From: TPA_inf: Saccharomyces
Lineage: Eukaryota
Direction of reading: 5' to 3'
DNA: 64,000 nucleotides
NCBI GenBank assembly: GCA_000146045.2
Contig: BK006948.2
Coordinates: forward strand, 672,001-736,000
Positions 1 to 64,000 of the stretch are shown here, piece by piece. The position numbers and the translations under genes are program-made. Position 1 is the first letter of the stretch. Each line of letters begins with the position of its first letter. The notes under the pieces are model-generated. The model ran no database searches and was not told where the DNA came from. It worked only from the letters and a program-made list of their open reading frames with translations.

Positions 1-411
1 TTTTTTTCCTATTCCTTCATCGATGCTAAAACTGTCTCCAAATTGTTCTCGAAACAGATTTTGCAATTCTTGGATCTTCCAAACGTTATGGTTTCTCTCT
101 TTCAATTCTGATTCAGATAGCACGTTCTTGTCGCTTGCACACAAACCGATGATCATTATTACTATACTATCGGCAATTGTTTGGCTTATCATTGACTTCT
201 GTGTCCACTCAATTGAAACGCTGCTCGCAGATATTTCTACTTCGACGTCACCCAGCATTAACAGTTTCGTGGCATTTTCCGTTGCAGTTGTTTCTATGCA
301 ACCGAACGTTTGGACAATATGAAGGTACAAATCATTAGTTCGATCTGTCCCACTGTTATTTAGATTAATTCTTTGATGAGTTCTGTCACTTTTGTCCTTG
401 GGTAAATCCAT
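1..411 (-). CDS. SYC1: SYC1 (YOR179C), 5' portion of the CDS with ATG at 411..409; the ORF runs off the left edge of the window (137 codons present)
   Basis: Minus-strand translation from the ATG at 411 reads MDLPKDKSDRTHQRINLNNSGTDRTNDLYLHIVQTFGCIETTATENATKLL... with no stop through position 1. It lies immediately upstream of DCI1 and LAS17, as in the chrXV gene order. The ORF track does not list it because the stop is outside the window. Confidence 0.7.
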   Translation of the reverse strand, partial: MDLPKDKSDRTHQRINLNNSGTDRTNDLYLHIVQTFGCIETTATENATKLLMLGDVEVEISASSVSIEWTQKSMISQTIADSIVIMIIGLCASDKNVLSESELKERNHNVWKIQELQNLFREQFGDSFSIDEGIGKK

Positions 412-2351
412 TTTACGTTATAATGCAAATTACGTGAGCCGCTCTTGTTCAGTCATAGTGCAGACATGCAATTTTATCTCCGTTTCCTCTTATTTTTTTC
501 TTGTTTTTCTTGCTTTCTTCCTTTCCCGAAGAAGAACATCCGAAGTTAAAAAAAAAAATCTCAAATTTGAGACTATTTTATTCTATCGTTGAATGAGTGA
601 ATTTTGTAAAGAAGTAAGTGAATTGATTAGATAAAGCATGTTTATCACATAAAGTCTTTTTTCATAGTAGCAACGATGCTTGATACCATTATGATTTATA
701 TCTTTTATCCCCATCGTCGGTTATCTAAAAATTAAAATCAAAAAAAATACATAATCATTGTATACTACGATATCGCCTTTTCGGCTAGATTTCATATGCA
801 TCCCTCTCGGAAAACAACAACAGCACATATGCATAAAACCACTACTTTTAAAGACTCGACTTTGAGTGGCCTGGGTTACACAACTTGCGATATTTCGATG
901 TTTTCTTCCCTAAGCGTCGCAGTTGAACAAAACATCGGCTAAATTCTTTTCTCTTAGCAGAAACTTCATAGAGTTCATTAATAGTGATGGCTCCTTTTAG
1001 GCTAGGGACCTTTTTCTGAAGTTCTTTCTGTCACTATCCTCCGCAACCGCCTTTAAACTATTGAATGATTACTTTGCTAGGCCAATTTTTTTCGATCATT
1101 AAAATAAATTCTGAATATACCATGAAAATAAAGTTGCGCTTGTGACCTTTTTCGAGAAACACCATTTCACTTGATTTTGCATAGTTATTAGCGAAAATAG
1201 CACGATTTTTTTTTTTTCGATGCATTTTCCCTTTGCTCTCCTTACCTGCAAGGTTAGCGCAAGCAAAATGTCAAAGATGCGTCTAATATAAACATGTATA
1301 TATAGTCCAAGTGCATTCAAGGAATACTATCGTAACAACTTTTTTATCCTCCTTCGATTATGCAGTATCAATTGTCGAAGAAAAAGCTTAGGTCACAATA
1401 TGGTCGAAGGACGGCATATCATGATTCTAAGAATGCCTTTCTTTCTAAAAAGATGACGTTTGGTTCTATTTCAGTTATTCCCAGTTTGCTACCCATTTTT
1501 CTTTTCATTCCTCGAATACTTCCAACAAACATATAAAAATTTTCGTAATCGTTGACCTATTTTGGGGAGTTCCTTTTTTCTTCTTTAGAACTCCCTTTGG
1601 TTATATTTATTACTACGCAGATTTCGAGTAGTTGTCACATCAAACAGAATAAAAGGGGTATTGTAAATTTACTGACTTTTCCATCAATCCCGTATGAATG
1701 GATGGCTTACATATCTTGGAACGCAGACTTCGAAATTAAGTATTTAGGAGTGAGAATGTGCGTTAGCATTTTGTCTCATATCTAAATATTCAAGTTTAAC
1801 TTGTATTATTTGTCCTCAGTACAAGAGGTGTACGGCTTTTGAAAGTCCACTCCCCCATTTTTATCCGGATCTCTGCCGCTGGATTCTATTTTGTCACAAA
1901 GTTTGTGCCTTGGAGAGCGCCGTTTGCCAGCCCGTCATCAGTAGGACCCTTTTGTGCGGCTGCCAAATTTTCTAGAGATACCGCCGCGGCCGCCTCTTGT
2001 CTGGAAGAATTTGCATTGCCAAGGAAATTGATTCAGTTCATTAAGTACAGTTGTGAAGCACTTTAGTTACTTAACATGAATGACAGTTTTATTAGGTGTA
2101 AAAAAAAATCCTTTTTTTCAGAGAGCTATTTGTAAATATTATATGAATATTAAAAAACATCCTTTTTGAGTAAGAATTCCTATGAAACAAAATGGAACAA
2201 TTTCACTTATATTGTAAGCGGATTTTACAACAGATATAAAATATTGTGCGCCAACATTAAAGTATTAAAGAACCCGGAATTTAACAATTGCAGAAGTATG
2301 ATCGTGTAGTAGATTTTTTATGTTAAAATCCTATCTCTAAATGCTATATTA

Positions 2352-3167
2352 TTATAACTTGTGGCGCCTGTTTCCCTCTTGAAGCTGTTTAAATCTTTTG
2401 AATGGCTCGCCGCTTGCCCAAAAAGGCAAGGTTCCGTTAGTCTCCATTGCTTGTGCTTTGATAAGCTTCTGTTTCATTTCACTGTGTAACAATTCTTTCA
2501 TACCTAGTACACTTTTCGGATAAAGCCCTTCTAAATTCTGCTTTATGTCCTGAAGAACTTTTTCATTGAATGTTTCAGTATTTGTCAATTGATAATTTTT
2601 TGTAATAATAGTTCCTATCAATTCTTTAAATAGAACTGGTGTGCTGAAAATCATATGTTCGTTTGCAGAATTTATACCCAGTTTTTGAGTTAAGGTAACA
2701 GAAGTTCCCACTTCTGCGACAAAACCGAGATTGCTGAAGGGAAAAAGAAGAAATACTGAATCGTTTTGCGAGTAAACAATGTCACAAAGAGCAACTAGCG
2801 ATGCGCTAAGTCCGATGGCCGGTCCATTCAAACAGCACACCAGAACCTTTTTATGGATTGCAAATGCGTTCGCCACAAATATGTTAGGAGAGCTTATAGC
2901 AGATACCAGCTTTGAGACTTTCTCCACTTCGCTTGTAACGTCTCCATCGTTTAGCTTGTTAACTGCTGAAAACTTACCTCCCGAGGAGAAATACTTGCCT
3001 GAGCTTTGTAGAACAGTAAACAAAACAGAATCAATATCGTTTGCCTTATGCAGTAATAGTGCAATGTATACAAAATCCTCGAAAGTTAAAGAGTTCAAAT
3101 GTTTTGGATCAATTAATTTGATTATGAAAAAGGGACCATTAATATGGTAGCACACACGACTGCTCAT
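2352..3167 (-). CDS. DCI1: DCI1, peroxisomal dienoyl-CoA isomerase of the enoyl-CoA hydratase/isomerase family, 271 aa, C-terminal -HKL (PTS1-like)
   Basis: Track ORF 2352..3197 starts with GTG. The first ATG, at 3167, gives 271 aa beginning MSSRVCYHINGPFFIIKL and ending ...RRHKL. The protein is crotonase-like and lies divergent to LAS17. Confidence 0.85.
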   Translation of the reverse strand: MSSRVCYHINGPFFIIKLIDPKHLNSLTFEDFVYIALLLHKANDIDSVLFTVLQSSGKYFSSGGKFSAVNKLNDGDVTSEVEKVSKLVSAISSPNIFVANAFAIHKKVLVCCLNGPAIGLSASLVALCDIVYSQNDSVFLLFPFSNLGFVAEVGTSVTLTQKLGINSANEHMIFSTPVLFKELIGTIITKNYQLTNTETFNEKVLQDIKQNLEGLYPKSVLGMKELLHSEMKQKLIKAQAMETNGTLPFWASGEPFKRFKQLQEGNRRHKL

Positions 3168-3285
3168 AGTTAGAAGATAACTCACTAGACTTAACACCAG
3201 AAAATCCTACTCTGTAATAAAATAATCCCGGGGTAATGGATTGGATTTTTCTATCAGGATCGTTTACGTATATATAATACACTGT

Positions 3286-3309
3286 CGGAGTTTAGCGCGC
3301 TTACAGCCG
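3286..3309. promoter_or_regulatory. Oleate response element (ORE; Pip2-Oaf1 site) in the DCI1 promoter
   Basis: CGG-AGT-TTA-GCGCGCTTACAG-CCG matches the ORE consensus CGGN3TNAN9-12CCG exactly. It lies about 120 bp upstream of the DCI1 ATG. Confidence 0.5.
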
Positions 3310-3324
3310 CTACTTGTGGAGTCC

Positions 3325-3343
3325 TTTTTTTTTTTTTTTTTTT
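3325..3343. promoter_or_regulatory. 19-nt poly(dT:dA) tract in the bidirectional DCI1-LAS17 promoter, a likely nucleosome-excluding element
   Basis: Uninterrupted T run from 3325 to 3343 between two divergent ATGs. Confidence 0.5.
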
Positions 3344-3938
3344 GGGGTTTCAGACATCCAGTAAAGAATAGAAACAAGCAACAAACTTCAGAACTGAAAC
3401 AATGCTTTTTTAAGTTATCGCCTAAATATATTCAAAAAATATAGATATGCTAGATTTTCAATTATACCAAAGTTCATATTTTCAAAATGAATGTTAACAA
3501 AAAGACAAGTTGATGGCCCTTTTTCATAAAGTATGCGTTTAGTTTCAAGTAACGCCGGCTGACGTGGACGATTTATCAAAGAAGTGGTTTTGGAATACTC
3601 TTCTTTTGCAATTAGAAAAAAGGCAAAACTAAATGCAATGCAAGCAGTTGCCCATGGTACTTGAAATTGTGTCTCTGGTTTAAAAGATCTATGATATAAG
3701 TCTTAACTGATCTTATAGTTGTTTTTTTTTGAATTTTCCAAATAGTTTATATGATCATTGAATACGTGCGAGACGTCCGAAAAGGGGCCAGTCAATACCT
3801 ATGAAAAAAAATCATGAATATGTAATAATAAATATTGAATGTAGAATATACATAGTAGAAAAGGAAGTGCTGTAGCGATTGCCATCTCCGCTACAAATTA
3901 CAGTTCGTTACTTTAAGTGTTGATAGGCGTGATTTAAT

Positions 3939-5840
3939 ATGGGACTCCTAAACTCTTCAGATAAGGAAATTATCAAAAGGGCTCTACCAAAAGCGTCGAA
4001 TAAGATTATTGATGTTACGGTGGCTCGACTATACATTGCATACCCTGATAAAAATGAATGGCAGTACACTGGACTTTCAGGAGCTCTTGCTCTAGTAGAC
4101 GATCTTGTGGGGAATACTTTTTTTTTGAAATTAGTTGACATCAATGGCCATAGAGGAGTTATCTGGGACCAAGAATTGTATGTGAATTTTGAATACTATC
4201 AAGACCGTACTTTTTTTCATACATTTGAGATGGAAGAATGCTTTGCAGGTTTATTGTTTGTAGATATTAATGAAGCATCGCACTTTTTAAAGAGAGTTCA
4301 AAAGCGTGAAAGATATGCTAACAGGAAAACTTTGTTGAACAAAAATGCTGTAGCATTAACCAAGAAAGTAAGAGAAGAACAAAAATCTCAAGTGGTGCAC
4401 GGCCCAAGAGGGGAGTCATTGATTGACAATCAAAGGAAAAGATATAATTATGAAGATGTGGACACAATTCCAACTACAAAGCATAAGGCTCCTCCCCCTC
4501 CTCCGCCAACGGCCGAAACATTTGATTCAGACCAAACAAGTTCATTTTCCGATATCAATTCGACAACAGCATCCGCACCGACTACCCCAGCCCCTGCTCT
4601 TCCTCCTGCATCTCCTGAAGTAAGAAAAGAAGAAACGCATCCAAAGCATAGTTTACCGCCTTTACCAAATCAGTTTGCGCCATTACCAGACCCTCCACAA
4701 CATAACTCTCCACCTCAAAATAACGCGCCTTCGCAACCCCAAAGCAATCCATTTCCATTCCCAATTCCTGAAATTCCCTCGACACAGTCTGCAACAAACC
4801 CATTTCCATTTCCGGTACCTCAGCAGCAGTTTAATCAAGCTCCTTCAATGGGCATACCACAGCAGAATAGGCCCCTTCCACAGTTGCCTAACAGAAATAA
4901 TCGGCCTGTGCCACCTCCTCCGCCAATGCGTACCACTACTGAAGGTTCAGGTGTTCGCCTACCTGCTCCTCCACCTCCGCCAAGGCGTGGGCCAGCACCA
5001 CCGCCTCCACCACATAGGCACGTAACCAGTAATACCCTGAATTCTGCCGGTGGAAATAGCCTCCTTCCACAGGCCACTGGAAGAAGAGGGCCAGCACCAC
5101 CACCTCCTCCAAGAGCATCTCGCCCCACACCAAACGTTACGATGCAACAAAATCCACAACAGTACAATAATTCTAACCGCCCCTTTGGATATCAGACAAA
5201 TAGCAACATGTCATCTCCACCCCCTCCTCCAGTGACAACTTTCAATACCCTGACACCACAAATGACTGCAGCAACTGGACAACCTGCAGTTCCCCTTCCT
5301 CAGAATACTCAAGCACCTTCGCAAGCCACAAATGTGCCAGTGGCACCACCACCTCCTCCGGCATCTTTAGGCCAGTCGCAGATACCTCAGTCAGCACCCT
5401 CAGCACCTATTCCGCCAACGTTACCATCGACGACGAGTGCTGCACCACCTCCGCCACCAGCATTCCTAACTCAACAACCTCAATCTGGAGGAGCTCCAGC
5501 TCCACCCCCACCTCCTCAAATGCCAGCTACATCAACATCCGGAGGCGGTTCATTCGCTGAAACTACTGGAGATGCAGGTCGTGATGCACTTTTAGCTTCA
5601 ATTAGAGGGGCAGGTGGCATAGGCGCTTTGAGAAAAGTTGACAAATCGCAGCTAGATAAGCCCTCAGTTTTACTGCAGGAAGCACGTGGAGAATCTGCTT
5701 CACCACCAGCAGCGGCTGGAAATGGAGGCACACCTGGTGGACCTCCGGCTTCTTTAGCAGATGCGTTGGCAGCAGCTTTAAACAAAAGAAAAACTAAAGT
5801 GGGAGCTCATGACGATATGGACAATGGTGATGATTGGTAA
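3939..5840 (+). CDS. LAS17: LAS17/BEE1, WASP homolog and actin-assembly factor, 633 aa
   Basis: ATG at 3939. N-terminal WH1-like region MGLLNSSDKEIIKRALPKASNKIIDVTVARLYIAYPDK..., a long poly-proline central region with repeated GPAPPPPP motifs, a WH2-like segment (RDALLASIRGAGGIGALRKV) and an acidic C-terminus ending DDW. Confidence 0.95.
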   Translation: MGLLNSSDKEIIKRALPKASNKIIDVTVARLYIAYPDKNEWQYTGLSGALALVDDLVGNTFFLKLVDINGHRGVIWDQELYVNFEYYQDRTFFHTFEMEECFAGLLFVDINEASHFLKRVQKRERYANRKTLLNKNAVALTKKVREEQKSQVVHGPRGESLIDNQRKRYNYEDVDTIPTTKHKAPPPPPPTAETFDSDQTSSFSDINSTTASAPTTPAPALPPASPEVRKEETHPKHSLPPLPNQFAPLPDPPQHNSPPQNNAPSQPQSNPFPFPIPEIPSTQSATNPFPFPVPQQQFNQAPSMGIPQQNRPLPQLPNRNNRPVPPPPPMRTTTEGSGVRLPAPPPPPRRGPAPPPPPHRHVTSNTLNSAGGNSLLPQATGRRGPAPPPPPRASRPTPNVTMQQNPQQYNNSNRPFGYQTNSNMSSPPPPPVTTFNTLTPQMTAATGQPAVPLPQNTQAPSQATNVPVAPPPPPASLGQSQIPQSAPSAPIPPTLPSTTSAAPPPPPAFLTQQPQSGGAPAPPPPPQMPATSTSGGGSFAETTGDAGRDALLASIRGAGGIGALRKVDKSQLDKPSVLLQEARGESASPPAAAGNGGTPGGPPASLADALAAALNKRKTKVGAHDDMDNGDDW

Positions 5841-6190
5841 TGGAATGCAAACAAAGATGAAACTACTGTTATAGAAAATATGTAATTTTATGTACTCACT
5901 ATTAATGATCAAAGTAATTGCTCTTTTTATGTATAGTTTCTTTAATCGGAGGAAATTTTGATATAGGTTCAAAGGCGGTCAGTGATTGAATGATCAAGGT
6001 AATAGTCGGGCTACAATGATGGCCATCCCTATGGCCGTTTCAAATGTTTGAGAAAATGATGTATAGTAAATCCTAGATTTTAGCAGTTCGAATCAAAAAC
6101 CCATGTAAAAAGGGTAAATATTTCCTAATTATAATATTTTTGTTTAATTACACATGTAGAACAATAAAAGTATAGAATTTTAGATAGTAT

Positions 6191-6793
<603 letters not shown>

Positions 6794-6871
6794 TTTGTAT
6801 AATTTGTTTATCTAGTATCTTGAGGAAGGAGTGCTAATTCAGAATCTTCATCCTTAATATTGAAGATTGGG

Positions 6872-7261
6872 ATGAGATTACTTCACCATGGTGAATACGG
6901 GACAAAACTAATTGGAGGAAAATGCAGCATAGATGGGAAACTCGGTCACCCTTGCCCGCTAAGCAGAAGACGCAAAAAACATCTGCGCGAAAAAGAAATG
7001 GGTCCACAATATGTACGGATGTATGGTCCCAAAAGAAAAGCCATAATAAGGACAGGAAACCCGGATGACGGCATTAATTTACCTGACACCGGCCGAGGCA
7101 CCTTAACTGCAGCCACAATTTGGTCACGAGCTTACCATTCAAATTATTCTTACCTTGTACGCCCAAAAGTAGTGACTCTTTCTAAGCATCGCGAATTAAT
7201 GACTACTTTTCTTTTATACGTTTTATATGTATGTATATATATAAGTGCCTTCATAAAATAG
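6872..7261 (+). CDS. FYV12: FYV12 (YOR183W), small ORF of unknown function, 129 aa, weak coding support
   Basis: Track ORF 6860..7261 starts with TTG and the first ATG is at 6872. It lies in the RPS30B-SER1 intergenic promoter region. The name is assigned by position only. Confidence 0.35.
   Translation: MRLLHHGEYGTKLIGGKCSIDGKLGHPCPLSRRRKKHLREKEMGPQYVRMYGPKRKAIIRTGNPDDGINLPDTGRGTLTAATIWSRAYHSNYSYLVRPKVVTLSKHRELMTTFLLYVLYVCIYISAFIK
7012..7022. promoter_or_regulatory. Rap1-like site upstream of RPS30B
   Basis: TGTACGGATGT matches the reverse-complement Rap1 consensus TGTRYGGGTGT with one mismatch. It lies about 220 bp upstream of the RPS30B ATG, a typical distance for ribosomal-protein promoters. 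A second weaker copy (TGTATGGTCC) follows directly. Confidence 0.3.
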
Positions 7262-7356
7262 ACAAAGACATTAAGGAGCCTTTGAAATTACTTAATTGAA
7301 CAACACAGGTCTAATTAGTTGATCAATCATCGATTAACCATTAGTGATAAGAAACA

Positions 7357-8544
7357 ATGTCTTTGGAAAGAGAGGAACCACAACATTTCGGAGCAGGGCC
7401 AGCTCAAATGCCTACACCAGTTTTGCAACAAGCTGCTAAAGACTTAATCAATTTCAATGACATAGGTTTGGGTATCGGTGAAATTTCTCACCGTTCGAAG
7501 GATGCCACCAAAGTGATTGAAGACTCTAAGAAGCACTTAATCGAACTGCTAAATATTCCTGACACTCATGAAGTGTTCTACTTGCAAGGTGGTGGCACTA
7601 CTGGTTTTTCTTCCGTTGCTACTAATTTGGCAGCTGCATATGTGGGTAAGCATGGGAAGATTGCACCTGCCGGTTATTTAGTCACCGGTAGTTGGTCTCA
7701 GAAATCTTTTGAAGAGGCAAAGAGATTGCACGTTCCTGCTGAAGTTATCTTCAACGCTAAAGATTATAACAATGGCAAATTTGGTAAAATTCCGGATGAA
7801 TCCCTTTGGGAAGATAAAATCAAAGGTAAGGCTTTCTCATACGTGTACCTATGTGAGAATGAAACTGTTCATGGTGTTGAATGGCCAGAATTACCAAAAT
7901 GTTTAGTAAACGACCCCAACATCGAAATTGTTGCTGACTTATCCAGCGACATTTTGTCTCGTAAGATTGACGTTTCTCAATACGGTGTCATCATGGCAGG
8001 CGCCCAAAAAAACATTGGTTTAGCAGGCTTAACCCTATACATTATCAAGAAATCCATCCTTAAGAATATTTCTGGCGCTTCTGATGAAACATTACATGAA
8101 TTGGGAGTACCAATCACCCCTATTGCATTCGACTATCCAACGGTGGTGAAGAACAACTCAGCCTATAATACAATTCCAATTTTCACTTTACATGTTATGG
8201 ATCTCGTGTTCCAACATATTTTGAAGAAGGGTGGTGTTGAAGCGCAACAGGCTGAAAATGAAGAAAAGGCCAAGATATTATATGAGGCATTGGATGCAAA
8301 TTCAGATTTTTACAACGTTCCAGTGGATCCAAAGTGTAGATCAAAAATGAATGTCGTTTTCACCCTTAAAAAGGACGGCCTTGATGACCAGTTTCTAAAA
8401 GAGGCAGCTGCTCGTCATTTAACCGGTTTGAAAGGACATCGTTCAGTTGGTGGGTTCAGAGCCTCCATCTATAACGCGCTTTCAGTGAAAGCTGTACAAA
8501 ACTTGGTAGATTTTATCAAGGAATTTGCTGAGAAAAACGCTTAA
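7357..8544 (+). CDS. SER1: SER1, phosphoserine aminotransferase, 395 aa
   Basis: ATG at 7357. The protein MSLEREEPQHFGAGPAQMPTPVLQQAAKDLINFNDIGLGIGEISHRSKD... is class V aminotransferase-like. Confidence 0.95.
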   Translation: MSLEREEPQHFGAGPAQMPTPVLQQAAKDLINFNDIGLGIGEISHRSKDATKVIEDSKKHLIELLNIPDTHEVFYLQGGGTTGFSSVATNLAAAYVGKHGKIAPAGYLVTGSWSQKSFEEAKRLHVPAEVIFNAKDYNNGKFGKIPDESLWEDKIKGKAFSYVYLCENETVHGVEWPELPKCLVNDPNIEIVADLSSDILSRKIDVSQYGVIMAGAQKNIGLAGLTLYIIKKSILKNISGASDETLHELGVPITPIAFDYPTVVKNNSAYNTIPIFTLHVMDLVFQHILKKGGVEAQQAENEEKAKILYEALDANSDFYNVPVDPKCRSKMNVVFTLKKDGLDDQFLKEAAARHLTGLKGHRSVGGFRASIYNALSVKAVQNLVDFIKEFAEKNA

Positions 8545-9443
8545 TATCAGCGGAATATGCCTGTAATTTGGTTCAAAGAAAAACTTTTTCAAGTCATATG
8601 TAAGTTTTAAATAAATCAGTTTACGAACATGCACAAGAATAACTTCTCTTCTTTTTCTTGAAATAAAGGCCGAATTATACGATATGATATGAGACGTTCT
8701 AATTACAATACGATACCGTGAGATAAAAATAGCGATATCCTCGTACTCAAAGAAGTCTAATTGTTTTAGCCCGTTGATCAAAAAAATAAAATGTATTTTT
8801 ATTTTTTTGTCATCCAGCTCAAGATCGTAATATTGGCAATTAACAACCGAGCGAGGCACAGGGCAAAGAGAATGTGGGTGAGACTGAACTATCTCTCCCA
8901 ATATATTATACTTTTTTTTGTCGCGTCTACCAATTAAATGAAAACATAATTGGGAATACTTTCCTCTTCTTATATTTTATCTTAACTCGTTTCCGATCTT
9001 CTGATATTCTATTTGTATATGAATAAGAACATTATTGTAATCGAAAGAAGTATCTCTTTTCAAGAGGATTACTTTTCATTGAAAACTTTTGGACGGGCAA
9101 AAAAAAAAAAGCGCCAGCAGGAAGAAAAAAGGAATCTAGTAAAAAATAAAAATTAGGTTTATAAAGTAGTAAGTGAAGTGCAAGAGGGAGCGTTATTGGA
9201 CGATCATATTGTGATCGGATCCCGTTTATTGGTCTTTGATTCAATTTAAAAGAAAAGAAATGTACAGGTTAAACTTCAACATACCAAAAAAAAATTACAA
9301 TGTGGCAATTAAACAGAGAAGAACTAATTCTTTAAAAATAGACTTTCAGAACTATATATTAAAAATAAAAGAAATTTCAAAAAAAAATTTTTAGATTGAT
9401 GTGAGAAGAAGCAGAATATTTTCGTATATAAATTTTCATGTTT

Positions 9444-10106
9444 TTATAAATCAGCATCGTCTTCATCAGGTAATGGTAAAGCAGTGGCTTGGTCCATTTC
9501 TTGCTGGTATTGGTGCATTAGTTGCTCGTCAACTTGCACCTCAGGTGGGGCCAATGCAGGAGACGCAACAAACTCCAATTGTGGGTTACCGGCAAGTTTT
9601 CTAGCCAACCACAAGAAAGGCTTTTCAAAATTATAATTGGATTTTGCAGAAATGTCATAATATTGTAAGTTCTTTTTTCTATGGAAAGTGATAGTCTTGG
9701 CCTTGACCTTTCTCTCTTTGACATCGACTTTATTGCCACATAGCACTATGGGAATATTTTCACACACACGGACTAAGTCTCTATGCCAATTAGGGACGTT
9801 CTTGTAAGTGATTCTGGATGTGACATCGAACATAATAATTGCACATTGAGCATTGATGTAATAACCATCCCTTAACCCGCCAAATTTTTCTTGGCCTGCG
9901 GTATCCCAGACATCGAACTTAATTTCACCGAAATTAGTATAAAAAGATAGAGGATGAACTTCTACTCCGATAGTTGCAATGTATTTTTTTTCAAATTCAC
10001 CGGTCAGATGTCTCTTCACAAAGGTAGTCTTACCAGTACCTCCATCACCAACAAGAACTAACTTGAAAGTGGGAACCTCGGCATTGTTTTGAGCAGGTGC
10101 TGACAT
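9444..10106 (-). CDS. GSP2: GSP2, Ran GTPase paralog, 220 aa
   Basis: ATG at 10106..10104. P-loop [15 protein letters not shown] and NKVD motifs. The C-terminus ends DEDDADL. The N-terminus [14 protein letters not shown] is that of GSP2 rather than GSP1. Confidence 0.9.
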
Positions 10107-11110
10107 TACGAACTTATATAGGTAGTCACAGGTTTATATCTTTATTGTGCTTAGCCGAACACTTACTTTCTCTCAAATTCCATCAAGAATTATTGTTTAT
10201 TCCTCCAGAAGAGATCAAGTACCATTTACACTATTTTTTGTATTTAAGGGGTGGCAGAATTCAGGATGCCACATGCGGCTTTTAATGATAGCAAGCTTAT
10301 ACAGCGGAAGACAAAAAAACGGGTAACTGACATTGTATATATTCACCTTGAAAATAAGTGCTAACGCCATGTAAGGGTATGGCCCGCTTAAAGGGCAAGT
10401 TCACTCCGCTCAAGATACAAAACTGAAACGATGAAGAAAAAAAGAGCATCTTGACCTCCCGTGACTCATTAAGACCACTTGAGACCACTTGCTCTATGTG
10501 TATCAACCTATAAACTGTATATCTTTTGCATTTTGCACCTCCTTAAGGAAAGAAACTCCCTTCGAAAGTATTATTTCCCTGTGGCCCCTTACTTCTCTAA
10601 TTGACAAGACAGAATTTTCTCGATAATTCCCTGGATAAAGTGTCAGTTTATAGAGTAGATCTCACTTGCCTTTTGACTGCTTCCGCAAGCAGAGGGATCG
10701 TAAGTTGTACACACCATTGCCTTGGCTATTACCACCACAATGTCGTGGCAATAGCGGAACCGTGCGGATGTAGCCATTGCTGCAAGCGAAAGCGCGGAGG
10801 TTAGCGGCAATGGCGTTCAAAACGGGATGGCTTCTTCGCCAAGTACACGGAATAATATCCAGATAGAAGTATTTTTGTGCGGTAAAGGGTACCACATCTG
10901 CAGCAGCGCAATGAAAATTGCGTATCAACAGCAAAAGAAATACTTAAATAGCATGTTTAGCACTTTTGATATAAAAAGGGGCCGCAAATGTTCTGGCGTA
11001 TTACTGTTTTTTCTTGTCAAATGTGTCACTAAGCAAGCAACTTGTAATCAAGACCTCAATTCAAGGTTAGTTTACTCCTTCTCTCAAATACTACGTAACA
11101 GATCTTATTG

Positions 11111-11545
11111 ATGACTTTGGCTTTTACGACCTTCGCTATTTCCAAGATAAACAATTCGTCCACGAATGAAGATTCTAAAGTCATGATACTGTGCGATGAG
11201 CATCACCCTTTCGAGAAGGGTTACTTTAAGTCCGCCATACGAGCCTTCGGCAACAGCATTAAGCTAGGATTAATGGGTAACTCGCGACCAGAAGACGCAG
11301 CGTCCATATTCCAAGATAAAAATATTCCTCACGATCTGACGACGGAAGAATTCAGGTTGCAGCTGGTCTGTATGGCTTTTTCCTGGTTCATATTTGGTCT
11401 CTTCATCGCCTGCTTACTACTTTGTATCACGCTTGTGCTAACATCGCGATATCCTGGAGAAAATGAAAACAAAGCCACGGAAGTTGTGCCATCCAGTAAT
11501 ATTGACGACGAAGAAAAGCAATTATCGCTTTCCGACATGATTTAG
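11111..11545 (+). CDS. YOR186W, small predicted membrane protein of unknown function, 144 aa
   Basis: Track ORF starts with TTG at 11108 and the first ATG is at 11111. A hydrophobic segment WFIFGLFIACLLLCITLVL suggests a transmembrane helix. Confidence 0.55.
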   Translation: MTLAFTTFAISKINNSSTNEDSKVMILCDEHHPFEKGYFKSAIRAFGNSIKLGLMGNSRPEDAASIFQDKNIPHDLTTEEFRLQLVCMAFSWFIFGLFIACLLLCITLVLTSRYPGENENKATEVVPSSNIDDEEKQLSLSDMI

Positions 11546-11733
11546 TACTACGTGGAAGAAAGGAAAAGAAGCTGCTTTTCTCATTTAAAACATTTAGTTT
11601 ATATACTTCGCCTCTGGAGGACTTTTCAATTTATGCAATATGTGAGCACTTCTCTATTCTCGATTAGGTCTCTGATATATACATATACATAAACATAAAG
11701 CAGTAAGTTGGGTCTATTATACTGACAACCCTG

Positions 11734-11741
11734 TTACCCGC
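11734..11741. promoter_or_regulatory. Reb1-type site (TTACCCGC) in the TUF1 upstream region
   Basis: Contains the Reb1 core TTACCCG. It lies about 290 bp upstream of the TUF1 ATG. Confidence 0.3.
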
Positions 11742-11764
11742 ATTGAAATTGACAGGCTGCCCAT

Positions 11765-11772
11765 TGATTGGT
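11765..11772. promoter_or_regulatory. HAP2/3/4/5 CCAAT-box site (TGATTGGT) in the TUF1 promoter
   Basis: Exact match to the HAP-complex consensus TNATTGGT. It lies about 260 bp upstream of the ATG of a nuclear gene encoding a mitochondrial translation factor. Confidence 0.4.
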
Positions 11773-12029
11773 CAGTTTCCCACTAACCCGCGCTGGAGCT
11801 GATTTTTCATATTTTTAAGGATTTTGTTTTAGCACCCATCCGACCTCAGTCAATATATCCTTTCGCGACCAGGCTTTCCTCCCTTTTGCTGCTAACTGGT
11901 TACAGATTTTCCTATTTTTGGTCATTTTTATCTTTGAAACTGATTAAGCTGAAAAAATTTGAGCTTCTTTGTTGTAAACTATTTTGTGCTTTCAGTTTTA
12001 TTCTAGCTCGACAAAGGTAACAGACAAAA

Positions 12030-13343
12030 ATGTCAGCTTTATTACCAAGATTACTCACAAGAACAGCTTTTAAAGCTTCTGGGAAACTTCTGAGGCTCTC
12101 TTCAGTAATTTCTAGGACCTTTTCTCAAACTACTACTTCCTATGCAGCTGCTTTTGATCGTTCCAAACCGCATGTAAATATAGGTACGATCGGCCATGTT
12201 GATCATGGGAAGACAACTTTAACCGCAGCCATTACGAAAACGTTAGCCGCAAAAGGTGGTGCCAACTTCTTGGACTATGCTGCCATCGATAAGGCTCCGG
12301 AAGAAAGAGCTCGTGGTATTACAATTTCTACTGCACACGTGGAATACGAAACGGCCAAGAGACATTATTCTCACGTCGACTGTCCAGGCCACGCTGATTA
12401 CATCAAGAATATGATTACCGGTGCTGCTCAAATGGATGGTGCTATCATTGTTGTAGCTGCTACCGATGGACAAATGCCCCAAACTAGAGAACATTTACTT
12501 TTGGCCAGACAAGTTGGTGTCCAACATATTGTCGTTTTTGTTAACAAGGTTGATACCATTGATGATCCAGAAATGTTAGAGTTAGTCGAAATGGAAATGA
12601 GAGAACTTTTAAACGAATATGGGTTTGACGGTGATAATGCTCCAATTATCATGGGTTCTGCCCTTTGCGCTTTGGAAGGTCGCCAACCTGAAATTGGGGA
12701 GCAGGCCATCATGAAACTTTTGGATGCAGTGGATGAGTATATTCCTACACCTGAAAGAGATTTGAACAAGCCTTTCTTGATGCCCGTTGAAGATATCTTC
12801 TCTATCTCCGGTAGAGGTACTGTGGTCACTGGTCGTGTGGAAAGGGGTAATTTAAAGAAAGGTGAGGAATTGGAAATTGTTGGTCACAACTCCACCCCAT
12901 TGAAAACAACAGTTACTGGTATTGAAATGTTTAGAAAGGAATTGGACTCTGCTATGGCAGGTGACAATGCCGGTGTTTTACTTAGAGGTATCAGGAGAGA
13001 TCAATTGAAGAGAGGTATGGTCTTAGCTAAGCCAGGTACCGTTAAAGCCCATACAAAGATTCTAGCCTCTTTGTACATTTTATCCAAAGAGGAAGGTGGT
13101 AGACATTCTGGGTTTGGTGAAAACTACAGACCACAAATGTTTATAAGAACAGCTGATGTTACAGTTGTGATGAGATTTCCTAAGGAGGTTGAAGATCATT
13201 CTATGCAAGTTATGCCAGGTGACAATGTTGAAATGGAATGTGATTTGATCCATCCTACCCCATTAGAAGTTGGTCAACGTTTCAATATCAGAGAGGGTGG
13301 AAGAACTGTTGGTACCGGTCTAATCACACGTATTATTGAATAG
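12030..13343 (+). CDS. TUF1: TUF1, mitochondrial translation elongation factor Tu, 437 aa
   Basis: ATG at 12030. EF-Tu GTPase motifs [14 protein letters not shown] and NKVD. The C-terminus is ...[10 protein letters not shown]. Confidence 0.95.
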
Positions 13344-13766
13344 ACTTATTGATGCAACTGGAGTATATTTCTATATATTCTGTTCATTTCCCCTCTCATA
13401 ATATATACTTGTTTCGTTAAAATTTTATACGTGTAAATAAAGTGCCATAAATTTTTCAGCTTTACTTTTGGTAGAGTCCTGCTAGCACTAGATTTTACAA
13501 TTTCATGTGCACACACCAAGGACGTGTTCTTATGTATATGTAAAAGATATCAAGGCGTTTTTGAATGCGTTTTTGTTGATTTGTTTACTTTCCGGCGTAT
13601 TCCTACGAAAAAAGCAAAGAAAAATACAAAAAAACGAAACATTCGCAAATGATGACAACTTGAAACCGCCAAAAGTCATCGCTTGGGAATTTTGAGGCAA
13701 GAGGCTGCTTCTATAAAAGTTTTCTTTACATGGCAAAAGGGTATTCGTATTAGGATAGTATTGGTT

Positions 13767-16700
13767 ATGAACGATATGGCAAAACCTCTCCCAACTCCAC
13801 CGACTGCTGAGATCAGGAAAAGTCGATCCAATTCACCAAAAAAAGCTCAGAAAACAAATCTAAGTCCAAACAAAAATCAGAATAATGAGAAAAATGTACC
13901 TAGATCAAACGGAAGAACCAAAAACGAACACAATAGTATGGATGACGAAGAGTTTGAATTCTTCCATCAATTTAGTCGGGAGAAAGTTAAAGGCGTCATA
14001 CACGTAATCACCGCTGAACTTAAGGAAAAAGGTCCAGATGTTGAATTTTTAATGATACCGTTCAGGCCGGAACAGACGAACGACAAATTGCTGACATTAC
14101 TAAATCAGCTATTCCCACTAGGAAACGGTCAACCAGTCAACGAAAAAAAACAGCTCAGAATTGTTTCCAAGGCCGATGTCTGGACTTTATTTCAATGCTT
14201 AAAATACATTTGGTGCAGACTTCCAAATTCAGAAATCATAGGCTGGAAATCTTATTTGGAGTTTAAATTCAGGGAAGAAGATAAAAAATTTCCTCGAAAA
14301 TCATTTTTGGAAATTATGCCTCAATGTCTAGCTTCCCCAAATCATGCATCAATCGTTTACGATTTTTTTGACTTGATTATTTCAATTTCATCAAATTCAA
14401 GAGTTAATAAAATGAGTGCTAGAAAAATATCGAAGATGTGTGCAATCTGGGCGTTTAGTAAACAGATACCAAATTCTGATATCCAAGATTACGATTTTGA
14501 ATCAGCCGCCATGAAGTCTTTTGCCCCCAACAATTCCATACAAGATGGGCTAGATCAGTGGATTCCGGCTTCAGATGCCATGTTTCACCTACTCTTAGCA
14601 TTTCTAAGAAGTTTTGTCCCTCAAGATCTTGAATCGGCAAAGCTGCCGCGCACACTTAAGAGTTTACTATTCAATAATCAGTATCCTCCAAGAAAATCAA
14701 CAGCGTACACATCAGAGACAATCCTAACCATTCCTCTGGTAACTTTAAAAACAGACGTCTTTTCGAGAAAACCTTGGCAATTATTGGAGCGTTGCAATGA
14801 TCTTCTTGATTTCAGTGATCATGATGCATTCGAAGCAAGAGAGGACTACGCTTTATTAAAGTCTTTATTCAGAAAGAAAAATACAGTGGAGGGAATTAGC
14901 AGGAAAATGTCCCAGGAGTCAAGAAGGTTGATGAAAGCAATGTCTACCAAACATTCAACATTTCAACCAGGTTGGGCTCCCAGAGAATGTATTGAAAATA
15001 TTTCTCATTTAAAAGAATGTATTGAGGTTAAAAGACTAGATATCGATGATTATTTTATTTGGACTTGGTTATCGTCCCTTTCTTTCGAACAAACATCCGA
15101 AAAGAAAAAAATTTTTGGAAGATCTATTATATTGGAATTTGAATTTGATGGATTTAAAAAATGGGTGGTTTTCCAAGAATGTGATATAACGTTAGATTAT
15201 AATAAAAAGGGTCAATTGAAGAAAAAGACTTCTGCACAGTCACCAACGACCGAAAAGGAACTACCTCCTGATGACTTTGAATTAGAAGATCCACCTCTCT
15301 CCAAATCTCCTACACTATCTCAGACCTACAAAAAATTCCAAGCTGAGGTACCTCAGCAAAGTACTGTTCGAAGGGATTCAGCACCCGATAACCAAGGAAT
15401 CTATCACACAGTCATTAGTAAAAATGCATTGACTAAAAATAAGCATAATGTGAATTTGCATTCTTTTGAACATAAAATCTCCAAATGGAATCCTCTAAAC
15501 AACCTGCGAAAGAAAAGCGGTAGTAACTCTAGTAGTTCATCATTTGAGGAAAAAAGTAAAGACGCTCCCATCCGCGAAGAATACCATACCAACAAAAATC
15601 ACAAATCGAAAAAAGAAGAGCGAGTACTATCTCAGTTTAGCACACTTAATCCTGATGAATATCAGTTACCAGTAATAGAGACCGGTTCATCAAACTTTAA
15701 GATTGAAATACCGGAATTAATGTACGAACACGATGATGACGACAGTGACAAACTTAAAAATTCCCAGAAAAGAGCTACCGACTCAGCTATTGAAGAATTA
15801 AACGGTATGGTTGAAGAAATGATGATTAATGAGCCAGACGATGTAAAAATCTCCATAACTGAGGCAGAGACTTTCGAATCATTGACAAAGTTTGATCAAT
15901 ATAAGCCATCCAATATAACTGACGATGACTTACAAAGCAGCCATTCAAGCGCCGTTCACTCATTGAAGCTAAGTACAAATACAAATGATTCTTGCGCTGA
16001 TAGTTCCAAATACACCGCTGATAGGAAATTAGCGGAACCTAGAAAGATTTCTGAGGAATCCAAAGTCAACGACGATTCATCATCATATTATTCTCCAAAT
16101 ATCAACAACTTGCCGGCATCAAGAATGCCTAGTCAACCCACTTATTCAAATTCGGATTCGAAAAAGGCATTTACGAATGAGTCTCGCCTGAACGTCTTAC
16201 AAGGTGCAGTCAGTCCATCTCAACAGGTAACACCAAAACCATATAAAAATGCGCCTGGAGACTGTGTATCTCCTGTTCAGCAAAAATACTATCAGAACGA
16301 TCGTAGAAATGAAATGTCGCCTGCAAGTGCACCAGTTCCACCTTCTGCATATTCACCTGCGAGGTCTCCACAATTCTCCACCAATTCGGCTGGATTCAAG
16401 CAGAACACGATTAATGTACCCGTTGGGTATAATGATCCTGCTCACGTTTTAGCAAATCAACCACATATGACATATCGGGACCAGCATAATTATCCATCTC
16501 ACCAACAAAAACAACGTCCCTTCCAAAACAATATTGTGCCCCCAGAACTAAAGTCCAGAAATCAACGGGCAGATGCTTCACCTATTCCCCAACATATGGT
16601 GCCAGTAAAACAAGGTGTGCCCAATCTTCCATCTAACGTTCCATTATATCAACAAATGGAACGAATGAACCCTAACCACCAGCACCCTGTAAATACTTAC

Positions 16701-17180
16701 AAGGTAACTCAGCCGCCGTATCATAATAACACAACAAATGCTTATGGGAACAGCCGGGCAGGCAATGCTCATATGTTAGATGGAAAGTGGAGCAATAATC
16801 CGCCGCAAATGGTACCAAAGGGAGTTCGCCCCAATCAATATCCACAGCAGCACGTTAATAGGTATTCACCGCAAGCTCAACCTGTCGTACCTGCGGAATA
16901 CTACAATGGACCTCCACCTATGCGAGCACCTCCAATGATGTCCCATATGGTACCAGCTCAGGAGCCGATACGTTACACAGCTGGTGCTAACAGGCGTAGT
17001 TTTCCCCAAGGCATGCAGCAGAATGCCTATTCCGTACCCGCTCAGCCTATGGGGGCTGTAAATAGTGAATTTTACCTACCAGAAGCTCCTCAGGGAAACA
17101 AACTGCATGGAAATATTAACAAAAGACAGGAGAGAAAGAAGCTATATGATAACATTAGAAGCGGAAATTTCGGCATATAG
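13767..17180 (+). CDS. MSB1: MSB1, polarity/bud-emergence protein, 1137 aa
   Basis: Track ORF starts with TTG at 13683. The first ATG, at 13767 (MNDMAKPLPTPP...), gives 1137 aa. The C-terminal half is long, low-complexity and Q/N/P-rich. Confidence 0.85.
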   Translation: MNDMAKPLPTPPTAEIRKSRSNSPKKAQKTNLSPNKNQNNEKNVPRSNGRTKNEHNSMDDEEFEFFHQFSREKVKGVIHVITAELKEKGPDVEFLMIPFRPEQTNDKLLTLLNQLFPLGNGQPVNEKKQLRIVSKADVWTLFQCLKYIWCRLPNSEIIGWKSYLEFKFREEDKKFPRKSFLEIMPQCLASPNHASIVYDFFDLIISISSNSRVNKMSARKISKMCAIWAFSKQIPNSDIQDYDFESAAMKSFAPNNSIQDGLDQWIPASDAMFHLLLAFLRSFVPQDLESAKLPRTLKSLLFNNQYPPRKSTAYTSETILTIPLVTLKTDVFSRKPWQLLERCNDLLDFSDHDAFEAREDYALLKSLFRKKNTVEGISRKMSQESRRLMKAMSTKHSTFQPGWAPRECIENISHLKECIEVKRLDIDDYFIWTWLSSLSFEQTSEKKKIFGRSIILEFEFDGFKKWVVFQECDITLDYNKKGQLKKKTSAQSPTTEKELPPDDFELEDPPLSKSPTLSQTYKKFQAEVPQQSTVRRDSAPDNQGIYHTVISKNALTKNKHNVNLHSFEHKISKWNPLNNLRKKSGSNSSSSSFEEKSKDAPIREEYHTNKNHKSKKEERVLSQFSTLNPDEYQLPVIETGSSNFKIEIPELMYEHDDDDSDKLKNSQKRATDSAIEELNGMVEEMMINEPDDVKISITEAETFESLTKFDQYKPSNITDDDLQSSHSSAVHSLKLSTNTNDSCADSSKYTADRKLAEPRKISEESKVNDDSSSYYSPNINNLPASRMPSQPTYSNSDSKKAFTNESRLNVLQGAVSPSQQVTPKPYKNAPGDCVSPVQQKYYQNDRRNEMSPASAPVPPSAYSPARSPQFSTNSAGFKQNTINVPVGYNDPAHVLANQPHMTYRDQHNYPSHQQKQRPFQNNIVPPELKSRNQRADASPIPQHMVPVKQGVPNLPSNVPLYQQMERMNPNHQHPVNTYKVTQPPYHNNTTNAYGNSRAGNAHMLDGKWSNNPPQMVPKGVRPNQYPQQHVNRYSPQAQPVVPAEYYNGPPPMRAPPMMSHMVPAQEPIRYTAGANRRSFPQGMQQNAYSVPAQPMGAVNSEFYLPEAPQGNKLHGNINKRQERKKLYDNIRSGNFGI

Positions 17181-17623
17181 AAACACTTTGTATCTGAAAT
17201 TATCATCTTTATGAAATCTCAACAGTTGTAAAATTTCCCGAATATTTATACATATATATGTGTATGTAATTACAAGTATTTAGGACAATAAGGAGAGATT
17301 TAAGTCTACTACATAATTTTTAACTCCTACAAATGGCAGGTTACGTTGAGTAAGAATATAACATTTTATTTTCCATATTCAACATCATATGCATTTTATC
17401 ATCTCATCCTCTTAGTCACTAATTTTTCTAACGCTCATAACAAAAGGTGCGTTACGCCGTCTAGAGCTTTTCTTGAACGTTAAAACTTTACCAAGCAGTT
17501 GACGGGTAATCATTCTCATAATCCAAGTAATTTTAAAGATATCAACAAAATGTACTATAATGCCAACACATTCTTTACTTATATTGGCCGGAAGATAAAT
17601 CCAATTTCTCGAGTAATTGTGGT

Positions 17624-17974
17624 ATGTCCCAAGAAAGTAGTGTTTTATCAGAATCGCAAGAACAACTAGCCAATAACCCTAAAATAGAGGATACAAGCCC
17701 TCCCTCTGCCAATTCGAGAGATAATAGCAAACCTGTACTTCCGTGGGATTACAAGAATAAAGCCATAGAGATCAAGAGCTTCAGTGGTTATAAGGTAAAT
17801 TTCACCGGCTGGATAAGAAGAGACGTAAGAGAAGAACGTCAAAGGGGAAGCGAGTTTACTGCATCTGACGTTAAAGGATCAGATGACAAAGCTACAAGGA
17901 AAAAAGAACCAGCAGATGAGGATCCTGAAGTAAAACAACTTGAAAAAGAAGGAGAGGATGGACTGGACTCATAA
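17624..17974 (+). CDS. IES4: IES4, INO80 complex subunit, 116 aa
   Basis: ATG at 17624. The protein reads MSQESSVLSESQEQLANNPKIEDTSPP...EGEDGLDS. Confidence 0.8.
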   Translation: MSQESSVLSESQEQLANNPKIEDTSPPSANSRDNSKPVLPWDYKNKAIEIKSFSGYKVNFTGWIRRDVREERQRGSEFTASDVKGSDDKATRKKEPADEDPEVKQLEKEGEDGLDS

Positions 17975-18694
17975 GGTAATGTCAACAGCTTAAAGTTGTT
18001 CTCAGGGCCCCACACTTTCTAGTTTGGCACGTCATTTATGAAATTCACAAATTGGTTACATTAAGTACTAAATCTGGTAGCCGACCAAAAAAGAACAACA
18101 AATATACAATTGTATGAGTAAATATGCAATATAAATCAAATGTATTTAGTTAAAGGGCCAGAAGTAAGGCTACAGACTGTAAAAGAAAATTAGATGGAAA
18201 CCCTCTTCAGGAAAAAAGGACATTATAAAAGATACAGCCAAGAAGTGGGCGTTTATAAAACAATTATATAACATGACCGTCGATTATATTCTGACAGGAA
18301 TGGCGACGATTGCATCGTTATATTTCATTTCATTCCCAACTCAACGATACTGGTATCAAAAAGCCTCTCTGTTCATTATTTGTCCCACTACAAGCGACTC
18401 TCTTATTTTTGGCGGTCTCTGCCAGCTTAAGAAAAAGCGGTTACCAAACGACACTAAAAGAAGCGGCGCGTCTGGTTCATTAGAAATTTGTCAGTAATGC
18501 TGTCAATCTTTGTGTAAAAAGTCTTTCCATCAGTTGCCACCCCTTTTGTAGCAACTTCCATGCGTAGAACAACCTCACATTCATTATTTTTTTTACCCTT
18601 CTCTTTTAATTGTTCAATTGCGAACAGACCATCCAAAGATTCGAAAGAAAGACTGAGGTGCTCCGCATAAAATCTTTATAAACTTTAGAAGTAA

Positions 18695-20032
18695 ATGGTT
18701 TCGTTCAGAGGGCTGACTACACTAACACTACTTTTTACCAAATTAGTAAACTGTAATCCTGTTTCCACAAAAAATAGGGACTCTATACAGTTTATTTATA
18801 AAGAAAAGGATAGTATATACTCTGCCATCAACAATCAAGCCATCAATGAAAAAATTCATGGAGTCAATTTGGGTGGGTGGCTAGTATTGGAGCCGTATAT
18901 TACACCTTCTTTATTCGAGACTTTCCGTACTAATCCGTACAACGATGACGGTATTCCTGTTGATGAATACCATTTTTGTGAAAAATTAGGCTATGAAAAG
19001 GCAAAGGAACGCCTTTATAGTCATTGGTCGACGTTCTATAAAGAGGAAGACTTCGCGAAAATTGCTTCTCAAGGCTTCAATTTGGTTAGAATTCCTATTG
19101 GGTATTGGGCCTTTACAACGTTGAGTCATGATCCCTATGTTACCGCCGAGCAGGAATATTTTCTAGACCGGGCTATCGATTGGGCTAGGAAATATGGTTT
19201 GAAAGTATGGATTGATCTTCATGGAGCCGCTGGTTCACAAAACGGATTTGATAACTCAGGGTTGAGGGATTCATATAAGTTTCTGGAAGATGAAAATTTA
19301 AGCGCCACCATGAAAGCTTTAACGTATATTTTAAGCAAATACTCAACAGACGTATACCTGGACACCGTTATTGGAATCGAATTGCTCAATGAACCGTTAG
19401 GTCCAGTTATTGACATGGAAAGATTGAAAAATTTGCTTTTGAAGCCGGCTTATGACTATTTGAGAAATAAAATTAATAGCAACCAGATCATTGTAATACA
19501 TGATGCTTTTCAACCTTACCATTATTGGGATGGGTTTTTGAATGATGAAAAGAACGAATATGGCGTCATAATTGACCATCATCATTATCAGGTGTTCTCG
19601 CAGGTGGAATTAACAAGAAAAATGAATGAACGTATCAAAATCGCCTGCCAATGGGGGAAAGATGCCGTAAGCGAGAAGCATTGGTCCGTAGCAGGCGAAT
19701 TTTCAGCGGCCTTAACAGATTGTACAAAGTGGTTAAATGGGGTTGGTCTAGGTGCCAGATATGATGGAAGTTGGACCAAAGACAATGAAAAATCTCATTA
19801 CATAAATACGTGTGCAAACAACGAGAATATTGCCTTGTGGCCCGAAGAGAGAAAACAGAACACTAGAAAGTTTATCGAGGCTCAATTAGATGCTTTTGAA
19901 ATGACTGGTGGATGGATAATGTGGTGTTACAAGACAGAGAATAGTATCGAATGGGATGTTGAAAAATTGATTCAACTCAACATTTTTCCGCAACCTATCA
20001 ACGATAGGAAATATCCTAACCAATGTCATTGA
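18695..20032 (+). CDS. SPR1: SPR1, sporulation-specific exo-1,3-beta-glucanase, glycoside hydrolase family 5, 445 aa
   Basis: ATG at 18695. GH5 signature NEP (ELLNEP) and catalytic Glu context. Exg1-like sequence. Confidence 0.9.
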
Positions 20033-20474
20033 AATTTTGTGGCATATATTTAAGGTCTTGGGAATGTGATGATTATTATTGGAGAAAAAATTGCCATCTA
20101 AAACTCTTTATATAACATGATGAGGTATACAAATAAAAAATACTTTATATCTTATAATTATGCAAATAAAAGTGCTTCCATCAACCGCTACTTCACTTTT
20201 TATCTGAACTATGAATGGGGAGCTCATGATGATTACCTGTTGATATTACGTGAGGCGGAAGAGAAGCACGAGACACGGGTCACTCTCGATATTACCGGAC
20301 AGTTTACTTAGACTATGTAACGAATATGAGAGGAAGAAAAACAATAAATAAATACAAACCTCTCCGCAGTTTTATGAAAGAACAGGACAGGGCGTCTATA
20401 CCGATTTTTACATCTATCTTTTGAGTGCTTGAAAGGAGACGCTGGACTATATCTTTAGGTTAAACATCTGTCAA

Positions 20475-23400
20475 ATGGCAGCAGTACCCACCATCGACCT
20501 TACACTAGCCGATTCAGATAATGAAGACATATTCCATTCTTTTTCGTCTTCAACAAGTGTGGATAAGATAGACATTAGGAAAGAAAATGGGAAATTAAGA
20601 ATGGCAGGCTTGGAAGTCGCCCAATCTAATGACGATGCAGCACGTCAAGCATTCCATGTTTTCAAGACGAACATATCAAATAATGAAACCTTCGATACTA
20701 TTCTTTCAAAGAGCAAGACAATCACAGACAGTACCTTCAACAATGAAAAATCTTCCAACGAAGTAAAACAGCAGCAAGTCTTGAAGGAAGAAACGATGGG
20801 ATCTTCCAACGATGAGAAGAAAACACAAGAGAGCAGCCCAAGCGCAGAGATGATAAAACTTTTTTATGAAAACGATGATGTGCCGTTATCCGATAGTTTT
20901 AAACAAAAAGAGGAAGGTAAAAGAATAAATCAGGATGAGCAAGTGAAGGAAAATATCTGTGGCATTTCTTCCTCATACGTCTCCAAAGACTACGATGGCG
21001 TTGAAGATGATTTCGAGCCTAATACTTGCCAGGACAGCAATTTGGATTTTCAAGAGGAGAAGTTAAACTTGAATAACAAACCGTCACAGCAACAGTTCAG
21101 CGACCCAGAAACAAAAGATAACAGTTTGAAGAGCGAAAACAAAGACCAAATAAAAGGAGTCACAACAACAAGTTATCGTGATTTACCTATTGAATCTAGT
21201 GCTTTCCAGGATTCTGAAACTCAAAATAACTCCAAAAACACTATACCTAACATCGTAAATGAAAAGCGAACGCCAGCATTACCGTCCAATCTAAGCTCTG
21301 TTGAGAGTTCCCTTAAAAACGAGACGGCCAAAGTAGAGGGGAAGACGACCGTTCGTCTTCCAGGACTTCAAAATAATGTTGCCTTACTTGAGCAAGAACA
21401 AAGTGAACTATTCAAGCACTTTAGTGAACAACCTGTCGATATTAGCGATTTTGGTCGTAAGATTAAAAGGAAGCATAGCGGAGATTTTGCAGATAACAAG
21501 ATACTTAAAAGACCGATATTGCCCTCAAAAAATATGGACCACACAACACATAATTCACATGATTCCGAACAGAAAAATAGCTCGATTATTATTCTTTCAG
21601 ATGAGGACGAATCTGGTGCCGGTATCAATGATATAGAAAGTCCTTTGAAAGTTTCTGAACCAAATACAGCTGATGCGCTTAGGAGCAGTGTACCAGAAGT
21701 CATATCTTTACTTGACCTACCCAATATTGACTTGAATAACTCAGTAATAAAAGAAGCAAGTGGCAGCAATTCAATTCCTACATCAGAAACAGACGCACAA
21801 TCCTCGAGTTCGTCAGTTCTTCAAGGAACTATCATGACAGAACAAGCTACTCAATCCTCTCAACACGAATGTAACAGTTCACTTGATACTCTAAAAAAAA
21901 ATCATCAAAAATTATTGAAGGATTTGAATTCTAGAGAGTCTGAACTACGTAATGCTCTCAGTTGCTGCAAGACAAACTCTGAAATTTTAAGAAGGAAACT
22001 AAGTAGAAGAGAAAAGGAGGTCTCTGATGCTGAAAAACATTGGCAGTTATTGTTGACATCGATGGCTAGAGGGGGAAGAACTATCAGCTCAACTCAGCAG
22101 ATATTAGTTGATGAAGCTGAGAACCAATTAAACAAACTGAAGGAAAAAAGACAGTTGACAAAATCGAAGCTAGATTCAATCAATTTGAAAATGTATAATT
22201 ATAACGAACAATGGAAGTCCTTTGTGCATTCGAAAAATATAAACCTGCAGAAATCTTTGGCTGCCCTTGAGCGGTCAGCCAGGGATAGTAAAGCTTCTGC
22301 GACCGTAAATAAAAGAAACGAATGCCTGGCTGAGAAAGAAAAGCTAGACCAAATGTTAAAAGAAGGAACCCTAAGCTTCAGTACCTACAAGCAGTTAACA
22401 GGGGAGATCCAGCAGAAACTGAATGACTTGAAACTGGGGGACCAACGCACAACTGATATCAATAGTGTATTGCCAATAGTACGGCAACCTCTCGCCAAAA
22501 GAGATTTATTTATTAAGTCCATTGATACTGCAAAAGATTTATTAGCCAAGAACACATCCAGGACAGAAATGACGAAGAGAATTCTTTATAGACATTTGGA
22601 CAACTTGGTCTCTTATAAAAACTTTTTTGAAGACGGAAGATCCTTAATAGATATAAACAGAAGACACGTTGCACATGAATCGGCCCAAATATTGTTCACC
22701 AACGGTGTAAAGATGCCCATTGTTTTTGAAACATTACAAGATTACGGCATCAAGTTTTCTAATCCAGCCATTGTCAATCCTGACAGAAGAGCCCAATATT
22801 TTAAAAGCATCGAAGTTGCACGCGATCTCATATCAAAGTCTACTAGATCAGAGGATGCTAAACGAAAGATTACTCGATTTTTGAATATAATTGAAGAATT
22901 TCGTAAAGATATTGACACCGGATTTCCACCTACTCCTTTAAAAAGGGAAGGCGTCGGAAAAGCTGTTGTTGGGCTAAGACAACAAGGACTTAAGATGGAC
23001 AGACTATATGAAAATTTGAGAAGATATAAGATTCCAATAACAAGTGAAGAATTACTGCAGCAAAGCTATTTATTTCCGGTAAACGCAGATCAACGACCTC
23101 CTTCAAACTGGAACATCGTGGAAAATACCGAAGATACTAGTTCTACAGCCAATGATCTATCGATGCAAGATGAATTTCACATCTCTAATATGCATGCAGC
23201 AGAAGATCAAGAACAGATTAGGGCTCTTTTAGAGAATGTCAAACAATCTGAATCCATTATAGACGGCGAAGCACTTACTCCCGAGGATATGACCGTAAAC
23301 TTATTAAAACACCAGAGGCTGGGTCTGCATTGGTTGTTACAAGTTGAAAACTCCGCAAAAAAAGGGGGTCTGCTTGCTGACGATATGGGCCTGGGTAAAA

Positions 23401-25334
23401 CGATTCAAGCTATTGCATTGATGTTAGCAAATCGCTCAGAGGAATCCAAATGTAAAACCAATTTGATCGTCGCACCAGTCTCAGTCTTGAGAGTTTGGAA
23501 AGGTGAATTAGAAACGAAAGTAAAAAAACGCGCAAAATTTACTACATTTATTTTTGGAGGATCAGGTAACGGAAAAGTTAAGCACTGGAGGGATTTGGCA
23601 AGATATGATGCTGTTTTGGTATCTTATCAAACTCTAGCAAACGAATTTAAGAAACATTGGCCGAAAAAACTGGATGGTGAACAAAATCAGCTACCAGCTG
23701 TGCCTCATATACAAGCTCTTAATAGGTTGAAAACCTCAAATGAATACTACTCTCCATTTTTCTGCAATGATTCAACGTTTTACAGAATTTTACTGGACGA
23801 AGGCCAAAACATCAAGAACAAAAATACAAGGGCTTCTAAAGCGTGCTGTACTATAAATGGAATGTATAGGTGGGTCTTGTCTGGTACGCCGATTCAAAAT
23901 AGTATGGATGAGCTTTATTCCTTGATAAGATTTCTAAGAATTCCACCCTACCACAAGGAGCAACGGTTTAAATTAGACATTGGAAGGTTTTTTCAGAGAA
24001 ATAAGCAATATCAATATGATAACGAGGATAGAAAAAACGCATTAAGAAAGGTTAGAGTCCTTCTAAATGCCATTATGCTTCGTCGGTCTAAGGCTGATAA
24101 GATCGACGGCAAACCTTTACTGGAGCTCCCTCCTAAAATTGTGGAAGTAGATGAATCACGCCTGAAGGGAGAGGAATTAAAATTTTACACAGCTTTGGAA
24201 TCAAAAAATCAAGCACTCGCTAAGAAATTGTTGAACAATTCTACGAGGGGGAGCTACTCTAGCGTTCTCACATTACTACTTCGCTTAAGGCAGGCTTGTT
24301 GTCATTCAGAATTAGTTGTGATGGGAGAAAAAAAAGCGGAAGGTACAAAGGTAGCTAACGGCAAAAGCTTTGAAGATGACTGGCTCAGGCTCTACTATAA
24401 AATCACTCACATGAGCGGAGAAGCGCAGGCTCAGGTTATTACTTCAATGAATTCTATGACATGTTTCTGGTGCATGGAACAATTAGAACCAGAAGCGATG
24501 TCCGTTCTGACAGGTTGTGGTCATTTGATTTGCGACACTTGTATCGAGCCCTTCATCGAAGAGTCATCCATGCTACCTCAGGCCAAGAAAACCAAAGGTG
24601 GGGCATTTGCTATCCCATGCAAAGATTGTCAACGTTTGACAAACGAGAAAGATATTGTTTCGCACAAGTTATACGACCAGGTAATAAACCAGGGATTTAC
24701 TGAGGAAGATTTGCATGCAGAGTATTTAAGTGAAATGGAGAAACAAAAAATACAGCAAAAAAATGTATATGTGCCAAATTTTGAGAGTTTAGAACCATCT
24801 ACGAAGATAGAGCAATGTATACAGGTTATTCAAAGAGTTTTTGATGAATCAGCAACCGAAAAAATTATTATTTTTTCCCAGTTTACAACATTTTTTGAGA
24901 TTCTCGAACATTTTCTCAAAAATAAACTGAATTTTCCCTACTTGAAATATATTGGATCAATGAACGCTCAGAGAAGATCAGATGTTATCAACGAATTTTA
25001 TCGTGACCCTGAGAAAAGGATACTTCTGATTTCCATGAAAGCCGGTAACTCAGGACTAACATTGACATGTGCGAACCATGTAGTTATAGTTGATCCATTT
25101 TGGAATCCTTACGTCGAAGAACAAGCTCAAGACCGTTGCTATAGAATTAGTCAAACAAAAAAAGTCCAGGTGCATAAATTGTTTATAAAGGACTCTGTTG
25201 AGGATCGTATTTCTGAATTACAGAAGAGAAAGAAGGAAATGGTCGATTCTGCCATGGACCCAGGCAAGATAAAGGAAGTGAATAGTTTAGGGCGTCGGGA
25301 GTTAGGATTTTTATTTGGTTTAAACGCTCTTTGA
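20475..25334 (+). CDS. ULS1: ULS1/RIS1, Swi2/Snf2-family ATPase with RING finger (SUMO-targeted ubiquitin ligase-like), 1619 aa
   Basis: ATG at 20475. Helicase motifs [16 protein letters not shown] and a C-terminal helicase domain. A C3HC4 RING lies between the helicase lobes ([29 protein letters not shown]...CKDC). Confidence 0.9.
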
Positions 25335-26767
25335 AGAACTTGGTGAATTTTGAAGCATTATTGCGATACACATATGTATATGTTGATAATTGGTGGCTAA
25401 GCTTCTAGTTTGTAGGCTTAAGTAACTTCACTCGTTGGCACTTACGAGCTTGGCATTTAATGGAACAGAAAATAAGCCGTAAATCGGCCCTACTTTAAGT
25501 ATAAGAAATATGCGAAATTTGATATGATCGTTTGAATTACTTTTTGAAAAAGAAAATACCATTAGTAACATACAATATAAGAAGCTCGTCTCCTGGATTT
25601 GGAAATCCACAAAAGATTATCAACAATGCCACGAATAACATAATTGCTTCCCCCTCCTGTTAATTGCTTTAACTCATTATTGCATCGTTAACAGTTGTTA
25701 CTAAATTTGATTTTTGTTTCTCATCATATATGTAATCTTCAAACGCCAGTATAATTATACGCTCGCAACAGCTACCATACATTAATGAACCGATGAAAAT
25801 ATCCCGTTTGATGATAACTGGCAATTAAATGACAGTATTAATTAATAATCAAAGCTGATCTTATATTCCTATAAAAGAGAAGCGTATAAAACACACGTGG
25901 ATTGGGGGTGCTTTATACGTAAACTGTGATTTCAGTAATTTTCGCTGTAAGATCAAAGTAAAGACACATTCCCTTATATGTAAAGTTCAAATTCATTGTT
26001 CCACTAATAGACCGTCAACTTTTCTTTTGGATTTTCAGCCCGAACAGGTTGCTTATTATTAACTTCCTTACAACAAGGTACAGTCAGTGCATTATATAGA
26101 TCTATACAACCATGTGCCTTTGTGTTTTCTAAGGCTATACTGAAAATAAATTGGTAATTTATAATTTCTATCTTCACGCGCTTTCTCACTAACAAGACTT
26201 GACCTCTCAAATAAGTGGCGCAGATGCTCTAGAAAAGGTTTCTTATCAAATAAGTTTTGCTCTTTAATCGCACAATGCAATGCAAGTTATTTTTTTTTTT
26301 TTGATTTAATGACTTTCGATTTCCTCTCATAGGCAACCGGTACTTATCATAAGTACGTAATAAGAAAAGTATGTCGCAGGACGTCATAAGCTCAGACTTG
26401 AACAAAAGAGTAACAAAATCGCCTCCACCTAATTTTCAGCCCTACTAGAGCCTGATAGGATATCGGCACTGAAGCTGATAAGAGAATCAATGAAAATATC
26501 ATCCTCAACAGAAATACTGAAAAGAAGCGGTAGTTTTTTTTTCTTGTTACAATTATCAGCCAAACAAAAACAGTGATCTGAATCGTCAATCAAACATTAG
26601 TGGAAGAATGAAATAATCGAAATGACCTCTATATCCTGTACGACCAACAAGCTTAATAGTAGTGTTTCCTGGGACTAAAGAGTGTGTTTAATTATCTCGA
26701 ATTTTAATACTAGCGAAAGATCTTGAATGAACACTAAGTATGATCATTTTATTAGGTTTTTTGCTCA

Positions 26768-28567
26768 TTAGGCAATTTGTTTTTCACTGGAAGTAGAGGA
26801 TTCCTTTTCATTATCTTTCTGATGAACAATTTCAAACACTTTTGTGTTTTCTGAACTAGTTTTTGTCAACTCAGGTAGTTCATCATCGGAGCTCTCAGGT
26901 TTGTATTCGTGTCCACTTGTGAAGCATTCGCCTAATGTGTAAGCACGGATTTCTTCTTCAGAAATTTCACTGTATGGAACCATGCCCTTCTTCCTTGCTT
27001 CTTCGTCGGTAAACGCACCGTAGTAATCTTTGTCATCATGTTTGACAGTAATTTTGAATGGGAAGAGGAGGCATAGTCCCCAATAGACGAAAAAGGAAAT
27101 CAAAAAGGAGAAGAAAGAATCACCATAGAAAAAATTTATAATACCAGTGTTGTGGAAATAGTCATTATTGACTTCCCAAGCGATACCAGGTAGACCGGGA
27201 GCCATACCACACACCCAGGCAACGATAGCTCTCCAGTTGACACCCTTGGTAAAATAGTATTCACCCTTTAGAACAAAGGCATTGGTAACGGAGTATTGTC
27301 TCTTCCTGATGAGGAAATTATCACAGATCATGACAGTGATAATAGGTGTCATTACGACACCGAAAGAGCTCATAACAGTCAAGAAAGTAGAAGAAGAGTT
27401 GTAAAAGTTCCATGGCAAACAGGCCCAGGAGACGCATGCGGCAAAAATAGCACCTCTCTTAATATCAACATATTTCGGTAATAAACCAGCCAAATCCATA
27501 CCACTGGCAAACCCACAGTTGGAGATGGTATATGAAATTTGAGACATTACAAAACAAAAACCACAGAAGAATGTAGCTGCACGCGCGCCTGCAGAATAGT
27601 TAGTTGTCAACCAGTTGTCAAAGATGTCCATAGGCATCCAAAATGTTTGACCGTATAATTTTTCACAAGCAGAAGCACCAATGATACCGAATACTGGGAT
27701 CAAGGTTGCTGGTATTAGTAAAGCAACTATAGTACCAGTCCAGATAGCGCAATTAGAGGAACCAAATCTGGAGAAGTCACTTTGATTGGTACAGCCTGGA
27801 GAAACAGAACCGTACCAGTACGAGATCGTATAAACCCAAGCCCAAGCCTTTTTAGAGCCAGTAACTGTGGAATGAGTAGAAGTGAACAAGTCACCAACAC
27901 CATGTGCGCTCTTAGTTAAGTAAATTACCATACCCAACATGGCGAAGAAAGTACCAACACACGACCAAATTAAAATATAGTTCATATGGTATGGCTTCAT
28001 AAAGTAACAGAACGCGGTAAGGATATGGAAGATAATGAAGCCGATCAATTCCTTGGTGGTCATGGCAACTTTCGAGGACAAAGTATTGGGCAGATGCAAA
28101 TAGTGGTGAGACCAAGAATCTAATATCATGTTTACACAAAGCCCACCTAACCAAGCGTTGGAACCATAATAGACAATACTCATCAATATTCTGATAATGA
28201 TACCAAGAGCTGAACCGTAAATCCCAAAGACGAATCTTTGAGCTAGAGTGAAGCCGACCTTCCAGTCATAGCCAGGACAAGAGTTGGCTAAAGCAAACAG
28301 GATGGTCAACAAATCAGCAATAATAAACGCACCGATGGTCTCTGAGTAACTTAACCCAACAGTTAATGCAGACGAACCGCCTATCCACATACCAACGTTG
28401 AAGGACAGAACACCCCAATACGCAAAATTAGACCAAAACCCCCACGTTTGATTAACAGACTTGATAGGTTGCAAATCAGGGTTCCTTAAAAAATTCACGG
28501 AGGCCCTATTTTTAACAGGAATTTCCAAAAATCTCAAAGCCCTGGAGATTCTCGTACCGAAACTCAT
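26768..28567 (-). CDS. THI72: THI72, NCS1-family thiamine/nucleobase transporter, 599 aa
   Basis: ATG at 28567..28565. The polytopic membrane protein MSFGTRISRALRFLEIPVKNRASVNFLRNPDLQPIKSVNQTWGFWSNFAYWG... is uracil/allantoin/thiamine permease-like. Confidence 0.9.
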   Translation of the reverse strand: MSFGTRISRALRFLEIPVKNRASVNFLRNPDLQPIKSVNQTWGFWSNFAYWGVLSFNVGMWIGGSSALTVGLSYSETIGAFIIADLLTILFALANSCPGYDWKVGFTLAQRFVFGIYGSALGIIIRILMSIVYYGSNAWLGGLCVNMILDSWSHHYLHLPNTLSSKVAMTTKELIGFIIFHILTAFCYFMKPYHMNYILIWSCVGTFFAMLGMVIYLTKSAHGVGDLFTSTHSTVTGSKKAWAWVYTISYWYGSVSPGCTNQSDFSRFGSSNCAIWTGTIVALLIPATLIPVFGIIGASACEKLYGQTFWMPMDIFDNWLTTNYSAGARAATFFCGFCFVMSQISYTISNCGFASGMDLAGLLPKYVDIKRGAIFAACVSWACLPWNFYNSSSTFLTVMSSFGVVMTPIITVMICDNFLIRKRQYSVTNAFVLKGEYYFTKGVNWRAIVAWVCGMAPGLPGIAWEVNNDYFHNTGIINFFYGDSFFSFLISFFVYWGLCLLFPFKITVKHDDKDYYGAFTDEEARKKGMVPYSEISEEEIRAYTLGECFTSGHEYKPESSDDELPELTKTSSENTKVFEIVHQKDNEKESSTSSEKQIA

Positions 28568-31427
28568 AATGGTGTAATGCTAGAGTTTTTTTTGCTTGAT
28601 AGTATATCAGATATGAGAGCAATAGATGATGATACAAGTTCTACAGTGGAAAATAACATGGTACACGCTCTTGGCAACATTGAAATTACAGCTCTCATAT
28701 ATAAAAAATGGAAAGAAAAAAGAGAAGAAAAAAGAGAAGAAATGAATTCTATTATGATAGCGAATGCAAAATATTCGTCCACATTCTTTTATCTATTGTC
28801 TTCCTTCTTTCTGTGCAACTACCAGAAAAAGCTATTTCATCTAGTCGAGTAGACTAATTAATGAATTATCTCGTCTTCCATATAAATTAATAAGGCAACC
28901 AGCAGGAGACGCCTATTGTTAAGCGTATTACGAAACCTGCGGATCTGTGCGCTATTGTTATGCCAGTGAAGGAGCCTGTCATCATGCACTCATGTGCCCG
29001 CGCGCGCGCTTCTGTGACTACAACTTATTGTAGGGCGTAGTACACTGACGCCTAGCGCTCAAAATACACATATGCAGTGTGGCCGACTATGCGATGAAGC
29101 GGAACAGTCTATCTTATGTGAATGGTTGCAAAATGCCGTTATATGGATACTACGGTGCGAACACGTATTTATAATAGGATAATCTTGTATCTATTCGTTT
29201 TATGCTACTAGTTCTAACCTTTAGGAAGTGTCCTTCACAATATCAGCCCTACATGCAGTGGTCTTCGTAAATCCTGTGAGGTTTTGTCTCATTTCTCTAT
29301 GCTGGAAGGGCTTCGTAGAAGATTCCGCAAAATAATGGAATTGAAGCCCTGCGCCAAGCAAGCCTCACGAGGATCGTCGGTTCTGAGACGTAACCACGCT
29401 CTTGAATCTTGTTTATGTGATCAGCAATGACGTCTTCGGTGGTAATACCATTTCATTCCGGAAAAGATGAGTTTGTAGTCGGTTAGGGAGTACCGTGGCG
29501 TCCTTTCCTATTTCTGCAAATTTGCTGTCCATGTTGGCAACTACTCTCAAAGGTGGCAACTGCTTAGTAAATAGCCATATCGCTCAGAGATACATATCAA
29601 GAAACTCTAGCCAGATGATCACGAATCCCGAAGCGATGTAATTTTCCGTGAGGCAGTCCTGAATCAGGCCGTAGATTGACTATTAGCATCTCTTTTTGAG
29701 TATGCTAAGAAGTAGAGGGCTACCTTATTCCCACACACTTTTTACCACGGGCGAAACATTTATTTTCAAGTCCCAGCACAGTGATGGGATGAAGTCCAGG
29801 ATGCGTCATACGGTCCTATGGCAAACTTCGGGGAAGGTTTAATATGCTGCTTTCAAGCAGGATTAACGGTAATCAACTCCCTAGGCAAATTGGCTCAACT
29901 CTGCCTATCTATCCACTGAGGATTTCAAATCCACCGAATGGGAGAATATGTCAGTGTCCATTTTGGAGTAAGGTATGAGTTCTTTTTTCGTCAGCTTTTC
30001 TTCTATATCTTACAATTGCTTATCTTAAACCACCGATATTTTTGCAGTCCCTTCATCATCGAGCACAATGGCCTATACGTTGAAATTTTGGTTTTGGTTT
30101 GAAGCCCACTCATCTTGGCATCGCTGACGTGTTTTCTTCCAAGATTTAAAGAGGACTACTCGGTGCAGGTGGACATCTCGAATGAATATGTTACCTAGCT
30201 TGATCTCCTCCATCAAATTACAACCTTTTTGCAGTGAATTTTGATACATGGATTTCGGAGCTTAAACACGTATTAACTGAAATTCAGGCATGGCGAGAAA
30301 ATTCCCATCAGAACTTGAAGAATACTCTAAATACTACTGAGATAAACCGAGAGGTGACGTGAAATTCTTCCCAGATGTTCAATATATTATGAAAAACCAT
30401 CCAGCTGAATTACCTCATTTGCAGATCAATTTCAAAGGCTTCGGTTCGGGGATAATGAGACATTCTGTCCAAAATGTCCCATTTATTACAGCCTCGGAAT
30501 TAAGGTGCTTGATACTGTTCTCATAAACATGTGACTGCATTGGTGGTTGATGGAGTAATGATACCACTGAGCGGTTTCAAATGCTAAAAGTCTTTTGAAG
30601 CTATCACAGTTACCCTCGGATTTGGCAGTCTAATTCAAGTGCCGTAGATACCGTGGCATTGAAATATTCGAGGCAGTTATTAGCAATGCTCAAGAGGATA
30701 TTATGCGGAGTGCTACCCTATTTGCATTTTTATGATGTCATTGACGATGCGAGAAAGTCTAACATGATTAGATTGGCACCTGCACATTATATATTGCGTT
30801 TCTGAACTTGTACATTGTAATGAATGTGTTTAGGAAACCGATGAGTAAATCATAAACCAAGGTGGGATCTCATTATCAATTTTTTTTTCATATCAGTTAC
30901 AATAAATATAACTTGAATAATTTTTCAATGATTGTCGAATTTCTAAAACATTCACACATTCTGAGAATAATAGAGCAAGGTTTTCGAAGATACAAACCCC
31001 ATTAGCACCCTAATTTGTTGTACTTGTGTTTTTTCACCACTAGCACATCGTTTTACGATTCTTGAAAGGCTAGATGGAATAGTGCAGAGCCCAAAGGATA
31101 ATATCCATAGTTAAACAGCCGTTCTTTGCGACCTGAATGATTGCTTACTTTGATTTTGTTGCATTACAGGCTTTGGTAATAGCAAAGTTTGTCGCCAAAT
31201 CTGTTTTACCGTTAGAAAAGCTACTTCTCTTCAAGACGTCATTCTCAGCTTGACCTACAGAATGCTACTTATCCAACATATCACGTAAAATCTAAGATAT
31301 ACTATATGATAGAAGCGCAGATTACCGGATCTAAAATAATTGTCTGGGTATTTATTCATGTGGGTTATTTATCCAAGCAAGAATTTGACCCAACGTGCTC
31401 TATCTTGTTTGATTCACTAAGGTTTCT

Positions 31428-31665
31428 ACTGTGAATTCTACGAATTTTGTGATAATGGTAGGGTTTCCATTCTTTTCAAAGGCTGTAATATTAGGTATAC
31501 AGAATATACTAGAAATTCTCCTCCAGGATATAGAAATCCCCAAAATGGAATCGGTAGTTCAACAAATAATATTACGATTATTTCTCAATCTTTATGCCAT
31601 CTTCTTTCACCGCATGTAATAGTATACTAGTAACACTAATACTATTTAACAGATGACATTTTAGA
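31428..31665 (-). repeat. Solo Ty1/Ty2 delta LTR. It is divergent, internally deleted and 3'-truncated, and reads as minus orientation
   Basis: The plus strand reads tgtgaatt...ggtagggtttccatt...ctgtaatattaggtatacagaatatactagaaattctcctccaggatatagaaatcc...agtatactagtaacactaatact..., collinear with the reverse complement of the Ty2 LTR in this window. No PBS is adjacent. Confidence 0.6.
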
Positions 31666-31763
31666 GTTGGAGGAGAACTTCTAGTATATTCTGTATATAT
31701 AATATTATAGCCTTTATCAAAAATGGAATCCAAACAATTATCTCAAAATTCACCAATATCTTA
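31666..31763 (+). repeat. Delta LTR fragment, the 3' ~100 bp (U5 end), plus orientation, abutting the previous delta
   Basis: ggaggagaacttctagtatattctgtatatataatattatagcctttatcaaaaatggaatccaaacaattatctcaaaattcaccaatatctta matches the canonical 3' end of delta (GAGGAGAACTTCTAGTATAT...AAAAATGGAATCCCAACAATTA...). Confidence 0.6.
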
Positions 31764-32058
31764 CGTTGATTCTGTTGGAACGAGAGTAATTAATAGTGAC
31801 ATGAGTTGCTATGGTAACAATCTAATGCTTACATCGTATATTAATGTACACCTCGTATACGTTTAAGTGTGATTGTGCCTATTGCAGAAGGAATGTTAAA
31901 CGAGAAGCTCAGACCATACTGAAGCTGTGTTAAAGACCTATTAGTTGAACATGATATGGTAGGTACATATATGAGGAATATGAGTCGTCACATCAATGTA
32001 TAGTAACTACCGGAATCACTATTATATTGGTCATGATTAATATGACCAATCGGCGTGT

Positions 32059-32063
32059 GTTTT
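32059..32063. repeat. Left copy of the Ty2 5-bp target-site duplication (GTTTT)
   Basis: GTTTT immediately flanks both LTR ends (32059..32063 and 38025..38029). Confidence 0.85.
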
Positions 32064-32396
32064 TGAAAAGTGGGTGAATTTTGAGATAATTGTTGGGATT
32101 CCATTTTTAATAAGGCAATAATATTAGGTATGTAGAATGTACTAGAAGTTCTCCTCAAGGATTTAGGAATCCATGAAAGGGAATCTGCAATTCTACACAA
32201 TTCTATAAATATTATTATCATCATTTTATATGTTAATATTCATTGATCCTATTACATTATCAATCCTTGCGTTTCAGCTTCCACTAATTTAGATGACTAT
32301 TTCTCATCATTTGCGTCATCTTCTAACACCGTATATGATAATATACTAGTAACGTAAATACTAGTTAGTAGATGATAGTTGATTTTTATTCCAACA
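32064..32396 (-). repeat. Ty2 3' LTR (delta), 333 bp
   Basis: By eye it is identical to the 5' LTR sequence. It is bounded by the PPT on its inner side. Confidence 0.9.
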
Positions 32397-32418
32397 TACC
32401 ACCCATAATGTAATAGAT

Positions 32419-35400
32419 CTAATGAATCCATTTGTTAGTTAATAGTTTAAATGTTTTTATCGGAAGAGGTTTTGTCATCACATCAGCAATGTTCTTATTG
32501 GTCTCGATGTAGTATACGTATAAATTATTACCTGATACTTCATCTCTAAGTCTCATTGCCTTCGTGCCAAAAAATCTGTTTCTAAATTTCTCTTCATTTG
32601 TAGACTTAATTATACTGATCGTTGATCTACTATCAGTAAGTAAGCCTTTAATAATTGGTTTCTTGTTAAGTTCTTGCACAAGGTGACTGAGGTTATTCAA
32701 TAGCGGTATAGCTTCACTGACTGCGTGTATTTCTGCTTCTGTAGTTGAAGTGCATGTTAACGAAGCCTTTGTCGACTTTCCTCCAATCACTTTTCCGTTG
32801 AGTAGGAAAATGTTACCAATTTGTGACTTGTAATATGGTTGGTTACCATATGAAGCATCGCTTATTGCGACTAGTTTATTATCTGGCTTGGTAGGTTTGT
32901 TTTTGTGCCATATTAATTGTTTATCTCTAGTGTCCCACATGAATTGTATTAACTCATATGTCATGTCTAAAACTTGCCTAGAGGGGAATAGTATATGTTG
33001 AGCAAGTGTGTTGATGTAGTATAGTAAGTCAAATCTAAATTTATATCCAACATATGAAGCTAGACCAATCAACTTTTGCATTTCATGCACTTTCTCTTTG
33101 TATTCATCTTCATCTATTTCTAGTTCATCCTGGTCTATATAATGACCTGGTTGACCTGGAGCTCTAAGTTTCTTTCCTTTTGGGTTCAAAGGTACGTTTA
33201 GTTTGGGTAATTTTTCTGTCAAGGATTTTTCCATACCTAATTTCATGTACTTGCTTCTTTGATATTTGATCTCTAATCCAAGTATGTCGTACTGAATTTC
33301 GTTATCACCTTCACCCAGATTTATTATCTTTGTATCGTATTGTTTCTTGAGTGTTGTTATGATTTTCTTATTTGCATTTAAGTCTTTGCTAAATAAAATC
33401 ATGTCGTCAACGAATAAGCAAATTGTTACTTGACTATTCTTAAATACGCATGACCATCCGCGAACTTCTTGCATGTCGCAACAATTTATTAAATATGATT
33501 TAATGGTTTCATACCAGTTTGCACCACTTTGTTTCAAACCATAGAGTGATTTTCTCAAACGTAGTAATTTATCATTCAAACCTAAATGTGGTGGAGGTCT
33601 TATGTATAATTCTTCTTTGATATCAGCATATAAGTAAGCAGAGGATATGTCCAGCTGTGTGATATAATAGTCGTTGTCTAATGCGATTGACAGTGACGTC
33701 ATCAGTGCATAGTGATGTACGGTATTGGATTGCATATCAGAATCATATGTATCGGGGTGTTGAATGTCGCCTCTTGCAACAAATCTAGCTTTGTGTGTAC
33801 CATCACGTTTCTTGTTAAATATAAACATTGAGTTTATTACTTTTTTAGGATCTATGTCATTTCTATCATAATATTTGTTTGTATCCCAAGTGTTCATTTT
33901 CAATAGTTGGCTAATTTCTTTATGATAAGCTTCAACATATCTGTCTTTTTCTTTGTTGTCTTTATTATAAGTAATTGCTTCATCATATCTTAAGGTCGTT
34001 CGAACTGGTTTGATCGATTTCACTCCTTTTATTGCTGCAATTAAATTTATGCGTTTCTTCGATCTTGGTGGTTCCAGACTTCTCATATTCTTATTATTCC
34101 ATGTGTCTCGGGATACCTCAATTTCAGTTTCATTATCTTCTAATGATCTTTTCTTACTTTTGGTAGTAGTCAGAACATTAGAATCATCCATACCACCCAA
34201 ACTGGAATTAGTCTGACGAGAGTGTATGTGTGGAATATCTTTTGAAACATCAGAAGTGTCCGTAGGAGATTGATGGGTTAAGTCAGGAAGTGGGAGGTCG
34301 TCAAGAATAGAATCAGCCGTAACATTTTTTGAGGATTTGTCAGGCATTATATTAGGAGTCGCATGGTCAGAAGATCGATATTCTGGCGGATCCGTATCAA
34401 TGGAGGGTGTATTATCACATGCAGCCTTTGTTTCTATGGAGATGATGGGAGTAGTGGATTCACTGTTGGACGAACGGTCATCTATTGAGGGCGTACTATT
34501 TGTAGTCCTGTATTTGATATTTGTATCACTATTTCGTTGAATATATGGTTCCTCCGTACCACCCAAACGTGTAGTTTTGATGTTTTCAAGTCCATAATTA
34601 ACTCTATCCTGTGAGGTCAAATCAATCATATCGTTGGGACTACCAGGTCGCTTTTGGTTTCGTGCAGTGAAGGTAGACGAGTGTCTAGGTGAAGTAGTAT
34701 CTGATTCAATGGTACCACCCATTTCGGTACTCTCTTTATTAATGATATGGGGTGTACGAGATCGTATAGTAGATGGAAGAATATTGTATTCAGATATGTC
34801 GGCATCAACTTCTTTTGGTGCACGTACCTTTTGGACTGGTTCCTTGTCTAATTGTAAAGGGTTCAATGATTGGGACGAGAAATCGTTCACTAGAGGATCA
34901 GAGTTTATTTCAATCTCCGATTGATAGTCATGATCAGATTCTGTATTTTGATCATATGACTGCTCCGTTTCATTTTGTTCAATAAAAGATTGGTTATGGG
35001 CTGTTAAACGATTGAGATCATCATCAAAAGTGAGTGTATCGTAGTCGAACTGGTCCAATTTCGTTTGCTTGTTTTGTAATATAACGTAATTGGTAGTATC
35101 TACTGTCTTTTTTAAGGATGGAAGATAGATAATATAGCCATAAGAGTTTCGTGATGGATGTAAGGCGTAACCTGGAATGCCACGAGGATGTATTTTCGAG
35201 TCGGGATTATGGTTGTTAACTATAACCGGTTGACCGAAAGGTAGTATAGTAGTAATGTCCAGTCCAGCTAAACCTGCATGTTGTCTTGCAGATTTATCGT
35301 TTTTTGGTGAGACTAATGAATTTCTGATTATAGTAGAAAATTCGACTGCTGAGAACCATAGATGATTTGGTAGACCACTGCAATGAAGCAGTGTGCGACA

Positions 35401-36459
35401 ATCGTTTAATAAAGTACGATTTAATCGTTCAGCGACACCGTGTGCTCTAGAATCTGCCGTGGTTGTATAGCATGCAGTAATACCTCTGTTCGTAAAGAAC
35501 TTATGAAGAGTTTTGTTAGTGTACTCGGAGCCACGATCCATCTGGATAACTAGAACGCGAGCATTGAATTGGTTCTTAATAAATGCTAATATCGATGTAA
35601 AAACATTGAGGATAGATTCTTCACGACGGTCGTGTAATGGGTACACCCATTGGAATCTGGTTTTCTCATCTGTAAACGATATAAAGTAAGAAGGTGCACT
35701 TTTCGGTAAGTGATGTACAGGACCAAATATATCGGTATGCAAGTACTGAAAAGGCTCATATGATTCTTGGTACTTTAGTCGTGATCCTTTGACATGCCTA
35801 TGTTTCGTGCTTTTGCCGATTAGACAGTCAGGACATTGATATGTGCTAGCGTTAGACCATTCAATATCCGATTCTTTCAAATATGTAACTGCATTCTTCT
35901 TAAGAGACTTCTGAATACTTCGGAAGTTAGCATGTCCAAGCATTCGATGTATTAACGGATATGGATATTTATTTACGCTTTTGCTTTTGTTGACGTTGTT
36001 TATTGTTAGCTTTGAAATGTGCGAAGGAATTAGGTATTTTTTAGATAACCAGTAAAAGTCTCCATGTTTGACTATGGGAGCTAGTACTGTACCATCCGAT
36101 CTTTCTAAAGTGTTTCTGGTAAAGCAGGCAGTAATATTTTGGTTAGCCAGCTCACTCAAACTTAATAGATCATAGGCTATGTTTGGTGTGTGTAGTGCTT
36201 TTATTGATGTTTTGGTGCCGTTCTGAAAGTTGAAGTGAAGATTACCAATGGCATTTATAGGAATGTCTTGTTTTTGAGCATCGACTATGTTTATTTCAGA
36301 ATTGGGTGTTGCATGGTGTAAATAATGGGCTGATCTGACAAGCGTTTGCGAAGCTCCTGAATCAATAAGAAGGTGATCAGGTAGTTCGTCATTCGAGTCT
36401 ATTGTGCGTGTTGGCTTAGATTCTTTCTGTTGCTGGCCTAAGACTAAGTTCGTTGTCAT
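32419..36459 (-). CDS. Ty2 TYB (Pol: protease, integrase, reverse transcriptase, RNase H), expressed as a TYA-TYB fusion by +1 frameshifting
   Basis: The 1346-codon frame carries the integrase zinc finger (HANFRSI...CPDC), RT motifs ([10 protein letters not shown]) and an RNase H region. The CTT-AGG-C frameshift heptamer lies at 36442..36436. Confidence 0.9.
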
Positions 36460-37732
36460 CGCTTAAGTATTGTGATGAAACGGTTGATTCATTAATGTGA
36501 TCATTGTTCACCCTTGAGAATTTACTGGATGTAGCAATATTGTGAGCTTTTGCTGCTCTTGGTTTTGAACTATTTGTTCTATGATAATTACGAGTTGTAA
36601 CCTTCGTGTTAGTCGTGTTTGGAGATGTGCGAGAAACATTTTTGTATTCGCTGTGTTGTTTGTATTGGGACGGTTTATTTAGATTCATGATTTTATTTTC
36701 GTCATATATTAATTGAATTTCAGCGAATAATTGGGAAAGTTTCATGTTCGTTTTGGTACGATATTGATTACGTAGGTATTTGAAGTCACCGGATAGACCT
36801 TTAAGTATTAGTTGACAGGCCAATCTGTCGCTAACATTGATATTGTTTTCTTTTAGCCTTTGAATGATCGTGCTGACTGTAATTTCAAATGTATCAGCAG
36901 ATGTACTTCCGTTGTACTCAAGGTTGGCAAGAGCTATCCAATCTTTTAATTCTTGATTGTTAGTTTGCATTTTGGACACACTTTTACAAAGGACTGTAAG
37001 GATGTCAGAATAATTAATTTCTAAAATTTGTTTTACCCATGTTGGCAATAAATGAAATGGGGCAAATGCTTGGAAGGTATTGTATATATACGCATGTTCT
37101 TCATAAGTCATTTGTCTTTTGATTTCACCCTGGTCATTTGGAATAATGTCACCGAGATTAGAGTTCTTCAAAAATCTGATGTAAAATTTAACCCATGTAG
37201 AAAAGTTTTCTTCTGATGTTAAAGTGTGTGGTGGTAAGACATTATTTCTCACCTTTGTCTTAGCTTGAGGTACTTCAGAGTGTTGATCCTGTGAACCGAT
37301 TGGATCAGGTGAGGAAGTACTCAGCGGTGGGATATACTGTGGCAGCGGATAGTGTGGGTCCGGTTGATAATACGCAGGTGACGTTTGATAATGTGAACAC
37401 GTCATCATAGATGGTTGTTGGTAATGTGCCCAGTTAGAAGCCATAGCTTTGTTTGGGGTCATCATGCCGTGCTGTTGGTACTGTCCATTCTGTGGAGGTG
37501 GTACTGAAGCAGGTTGAGGAGAGACATGATGATGGTTCTCTGGAACAGCTGATGTCCCAGGTGTTGTCTCTTGTTGAGAATTAACCTTAGTGGAATCTCT
37601 ATCAAATTCCGGTAAATTGGAAGCTGAAACGGCTAACGGATCTTGATTTGATGGGACTTCCTTAGAAGTAACCGAAGCATAGGCGCTACCATGAAAAGTG
37701 GGTGAATTTTGAGATAATTGTTGGGATTCCAT
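36416..37732 (-). CDS. Ty2 TYA (Gag), 438 aa; the ATG lies inside the 5' LTR
   Basis: The track ORF begins 40 codons upstream (MMIII...). The authentic start is MESQQLSQ, with the ATG at 37732..37730, as in canonical Ty elements. Confidence 0.85.
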
Positions 37733-38024
37733 TTTTAATAAGGCAATAATATTAGGTATGTAGAATGTACTAGAAGTTCTCCTCAAGGATTTAGGAATCC
37801 ATGAAAGGGAATCTGCAATTCTACACAATTCTATAAATATTATTATCATCATTTTATATGTTAATATTCATTGATCCTATTACATTATCAATCCTTGCGT
37901 TTCAGCTTCCACTAATTTAGATGACTATTTCTCATCATTTGCGTCATCTTCTAACACCGTATATGATAATATACTAGTAACGTAAATACTAGTTAGTAGA
38001 TGATAGTTGATTTTTATTCCAACA
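37692..38024 (-). repeat. Ty2 5' LTR (delta), 333 bp
   Basis: The plus strand ends ...gatttttattccaaca (reverse complement of TGTTGGAATAAAAATC). It is followed internally by the PBS. Confidence 0.9.
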
Positions 38025-38029
38025 GTTTT
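38025..38029. repeat. Right copy of the Ty2 target-site duplication (GTTTT)
   Basis: See the left copy. Confidence 0.85.
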
Positions 38030-38190
38030 ATATACCTCTCTTATTTAGTATAAGAAGATCAGTAATTATTTCTTCATTAATACTATTTTTTACCTCTAAT
38101 TATCAACAGATTCACATTCCAAGATGAGAATTTTAAGTTTATGGTCCCTTAATTCTTTGATATCAAAGTCTCTCCTCAGAGAGGCATTGC

Positions 38191-38262
38191 AAGAATTAGC
38201 AGCGCCGTGGCGCAGTGGAAGCGCGCAGGGCTCATAACCCTGATGTCCTCGGATCGAAACCG
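38191..38262 (+). tRNA. Initiator tRNA-Met (anticodon CAT); a Pol III terminator T-run follows at 38264..38270
   Basis: AGCGCCGTGGCGCAGTGGAAGCGCGCAGGGCTCATAACCCTGATGTCCTCGGATCGAAACCGAGCGGCGCTA. It has an A-box (TGGCGCAGTGG), a B-box (GGATCGAAACC) and the anticodon loop CTCATAA. The sequence matches yeast tRNAi-Met, with the A1:U72 feature of initiators. Confidence 0.9.
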
Positions 38263-38445
38263 AGCGGCGCTAATTTTTTTACCTTTGATCCTTTATTTTT
38301 CTTAATTTCCTTGTCAGTCTGACTATTATTGTTAATACATAGAATGAAATGTTATTTATAAAAAAAAAAGTTTTGGAGAAAAGTAGGATGATAGGATTTG
38401 AAGGTAGACTATGACCTTTGTGTTAACTTGGACAATCGTTTTATC

Positions 38446-39576
38446 ATGACATCCGATCCTGTTAATACGAATATAAGTAGCCCCACTTTAACGGACAGAA
38501 ATGCAGACGAATCATGGGAGCTCTTGAAAAGAGAGTTTAACACATTATTTAGCAACCTGAAAACTGACAGTAAAGAAGAAGGTAATTTCACAGACAACAA
38601 AGGAGTAATCGCCAAGAAACCAATTGTTCTGCAGGATAATGATGATTCGGATTTTACGCAGAATCAGGGAAAAGTTGCTACTGCAACCAGTACAACTAGT
38701 GACAGAAGCTTTAAGCGAACACTTGGTTCTATTGAAATGAAAAAACGTTATGTTAAGAAAAATTGCCAAGCAAAATTTGTTTTTAACACGCTTGAAGGTA
38801 AAGAAGTTTGTTCGAAAATACTACAACATACCCTAGGCCTATTAAGTTTATTGCTATTGACGAGAAAGATACGACTACTAAATTTTTCCTCAAAACTGCG
38901 ATTGGTGATTCAACAATTGAGTTTATTTCGGTACTATTTGAGATTCGGAAACTTTGCGATCAATTTATATAAAATTATCAAAAGATTTCGCTGGTTGAGA
39001 GAAATGAAAAAACTACATTATAAAGATCAATCAATTTTATTTTATTTTAAAAATTTCCGGTTTTTCGACATTATTGAAGCTTTTTATAATTTGACAGATG
39101 AGTTGATACTGTTCCATAAGCTACAATCAATGTTTGGTAAAAAGAACACATCACATGCAAATACTAATAGACTAATGACATTCGTCAAAGAACAGCACTA
39201 TATCTTATGGGAAGTTTTAAATATTCTTGCTATCAATAAAAACATTGAACAATGGCGACAGCTAATAAGAGATGAAATTTATTTAAGTATCTATAATACC
39301 AGTGGTAATGCAATAAAGGAATACGAGTTAAAGTACAAACTACCTACCAATGACAAAGTCAATTTGGAGTTACGGAAAAATAATATTACATTGGATTTTT
39401 ATAAGATAATACTAAACTTATTGTCTAATCTAATTAATATTAAAGGTAAAAGGGACAAATATAACTCAGAGCTAGCTTACGAAATAATTTCAGTAGGTTC
39501 CGGTGTTACTGAACTCCTTAAGCTATGGAACCGAGCCAAAGTCACTTCGGCTAATGAACATACAAGCGCTGTTTGA
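38446..39576 (+). CDS. PEX27: PEX27, peroxin of the Pex11-family (Pex25/Pex27 branch), 376 aa
   Basis: Track ORF starts with TTG at 38398. The first ATG, at 38446 (MTSDPVNTNISSPTLTDRNADESWELLKREF...), gives 376 aa. Confidence 0.8.
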   Translation: MTSDPVNTNISSPTLTDRNADESWELLKREFNTLFSNLKTDSKEEGNFTDNKGVIAKKPIVLQDNDDSDFTQNQGKVATATSTTSDRSFKRTLGSIEMKKRYVKKNCQAKFVFNTLEGKEVCSKILQHTLGLLSLLLLTRKIRLLNFSSKLRLVIQQLSLFRYYLRFGNFAINLYKIIKRFRWLREMKKLHYKDQSILFYFKNFRFFDIIEAFYNLTDELILFHKLQSMFGKKNTSHANTNRLMTFVKEQHYILWEVLNILAINKNIEQWRQLIRDEIYLSIYNTSGNAIKEYELKYKLPTNDKVNLELRKNNITLDFYKIILNLLSNLINIKGKRDKYNSELAYEIISVGSGVTELLKLWNRAKVTSANEHTSAV

Positions 39577-39682
39577 CAACAGATGACCAAGTTCGTTGCA
39601 TCCCTCTTTATTTCGTTTTTTTAGTTTGATATTATAGTACTTGTATATATACATTTTTTCTTCTTTACGTCTAAAGATTTAG

Positions 39683-40543
39683 TTATACCCACTCCGCTTC
39701 CACTTGAGCTTTTTGGAATGTGTAGTCATTTCTATTGATGGTCACCACACCATCTTTCAGACTACATTTCCATCTCGCCTTTGTTCTTGTGACTTTATCA
39801 TATAAGCACAGCATTAAGTTCTCATCTGGCCCATCCTCTTCACCCTCCGAAATTAGATAGTCATCGTCGGAATCATCTAGTTCTGAACCGACCTCATCCG
39901 TATCTAATAATGCACTTCTTTTTTCCTTCTTCGCTTGTAATTTTACTTGTTCTATCTGCTCCTTTTCCTTGCGGGTTTTTTCCACGTCCTCCTCCTTTTC
40001 CTCGTCGTCTTTCTTCTCACTTTCATCATCTATGTTTTCGACGGTAGTTATATTGGCATTATTAATAGTAAGTTCTATTTCCGGTTTTACTTCAATTTTA
40101 GGCTGGCTAGTTACGTCCGCATTTGTATTACCACTAGTATTTGTGTTCAAGGTAGCACCTGAATTATTAGTTGCTTCTACCGTATTCGTATTAATATTGG
40201 TCTCTCCAGAGTGCGGTATGTTGTTGTTGGAATTGATATTTGGCAAAATTAGACCTTCATTACCGGTATTCTCCTCCTTAATATTGAACTCGCTAGAATT
40301 TACGCCGGGGGTAGCAAGATTGAAATTTAAGTCGTTCTGTACACCATTGATATTTCCTTCATTGAACTGATTGTCCCATGAAAAAGTAGTTACCTTCGTC
40401 TCTGTGAGCTTTTTTTGCCAAATATTTTTTAGGTCTTGTAAAGTTTGTTCATCGATACCCGCATTTTCAAAGTCCTCTCTTACTTCATTTACCACAGACT
40501 CTACGATAATCTCGTACACTCTGCTGGCCTCTGCATTCGACAT
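39683..40543 (-). CDS. TOA1: TOA1, TFIIA large subunit, 286 aa
   Basis: Track ORF starts with TTG. The first ATG, at 40543, gives MSNAEASRVYEIIVESVVNEVREDFENAGIDEQTLQDLKNIWQKKL..., with an acidic central region and a conserved C-terminal beta-barrel segment ...DGVVTINRNDYTFQKAQVEAEWV. Confidence 0.9.
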   Translation of the reverse strand: MSNAEASRVYEIIVESVVNEVREDFENAGIDEQTLQDLKNIWQKKLTETKVTTFSWDNQFNEGNINGVQNDLNFNLATPGVNSSEFNIKEENTGNEGLILPNINSNNNIPHSGETNINTNTVEATNNSGATLNTNTSGNTNADVTSQPKIEVKPEIELTINNANITTVENIDDESEKKDDEEKEEDVEKTRKEKEQIEQVKLQAKKEKRSALLDTDEVGSELDDSDDDYLISEGEEDGPDENLMLCLYDKVTRTKARWKCSLKDGVVTINRNDYTFQKAQVEAEWV

Positions 40544-40865
40544 GATATCCAACGATGTCCCTTGTGTATGGCCTTGATTTGTGTGATACTATCGCTTTTC
40601 TTCTTTGAGCTTGCCCCCGATAATATGCCGTATGGCTTTATCCACCTTGTTATTTGGCTTCTTCATCTTTTCTTCAACTGTCTCACATCATACTTGACGA
40701 AGCTTTTTTTCGCGTTAATTTATATTCTTTATTTATTTATTTATAATTCAGAGTGTACGATGAGTTCCTCTTTAATGGTTCATTTGAAGGACACTAACTA
40801 AAAAGAGCATCATTGGTGTCAAGGGGCACCCAGTTAAAAAAGGTTTTGAGCACATATCGTAATTC

Positions 40866-43331
40866 ATGAACGAAGTTCCTACCACTCCAGTTAGGCTTAT
40901 TTTAGGGCAAGCTCAGCAACGCGAGCAGAATTCAGAAAACTGTTCGCAAGAACGTAACCCACGCACGTTTAATTCCGAACCGGATTCCAGCTTTAACTCT
41001 CCTGGTTCCTCCCAGTTCGTGATACATCCTCATGAACCGCTCGAGAAGGAGAAAGATGAGAAGCAGGATTTAGACCGCTCGATTGATTACGGTAGGTCAT
41101 CAGCTCTTAACAACAAGAATAATGCCAATCCATTAGAGAATATAGACATAAATAAAATGTTTGATGACAAAAAATCAGATTCAGGTACCAATGATGATAA
41201 AGGAGGCGCAAGTACTAGTGATAAGCATGTCCTTGCATTGAATTATTCACCGATCAGAGTTGAAATGAACTCCTCAGAGAAACGAAGCGACAAAAACGTG
41301 GACGTAGATGAAAATGATAAAGAAGGTAGCCATATTAATAAAAAATTGAAATTGCAGTTAGAATCAGTACCTGATTTGAAACAAAGCTCTACTAAAGATA
41401 TCATTAATGACAAAGAAGAAATTATGTCGTCTCCAATGGCGATTGATATGATTGAGACCAACATAAGCCCAAATAAATTCATAATAAACGACGGAGTTGA
41501 AAGAAACGATAGTTTCAATATCAATACCGACACACTTAAATTAGAAAATGATATAAATGAGAAACAACAAGAGGAAGACTTCATAAAATCTAACAGTAAC
41601 AATGTGGTTAATATTGACAATGCTTATAAGGAAAAGGAGGACGAAGAAAATGATATAACAAATTCTCATATAAACAGGCTTACTCCTTTGTATGAGACTT
41701 CTGCAAGGGAGTCGAACTCAAATGAAGAGGGGAGGAATGACTACGATGATGACAACCAACTTGATATTAGACATGACAATTTTCAGATTGTAGCAAAAAG
41801 AAACGAGGAGCTCACTGATCAGATATATCACTTAAATCAAATGTTAAACTCTTTGATTTCCAAAAATGAATCATTGTCTTTTCAATACGAGAAATTGAAC
41901 AAAAATCACCAACTACTAATAGATTTGACAAATGAAAAGTTAGATAAACTAAATACAGAAAGAGAGAGCGATATTGCCAAGGTGGAAAAATTCAAAAAGA
42001 GGATTAAGGAGTTGAATACAGAAATTAAGGTATTGAATTCCAACCAAAAAATATTACAAGAAAAATTCGATGCCTCAATTACTGAAGTAAATCATATAAA
42101 GGGCGAACATGAAAATACTGTCAACACTTTGCAGCAAAATGAGAAAATTTTAAATGATAAAAATGTAGAACTGGAAAATATGAAAGCAGAATTGAAAGGC
42201 AATAATGATAAATTATCCGAATATGAGACCACGTTAAATGACTTGAATTCTCGCATTGTGCAACTGAATGATAAGATTGAAAGCACAGATATTGTTTTGA
42301 AATCTAAAGAGAACGAACTAGATAATTTAAAATTGAGTTTGAAGGAAACTTTATCGATTTCTAAGGACTTCAACGACTCTGACCTTATAGGACAAATTAA
42401 TGAGCTAATATCTACAAAAAACAACTTGCAACAAAAAATGGATGATTTGAATAACCTGAACGACGATAATTTGAAGGTAGTACAGGATAAATTAATTAAA
42501 AATGAGGAGACGCTAAAACTAAAAGAAGCTGAAATTGATTCATTGAATAGTGAAATGGACGAGCTAAAAAAACAGATCACTTCAAAAGATGATGAATTTA
42601 AGATGTGGCAAAGTAAATACGAAACTGTCGAAGACGAAGCTAAGATACGCAATGCCGAAGTTACAGAGTTGAACGGAGATATTGAAGATCTAAAGGAATC
42701 AAAATTGCATTTGGAAGAAACAATTACGGAACTAGAAAACAAAGTTCATAAACTAGAAAATGAGTGTGAACTGGAGAAACAAAAATTCGAAAAAACTTCG
42801 CTAGAATTAGAAAGCTTACAACTAAAAAATAGTAACATTCAGGCTGAGCACATCAAAGAATTGGAAAATCTTCATGAAAACCTTATTTCTCTTCAAAATG
42901 AATTGAAGATTTCATCCGACAGGATAACAACATTAACAAAAGAAAATGAAGTATTAATGGAACAAAATAATAATAACAATAATAGCGTTACTTTAAGCAA
43001 TGATCAAAAGGATAGAGATGATGAAAAAATTAAATCATTAGGAAAACAAGTACAAGATTGGAAAGAAAAGTATGAGGCCAAAGAAAAAGATACAAATAAA
43101 AGGCTAAAGTTATTAGCAGAAGATTTGTATATCCAGTATTCATCCAAACACGAACAAAAGGTCAAACTGTTGAAAAAAGGCTATGAAAACAAGTACCAAA
43201 ATAAGTTTGATCAATTAAATTTAGAAAATAAAACTCTGTCAGAAGAAATCGAGCAATTGAACAAGCAGCTGTCTTCAGAAAGAGAAGAAAAGCAGGAGTT
43301 ACTCAAGTTGTTAGAAAATGAAAAAAAATAA
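40866..43331 (+). CDS. SLK19: SLK19, kinetochore/spindle-midzone coiled-coil protein, 821 aa
   Basis: ATG at 40866. The C-terminal two-thirds is heptad-rich coiled coil (many L/E/K/N repeats). Confidence 0.9.
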   Translation: MNEVPTTPVRLILGQAQQREQNSENCSQERNPRTFNSEPDSSFNSPGSSQFVIHPHEPLEKEKDEKQDLDRSIDYGRSSALNNKNNANPLENIDINKMFDDKKSDSGTNDDKGGASTSDKHVLALNYSPIRVEMNSSEKRSDKNVDVDENDKEGSHINKKLKLQLESVPDLKQSSTKDIINDKEEIMSSPMAIDMIETNISPNKFIINDGVERNDSFNINTDTLKLENDINEKQQEEDFIKSNSNNVVNIDNAYKEKEDEENDITNSHINRLTPLYETSARESNSNEEGRNDYDDDNQLDIRHDNFQIVAKRNEELTDQIYHLNQMLNSLISKNESLSFQYEKLNKNHQLLIDLTNEKLDKLNTERESDIAKVEKFKKRIKELNTEIKVLNSNQKILQEKFDASITEVNHIKGEHENTVNTLQQNEKILNDKNVELENMKAELKGNNDKLSEYETTLNDLNSRIVQLNDKIESTDIVLKSKENELDNLKLSLKETLSISKDFNDSDLIGQINELISTKNNLQQKMDDLNNLNDDNLKVVQDKLIKNEETLKLKEAEIDSLNSEMDELKKQITSKDDEFKMWQSKYETVEDEAKIRNAEVTELNGDIEDLKESKLHLEETITELENKVHKLENECELEKQKFEKTSLELESLQLKNSNIQAEHIKELENLHENLISLQNELKISSDRITTLTKENEVLMEQNNNNNNSVTLSNDQKDRDDEKIKSLGKQVQDWKEKYEAKEKDTNKRLKLLAEDLYIQYSSKHEQKVKLLKKGYENKYQNKFDQLNLENKTLSEEIEQLNKQLSSEREEKQELLKLLENEKK

Positions 43332-43592
43332 ACGCATTTTTTTCTTTTGCATTTTATCTTTTCCCTTAATATGTCATGAGAATAAAATATTAAGGATATA
43401 CCGTAAATATACAAATTCGTATCGAATATTTGATATTGTTTCCTAACTTTTCTGTGTTAAAAATAAATATGCAAAAACATACTAACCATAAAAATAAATA
43501 AAATACAAGATATAAATAAATAATCCAGCAAGCAAAGACATTGCGGTCCATGCCATAATTGTTTTCTTCCAACTATTAGATTTCAGTGTGCA

Positions 43593-44837
43593 TTATTTCA
43601 TGTTTCTTTTCTTCAAAACGTTCTCAATAAATGCTTCACCAGCCTTATATGACGATCTTACTAGGGGTCCAGATGCACAATACAAGAATCCCATCTCTAA
43701 AGCTCTCTCTTTCCAGTAGTCAAACTTTTCGGGTTTCACATATTCTACGACTTTCATATGTCTCTTGGTTGGCCTCATATATTGACCAAATGTAACAACA
43801 TCACATTGAATATTGCGCAAATCCTTCAAAGTTTGAGTAATTTGCTCATCAGTTTCTCCTAGACCCAGCATTATTGATGTTTTAGTAATCAGTGACGGAA
43901 CCGTAGCTTTTGCCCTTTCTAAAACACTCAAAGACTGTCTATAAGTAGCTCTTCTGTCTCTGACATGTGGTGTTAGTGATTCAACTGTTTCCAAATTATG
44001 TGCGTAAACATCAAGCCCACATTGTGCCATAATGTCCACCATCTTCAAATCACCTCTGAAATCACCAGAAAGAGTCTCTACAAGAGTATTTGGTGCCTTC
44101 TGTTTGATTTTGCGAACCGTCTCGGCCAGGTGATTAGCACCACCATCGACTAAATCGTCCCTATCAACGGTAGTTAAAACAACATAACCCAACCCCCATC
44201 TTTTGATAGCTTCGGCAGTATTTTCGGGCTCCATTGGGTCCGGCTTACTAGGCGTTCTATTGGTCTTCACAGAACAAAACCTACATCCACGAGTGCAAGT
44301 ATCACCAAGCAGCATAATTGTTGCCGTTGCCTTAGATTTATCTTTGCCTCCCCAACATTCACCAATATTGGGACATCTTGCCTCCTCACAAACAGTACTC
44401 AGGCCTAATTCTTTTACGTCGCCTTTCAATTTATGGTAATTGGTACCCTTAGGAATAGGAACCTTAAGCCAACGAGGTAGTTTTTTAGCTTCCTCTGTAT
44501 TTTGCCTTGCCTTCTCCAGAGGGTCCAAGATCATTTTCGAAGCTTTACCTGAAACAAAATCTGCAAAAGATGGACCCAAATTAAGAGCATCTTTGAACTC
44601 TGTAATTCTTTTTCTGTTCCCCTTGCGTCTTTTTCCCGAAGTCCCTGTTAACTGACTGGTTGCATTTTCAACCTCAGTTGAATTTCCAACTGGTACCCTA
44701 ACGCTAGCGTTATCTGAATCAGTATTCAATGCATTGGATCTTATTGGCCGAGTTGCGCTCGTTCCACACCTAATAGTGGACGAAATCCATCTTGTATTTC
44801 TCCCAACAAATAGTACTCCAACAGATCGTCTATACAT
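43593..44837 (-). CDS. LIP5: LIP5, mitochondrial lipoyl synthase (radical SAM), 414 aa
   Basis: ATG at 44837..44835. N-terminal auxiliary cluster [12 protein letters not shown] and radical-SAM motif CTRGCRFC. Confidence 0.95.
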
Positions 44838-44966
44838 TATTGTGGCTTAACAGTTCTCCTTAAAATCCACATAACTGACAAAACTGGATACTTAATGCCC
44901 ATCGAGTCATATACATATATTTGATTACTACAAGTGCTTTTCAAATAACTGCTTCGAGAAAAGCGT

Positions 44967-44974
44967 CCGGGTAA
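44967..44974. promoter_or_regulatory. Reb1 site (CCGGGTAA, the reverse complement of TTACCCGG) in the LIP5-MCA1 divergent promoter
   Basis: Exact Reb1 consensus between the two divergent ATGs. Confidence 0.4.
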
Positions 44975-45085
44975 TAACAACTATTGAAAAAGCATGGCTT
45001 CGCATTAATAGGAGCCAAAAATATGAAGATGAGCCTCGAAGTTTATCTAAACTACCACCAAAGAAGACCGACTAGATTTACAATC

Positions 45086-46384
45086 ATGTATCCAGGTAGT
45101 GGACGTTACACCTACAACAACGCTGGTGGTAATAATGGCTACCAACGGCCCATGGCTCCTCCACCTAACCAGCAGTATGGACAGCAATATGGTCAGCAAT
45201 ATGAACAGCAGTATGGACAGCAATATGGGCAACAAAATGATCAGCAATTCAGTCAGCAATATGCTCCACCACCAGGTCCTCCCCCTATGGCTTATAACAG
45301 GCCTGTGTATCCCCCCCCTCAATTCCAGCAGGAACAGGCAAAGGCACAATTAAGCAACGGCTACAACAATCCTAATGTAAACGCATCCAATATGTACGGT
45401 CCACCCCAGAATATGTCATTACCTCCACCTCAAACACAAACTATTCAAGGTACAGACCAACCTTATCAGTATTCTCAATGTACTGGGCGTAGAAAGGCTT
45501 TGATTATCGGTATAAACTACATAGGTTCAAAAAATCAACTGCGTGGTTGTATCAATGATGCTCATAACATCTTCAACTTTTTGACTAATGGGTACGGTTA
45601 CAGTTCAGATGACATTGTCATATTAACTGATGATCAGAACGATTTGGTCAGGGTTCCCACTAGGGCTAATATGATTAGGGCCATGCAATGGTTGGTCAAG
45701 GATGCGCAACCCAATGATTCTTTGTTCCTTCATTATTCTGGACATGGTGGCCAAACTGAAGATTTGGATGGGGACGAAGAAGATGGGATGGATGATGTTA
45801 TATATCCGGTCGATTTCGAAACTCAAGGGCCAATTATCGACGATGAAATGCACGATATAATGGTGAAGCCCTTACAACAAGGTGTTAGACTAACAGCATT
45901 GTTTGACTCTTGTCATTCGGGTACAGTGTTGGATCTTCCATATACCTATTCTACTAAGGGTATTATTAAGGAGCCCAATATTTGGAAGGATGTTGGCCAA
46001 GATGGCCTGCAAGCAGCTATTTCATATGCCACAGGAAACAGGGCTGCTTTGATTGGTTCTTTAGGTTCTATATTCAAGACCGTTAAGGGAGGTATGGGCA
46101 ATAATGTGGATAGAGAACGCGTGAGACAGATCAAATTCTCAGCAGCAGATGTTGTTATGTTATCAGGTTCGAAGGATAATCAAACTTCTGCAGATGCTGT
46201 CGAAGATGGGCAAAATACAGGTGCAATGTCCCACGCCTTCATCAAGGTTATGACTTTACAACCACAGCAATCATATTTATCTCTTTTACAGAACATGAGG
46301 AAAGAATTGGCTGGTAAGTATTCTCAAAAACCACAATTATCATCGTCACACCCTATTGACGTAAATCTGCAATTTATTATGTAG
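45086..46384 (+). CDS. MCA1: MCA1/YCA1, type I metacaspase, 432 aa from the ATG at 45086, with a Q/N/P-rich N-terminal domain
   Basis: Track ORF starts with TTG at 44984. From the first ATG the protein reads [22 protein letters not shown]...(QQYG)n repeats. The caspase fold has the catalytic dyad context HYSGHGG and DSCHSG. Confidence 0.9.
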
Positions 46385-46652
46385 AAATATATGAATGTGT
46401 ACGTTGGTAGATGTATTCAGACTGGTGTAGTATGTGATTCAATTTTTATTTTTTTAGAAAGCAGAAACAATCTAAGCTATTAATACTATATACATATAGG
46501 CAAAGATATATAGGGAATAGGCATTTTGGAAAATAAGACCATGTGTTTTTTTAACGTAGTGAATACTAAGTACAGAAAAAAACATCACCTCAACCAAAGA
46601 AAAATTAAGTAATGAAGAAAGATCAGGAGAAAAATTTTTTTCTACTTCAGGT

Positions 46653-48065
46653 TTAATTTTCTTTATCTTTTTCAGACTCTTCCTGTTCTTTCAATCTTTT
46701 TTCTTCCAATTCCTTTTTTACTTGTTGCTCTTTGTTAGAGTAGTCCAAATTTAATTTCTCAATTTCCTTTTCGACAGATTCAATGTTTTGTTTTGTTTGC
46801 TCTTCTTGTTTCGACAAAAGCTCTTCATGCTTCTTCTTCAATTGCTCAACGGTGATCTTGACATCATCACTGTTGATTGGGACAGTTACGTCTAATTCGG
46901 CCAAAGTAGCAATTAGTGTTGGTTCTAAAGTAAACTTGCCATCGACTTTGTTGAAAATAGAAGCAGGTTGCTCATTTTCAGTGTTCTTCTGTTGGTTCTT
47001 CTTCTTGTATTTCTTAGATTTAGATGGAGCAACATTGACAAAATCATCCTTCTTTGGAGTGACCAAAACCAAATCATCAGCAACAACTTTTCTGGCAGGC
47101 TTGGTCTCCAAAGCATTGCTACTCAAGTCAGGCAGGATGTTTTTCTTTGGTTTCACATAAGTTGGGTCCAGGACAAGCAAAGAATTCTCAATGGCACCGA
47201 TTTCATAAGTGAAGGCTGGAATCTTGGCATGAGTCAACTTTTCTTGCAATTTACCCATATCAACATCTTTCTGTTCCAAAAGTTTGGATAATCTTTGTTC
47301 TTCTTCACGTTTCAAACGTTCTTTGTCCAATTTGGCTCTGAATGATTTGAATTCGTTGTCAAAGTCAGCTCTGATCTGTCTGATTTGACTGTATAATTCG
47401 TCACGCTTCTTGTACAAGGCAGCACGTTTGTTGAATAAAGTTTGTCTTTTGTCGTAAACACCTTGAGTTTTTGAATGGATATCGTTCAATTTTTGCTGGT
47501 TCTCTTCGAATTGGTTGGAGACATCCTTTGGATTCAATCCGTTCAATTCTTCCTTCAATTGATTGATTTTAGCCTTGTCAGCATCAACAGACTTTCTGAT
47601 TGGCTCGATGTTAACTAAGTCCTTAATCAATTTGTTCAAAGATTGCATTTCTTTGACTAGTAGTTTTTCTTGAACCAAAGAAAGGTCACCAGAGGCAATA
47701 GACTCTTCAATCTCATTGATTCTTTGCTTGGCTTCTGCAGTGGACGAGAACTTGGCCTTTTTGCCTAACTTCTCCTCAATTTGGTTGTTTTTTCTCTTGA
47801 TTTGAGCATCCAATTGCTTAATAGAGTCGTGAATGTTGCTTCTACGGGTTTTCAAGTCAGCTTGGATCTTGATGATCTCCTTGTTCTTATCCTGTAACTT
47901 CTTACGTTCTTGTTGGGTGGTATCGTTGACCTGGTGTTGATCGATTTGCTTTCTAATTAAACCGATTTCAGTGTCGATTTTTTTCAATTGAACGTTAAGA
48001 GTGTCCAATTTCTTGTCTCTAACGGAGACATCTGGGCGCTTGAACTTGTGTTGTTGGGAGGACAT
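46653..48065 (-). CDS. BFR1: BFR1, mRNP/polysome-associated coiled-coil protein, 470 aa
   Basis: ATG at 48065. A K/E/Q-rich coiled-coil protein starting MSSQQHKFKRPDVSVRDKKLDTLNVQLKKIDTEIGLIRKQ... Confidence 0.9.
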   Translation of the reverse strand: MSSQQHKFKRPDVSVRDKKLDTLNVQLKKIDTEIGLIRKQIDQHQVNDTTQQERKKLQDKNKEIIKIQADLKTRRSNIHDSIKQLDAQIKRKNNQIEEKLGKKAKFSSTAEAKQRINEIEESIASGDLSLVQEKLLVKEMQSLNKLIKDLVNIEPIRKSVDADKAKINQLKEELNGLNPKDVSNQFEENQQKLNDIHSKTQGVYDKRQTLFNKRAALYKKRDELYSQIRQIRADFDNEFKSFRAKLDKERLKREEEQRLSKLLEQKDVDMGKLQEKLTHAKIPAFTYEIGAIENSLLVLDPTYVKPKKNILPDLSSNALETKPARKVVADDLVLVTPKKDDFVNVAPSKSKKYKKKNQQKNTENEQPASIFNKVDGKFTLEPTLIATLAELDVTVPINSDDVKITVEQLKKKHEELLSKQEEQTKQNIESVEKEIEKLNLDYSNKEQQVKKELEEKRLKEQEESEKDKEN

Positions 48066-48469
48066 GGCAATGGCTGTGTTGTTAGAAAATATGCTATTAC
48101 GTTGATAAAAGGAGGAAAGGTGAAATCAGTTCAAAAATGTGAATGAAACTGAACGAAGAAATGACCAGAATGAGTGAAAAATGGAGATGGAGGGGCAAAA
48201 TGAAAAAAAAAAAAAGGATGAACCTAAAATAGAAAATAGACTCCGTCGTACTTTAATGCTATGTATAACGCAACCAAGCAATTTTCGAAACTCAATTTGG
48301 CTTATAAATGTTCGAGATAAAATGCGAATTACGTGTTCAACGTCGTCGAGATCAGTTATTTTTTTTCACCGCCACAGTGCGGGTAAGCAATTTTTCGCGT
48401 ACCACCACCATTACACATGTATAATGTATATAGGCTTATTATGTATGTTTGTGCTACTTTATATGACGG

Positions 48470-49708
48470 TTATTTACAAGTTAGAATATTATCTATTAAC
48501 AATGCAGTAGCCACGCTTACGTTTAGTGAGTCAACAATGGGTTCTGGGGCCCGATTGCCTTTCTCAATGCCACCAAAGGGAATTTCGACGAAGAAGTCAC
48601 TCCTCATCTTCAAATTCGTTCTTACGCCCTGGCTTTCGTTCCCCACCACTAGAACAACAGGCAGCTCGTTACATAATCCGTTCAAATCGTGCATGCTAAT
48701 AGTTTTTCCAACAGTGTATTTTTCTGACGTGGCATTAGCTAAGTGGCTTGTAATAAACGTCCAGCCACCCATTTCTTGTGATTTAGTAAAAAACTCTAAC
48801 GGTTTATCAACGTAAAATATGGGCAGAAGTTCGAGGGCCCCACTGCTTGTCTTGGACACCACAGGCGTCAAAGGAGAGCAGTTTCTTCTCGACATCACAA
48901 TGAAGTCAACCCCCAGGAAGTAAGCGCTTCTAATAATGGCACCGATATTGTGAGGGTCAGTTATTTCATCCAGATATAACCCGAGAGGAAACTTCTTAGC
49001 GTCTGTTTTCGTACCATAAGGCAGTTCATGAGGTATATTTTCGTTATTGAAGCCCAGCTCGTGAATGCTTAATGCTGCTGAACTGGTGTCCATGTCGCCT
49101 AGGTACGCAATCTCCACAGGCTGCAAAGGTTTTGTCTCAAGAGCAATGTTATTGTGCACCCCGTAATTGGTCAACAAGTTTAATCTGTGCTTGTCCACCA
49201 GCTCTGTCGTAACCTTCAGTTCATCGACTATCTGAAGAAATTTACTAGGAATAGTGCCATGGTACAGCAACCGAGAATGGCAATTTCTACTCGGGTTCAG
49301 CAACGCTGCATAAACGCTGTTGGTGCCGTAGACATATTCGAAGATAGGATTATCATTCATAAGTTTCAGAGCAATGTCCTTATTCTGGAACTTGGATTTA
49401 TGGCTCTTTTGGTTTAATTTCGCCTGATTCTTGATCTCCTTTAGCTTCTCGACGTGGGCCTTTTTCTTGCCATATGGATCCGCTGCACGGTCCTGTTCCC
49501 TAGCATGTACGTGAGCGTATTTCCTTTTAAACCACGACGCTTTGTCTTCATTCAACGTTTCCCATTGTTTTTTTCTACTATTGCTTTGCTGTGGGAAAAA
49601 CTTATCGAAAGATGACGACTTTTTCTTAATTCTCGTTTTAAGAGCTTGGTGAGCGCTAGGAGTCACTGCCAGGTATCGTTTGAACACGGCATTAGTCAGG
49701 GAAGTCAT
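48470..49708 (-). CDS. MRM1: MRM1/PET56, mitochondrial 21S rRNA 2'-O-ribose (Gm) methyltransferase of the SpoU/TrmH family, 412 aa
   Basis: ATG at 49708. It carries a SpoU-type C-terminal domain (GNESQGV...IPFGG...SLNVSVATALL) and is divergent to HIS3, as in the classical PET56-HIS3-DED1 locus. Confidence 0.9.
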   Translation of the reverse strand: MTSLTNAVFKRYLAVTPSAHQALKTRIKKKSSSFDKFFPQQSNSRKKQWETLNEDKASWFKRKYAHVHAREQDRAADPYGKKKAHVEKLKEIKNQAKLNQKSHKSKFQNKDIALKLMNDNPIFEYVYGTNSVYAALLNPSRNCHSRLLYHGTIPSKFLQIVDELKVTTELVDKHRLNLLTNYGVHNNIALETKPLQPVEIAYLGDMDTSSAALSIHELGFNNENIPHELPYGTKTDAKKFPLGLYLDEITDPHNIGAIIRSAYFLGVDFIVMSRRNCSPLTPVVSKTSSGALELLPIFYVDKPLEFFTKSQEMGGWTFITSHLANATSEKYTVGKTISMHDLNGLCNELPVVLVVGNESQGVRTNLKMRSDFFVEIPFGGIEKGNRAPEPIVDSLNVSVATALLIDNILTCK

Positions 49709-49822
49709 AACACAGTCCTTTCCCGCAATTTTCTTTTTCTATTACTCTTGGCCTCCTCTAGTACACTCTATATTTTTTTATGCCTCGGTAATGATTTTCA
49801 TTTTTTTTTTTCCACCTAGCGG

Positions 49823-49829
49823 ATGACTC
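49823..49829. promoter_or_regulatory. HIS3 Gcn4-responsive element (ATGACTC), flanked by poly(dA:dT) tracts
   Basis: TGACTC lies at 49824..49829 between T runs at 49801..49811 and 49831..49838, as in the classical HIS3 promoter architecture. Confidence 0.8.
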
Positions 49830-49877
49830 TTTTTTTTTCTTAGCGATTGGCATTATCACATAATGAATTATACATTA

Positions 49878-49883
49878 TATAAA
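49878..49883 (+). promoter_or_regulatory. HIS3 regulated TATA element (TR), TATAAA
   Basis: TATATAAAG lies about 65 bp upstream of the HIS3 ATG. Confidence 0.7.
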
Positions 49884-49933
49884 GTAATGTGATTTCTTCG
49901 AAGAATATACTAAAAAATGAGCAGGCAAGATAA

Positions 49934-50608
<675 letters not shown>

Positions 50609-50818
50609 TGACACCGATTATTTAAAGCTGCAGCATACGATATATATACATGTGTATATATGTATACCTATGAATGTCAGTAAGTATGTATACGAACAGT
50701 ATGATACTGAAGATGACAAGGTAATGCATCATTCTATACGTGTCATTCTGAACGAGGCGCGCTTTCCTTTTTTCTTTTTGCTTTTTCTTTTTTTTTCTCT
50801 TGAACTCGAGAAAAAAAA

Positions 50819-52725
<1,907 letters not shown>

Positions 52726-53563
52726 TTTCAGACAAACTAGGGTGAGGATTCTTCGTTTTCTGCTCTAGCATGTCTTATATTTTCTTTCTCCAATCACTTT
52801 TTTTATCCAAGTCCTGAAAATACTGTGTTGTTTGTTTCTCTCTAGCCGTTGATTGGCCCCATATTTTTTTTATTTTCTCACTGGGAGCCACTAATCTGTT
52901 ACTTTTTTTCCACTCTTATTTTTTATCCATCGTTTTTTTGTTTTTTTTTTCTTTCATGGTTCTAATATTATTTTACAATTGTACTATAAAATGCCTTTGC
53001 TAATATTAACTAAAAAACTAAAGATTTCACTATGATTATAAGCAATTAAGATTTTCATCTTTTAGTGAAAAGATGAAGGAATTATTATCTACTTTTACTA
53101 TATTTTCCACTATTTTTGCTTAATTGCTTTAACCGATCTATTCATTGGACTGATTATTTACATTATCTTTTATTTCCACTTCCACTTTTTCAGTTTTCTT
53201 CGAATAGAGACTTTATTTTGAACAGTTTTTTCGACCTTTTTTGTTTGTTATTGTTTCTTTTTACCTTACGAAAATATTCTTACTGTTCACAGTACCATTG
53301 TATAATAGTATTCATTTCCTTCCTACATTTTCTCTCCCTTTTTTGAGTTGAGGCCTTTTTATTGACTCGCCTTATACTCTACTTTATTTGTGTTTTGTAG
53401 ATAGAATAAACATCAACAGTATAATTCATAATACTTTCTATTGCTTATTTCCTGTATATTCGTTTTTGAATATACTTTGTTCCCAACTTTCTTTTTAGTT
53501 TACTTACATTCATATTTACATGTGCGTTACTACTTATTGGTGCAACCAAGTGAACAGCGAGTC

Positions 53564-55234
53564 TTACCATTGGTAGTACCAATAGGGATTCTTTTTTTTT
53601 TCTAGGTGTTGAACCAAATCATAAGGATCATCGTCGACAAATCTTCTAGCAGATAAATCTTTCTCGGTTTTTTCTAAATACGACTTCTTCACTGCGTTCA
53701 AAGTATCAGCTTCATCCGGGGCCATCTCATACAGGGAACTGATGATCGGTCTATCTCTGGGACAGCTTGACTCTTTACCATTTGTTTCAATGTAACGCTG
53801 GTAGCCAGACTCAATCAAGTTTTCTAGCGGTTCCCTTATACCTACTTGGATACCCCTAGGTATCCATATCTCATGTAGTCCTTTGAACTCATACCTCCCA
53901 GTTGTCCTTAATAAAATATATCCTATATCTTTCAGAACGATCTCTATACTTCCAATAAATGGAGGTATTGCGTACCTTTTGTACTGGCTTTTTTCGCATA
54001 TAACGCTTTTAATTCCACAATACCGTGATAACGGATGTGTGCCAGATGATGAATTGCACGAGTTGAATACATCAATACCTTTTTCAATGTTCTTGAATGT
54101 TTTTGATGGTCCTGGTATGTATTTCACAATCTGATTTATGGATCCTTTCGGAGGTACCAGGTAGAAAATCCCTCCCACGGTATAACAGCCTCCCTGTGAT
54201 GTGCCCTTCATAGACTCATAAGTCTTCTGTTTTATATGCTTCCGATTGAATAAATCGGTTTTTCGCAGCCTTTGAAGCCAACGCTCGTCGATTAGTTCTT
54301 CTAGGCGTAATCTGGAGGTGGAAGTTGAATAGCCTGGAAGATCAAAAAGTATTTTACCTCCAACTTGGTAGGCTTGTACGGATCTAGTTAAATTGGGAAT
54401 ATGTGATACACCAGCAGCTTGAATCTTGAAAAAATTCTTCGGGTTCGTAAAAGCTTCTTGCATCACTTCTTCAGAGGGGGAGTTAATTTTCCCAGTAGAA
54501 TCAATTTTAACCTTATATCCAAGATATTTCTGTAGTAGAGTATTGATCAAAGTTGATTTACCAACATTAGGGTTGCCTAGCAAATATGTGTAGTTTTTAA
54601 AGTAGTTGTAAAACATGGATATGTTCCAGTTTTTCAGCGCAGATATGGCGAATGTTTTATTTGAGTCAATTCTTAAAGTGTTCTTTAAAAATTGCTTCAT
54701 GAATATAGGAACCTTTTTGCTGACAGCATTTTTATCTTTAAAAACTTGATCGCTTTTCGTTAACACTAATGTAGTATCTAAATCATTTCGTTTCAAAACA
54801 TTGGGGTCTAAATGTAAGGGAAATTCTACAAAGGGGACAATATGCATAACATTTGAGCCTCTGGGGACGTAGTTCAGAATATCATTTAATGTGCTTTCGG
54901 GAAACTCTTCCGGGTTATAATTGTTATGATGAAGGGCATTACTGCACCTTTTGCAAATCACTCTCAATAGTAAATCTCTTTTGGTTTTGAGGTCAGGATC
55001 ATTTTGAGTTGCCTGTTTCGAGAGCTGTATGTCTTGACTGAATAGCAAATACTTCAGATCTTGGAGGTCAGGATTTAGTTTTGAGTCGGGTAGACTTTTT
55101 GGCTTCGTATAATATCCTGGTTTACTAGGATCCTGATCCTGTAGTTTTATGGAACATGACGCACATTTCACTTTCACAATCACAGAACAGGAAAACTGAC
55201 GTACGCCTCGAAGAGCATGACACAGATTCAACAT
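53564..55234 (-). CDS. GEP3: GEP3/AIM40, mitochondrial YqeH-like GTPase, 556 aa
   Basis: ATG at 55234..55232. The G motifs are circularly permuted ([12 protein letters not shown] downstream of NKxD-like elements). Confidence 0.8.
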
Positions 55235-55505
55235 TCCCGCATATTGAATTGTTCAAAGTAATTAGACGTGTTACTAGGAAGGTCCTTCGTTAATATTGCT
55301 CTGTTAAATGTATCTTGACCCATAACATCAAATAGTAGTTATCATCTTCGACGAGTTTTGAAAAATTTTCTGAATTTTTTCTTCCGATGAGATGAGCATG
55401 ATATTTACAGAGAAAATAGAGAAACAGAATACTTGTACATGGGTAAATTCATTTATACTAATTTTTGAATTGTAAGAGAGATAGAGAAGGTCAACAATAG
55501 AATAA

Positions 55506-57644
<2,139 letters not shown>

Positions 57645-57741
57645 CAACTCAGCAAGATTTGATTTTTTGTCTTGAATTCAATAGTTAAGTCTATAAATGT
57701 GTAAAATAAAGAAAAGTCTTTTTTAAAGCGTATATATCATT

Positions 57742-57769
57742 GTGCTCACATGTGCTAACATGTGAGCAC
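57742..57769. repeat. Perfect 11-bp inverted repeat with a 6-nt spacer (GTGCTCACATG-TGCTAA-CATGTGAGCAC) in the NOC2/RET1 convergent 3' region
   Basis: Directly read. The arms are exact reverse complements. Confidence 0.8.
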
Positions 57770-58007
57770 TCCAAGCTTTCTCTTGTCAGCTGGATATTTT
57801 TATATTTTGGCCGGTTTATGGATAGAAAACACGTCAAACGTTCGATGGATCTTATAAAAAGTAATGATGTAAAGCAAGGTACAAAAATGAAAGAAGTACG
57901 GTTTACTGTTATATAATTTTCGAAATCGTTCAACTCTCTTAAAGTTCCTCACGAAATAGATATGATTGCTAACATAACGCAAAATTTAGTACAAGATATA
58001 TGATTTC

Positions 58008-61000
58008 TTACTGCTGGAAGATATCTTCCAATCTTAATCTTGGGGCTATGTTCATGGATAATAATTCCTGGAATAACAGTTTTGCTGCATATGGAATAGT
58101 CATCTTAATAATATTCTCAGCACTTTTGCAGGTAGTACACCAACCACTATAGCCCATTAATCCACATTTATCGCAGACATCAACTTCAAAAGCATCTGAA
58201 CTAATCATCAACCTTTCTAACAGCAATTGTGAAGCACCATACGCGATTACACAATCCCTCTCCATCTCACCCAACCTCAGACCACCATCTCTAGATCTAC
58301 CCTCAGTTGGTTGACGTGTCAAAACAGCCCTTGGACCACGAGCTCTTGCATGCATCTTATCTAAGACCATATGCTTTAACTTTTGATAGTAAATGGGGCC
58401 AAAAAAGATGTAAGCCTGTAAACACTCACCTGTTATACCTGAATATAACATATCCTTACCGGAATAGTTGAAACCTTGGTCTACCAAAATCTTAGACATA
58501 TCTTCAAGTTTAGAACCACCAAAACAAGTACCATATTCCAATGTACCATTCAATACACCAGCTTTACCCGATATCAGTTCGATCATTTTACCCACAGTCA
58601 TACGAGATGGAAAACCGTGAGGGTTCATGATAATGTCTGGAACTATACCTTGATCGTTGAAGGGCATGTCTTCTTGCTTTACAATAATACCACAAACACC
58701 TTTTTGACCATGTCTAGAAGAAAATTTGTCACCTAATTCTGGCCTTCTGTTTTGTCTTAGCAAAACTTTGATTAAAGCTTGATCGTTATCCGAAACAGAC
58801 ATCATAACTTGGTCAATGTGAGAAGGTTCTGGACCTCTATATATTACCGGAGCTTCCCTATATTGAGTTTGGACGTTTACGTTGTTTGGGTTTGGGGCGT
58901 CTGCTGAGTTAGTTGGAACTGACTTATTTATATAAATTTGTCCACTTTGGACCTTCATACCCACCTCACCTAGACCATCAGGACCAAGAGATTGATGTTG
59001 CCAGATAGGATCTCCATTTTCATCAACTCTCATACCACCGATGATATCTTGGGTATGGTTCGCATATCTTTTCAAAACAGTGGTTGTCTTTCTACGTGTT
59101 TCGCAACGGCCGAAACCTCTATCGATGGATGACTTATTCAAAACCAAAGCATCTTCAATATCATAACCAGAATAGGACATGACAGCAACCGTAGCATTTT
59201 GACCAGCAGGTAATTTATCATAATCGATCAATTCAATTGTTTTGGTTTTCACCATTGGCTGTTGTGGATAAGTCATCAAGTATAATAATGTATCTATTCT
59301 CTTGAATTGATTGTAGGCGATTGCACCAATCGCTTGCTTACCCATCGCACATTGATATGTGTTACGAGGGGATTGGTTATGATGTGGATATGGAATTAAA
59401 CCAGCAACAGCACCTAAAATTGTGAATGGCTCGATTTCTAAATGTGTCATCGAGGGAACTATATCTTTTTCATACAATGCAATGTAAGAATCGTTTTCTT
59501 CATTGACATCTAAATATTCCACCAATCCGAGTTTCAAAAAATCATCGAAATCTAACTCACCATCTAATAATTTGCGTAAATGAATATCTTTCACGCGAGA
59601 TTGACCATCAGAAACAATGATTAATGGCCTACAAATTCTACCACCATCTGTTGCAATATGAACTGCCATTTGGTGAGAATTTGAATAAATTGAGATAAAC
59701 TCCGACACTTTACCTGTTCTTCTCAGATGTCTGAACTGAGTAACGAATTTTGTTGGGAATCTGATTGAACCAATTAAAGTACCATTCAAATAAACACCAT
59801 AGTTTAAATGCAAGGATGCACTGTCAATCAATGTTATGTCTTCTACACCAAGAACATAACATAATTTCTTTATAGGTTCCTCTTCGTCATCTGTAGTAAT
59901 ATGAGTCATTAATGCTAAATTTTTCACTAGACCACACGCCTCACCTTCTGGAGTATCTGCAGTACAAAGCATACCAAATTGAGAAGGTTGTAATGCTCTT
60001 GGACCGGAAACTTTTCTTGATTTTTCAAACTGAGAAGAAATTCTTGTCATCATACCCAATGCGGAAATATAAGATAGTCTGGAAAGAACATGTGTAACAC
60101 CCGCTCTTTCCATCTTAAATCTTTTAAGAGACCAATTACCGGTTGAGATAGCTCTGTTCAGTCCGCTGGTGATGTTATTTGAATGGACGTTAATTGACAA
60201 TAATGCATCGTATTCCATAGCCCTATTTGGTTTTTTCAAGACCTTATCAATGCTTAGTTTAAAATCATTATTAAACTTTTTGAACAAATCTTCGAACAAT
60301 AAAGAAATCAATTGGCCTGCTAATTCAAGACGTTTATTACCAACATAATCTCTATCATCAATCATCTTAGGGTTATACATTGCCATCACCACCCTGCGCG
60401 TCATCATGGCAATATATAAAGCCTTTTCTCTAAAGTCAAGGGCTTCCACAGTCAAATGTGCAATAACCGTGGTAGCAATGGCCTCTATACCCTCTTGCAG
60501 GATAGTCAGTTTTTGCCTTCTCATTGTCTTTACTTTTGCACCAATATACTCTAAAGCTTGCTGTTGTGTGTAAATATCTAATTTCGAAGATTCTTCCAAA
60601 TTGACTGCAAAAATATCTTGGTAGCTACTATCATTACCGCAAACCAATTGCATAATTTCTAAATCTGATAAAATACCACAGGCTTTGAGAACAATAGCAA
60701 TAGGAATTTCTTCAGCGATGGAATTGTGCTTCAAATAGATCTTGCCATTTTTGGTAATGACATAAGTCTTAGATTTTCTTTCATGGGTAGATGAAGTAAC
60801 GGAGGCCTGAACAATGCCTTTCTTCTCATCTGCCTCCACAATAATACGATTCTTGGATAATTGTTCTTGAACAAGAATTACTTTTTCGGTACCGTTAACA
60901 ATAAAGTAACCACCAGGATCCAACGGACACTCGTTTAATTTAGCCATTTTCGATTCATCAGCATCATATAGGATACATTTATTAGATCTCAGCATGATCG

Positions 61001-61457
61001 GCATCCTACCAATTTCCACGTCTTTATGCATAATAATGTTTCTACCTCTAGTGTATTCTATATCCACGTAGATTGGTGCAGAGTATGTCATATCTCTAAG
61101 CCTACACTCATGAGGCGGAGTCAAATAATCTTTTGTCGAAGAAGAGGACTTCTTACCCACTCTAATATCGACGTACTTCAGGTAGAATTCTGGATCAACA
61201 TCACTCAAAATTAATTGATTTGCCTTTATAATTTTTTTTAAATCTGTATCAACGAAGTAGTTAAATGAGTCAAGATGTTGCTTCACCAAACCTTTAACCT
61301 TCAAGAATGCTGGTAAAAGGTGCCACTTATCCTGAGCAGTATTGATTTCATCAGTTAGTTTCTTACCTTTATATACTGGTTTCAATAAATCATCAAAAGC
61401 CTCGTCTTTCACATGCTTATGTATATGAGTTTTCCGTCTTTTTGTCGCAGCAACCAT
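58008..61457 (-). CDS. RET1: RET1, RNA polymerase III second-largest subunit (C128), 1149 aa
   Basis: ATG at 61457..61455. Rpb2-family conserved blocks ([22 protein letters not shown]) and a C-terminal zinc ribbon [16 protein letters not shown]. Confidence 0.95.
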
Positions 61458-61924
61458 TTTTCAACAAGCACTAAGTCCCTAGCGATTAAAACGCTCAATT
61501 ATCAACACTTTAAACTCCCTTTAATTCTTTCCTAACTTGTCCATATATCATCACTTAAGCATAGATCGAAAAATTTTCAGCTCATCTCACAATTACAATT
61601 TCGTCCGACGTGATCTGGAAAATACGCGCCTGCTTTATGGAACTATTTATATCTTTATGTGTAGTACACCTAACAATAAGGAATATATAAAAATAATGCA
61701 CCTATTAAAACCTTTGGGAAGTGCCAACTTTGAATCATCATCTTTCTTTGAACACCGCGCTGCGACCTTTGACAAGAAAGACGAGATCACTCAACCTGAC
61801 AGACCCGATTCCCCTGGTTCCCCTCTTCCGCTTTGCACAGCCCTTTTCGCTTAGTTTGGAAGCCTAGGTCCGATCCCCAGTGCTATTAATAGTTTACAAT
61901 AAAATAGGATCGACGTTGCTATTG

Positions 61925-64000
61925 ATGGATCGCATAGCACAGCAATATCGTAATGGCAAAAGAGACAATAACGGCAATAGAATGGCTTCTTCCGCTATAT
62001 CGGAAAAGGGCCACATACAAGTCAATCAAACTAGAACACCTGGTCAAATGCCCGTCTATAGAGGTGAAACTATAAATCTGTCTAACCTTCCCCAAAATCA
62101 AATTAAACCGTGCAAAGATTTGGACGACGTTAACATACGGCGGAACAACTCTAATAGGCATTCTAAAATACTTTTACTAGATCTGTGCGCTGGCCCCAAT
62201 ACCAACTCATTTTTAGGCAATACCAATGCTAAGGATATCACAGTTTTATCGTTGCCGCTACCCAGCACTTTGGTGAAAAGGTCGAACTACCCGTTCGAGA
62301 ACTTACTAAAGAATTACCTTGGATCTGATGAAAAGTATATTGAGTTCACAAAGATCATCAAAGATTATGATATTTTCATTTTCAGTGATTCGTTTAGCAG
62401 AATTTCGAGTTGTTTAAAGACAACTTTTTGCCTCATTGAGAAGTTTAAAAAGTTCATCTGCCATTTTTTTCCATCTCCTTATTTGAAATTCTTTCTTCTC
62501 GAAGGCTCTCTGAATGATAGCAAGGCCCCCTCATTAGGAAAAAATAAGAAAAATTGCATCTTGCCCAAATTGGATTTGAACTTGAATGTAAACTTAACTT
62601 CAAGGTCAACTTTAAATTTAAGAATAAACATACCTCCACCCAATGATTCAAATAAAATATTTTTACAGTCTCTGAAAAAGGATCTAATTCATTATTCTCC
62701 TAATTCTTTGCAAAAGTTTTTCCAATTCAATATGCCTGCTGACTTAGCACCTAACGACACGATTTTACCGAATTGGCTAAAATTCTGCTCCGTAAAAGAA
62801 AATGAAAAGGTAATATTAAAGAAACTCTTTAACAATTTTGAAACTTTAGAAAATTTTGAAATGCAAAGATTAGAGAAATGCCTGAAATTCAAGAAAAAGC
62901 CTTTACATCAAAAGCAGCTATCACAAAAGCAGAGGGGTCCGCAATCCACGGATGATTCAAAATTATATTCTTTAACTAGTTTGCAACGACAGTATAAAAG
63001 TTCTTTGAAAAGCAACATACAGAAAAATCAAAAGCTAAAATTAATTATACCAAAAAACAACACATCTTCTTCGCCATCACCATTATCTTCCGATGATACT
63101 ATAATGTCACCAATAAATGATTACGAACTTACTGAAGGAATTCAGTCTTTTACTAAGAATAGATATTCTAATATCTTACCTTACGAACATTCAAGAGTAA
63201 AGTTACCTCACTCCCCGAAACCACCTGCAGTTTCTGAAGCATCCACAACCGAAACTAAAACAGATAAGTCATATCCGATGTGTCCCGTAGATGCAAAAAA
63301 CCACTCCTGCAAACCGAACGACTATATCAATGCGAACTATTTGAAGCTCACGCAAATTAATCCTGATTTCAAGTATATTGCTACCCAAGCTCCGCTTCCT
63401 TCTACGATGGATGATTTTTGGAAGGTTATTACTTTAAATAAAGTTAAAGTAATAATATCATTGAATTCTGACGATGAATTGAATTTAAGAAAATGGGATA
63501 TTTACTGGAATAATCTGTCATATTCCAACCACACTATCAAACTTCAGAACACCTGGGAGAATATTTGCAATATTAATGGCTGTGTTCTCAGAGTCTTTCA
63601 AGTCAAGAAAACAGCTCCACAAAATGATAATATCAGTCAAGATTGTGACCTTCCGCATAATGGTGACCTTACTTCCATTACCATGGCTGTATCCGAGCCG
63701 TTTATTGTTTACCAATTACAATACAAGAATTGGTTAGATTCATGCGGCGTAGATATGAATGACATCATTAAACTACACAAAGTCAAAAATTCGTTATTGT
63801 TTAACCCGCAAAGTTTTATTACAAGCCTCGAAAAGGATGTTTGCAAGCCTGATTTGATAGATGATAATAATAGTGAGTTACATCTCGATACAGCAAATTC
63901 ATCGCCACTATTAGTCCATTGTTCTGCAGGGTGTGGAAGAACAGGTGTTTTCGTTACCTTGGATTTCCTACTAAGTATTCTTTCACCTACAACAAATCAC
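61925..64000 (+). CDS. PTP2: PTP2, protein tyrosine phosphatase (negative regulator of Hog1/MAPK); the N-terminal 692 codons are present and the 3' end lies beyond the window
   Basis: ATG at 61925 (MDRIAQQYRNGKRDNNGNRMASSAISEKGH...). The frame stays open to the window end, where the PTP signature motif VHCSAGCGRTG occurs. Confidence 0.85.
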   Translation, partial: MDRIAQQYRNGKRDNNGNRMASSAISEKGHIQVNQTRTPGQMPVYRGETINLSNLPQNQIKPCKDLDDVNIRRNNSNRHSKILLLDLCAGPNTNSFLGNTNAKDITVLSLPLPSTLVKRSNYPFENLLKNYLGSDEKYIEFTKIIKDYDIFIFSDSFSRISSCLKTTFCLIEKFKKFICHFFPSPYLKFFLLEGSLNDSKAPSLGKNKKNCILPKLDLNLNVNLTSRSTLNLRINIPPPNDSNKIFLQSLKKDLIHYSPNSLQKFFQFNMPADLAPNDTILPNWLKFCSVKENEKVILKKLFNNFETLENFEMQRLEKCLKFKKKPLHQKQLSQKQRGPQSTDDSKLYSLTSLQRQYKSSLKSNIQKNQKLKLIIPKNNTSSSPSPLSSDDTIMSPINDYELTEGIQSFTKNRYSNILPYEHSRVKLPHSPKPPAVSEASTTETKTDKSYPMCPVDAKNHSCKPNDYINANYLKLTQINPDFKYIATQAPLPSTMDDFWKVITLNKVKVIISLNSDDELNLRKWDIYWNNLSYSNHTIKLQNTWENICNINGCVLRVFQVKKTAPQNDNISQDCDLPHNGDLTSITMAVSEPFIVYQLQYKNWLDSCGVDMNDIIKLHKVKNSLLFNPQSFITSLEKDVCKPDLIDDNNSELHLDTANSSPLLVHCSAGCGRTGVFVTLDFLLSILSPTTNH

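Follow-up and report, generated by a model that had tools for sequence, protein, structure and literature searches.

The long block free of open reading frames upstream of THI72 on chrXV of S. cerevisiae (positions 28853–31427 of the window, the whole 64,000-nucleotide stretch of DNA that was analysed) is very probably non-functional debris of a DNA-level, non-processed segmental duplication from chrXII. Homology to and collinearity with the parental locus, disabling lesions, an empty site in S. uvarum, a twin locus at NRT1 and neutral divergence were all observed. The initial annotation had left the block unassigned; from its sequence it can be assigned to a family, reading as non-processed pseudogene relics of TOP3 and BNA5 and not as a transposon or RNA gene. 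This accounts for an unusually long, GC-normal and ORF-free "intergenic" region in a well-studied genome without a new element, and documents the acquisition of the thiamine transporter paralogue THI72. Little is added to the published record: BNA5 and ERF2 relics next to THI72, an unoccupied site in S. uvarum, the LTR and tRNA surroundings of the insertion, and an architecture that recurs as a twin at NRT1. Annotators can use these details, as can work on neutral decay or on what becomes of segmental duplications, and no concept is changed by them.

Composition and reading frames of the block

The initial annotation had described 28853–31427 as lacking any ORF of 60 aa or more, and a scan of both strands to position 31430, with ORFs running from ATG, GTG or TTG to stop, agreed with this, the longest being 58 aa. 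Stops number 41–61 per approximately 858 codons in all six frames, near the random expectation for the composition of the block, and the longest ORF stayed below 60 aa in 4.1% of mononucleotide and 2.5% of first-order Markov shuffles (1000 shuffles). The missing long ORFs are only mildly unusual and, since shuffled sequences reproduce them this often, the ORF desert by itself is weak evidence. The block had also been noted as not very AT-rich, which is borne out by a GC content of 40.2% overall and 43.1% in 28853–30250, compared with 37.7% across the window and 31.9% in the proximal promoter of THI72. Coding-like GC together with a random stop frequency in all frames is found because the TOP3 and BNA5 relics have drifted neutrally. 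The placement of the block between the THI72 promoter and a delta cluster was likewise correct, with THI72 at 26768–28567 on the minus strand and delta fragments from 31433.

Two protein-like peptides quoted from the plus strand do exist there, in frames +1 and +0, and both fall within the BNA5 relic (BNA5 CDS nt 414–767, window 30206–30538). The sole protein-level BNA5 match in this interval lies in frame +2 (ITSFADQFQRLRFG versus Bna5 ITSFAHQFPDILVG; weak alone, E 1.1), and the quoted peptides are therefore probably stretches that happen to be open in decayed coding DNA, not remains of the original frame.

Gene relics flanking THI72

About 75% of the block is collinear with the THI7 neighbourhood of S. 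cerevisiae chrXII (L004, used as the parent; its Thi7 cluster carries the source name Thi7p, and the sequence ends at ARV1/YLR242C), in which intact TOP3 and BNA5 encode 656 and 453 aa. The order BNA5(+), TOP3(−), intergenic DNA, transporter(−) matches that of the parent, strands included. The part nearest the transporter, 28568–29138 on the minus strand, is the THI72 upstream region, homologous to the chrXII THI7–TOP3 intergenic DNA by blastn, nhmmer and alignment, with the intergenic homology spanning 28610–29139. With blastn, window 28917–26780 aligned to L004 9666–11788 at 80.7% identity, and with nhmmer L004 8315–9951, comprising TOP3 and intergenic DNA, matched 30126–28610 (E 8.9e-105). 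A promoter element of approximately 40 bp (~28868–28905) is kept upstream of all seven THI7-family genes compared in the alignment. THI72 (YOR192C) is the only surviving gene of the duplicated segment; its protein is 87% identical to Thi7, and the exactly matching protein (P0001) is named "Thiamine transporter THI72" by its source.

The relic of TOP3 (YLR234W, DNA topoisomerase III) occupies 29139–30225 on the minus strand, as identified by nhmmer, tblastn and a published entry. Its main segment, CDS nt 913–1971 (aa 305–657), lies at 30112–29139 (nhmmer E 6.5e-61) and a second fragment, nt 385–488, at 30225–30121 (nhmmer E 1.5e-5); nt 1–384 are absent, nt 489–912 form an internal deletion, and stops and frameshifts are many. 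In tblastn, Top3 aa 339–626 aligned at 31% identity (E 2.5e-21) through in-frame stops and frame changes. The TOP3 pseudogene at THI72 is already catalogued as SACE0Op7, a YLR234W pseudogene at chrXV 701139–702125 C with a relative length of 0.54, 14 stops and 10 frameshifts (Lafontaine & Dujon 2010, BMC Genomics 11:260, Table S1; PMC2876123). Locus, strand and parent are the same, the published interval corresponding to window 29139–30125 and our main segment to 29139–30112. The SACE0Op7 entry, however, ends at that main segment, omits the nt 385–488 fragment (30121–30225), the adjacent BNA5 relic and the ERF2 relic 3′ of THI72, and draws no link between the THI72 and NRT1 loci; neither the BNA5 nor the ERF2 relic at the THI72 locus is in the table of Lafontaine & Dujon.

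The relic of BNA5 (YLR231C, kynureninase), at 30206–30862 on the plus strand by nhmmer and tblastn, retains CDS nt 414–767, 850–1000 and 1189–1356 (nhmmer E 6.1e-11, 1.7e-14 and 7.1e-15), while nt 1–413 are absent and there are internal deletions. The BNA5 portion reached E 1.6e-18 and 1.8e-14 in the nhmmer search with L004, and Bna5 aa 283–336 and 400–452 matched the relic in tblastn (E 3e-9 and 2e-6). The distal part of the block, 30863–31427 (565 bp, no strand assigned), had no direct match to the chrXII parent. Within it, window 31234–30903 matched its orthologue in S. mikatae, L001 7573–7917 (nhmmer E 1.5e-4). A portion of that S. mikatae region in turn aligns to the 3′ flank of BNA5 on chrXII (profile search E 1e-16, single-sequence search E 1.7e-9), and by transitivity through S. 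mikatae the distal part is probably decayed BNA5–CDC42 intergenic DNA. CDC42-like tblastn matches at 30186–30436 and 30886–31077 (E 0.05–0.45) were dismissed as chance, the DNA there aligning to BNA5 or to nothing. No trace of EST1 was found in the block.

Outside the block but still part of the duplicated segment, a relic of ERF2 (YLR246W, DHHC palmitoyltransferase) lies directly 3′ of THI72 at 26095–26720 on the minus strand. Its DHHC-region remnant, 26649–26479, was found by tblastn with an Erf2 fragment (E 5.7e-9), and its stitched translation matched Erf2 of PDB 8hfc_A (E 5.2e-7); it was alone in doing so, as phmmer searches of PDB with the TOP3 and BNA5 relic translations gave no meaningful match. 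Pfam found no domain in the six frames of the block, with only a chance DUF5920 match at E 0.17, no Top3 domains in the correct relic frames and KYNU_C in the BNA5 frames only at E 0.12; profile HMMs are too insensitive for relics so decayed. In 2004 Lafontaine et al. reportedly described duplicated, non-processed pseudogenes and gene relics from the intergenic regions of yeast (Gene 335:1), and the present relics are like that class in their similarity to a functional paralogue, their many stops and frameshifts and their long "intergenic" location, with no essential difference.

Neutral decay and arrival of the segment

The block evolves without selective constraint. Its divergence from strain L003 is 1.24%, compared with 1.33% at third codon positions of THI72, so that the between-strain divergence equals the synonymous rate. 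All four features of a non-processed pseudogene relic were found (CDS similarity, disabling lesions, collinear neighbours and no constraint), and an mRNA intermediate, i.e. a retrocopy, is excluded because genes on opposite strands and promoter DNA were duplicated together.

It is very improbable that the block is, or holds, a functional non-coding element kept for that reason, whether a lncRNA (SUT/CUT), a long-range regulatory region of THI72 or a replication origin. Such a role would fit the conserved promoter element and the low divergence of 28568–28934 from strain L003 (one mismatch in 355 bp of THI72 upstream DNA), and pervasive transcription of yeast intergenic DNA is common. Against it, the divergence at the synonymous rate is joined by an identity of only ~54% between the S. 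cerevisiae and S. mikatae TOP3 relics beyond ~29100 and by lineage-specific deletions among the relic copies. Transcription, if present, needs no sequence conservation and leaves the origin of the DNA unchanged. No ACS match and no relevant tandem repeat was seen in the block, and Rfam returned nothing there, whether at its gathering threshold or relaxed to E up to 1, so that a structured non-coding RNA gene finds no support among described families; the S. mikatae orthologue is too diverged for covariation. Still harder to credit is an old, decayed retrotransposon interior (Ty3, Ty4, Ty5 or an extinct family), for which the position in a Ty/tRNA hotspot between LTR remnants would speak: a degenerate solo delta LTR on the ULS1 side (25502–25769, plus strand; nhmmer versus Ty LTR, E 4e-12 to 6e-14) and, towards the tRNA and PEX27, clustered delta LTR fragments (31433–31765, no strand assigned; nhmmer versus Ty LTR), with a full Ty beyond it (32064–38023). 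These LTR fragments all lie outside the block, however, just as the initial annotation had seen no LTR termini or Ty internal motifs within; the six-frame Pfam scan contained no RVT, rve or gag domain at E up to 1, tblastn and nhmmer with the gag/pol proteins and internal DNA of the Ty1/2-type element in the window gave no match under the same limit, and chrXII homology explains the 75% of the block already described. Among the three options offered earlier, a decayed pseudogene thus stands, in the form of the TOP3 and BNA5 relics, and a transposon interior falls, with no similarity to the Ty sequences compared and no LTR inside; a non-coding transcription unit finds no support in Rfam.

Debris of a chrXII duplication also agrees with the distribution across species. 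In S. mikatae the block occupies the same site and includes relics of TOP3 and BNA5, although plain blastn reached no further than the first 530 bp upstream of THI72 and the rest became visible with nhmmer, which was also relied on in place of a four-way MAFFT alignment that put the BNA5 5′ segment on TOP3 across the deletion. In S. uvarum (L009) and the genome of a close relative (L010), ULS1, tRNA-Met and PEX27 are present without transporter or relics; in L009 a solo LTR was confirmed to lie between ULS1 and the tRNA. An intact gene at the syntenic site of a sister species had been suggested as the sign of a pseudogene relic; S. mikatae has the same relics and the site in S. uvarum is empty, and that test does not apply because the relics are paralogous copies of chrXII genes. 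A syntenic unitary pseudogene was likewise rejected, S. mikatae having only relics and S. uvarum and its close relative lacking the whole segment.

The transporter tree separates THI7, THI72 and NRT1 of S. cerevisiae from the S. uvarum copies. One sequence (L012) considered as the S. mikatae THI7 locus was rejected, being uvarum/eubayanus-like with a JC distance of 0.04 to S. uvarum TOP3, and for this reason the TOP3 tree cannot place the duplication relative to the cerevisiae/mikatae split. Dating rests on presence or absence at the syntenic site, by which the chrXII-derived segment carrying THI72 arrived after the S. uvarum/eubayanus split and before S. cerevisiae and S. mikatae diverged. 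THI71/NRT1 and THI72 are listed by Gordon, Byrne & Wolfe (2009; PMC2675101) among genes gained after the WGD, which makes THI72 a recent, non-ancestral addition in the S. cerevisiae lineage; the main text searched mentions neither "relic" nor TOP3 and hence describes no co-duplicated neighbour relics. No published description of a THI7/NRT1/THI72 segmental duplication was found in the literature searched.

The NRT1 locus and the origin of the segment

The segment has a twin at the NRT1 locus (L005), to which some 5 kb align in all (nhmmer; window 30885–28781 to L005 7283–9562 and 28780–26095 to L005 9802–12449), and TOP3 and BNA5 relics are found there as well. The relics at NRT1/YOR071C are catalogued as SACE0Op4 (YLR246W), SACE0Op5 (YLR234W) and SACE0Op6 (YLR231C) (PMC2876123), and there the ERF2 relic, the transporter, the TOP3 relic and the BNA5 relic follow one another in the same order and orientation as at THI72. 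They are less decayed, the TOP3 relic being 70% identical to the parent as opposed to 59% at the THI72 locus. The NRT1 locus also differs in having an LTR fragment at the TOP3/BNA5 junction and other deletion end-points, and in having no tRNA gene within the 21.8 kb of L005.

We infer that both chrXV copies descend from a single rearranged intermediate, that the initial duplication was a large one and that the segment was transposed by LTR-mediated ectopic recombination. A chrXII stretch from at least BNA5 (YLR231C) to ERF2 (YLR246W) would have been copied, and deletions would have stripped the copy of most genes (EST1, YLR238W–YLR245C and the 5′ portions of TOP3 and BNA5), leaving a remnant of approximately 5 kb with BNA5 relic, TOP3 relic, promoter, transporter and ERF2 relic, which is now found twice on chrXV, at NRT1/YOR071C and at THI72/YOR192C. 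The copy at THI72 lies in the Ty-target zone upstream of tRNA-Met, between ULS1 and PEX27 and with LTR remnants on both sides. Selection has kept only the transporter and its proximal promoter, and the TOP3 and BNA5 copies, redundant with the intact chrXII genes, have drifted neutrally. We lean towards this reading, with THI72 and NRT1 as twin copies of one remnant of one chrXII duplication (at least 16 genes by systematic name, YLR231C–YLR246W) that was re-duplicated within chrXV, one copy entering the Ty/tRNA-Met hotspot probably by LTR-mediated ectopic recombination.

Two independent chrXII duplications, each carrying TOP3, EST1, BNA5 and ERF2 and each decaying separately, are an unlikely source of THI72 and NRT1. 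In both chrXV loci an ERF2 relic lies within ~120–200 nt of the transporter stop codon (its DHHC remnant starts at 160 nt for NRT1 and ~197 nt for THI72), whereas on chrXII ERF2 is presumably eight genes downstream of THI7, going by systematic names (YLR237W, YLR246W), the L004 sequence ending at YLR242C. Both loci also lack EST1, the window and L005 align continuously over the whole 5 kb, and the three TOP3 relics form one clade at 95% bootstrap, a value possibly inflated by long-branch attraction. Separate duplications are favoured, on the other hand, by the differing end-points of the TOP3/BNA5 junction deletions, the deleted intervals in the three relic copies being 4340–7803, 3718–7971 and 3610–7987 in L004 coordinates; given these and the LTR fragment at the NRT1 junction, EST1 may have been lost independently in each copy. 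The protein tree gives a clade of THI72 and NRT1 a bootstrap of only 39.5%, and the catalogue of Lafontaine & Dujon notes no pattern of disabling mutations common to both TOP3 pseudogenes (PMC2876123 Table S1, column 13). An excess of shared derived substitutions between the THI72- and NRT1-locus TOP3 relics is within reach of transition bias and rate heterogeneity.

If THI72 and NRT1 are indeed copies of one remnant, their two relic sets would, together with the S. mikatae orthologue, constitute a dated and internally controlled set of neutrally evolving sequences. The relic sets also hint at a faster decay of the S. cerevisiae copy at the THI72 locus.

Remains of TOP3 and BNA5 upstream of THI72

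The ORF-free, GC-normal block at window 28853-31427 is debris of TOP3 (YLR234W) and BNA5 (YLR231C), co-duplicated with a thiamine transporter gene from chromosome XII. THI72 (YOR192C) itself is a minus-strand ORF of 599 aa at 26768-28567, 100% identical to proteins publicly named S. cerevisiae Thi72p, and the loci of Thi72 homologues were retrieved with their flanks for comparison. One of these, L004, is the THI7 (YLR237W) locus, the members of its protein cluster being named S. cerevisiae Thi7p by their sources; from Pfam domains and the known arrangement of chromosome XII we take its gene order to be CDC42, BNA5, EST1, TOP3, THI7, FAR10, LIP2 and VPS34 onward. In blastn, the DNA upstream of THI72 gave collinear matches in the THI7 promoter, the TOP3 3′ end and BNA5. 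The more sensitive nhmmer aligned L004 8315-9951, the 3′ part of TOP3 and the TOP3-THI7 intergenic region, with 30126-28610 (E 8.9e-105). For the coding sequences, TOP3 nt 913-1971 matched 30112-29139 (E 6.5e-61) and nt 385-488 matched 30225-30121 (E 1.5e-5); BNA5 nt 414-767, 850-1000 and 1189-1356 matched 30206-30538 (E 6.1e-11), 30542-30692 (E 1.7e-14) and 30685-30849 (E 7.1e-15). Protein alignments cover Top3 aa 339-626 (E 2.5e-21) and, for Bna5, aa 283-336 (E 3e-9) and 400-452 (E 2e-6), and they contain stops and frame changes. Both relics keep the parental order and strands, TOP3 on the minus and BNA5 on the plus.

EST1 and both its adjacent intergenic regions left no trace in the block at E up to 10, and the relics also lack TOP3 nt 1-384 and BNA5 nt 1-413; the copy has thus lost some 3.5 kb of the parental sequence by deletion, at a junction near 30206-30225. 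Direct homology to the parent covers 75% of the block. The distal 565 bp (30863-31427) have no direct match to the parent and are orthologous to an S. mikatae segment, part of which matches the BNA5 3′ flank.

The initial annotation had described an ORF desert whose composition was not of the very AT-rich kind, and both points hold: the longest ORF overlapping 28853-31430 is 58 aa, with none of 60 aa or more, and GC is 43.1% in 28853-30250 versus 37.7% in the whole window. Stops number 41-61 in about 858 codons in all six frames, roughly the random expectation. The desert is real but just mildly improbable, since only 2.5-4% of sequence shuffles lack an ORF of 60 aa or more. The protein-like peptides quoted earlier do occur at plus-strand 30243-30530, within the first BNA5 relic segment; the sole protein-level BNA5 match in this segment is in another frame than the peptides and is weak alone (E 1.1). 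Of the three origins first considered, a decayed pseudogene proved correct, the block being the remains of TOP3 and BNA5. The interior of an old transposon is unsupported, as the block holds neither internal repeats nor LTRs and shows no similarity to the proteins or internal DNA of the neighbouring Ty. A non-coding transcription unit likewise finds no support, with no Rfam family in the block even at E up to 1. The six-frame scan of the block detected no Pfam domain, and the ARS consensus had no match in it.

An ERF2 relic and the NRT1 locus

Immediately 3′ of THI72, a relic of the DHHC-palmitoyltransferase gene ERF2 (YLR246W) occupies 26095-26720 on the minus strand. Its translation, stitched from two frames, matches palmitoyltransferase Erf2 (PDB 8hfc_A, E 5.2e-7), and an Erf2 fragment maps to 26649-26479 (E 5.7e-9). 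The convergent ULS1-THI72 spacer is long (1.4 kb) because this relic sits there. On chromosome XII, ERF2 presumably lies eight genes downstream of THI7, judged by systematic names alone, L004 reaching only YLR242C.

The NRT1 locus on chromosome XV (L005), where members of the protein cluster are named Nrt1p by their sources, can be aligned with about 5 kb of the window, 30885-28781 with L005 7283-9562 and 28780-26095 with L005 9802-12449. The latter alignment extends about 670 bp beyond the THI72 stop codon, a stretch that contains the DHHC remnant, and the remnant starts within about 160-200 nt of the transporter stop codon at both loci. It is likely, if not proven, that both loci descend from one rearranged intermediate, because the odd transporter/ERF2 junction and the loss of EST1 are common to both and the three TOP3 relics form a clade with 95% bootstrap. 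Against a single intermediate count the TOP3/BNA5 deletion end-points, which differ between the copies, and a delta-LTR fragment at L005 7624-7732, exactly at the BNA5/TOP3 relic junction of the NRT1 locus. A Ty that inserted or excised there may have helped to remove EST1 from that locus. Derived substitutions shared by the TOP3 relics of the THI72 and NRT1 loci are in excess by no more than transition bias and rate heterogeneity would allow.

Insertion site and dating of the duplication

On S. mikatae chromosome 15, THI72 is found between ULS1 and PEX27, and the 4.1 kb gap upstream of it, without called genes, contains TOP3 (E 4.7e-49) and BNA5 relics. In S. uvarum (L009) and a close relative, ULS1 is followed by a spacer of less than 1 kb with a tRNA-Met and then by PEX27, with neither transporter nor relics at this site in either; a solo LTR was confirmed between ULS1 and the tRNA in L009. 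Given relics and THI72 in S. mikatae and an empty site in S. uvarum, the segment entered this Ty/tRNA hotspot once the uvarum lineage had branched off, but earlier than the split from mikatae. In the protein tree, THI7, THI72 and NRT1 of the S. cerevisiae lineage cluster separately from the THI7 of S. uvarum and the two tandem paralogues of that gene, a grouping that agrees with the classification of THI71 and THI72 as post-WGD gains (Gordon et al. 2009). The tandem THI7-like genes on S. uvarum chromosome 12 (L007 6978-8774 and 10001-11797), flanked by genes for a glutaredoxin-domain protein and a ribosomal protein of the S8 family, are 91-92% identical to that species' own THI7 and have no TOP3 or BNA5 relics beside them; they are an independent, parallel thiamine transporter expansion in that lineage.

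A degenerate solo delta LTR at 25502-25769, which separates the 3′ end of ULS1 from the ERF2 relic, and delta LTR fragments from 31433 on the other side show that the duplicated segment is bracketed by LTR remnants. LTR-mediated ectopic recombination would be a reasonable, if hypothetical, mechanism for its movement. The full-length minus-strand Ty at 32064-38023 (TYA and TYB ORFs of 478 and 1346 aa), located upstream of the tRNA-Met at 38201-38272 and followed by PEX27, is a young insertion, since the 300 nt compared in its two LTRs are 100% identical; no full Ty is found at this position in another S. cerevisiae strain (L003) or in S. mikatae. Elsewhere in the window, the H/ACA snoRNA snR36 is a full-length Rfam match (188.7 bits) at 8685-8866 on the minus strand. 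Together, snR36, the tRNA-Met, THI72, the Ty and PEX27 place the window on S. cerevisiae chromosome XV.

A published pseudogene catalogue already contains the core of this finding: SACE0Op7, in Table S1 of Lafontaine & Dujon 2010 (PMC2876123), lies at chromosome XV 701139-702125, C strand, with YLR234W as best match, relative length 0.54, amino-acid divergence 0.60, 14 stops and 10 frameshifts. With an offset of 672,000, based on the snR36 coordinate, this is window 29139-30125 versus 29139-30112 for our main TOP3 segment; the 29139 boundary is identical to the base, which supports the offset. The same table has YLR246W, YLR234W and YLR231C relics at 458.8-464.0 kb, beside NRT1; for the THI72 locus it has neither a YLR231C nor a YLR246W entry. 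What the present analysis adds is minor: the BNA5 and ERF2 relics next to THI72, the empty site, the LTR context of the segment and the twin layout of the THI72 and NRT1 loci.

Relic decay and THI72 promoter elements

Divergence was measured against L003, a strain without the Ty, and amounted to 1.24% in the block, 1.33% and 0.80% at third codon positions of THI72 and ULS1, and 0.28% in the proximal promoter (28568-28934). The TOP3 relics of S. cerevisiae and S. mikatae are just ~54% identical. On these comparisons the relic DNA evolves neutrally, and constraint looks confined to the proximal promoter. When TOP3 relic decay was compared (window 29139-30112 versus S. mikatae L001 8440-9400), derived sites made up 39% at the S. 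cerevisiae THI72 locus, 28% in the S. mikatae orthologue and 25% at the NRT1 locus, with JC distances to the parent of 0.60, 0.40 and 0.36, respectively. The greater divergence at the S. cerevisiae THI72 locus may reflect faster decay there or be partly an alignment artefact.

The constrained proximal promoter includes an element of ~40 bp at about 28868-28905 (alignment A1), ~300-340 bp upstream of the ATG and with the gene-strand consensus TTTCCTGCAGGTTGCCTTATTGATTTATATGGAAGA. It is conserved in all seven transporter promoters that were compared: those of THI72, THI7 and NRT1 in S. cerevisiae, of THI72 in S. mikatae, and of THI7 and its two paralogues in S. uvarum. It probably acts as a control element of the THI regulon. 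The THI72 promoter also contains a short purine-rich tandem repeat, AAAAAAGAAAAG, in about three copies at 28704-28742. The L003 alignment has 12 gap columns somewhere within 28568-28934, which could, at a guess, be a copy-number difference in this repeat.
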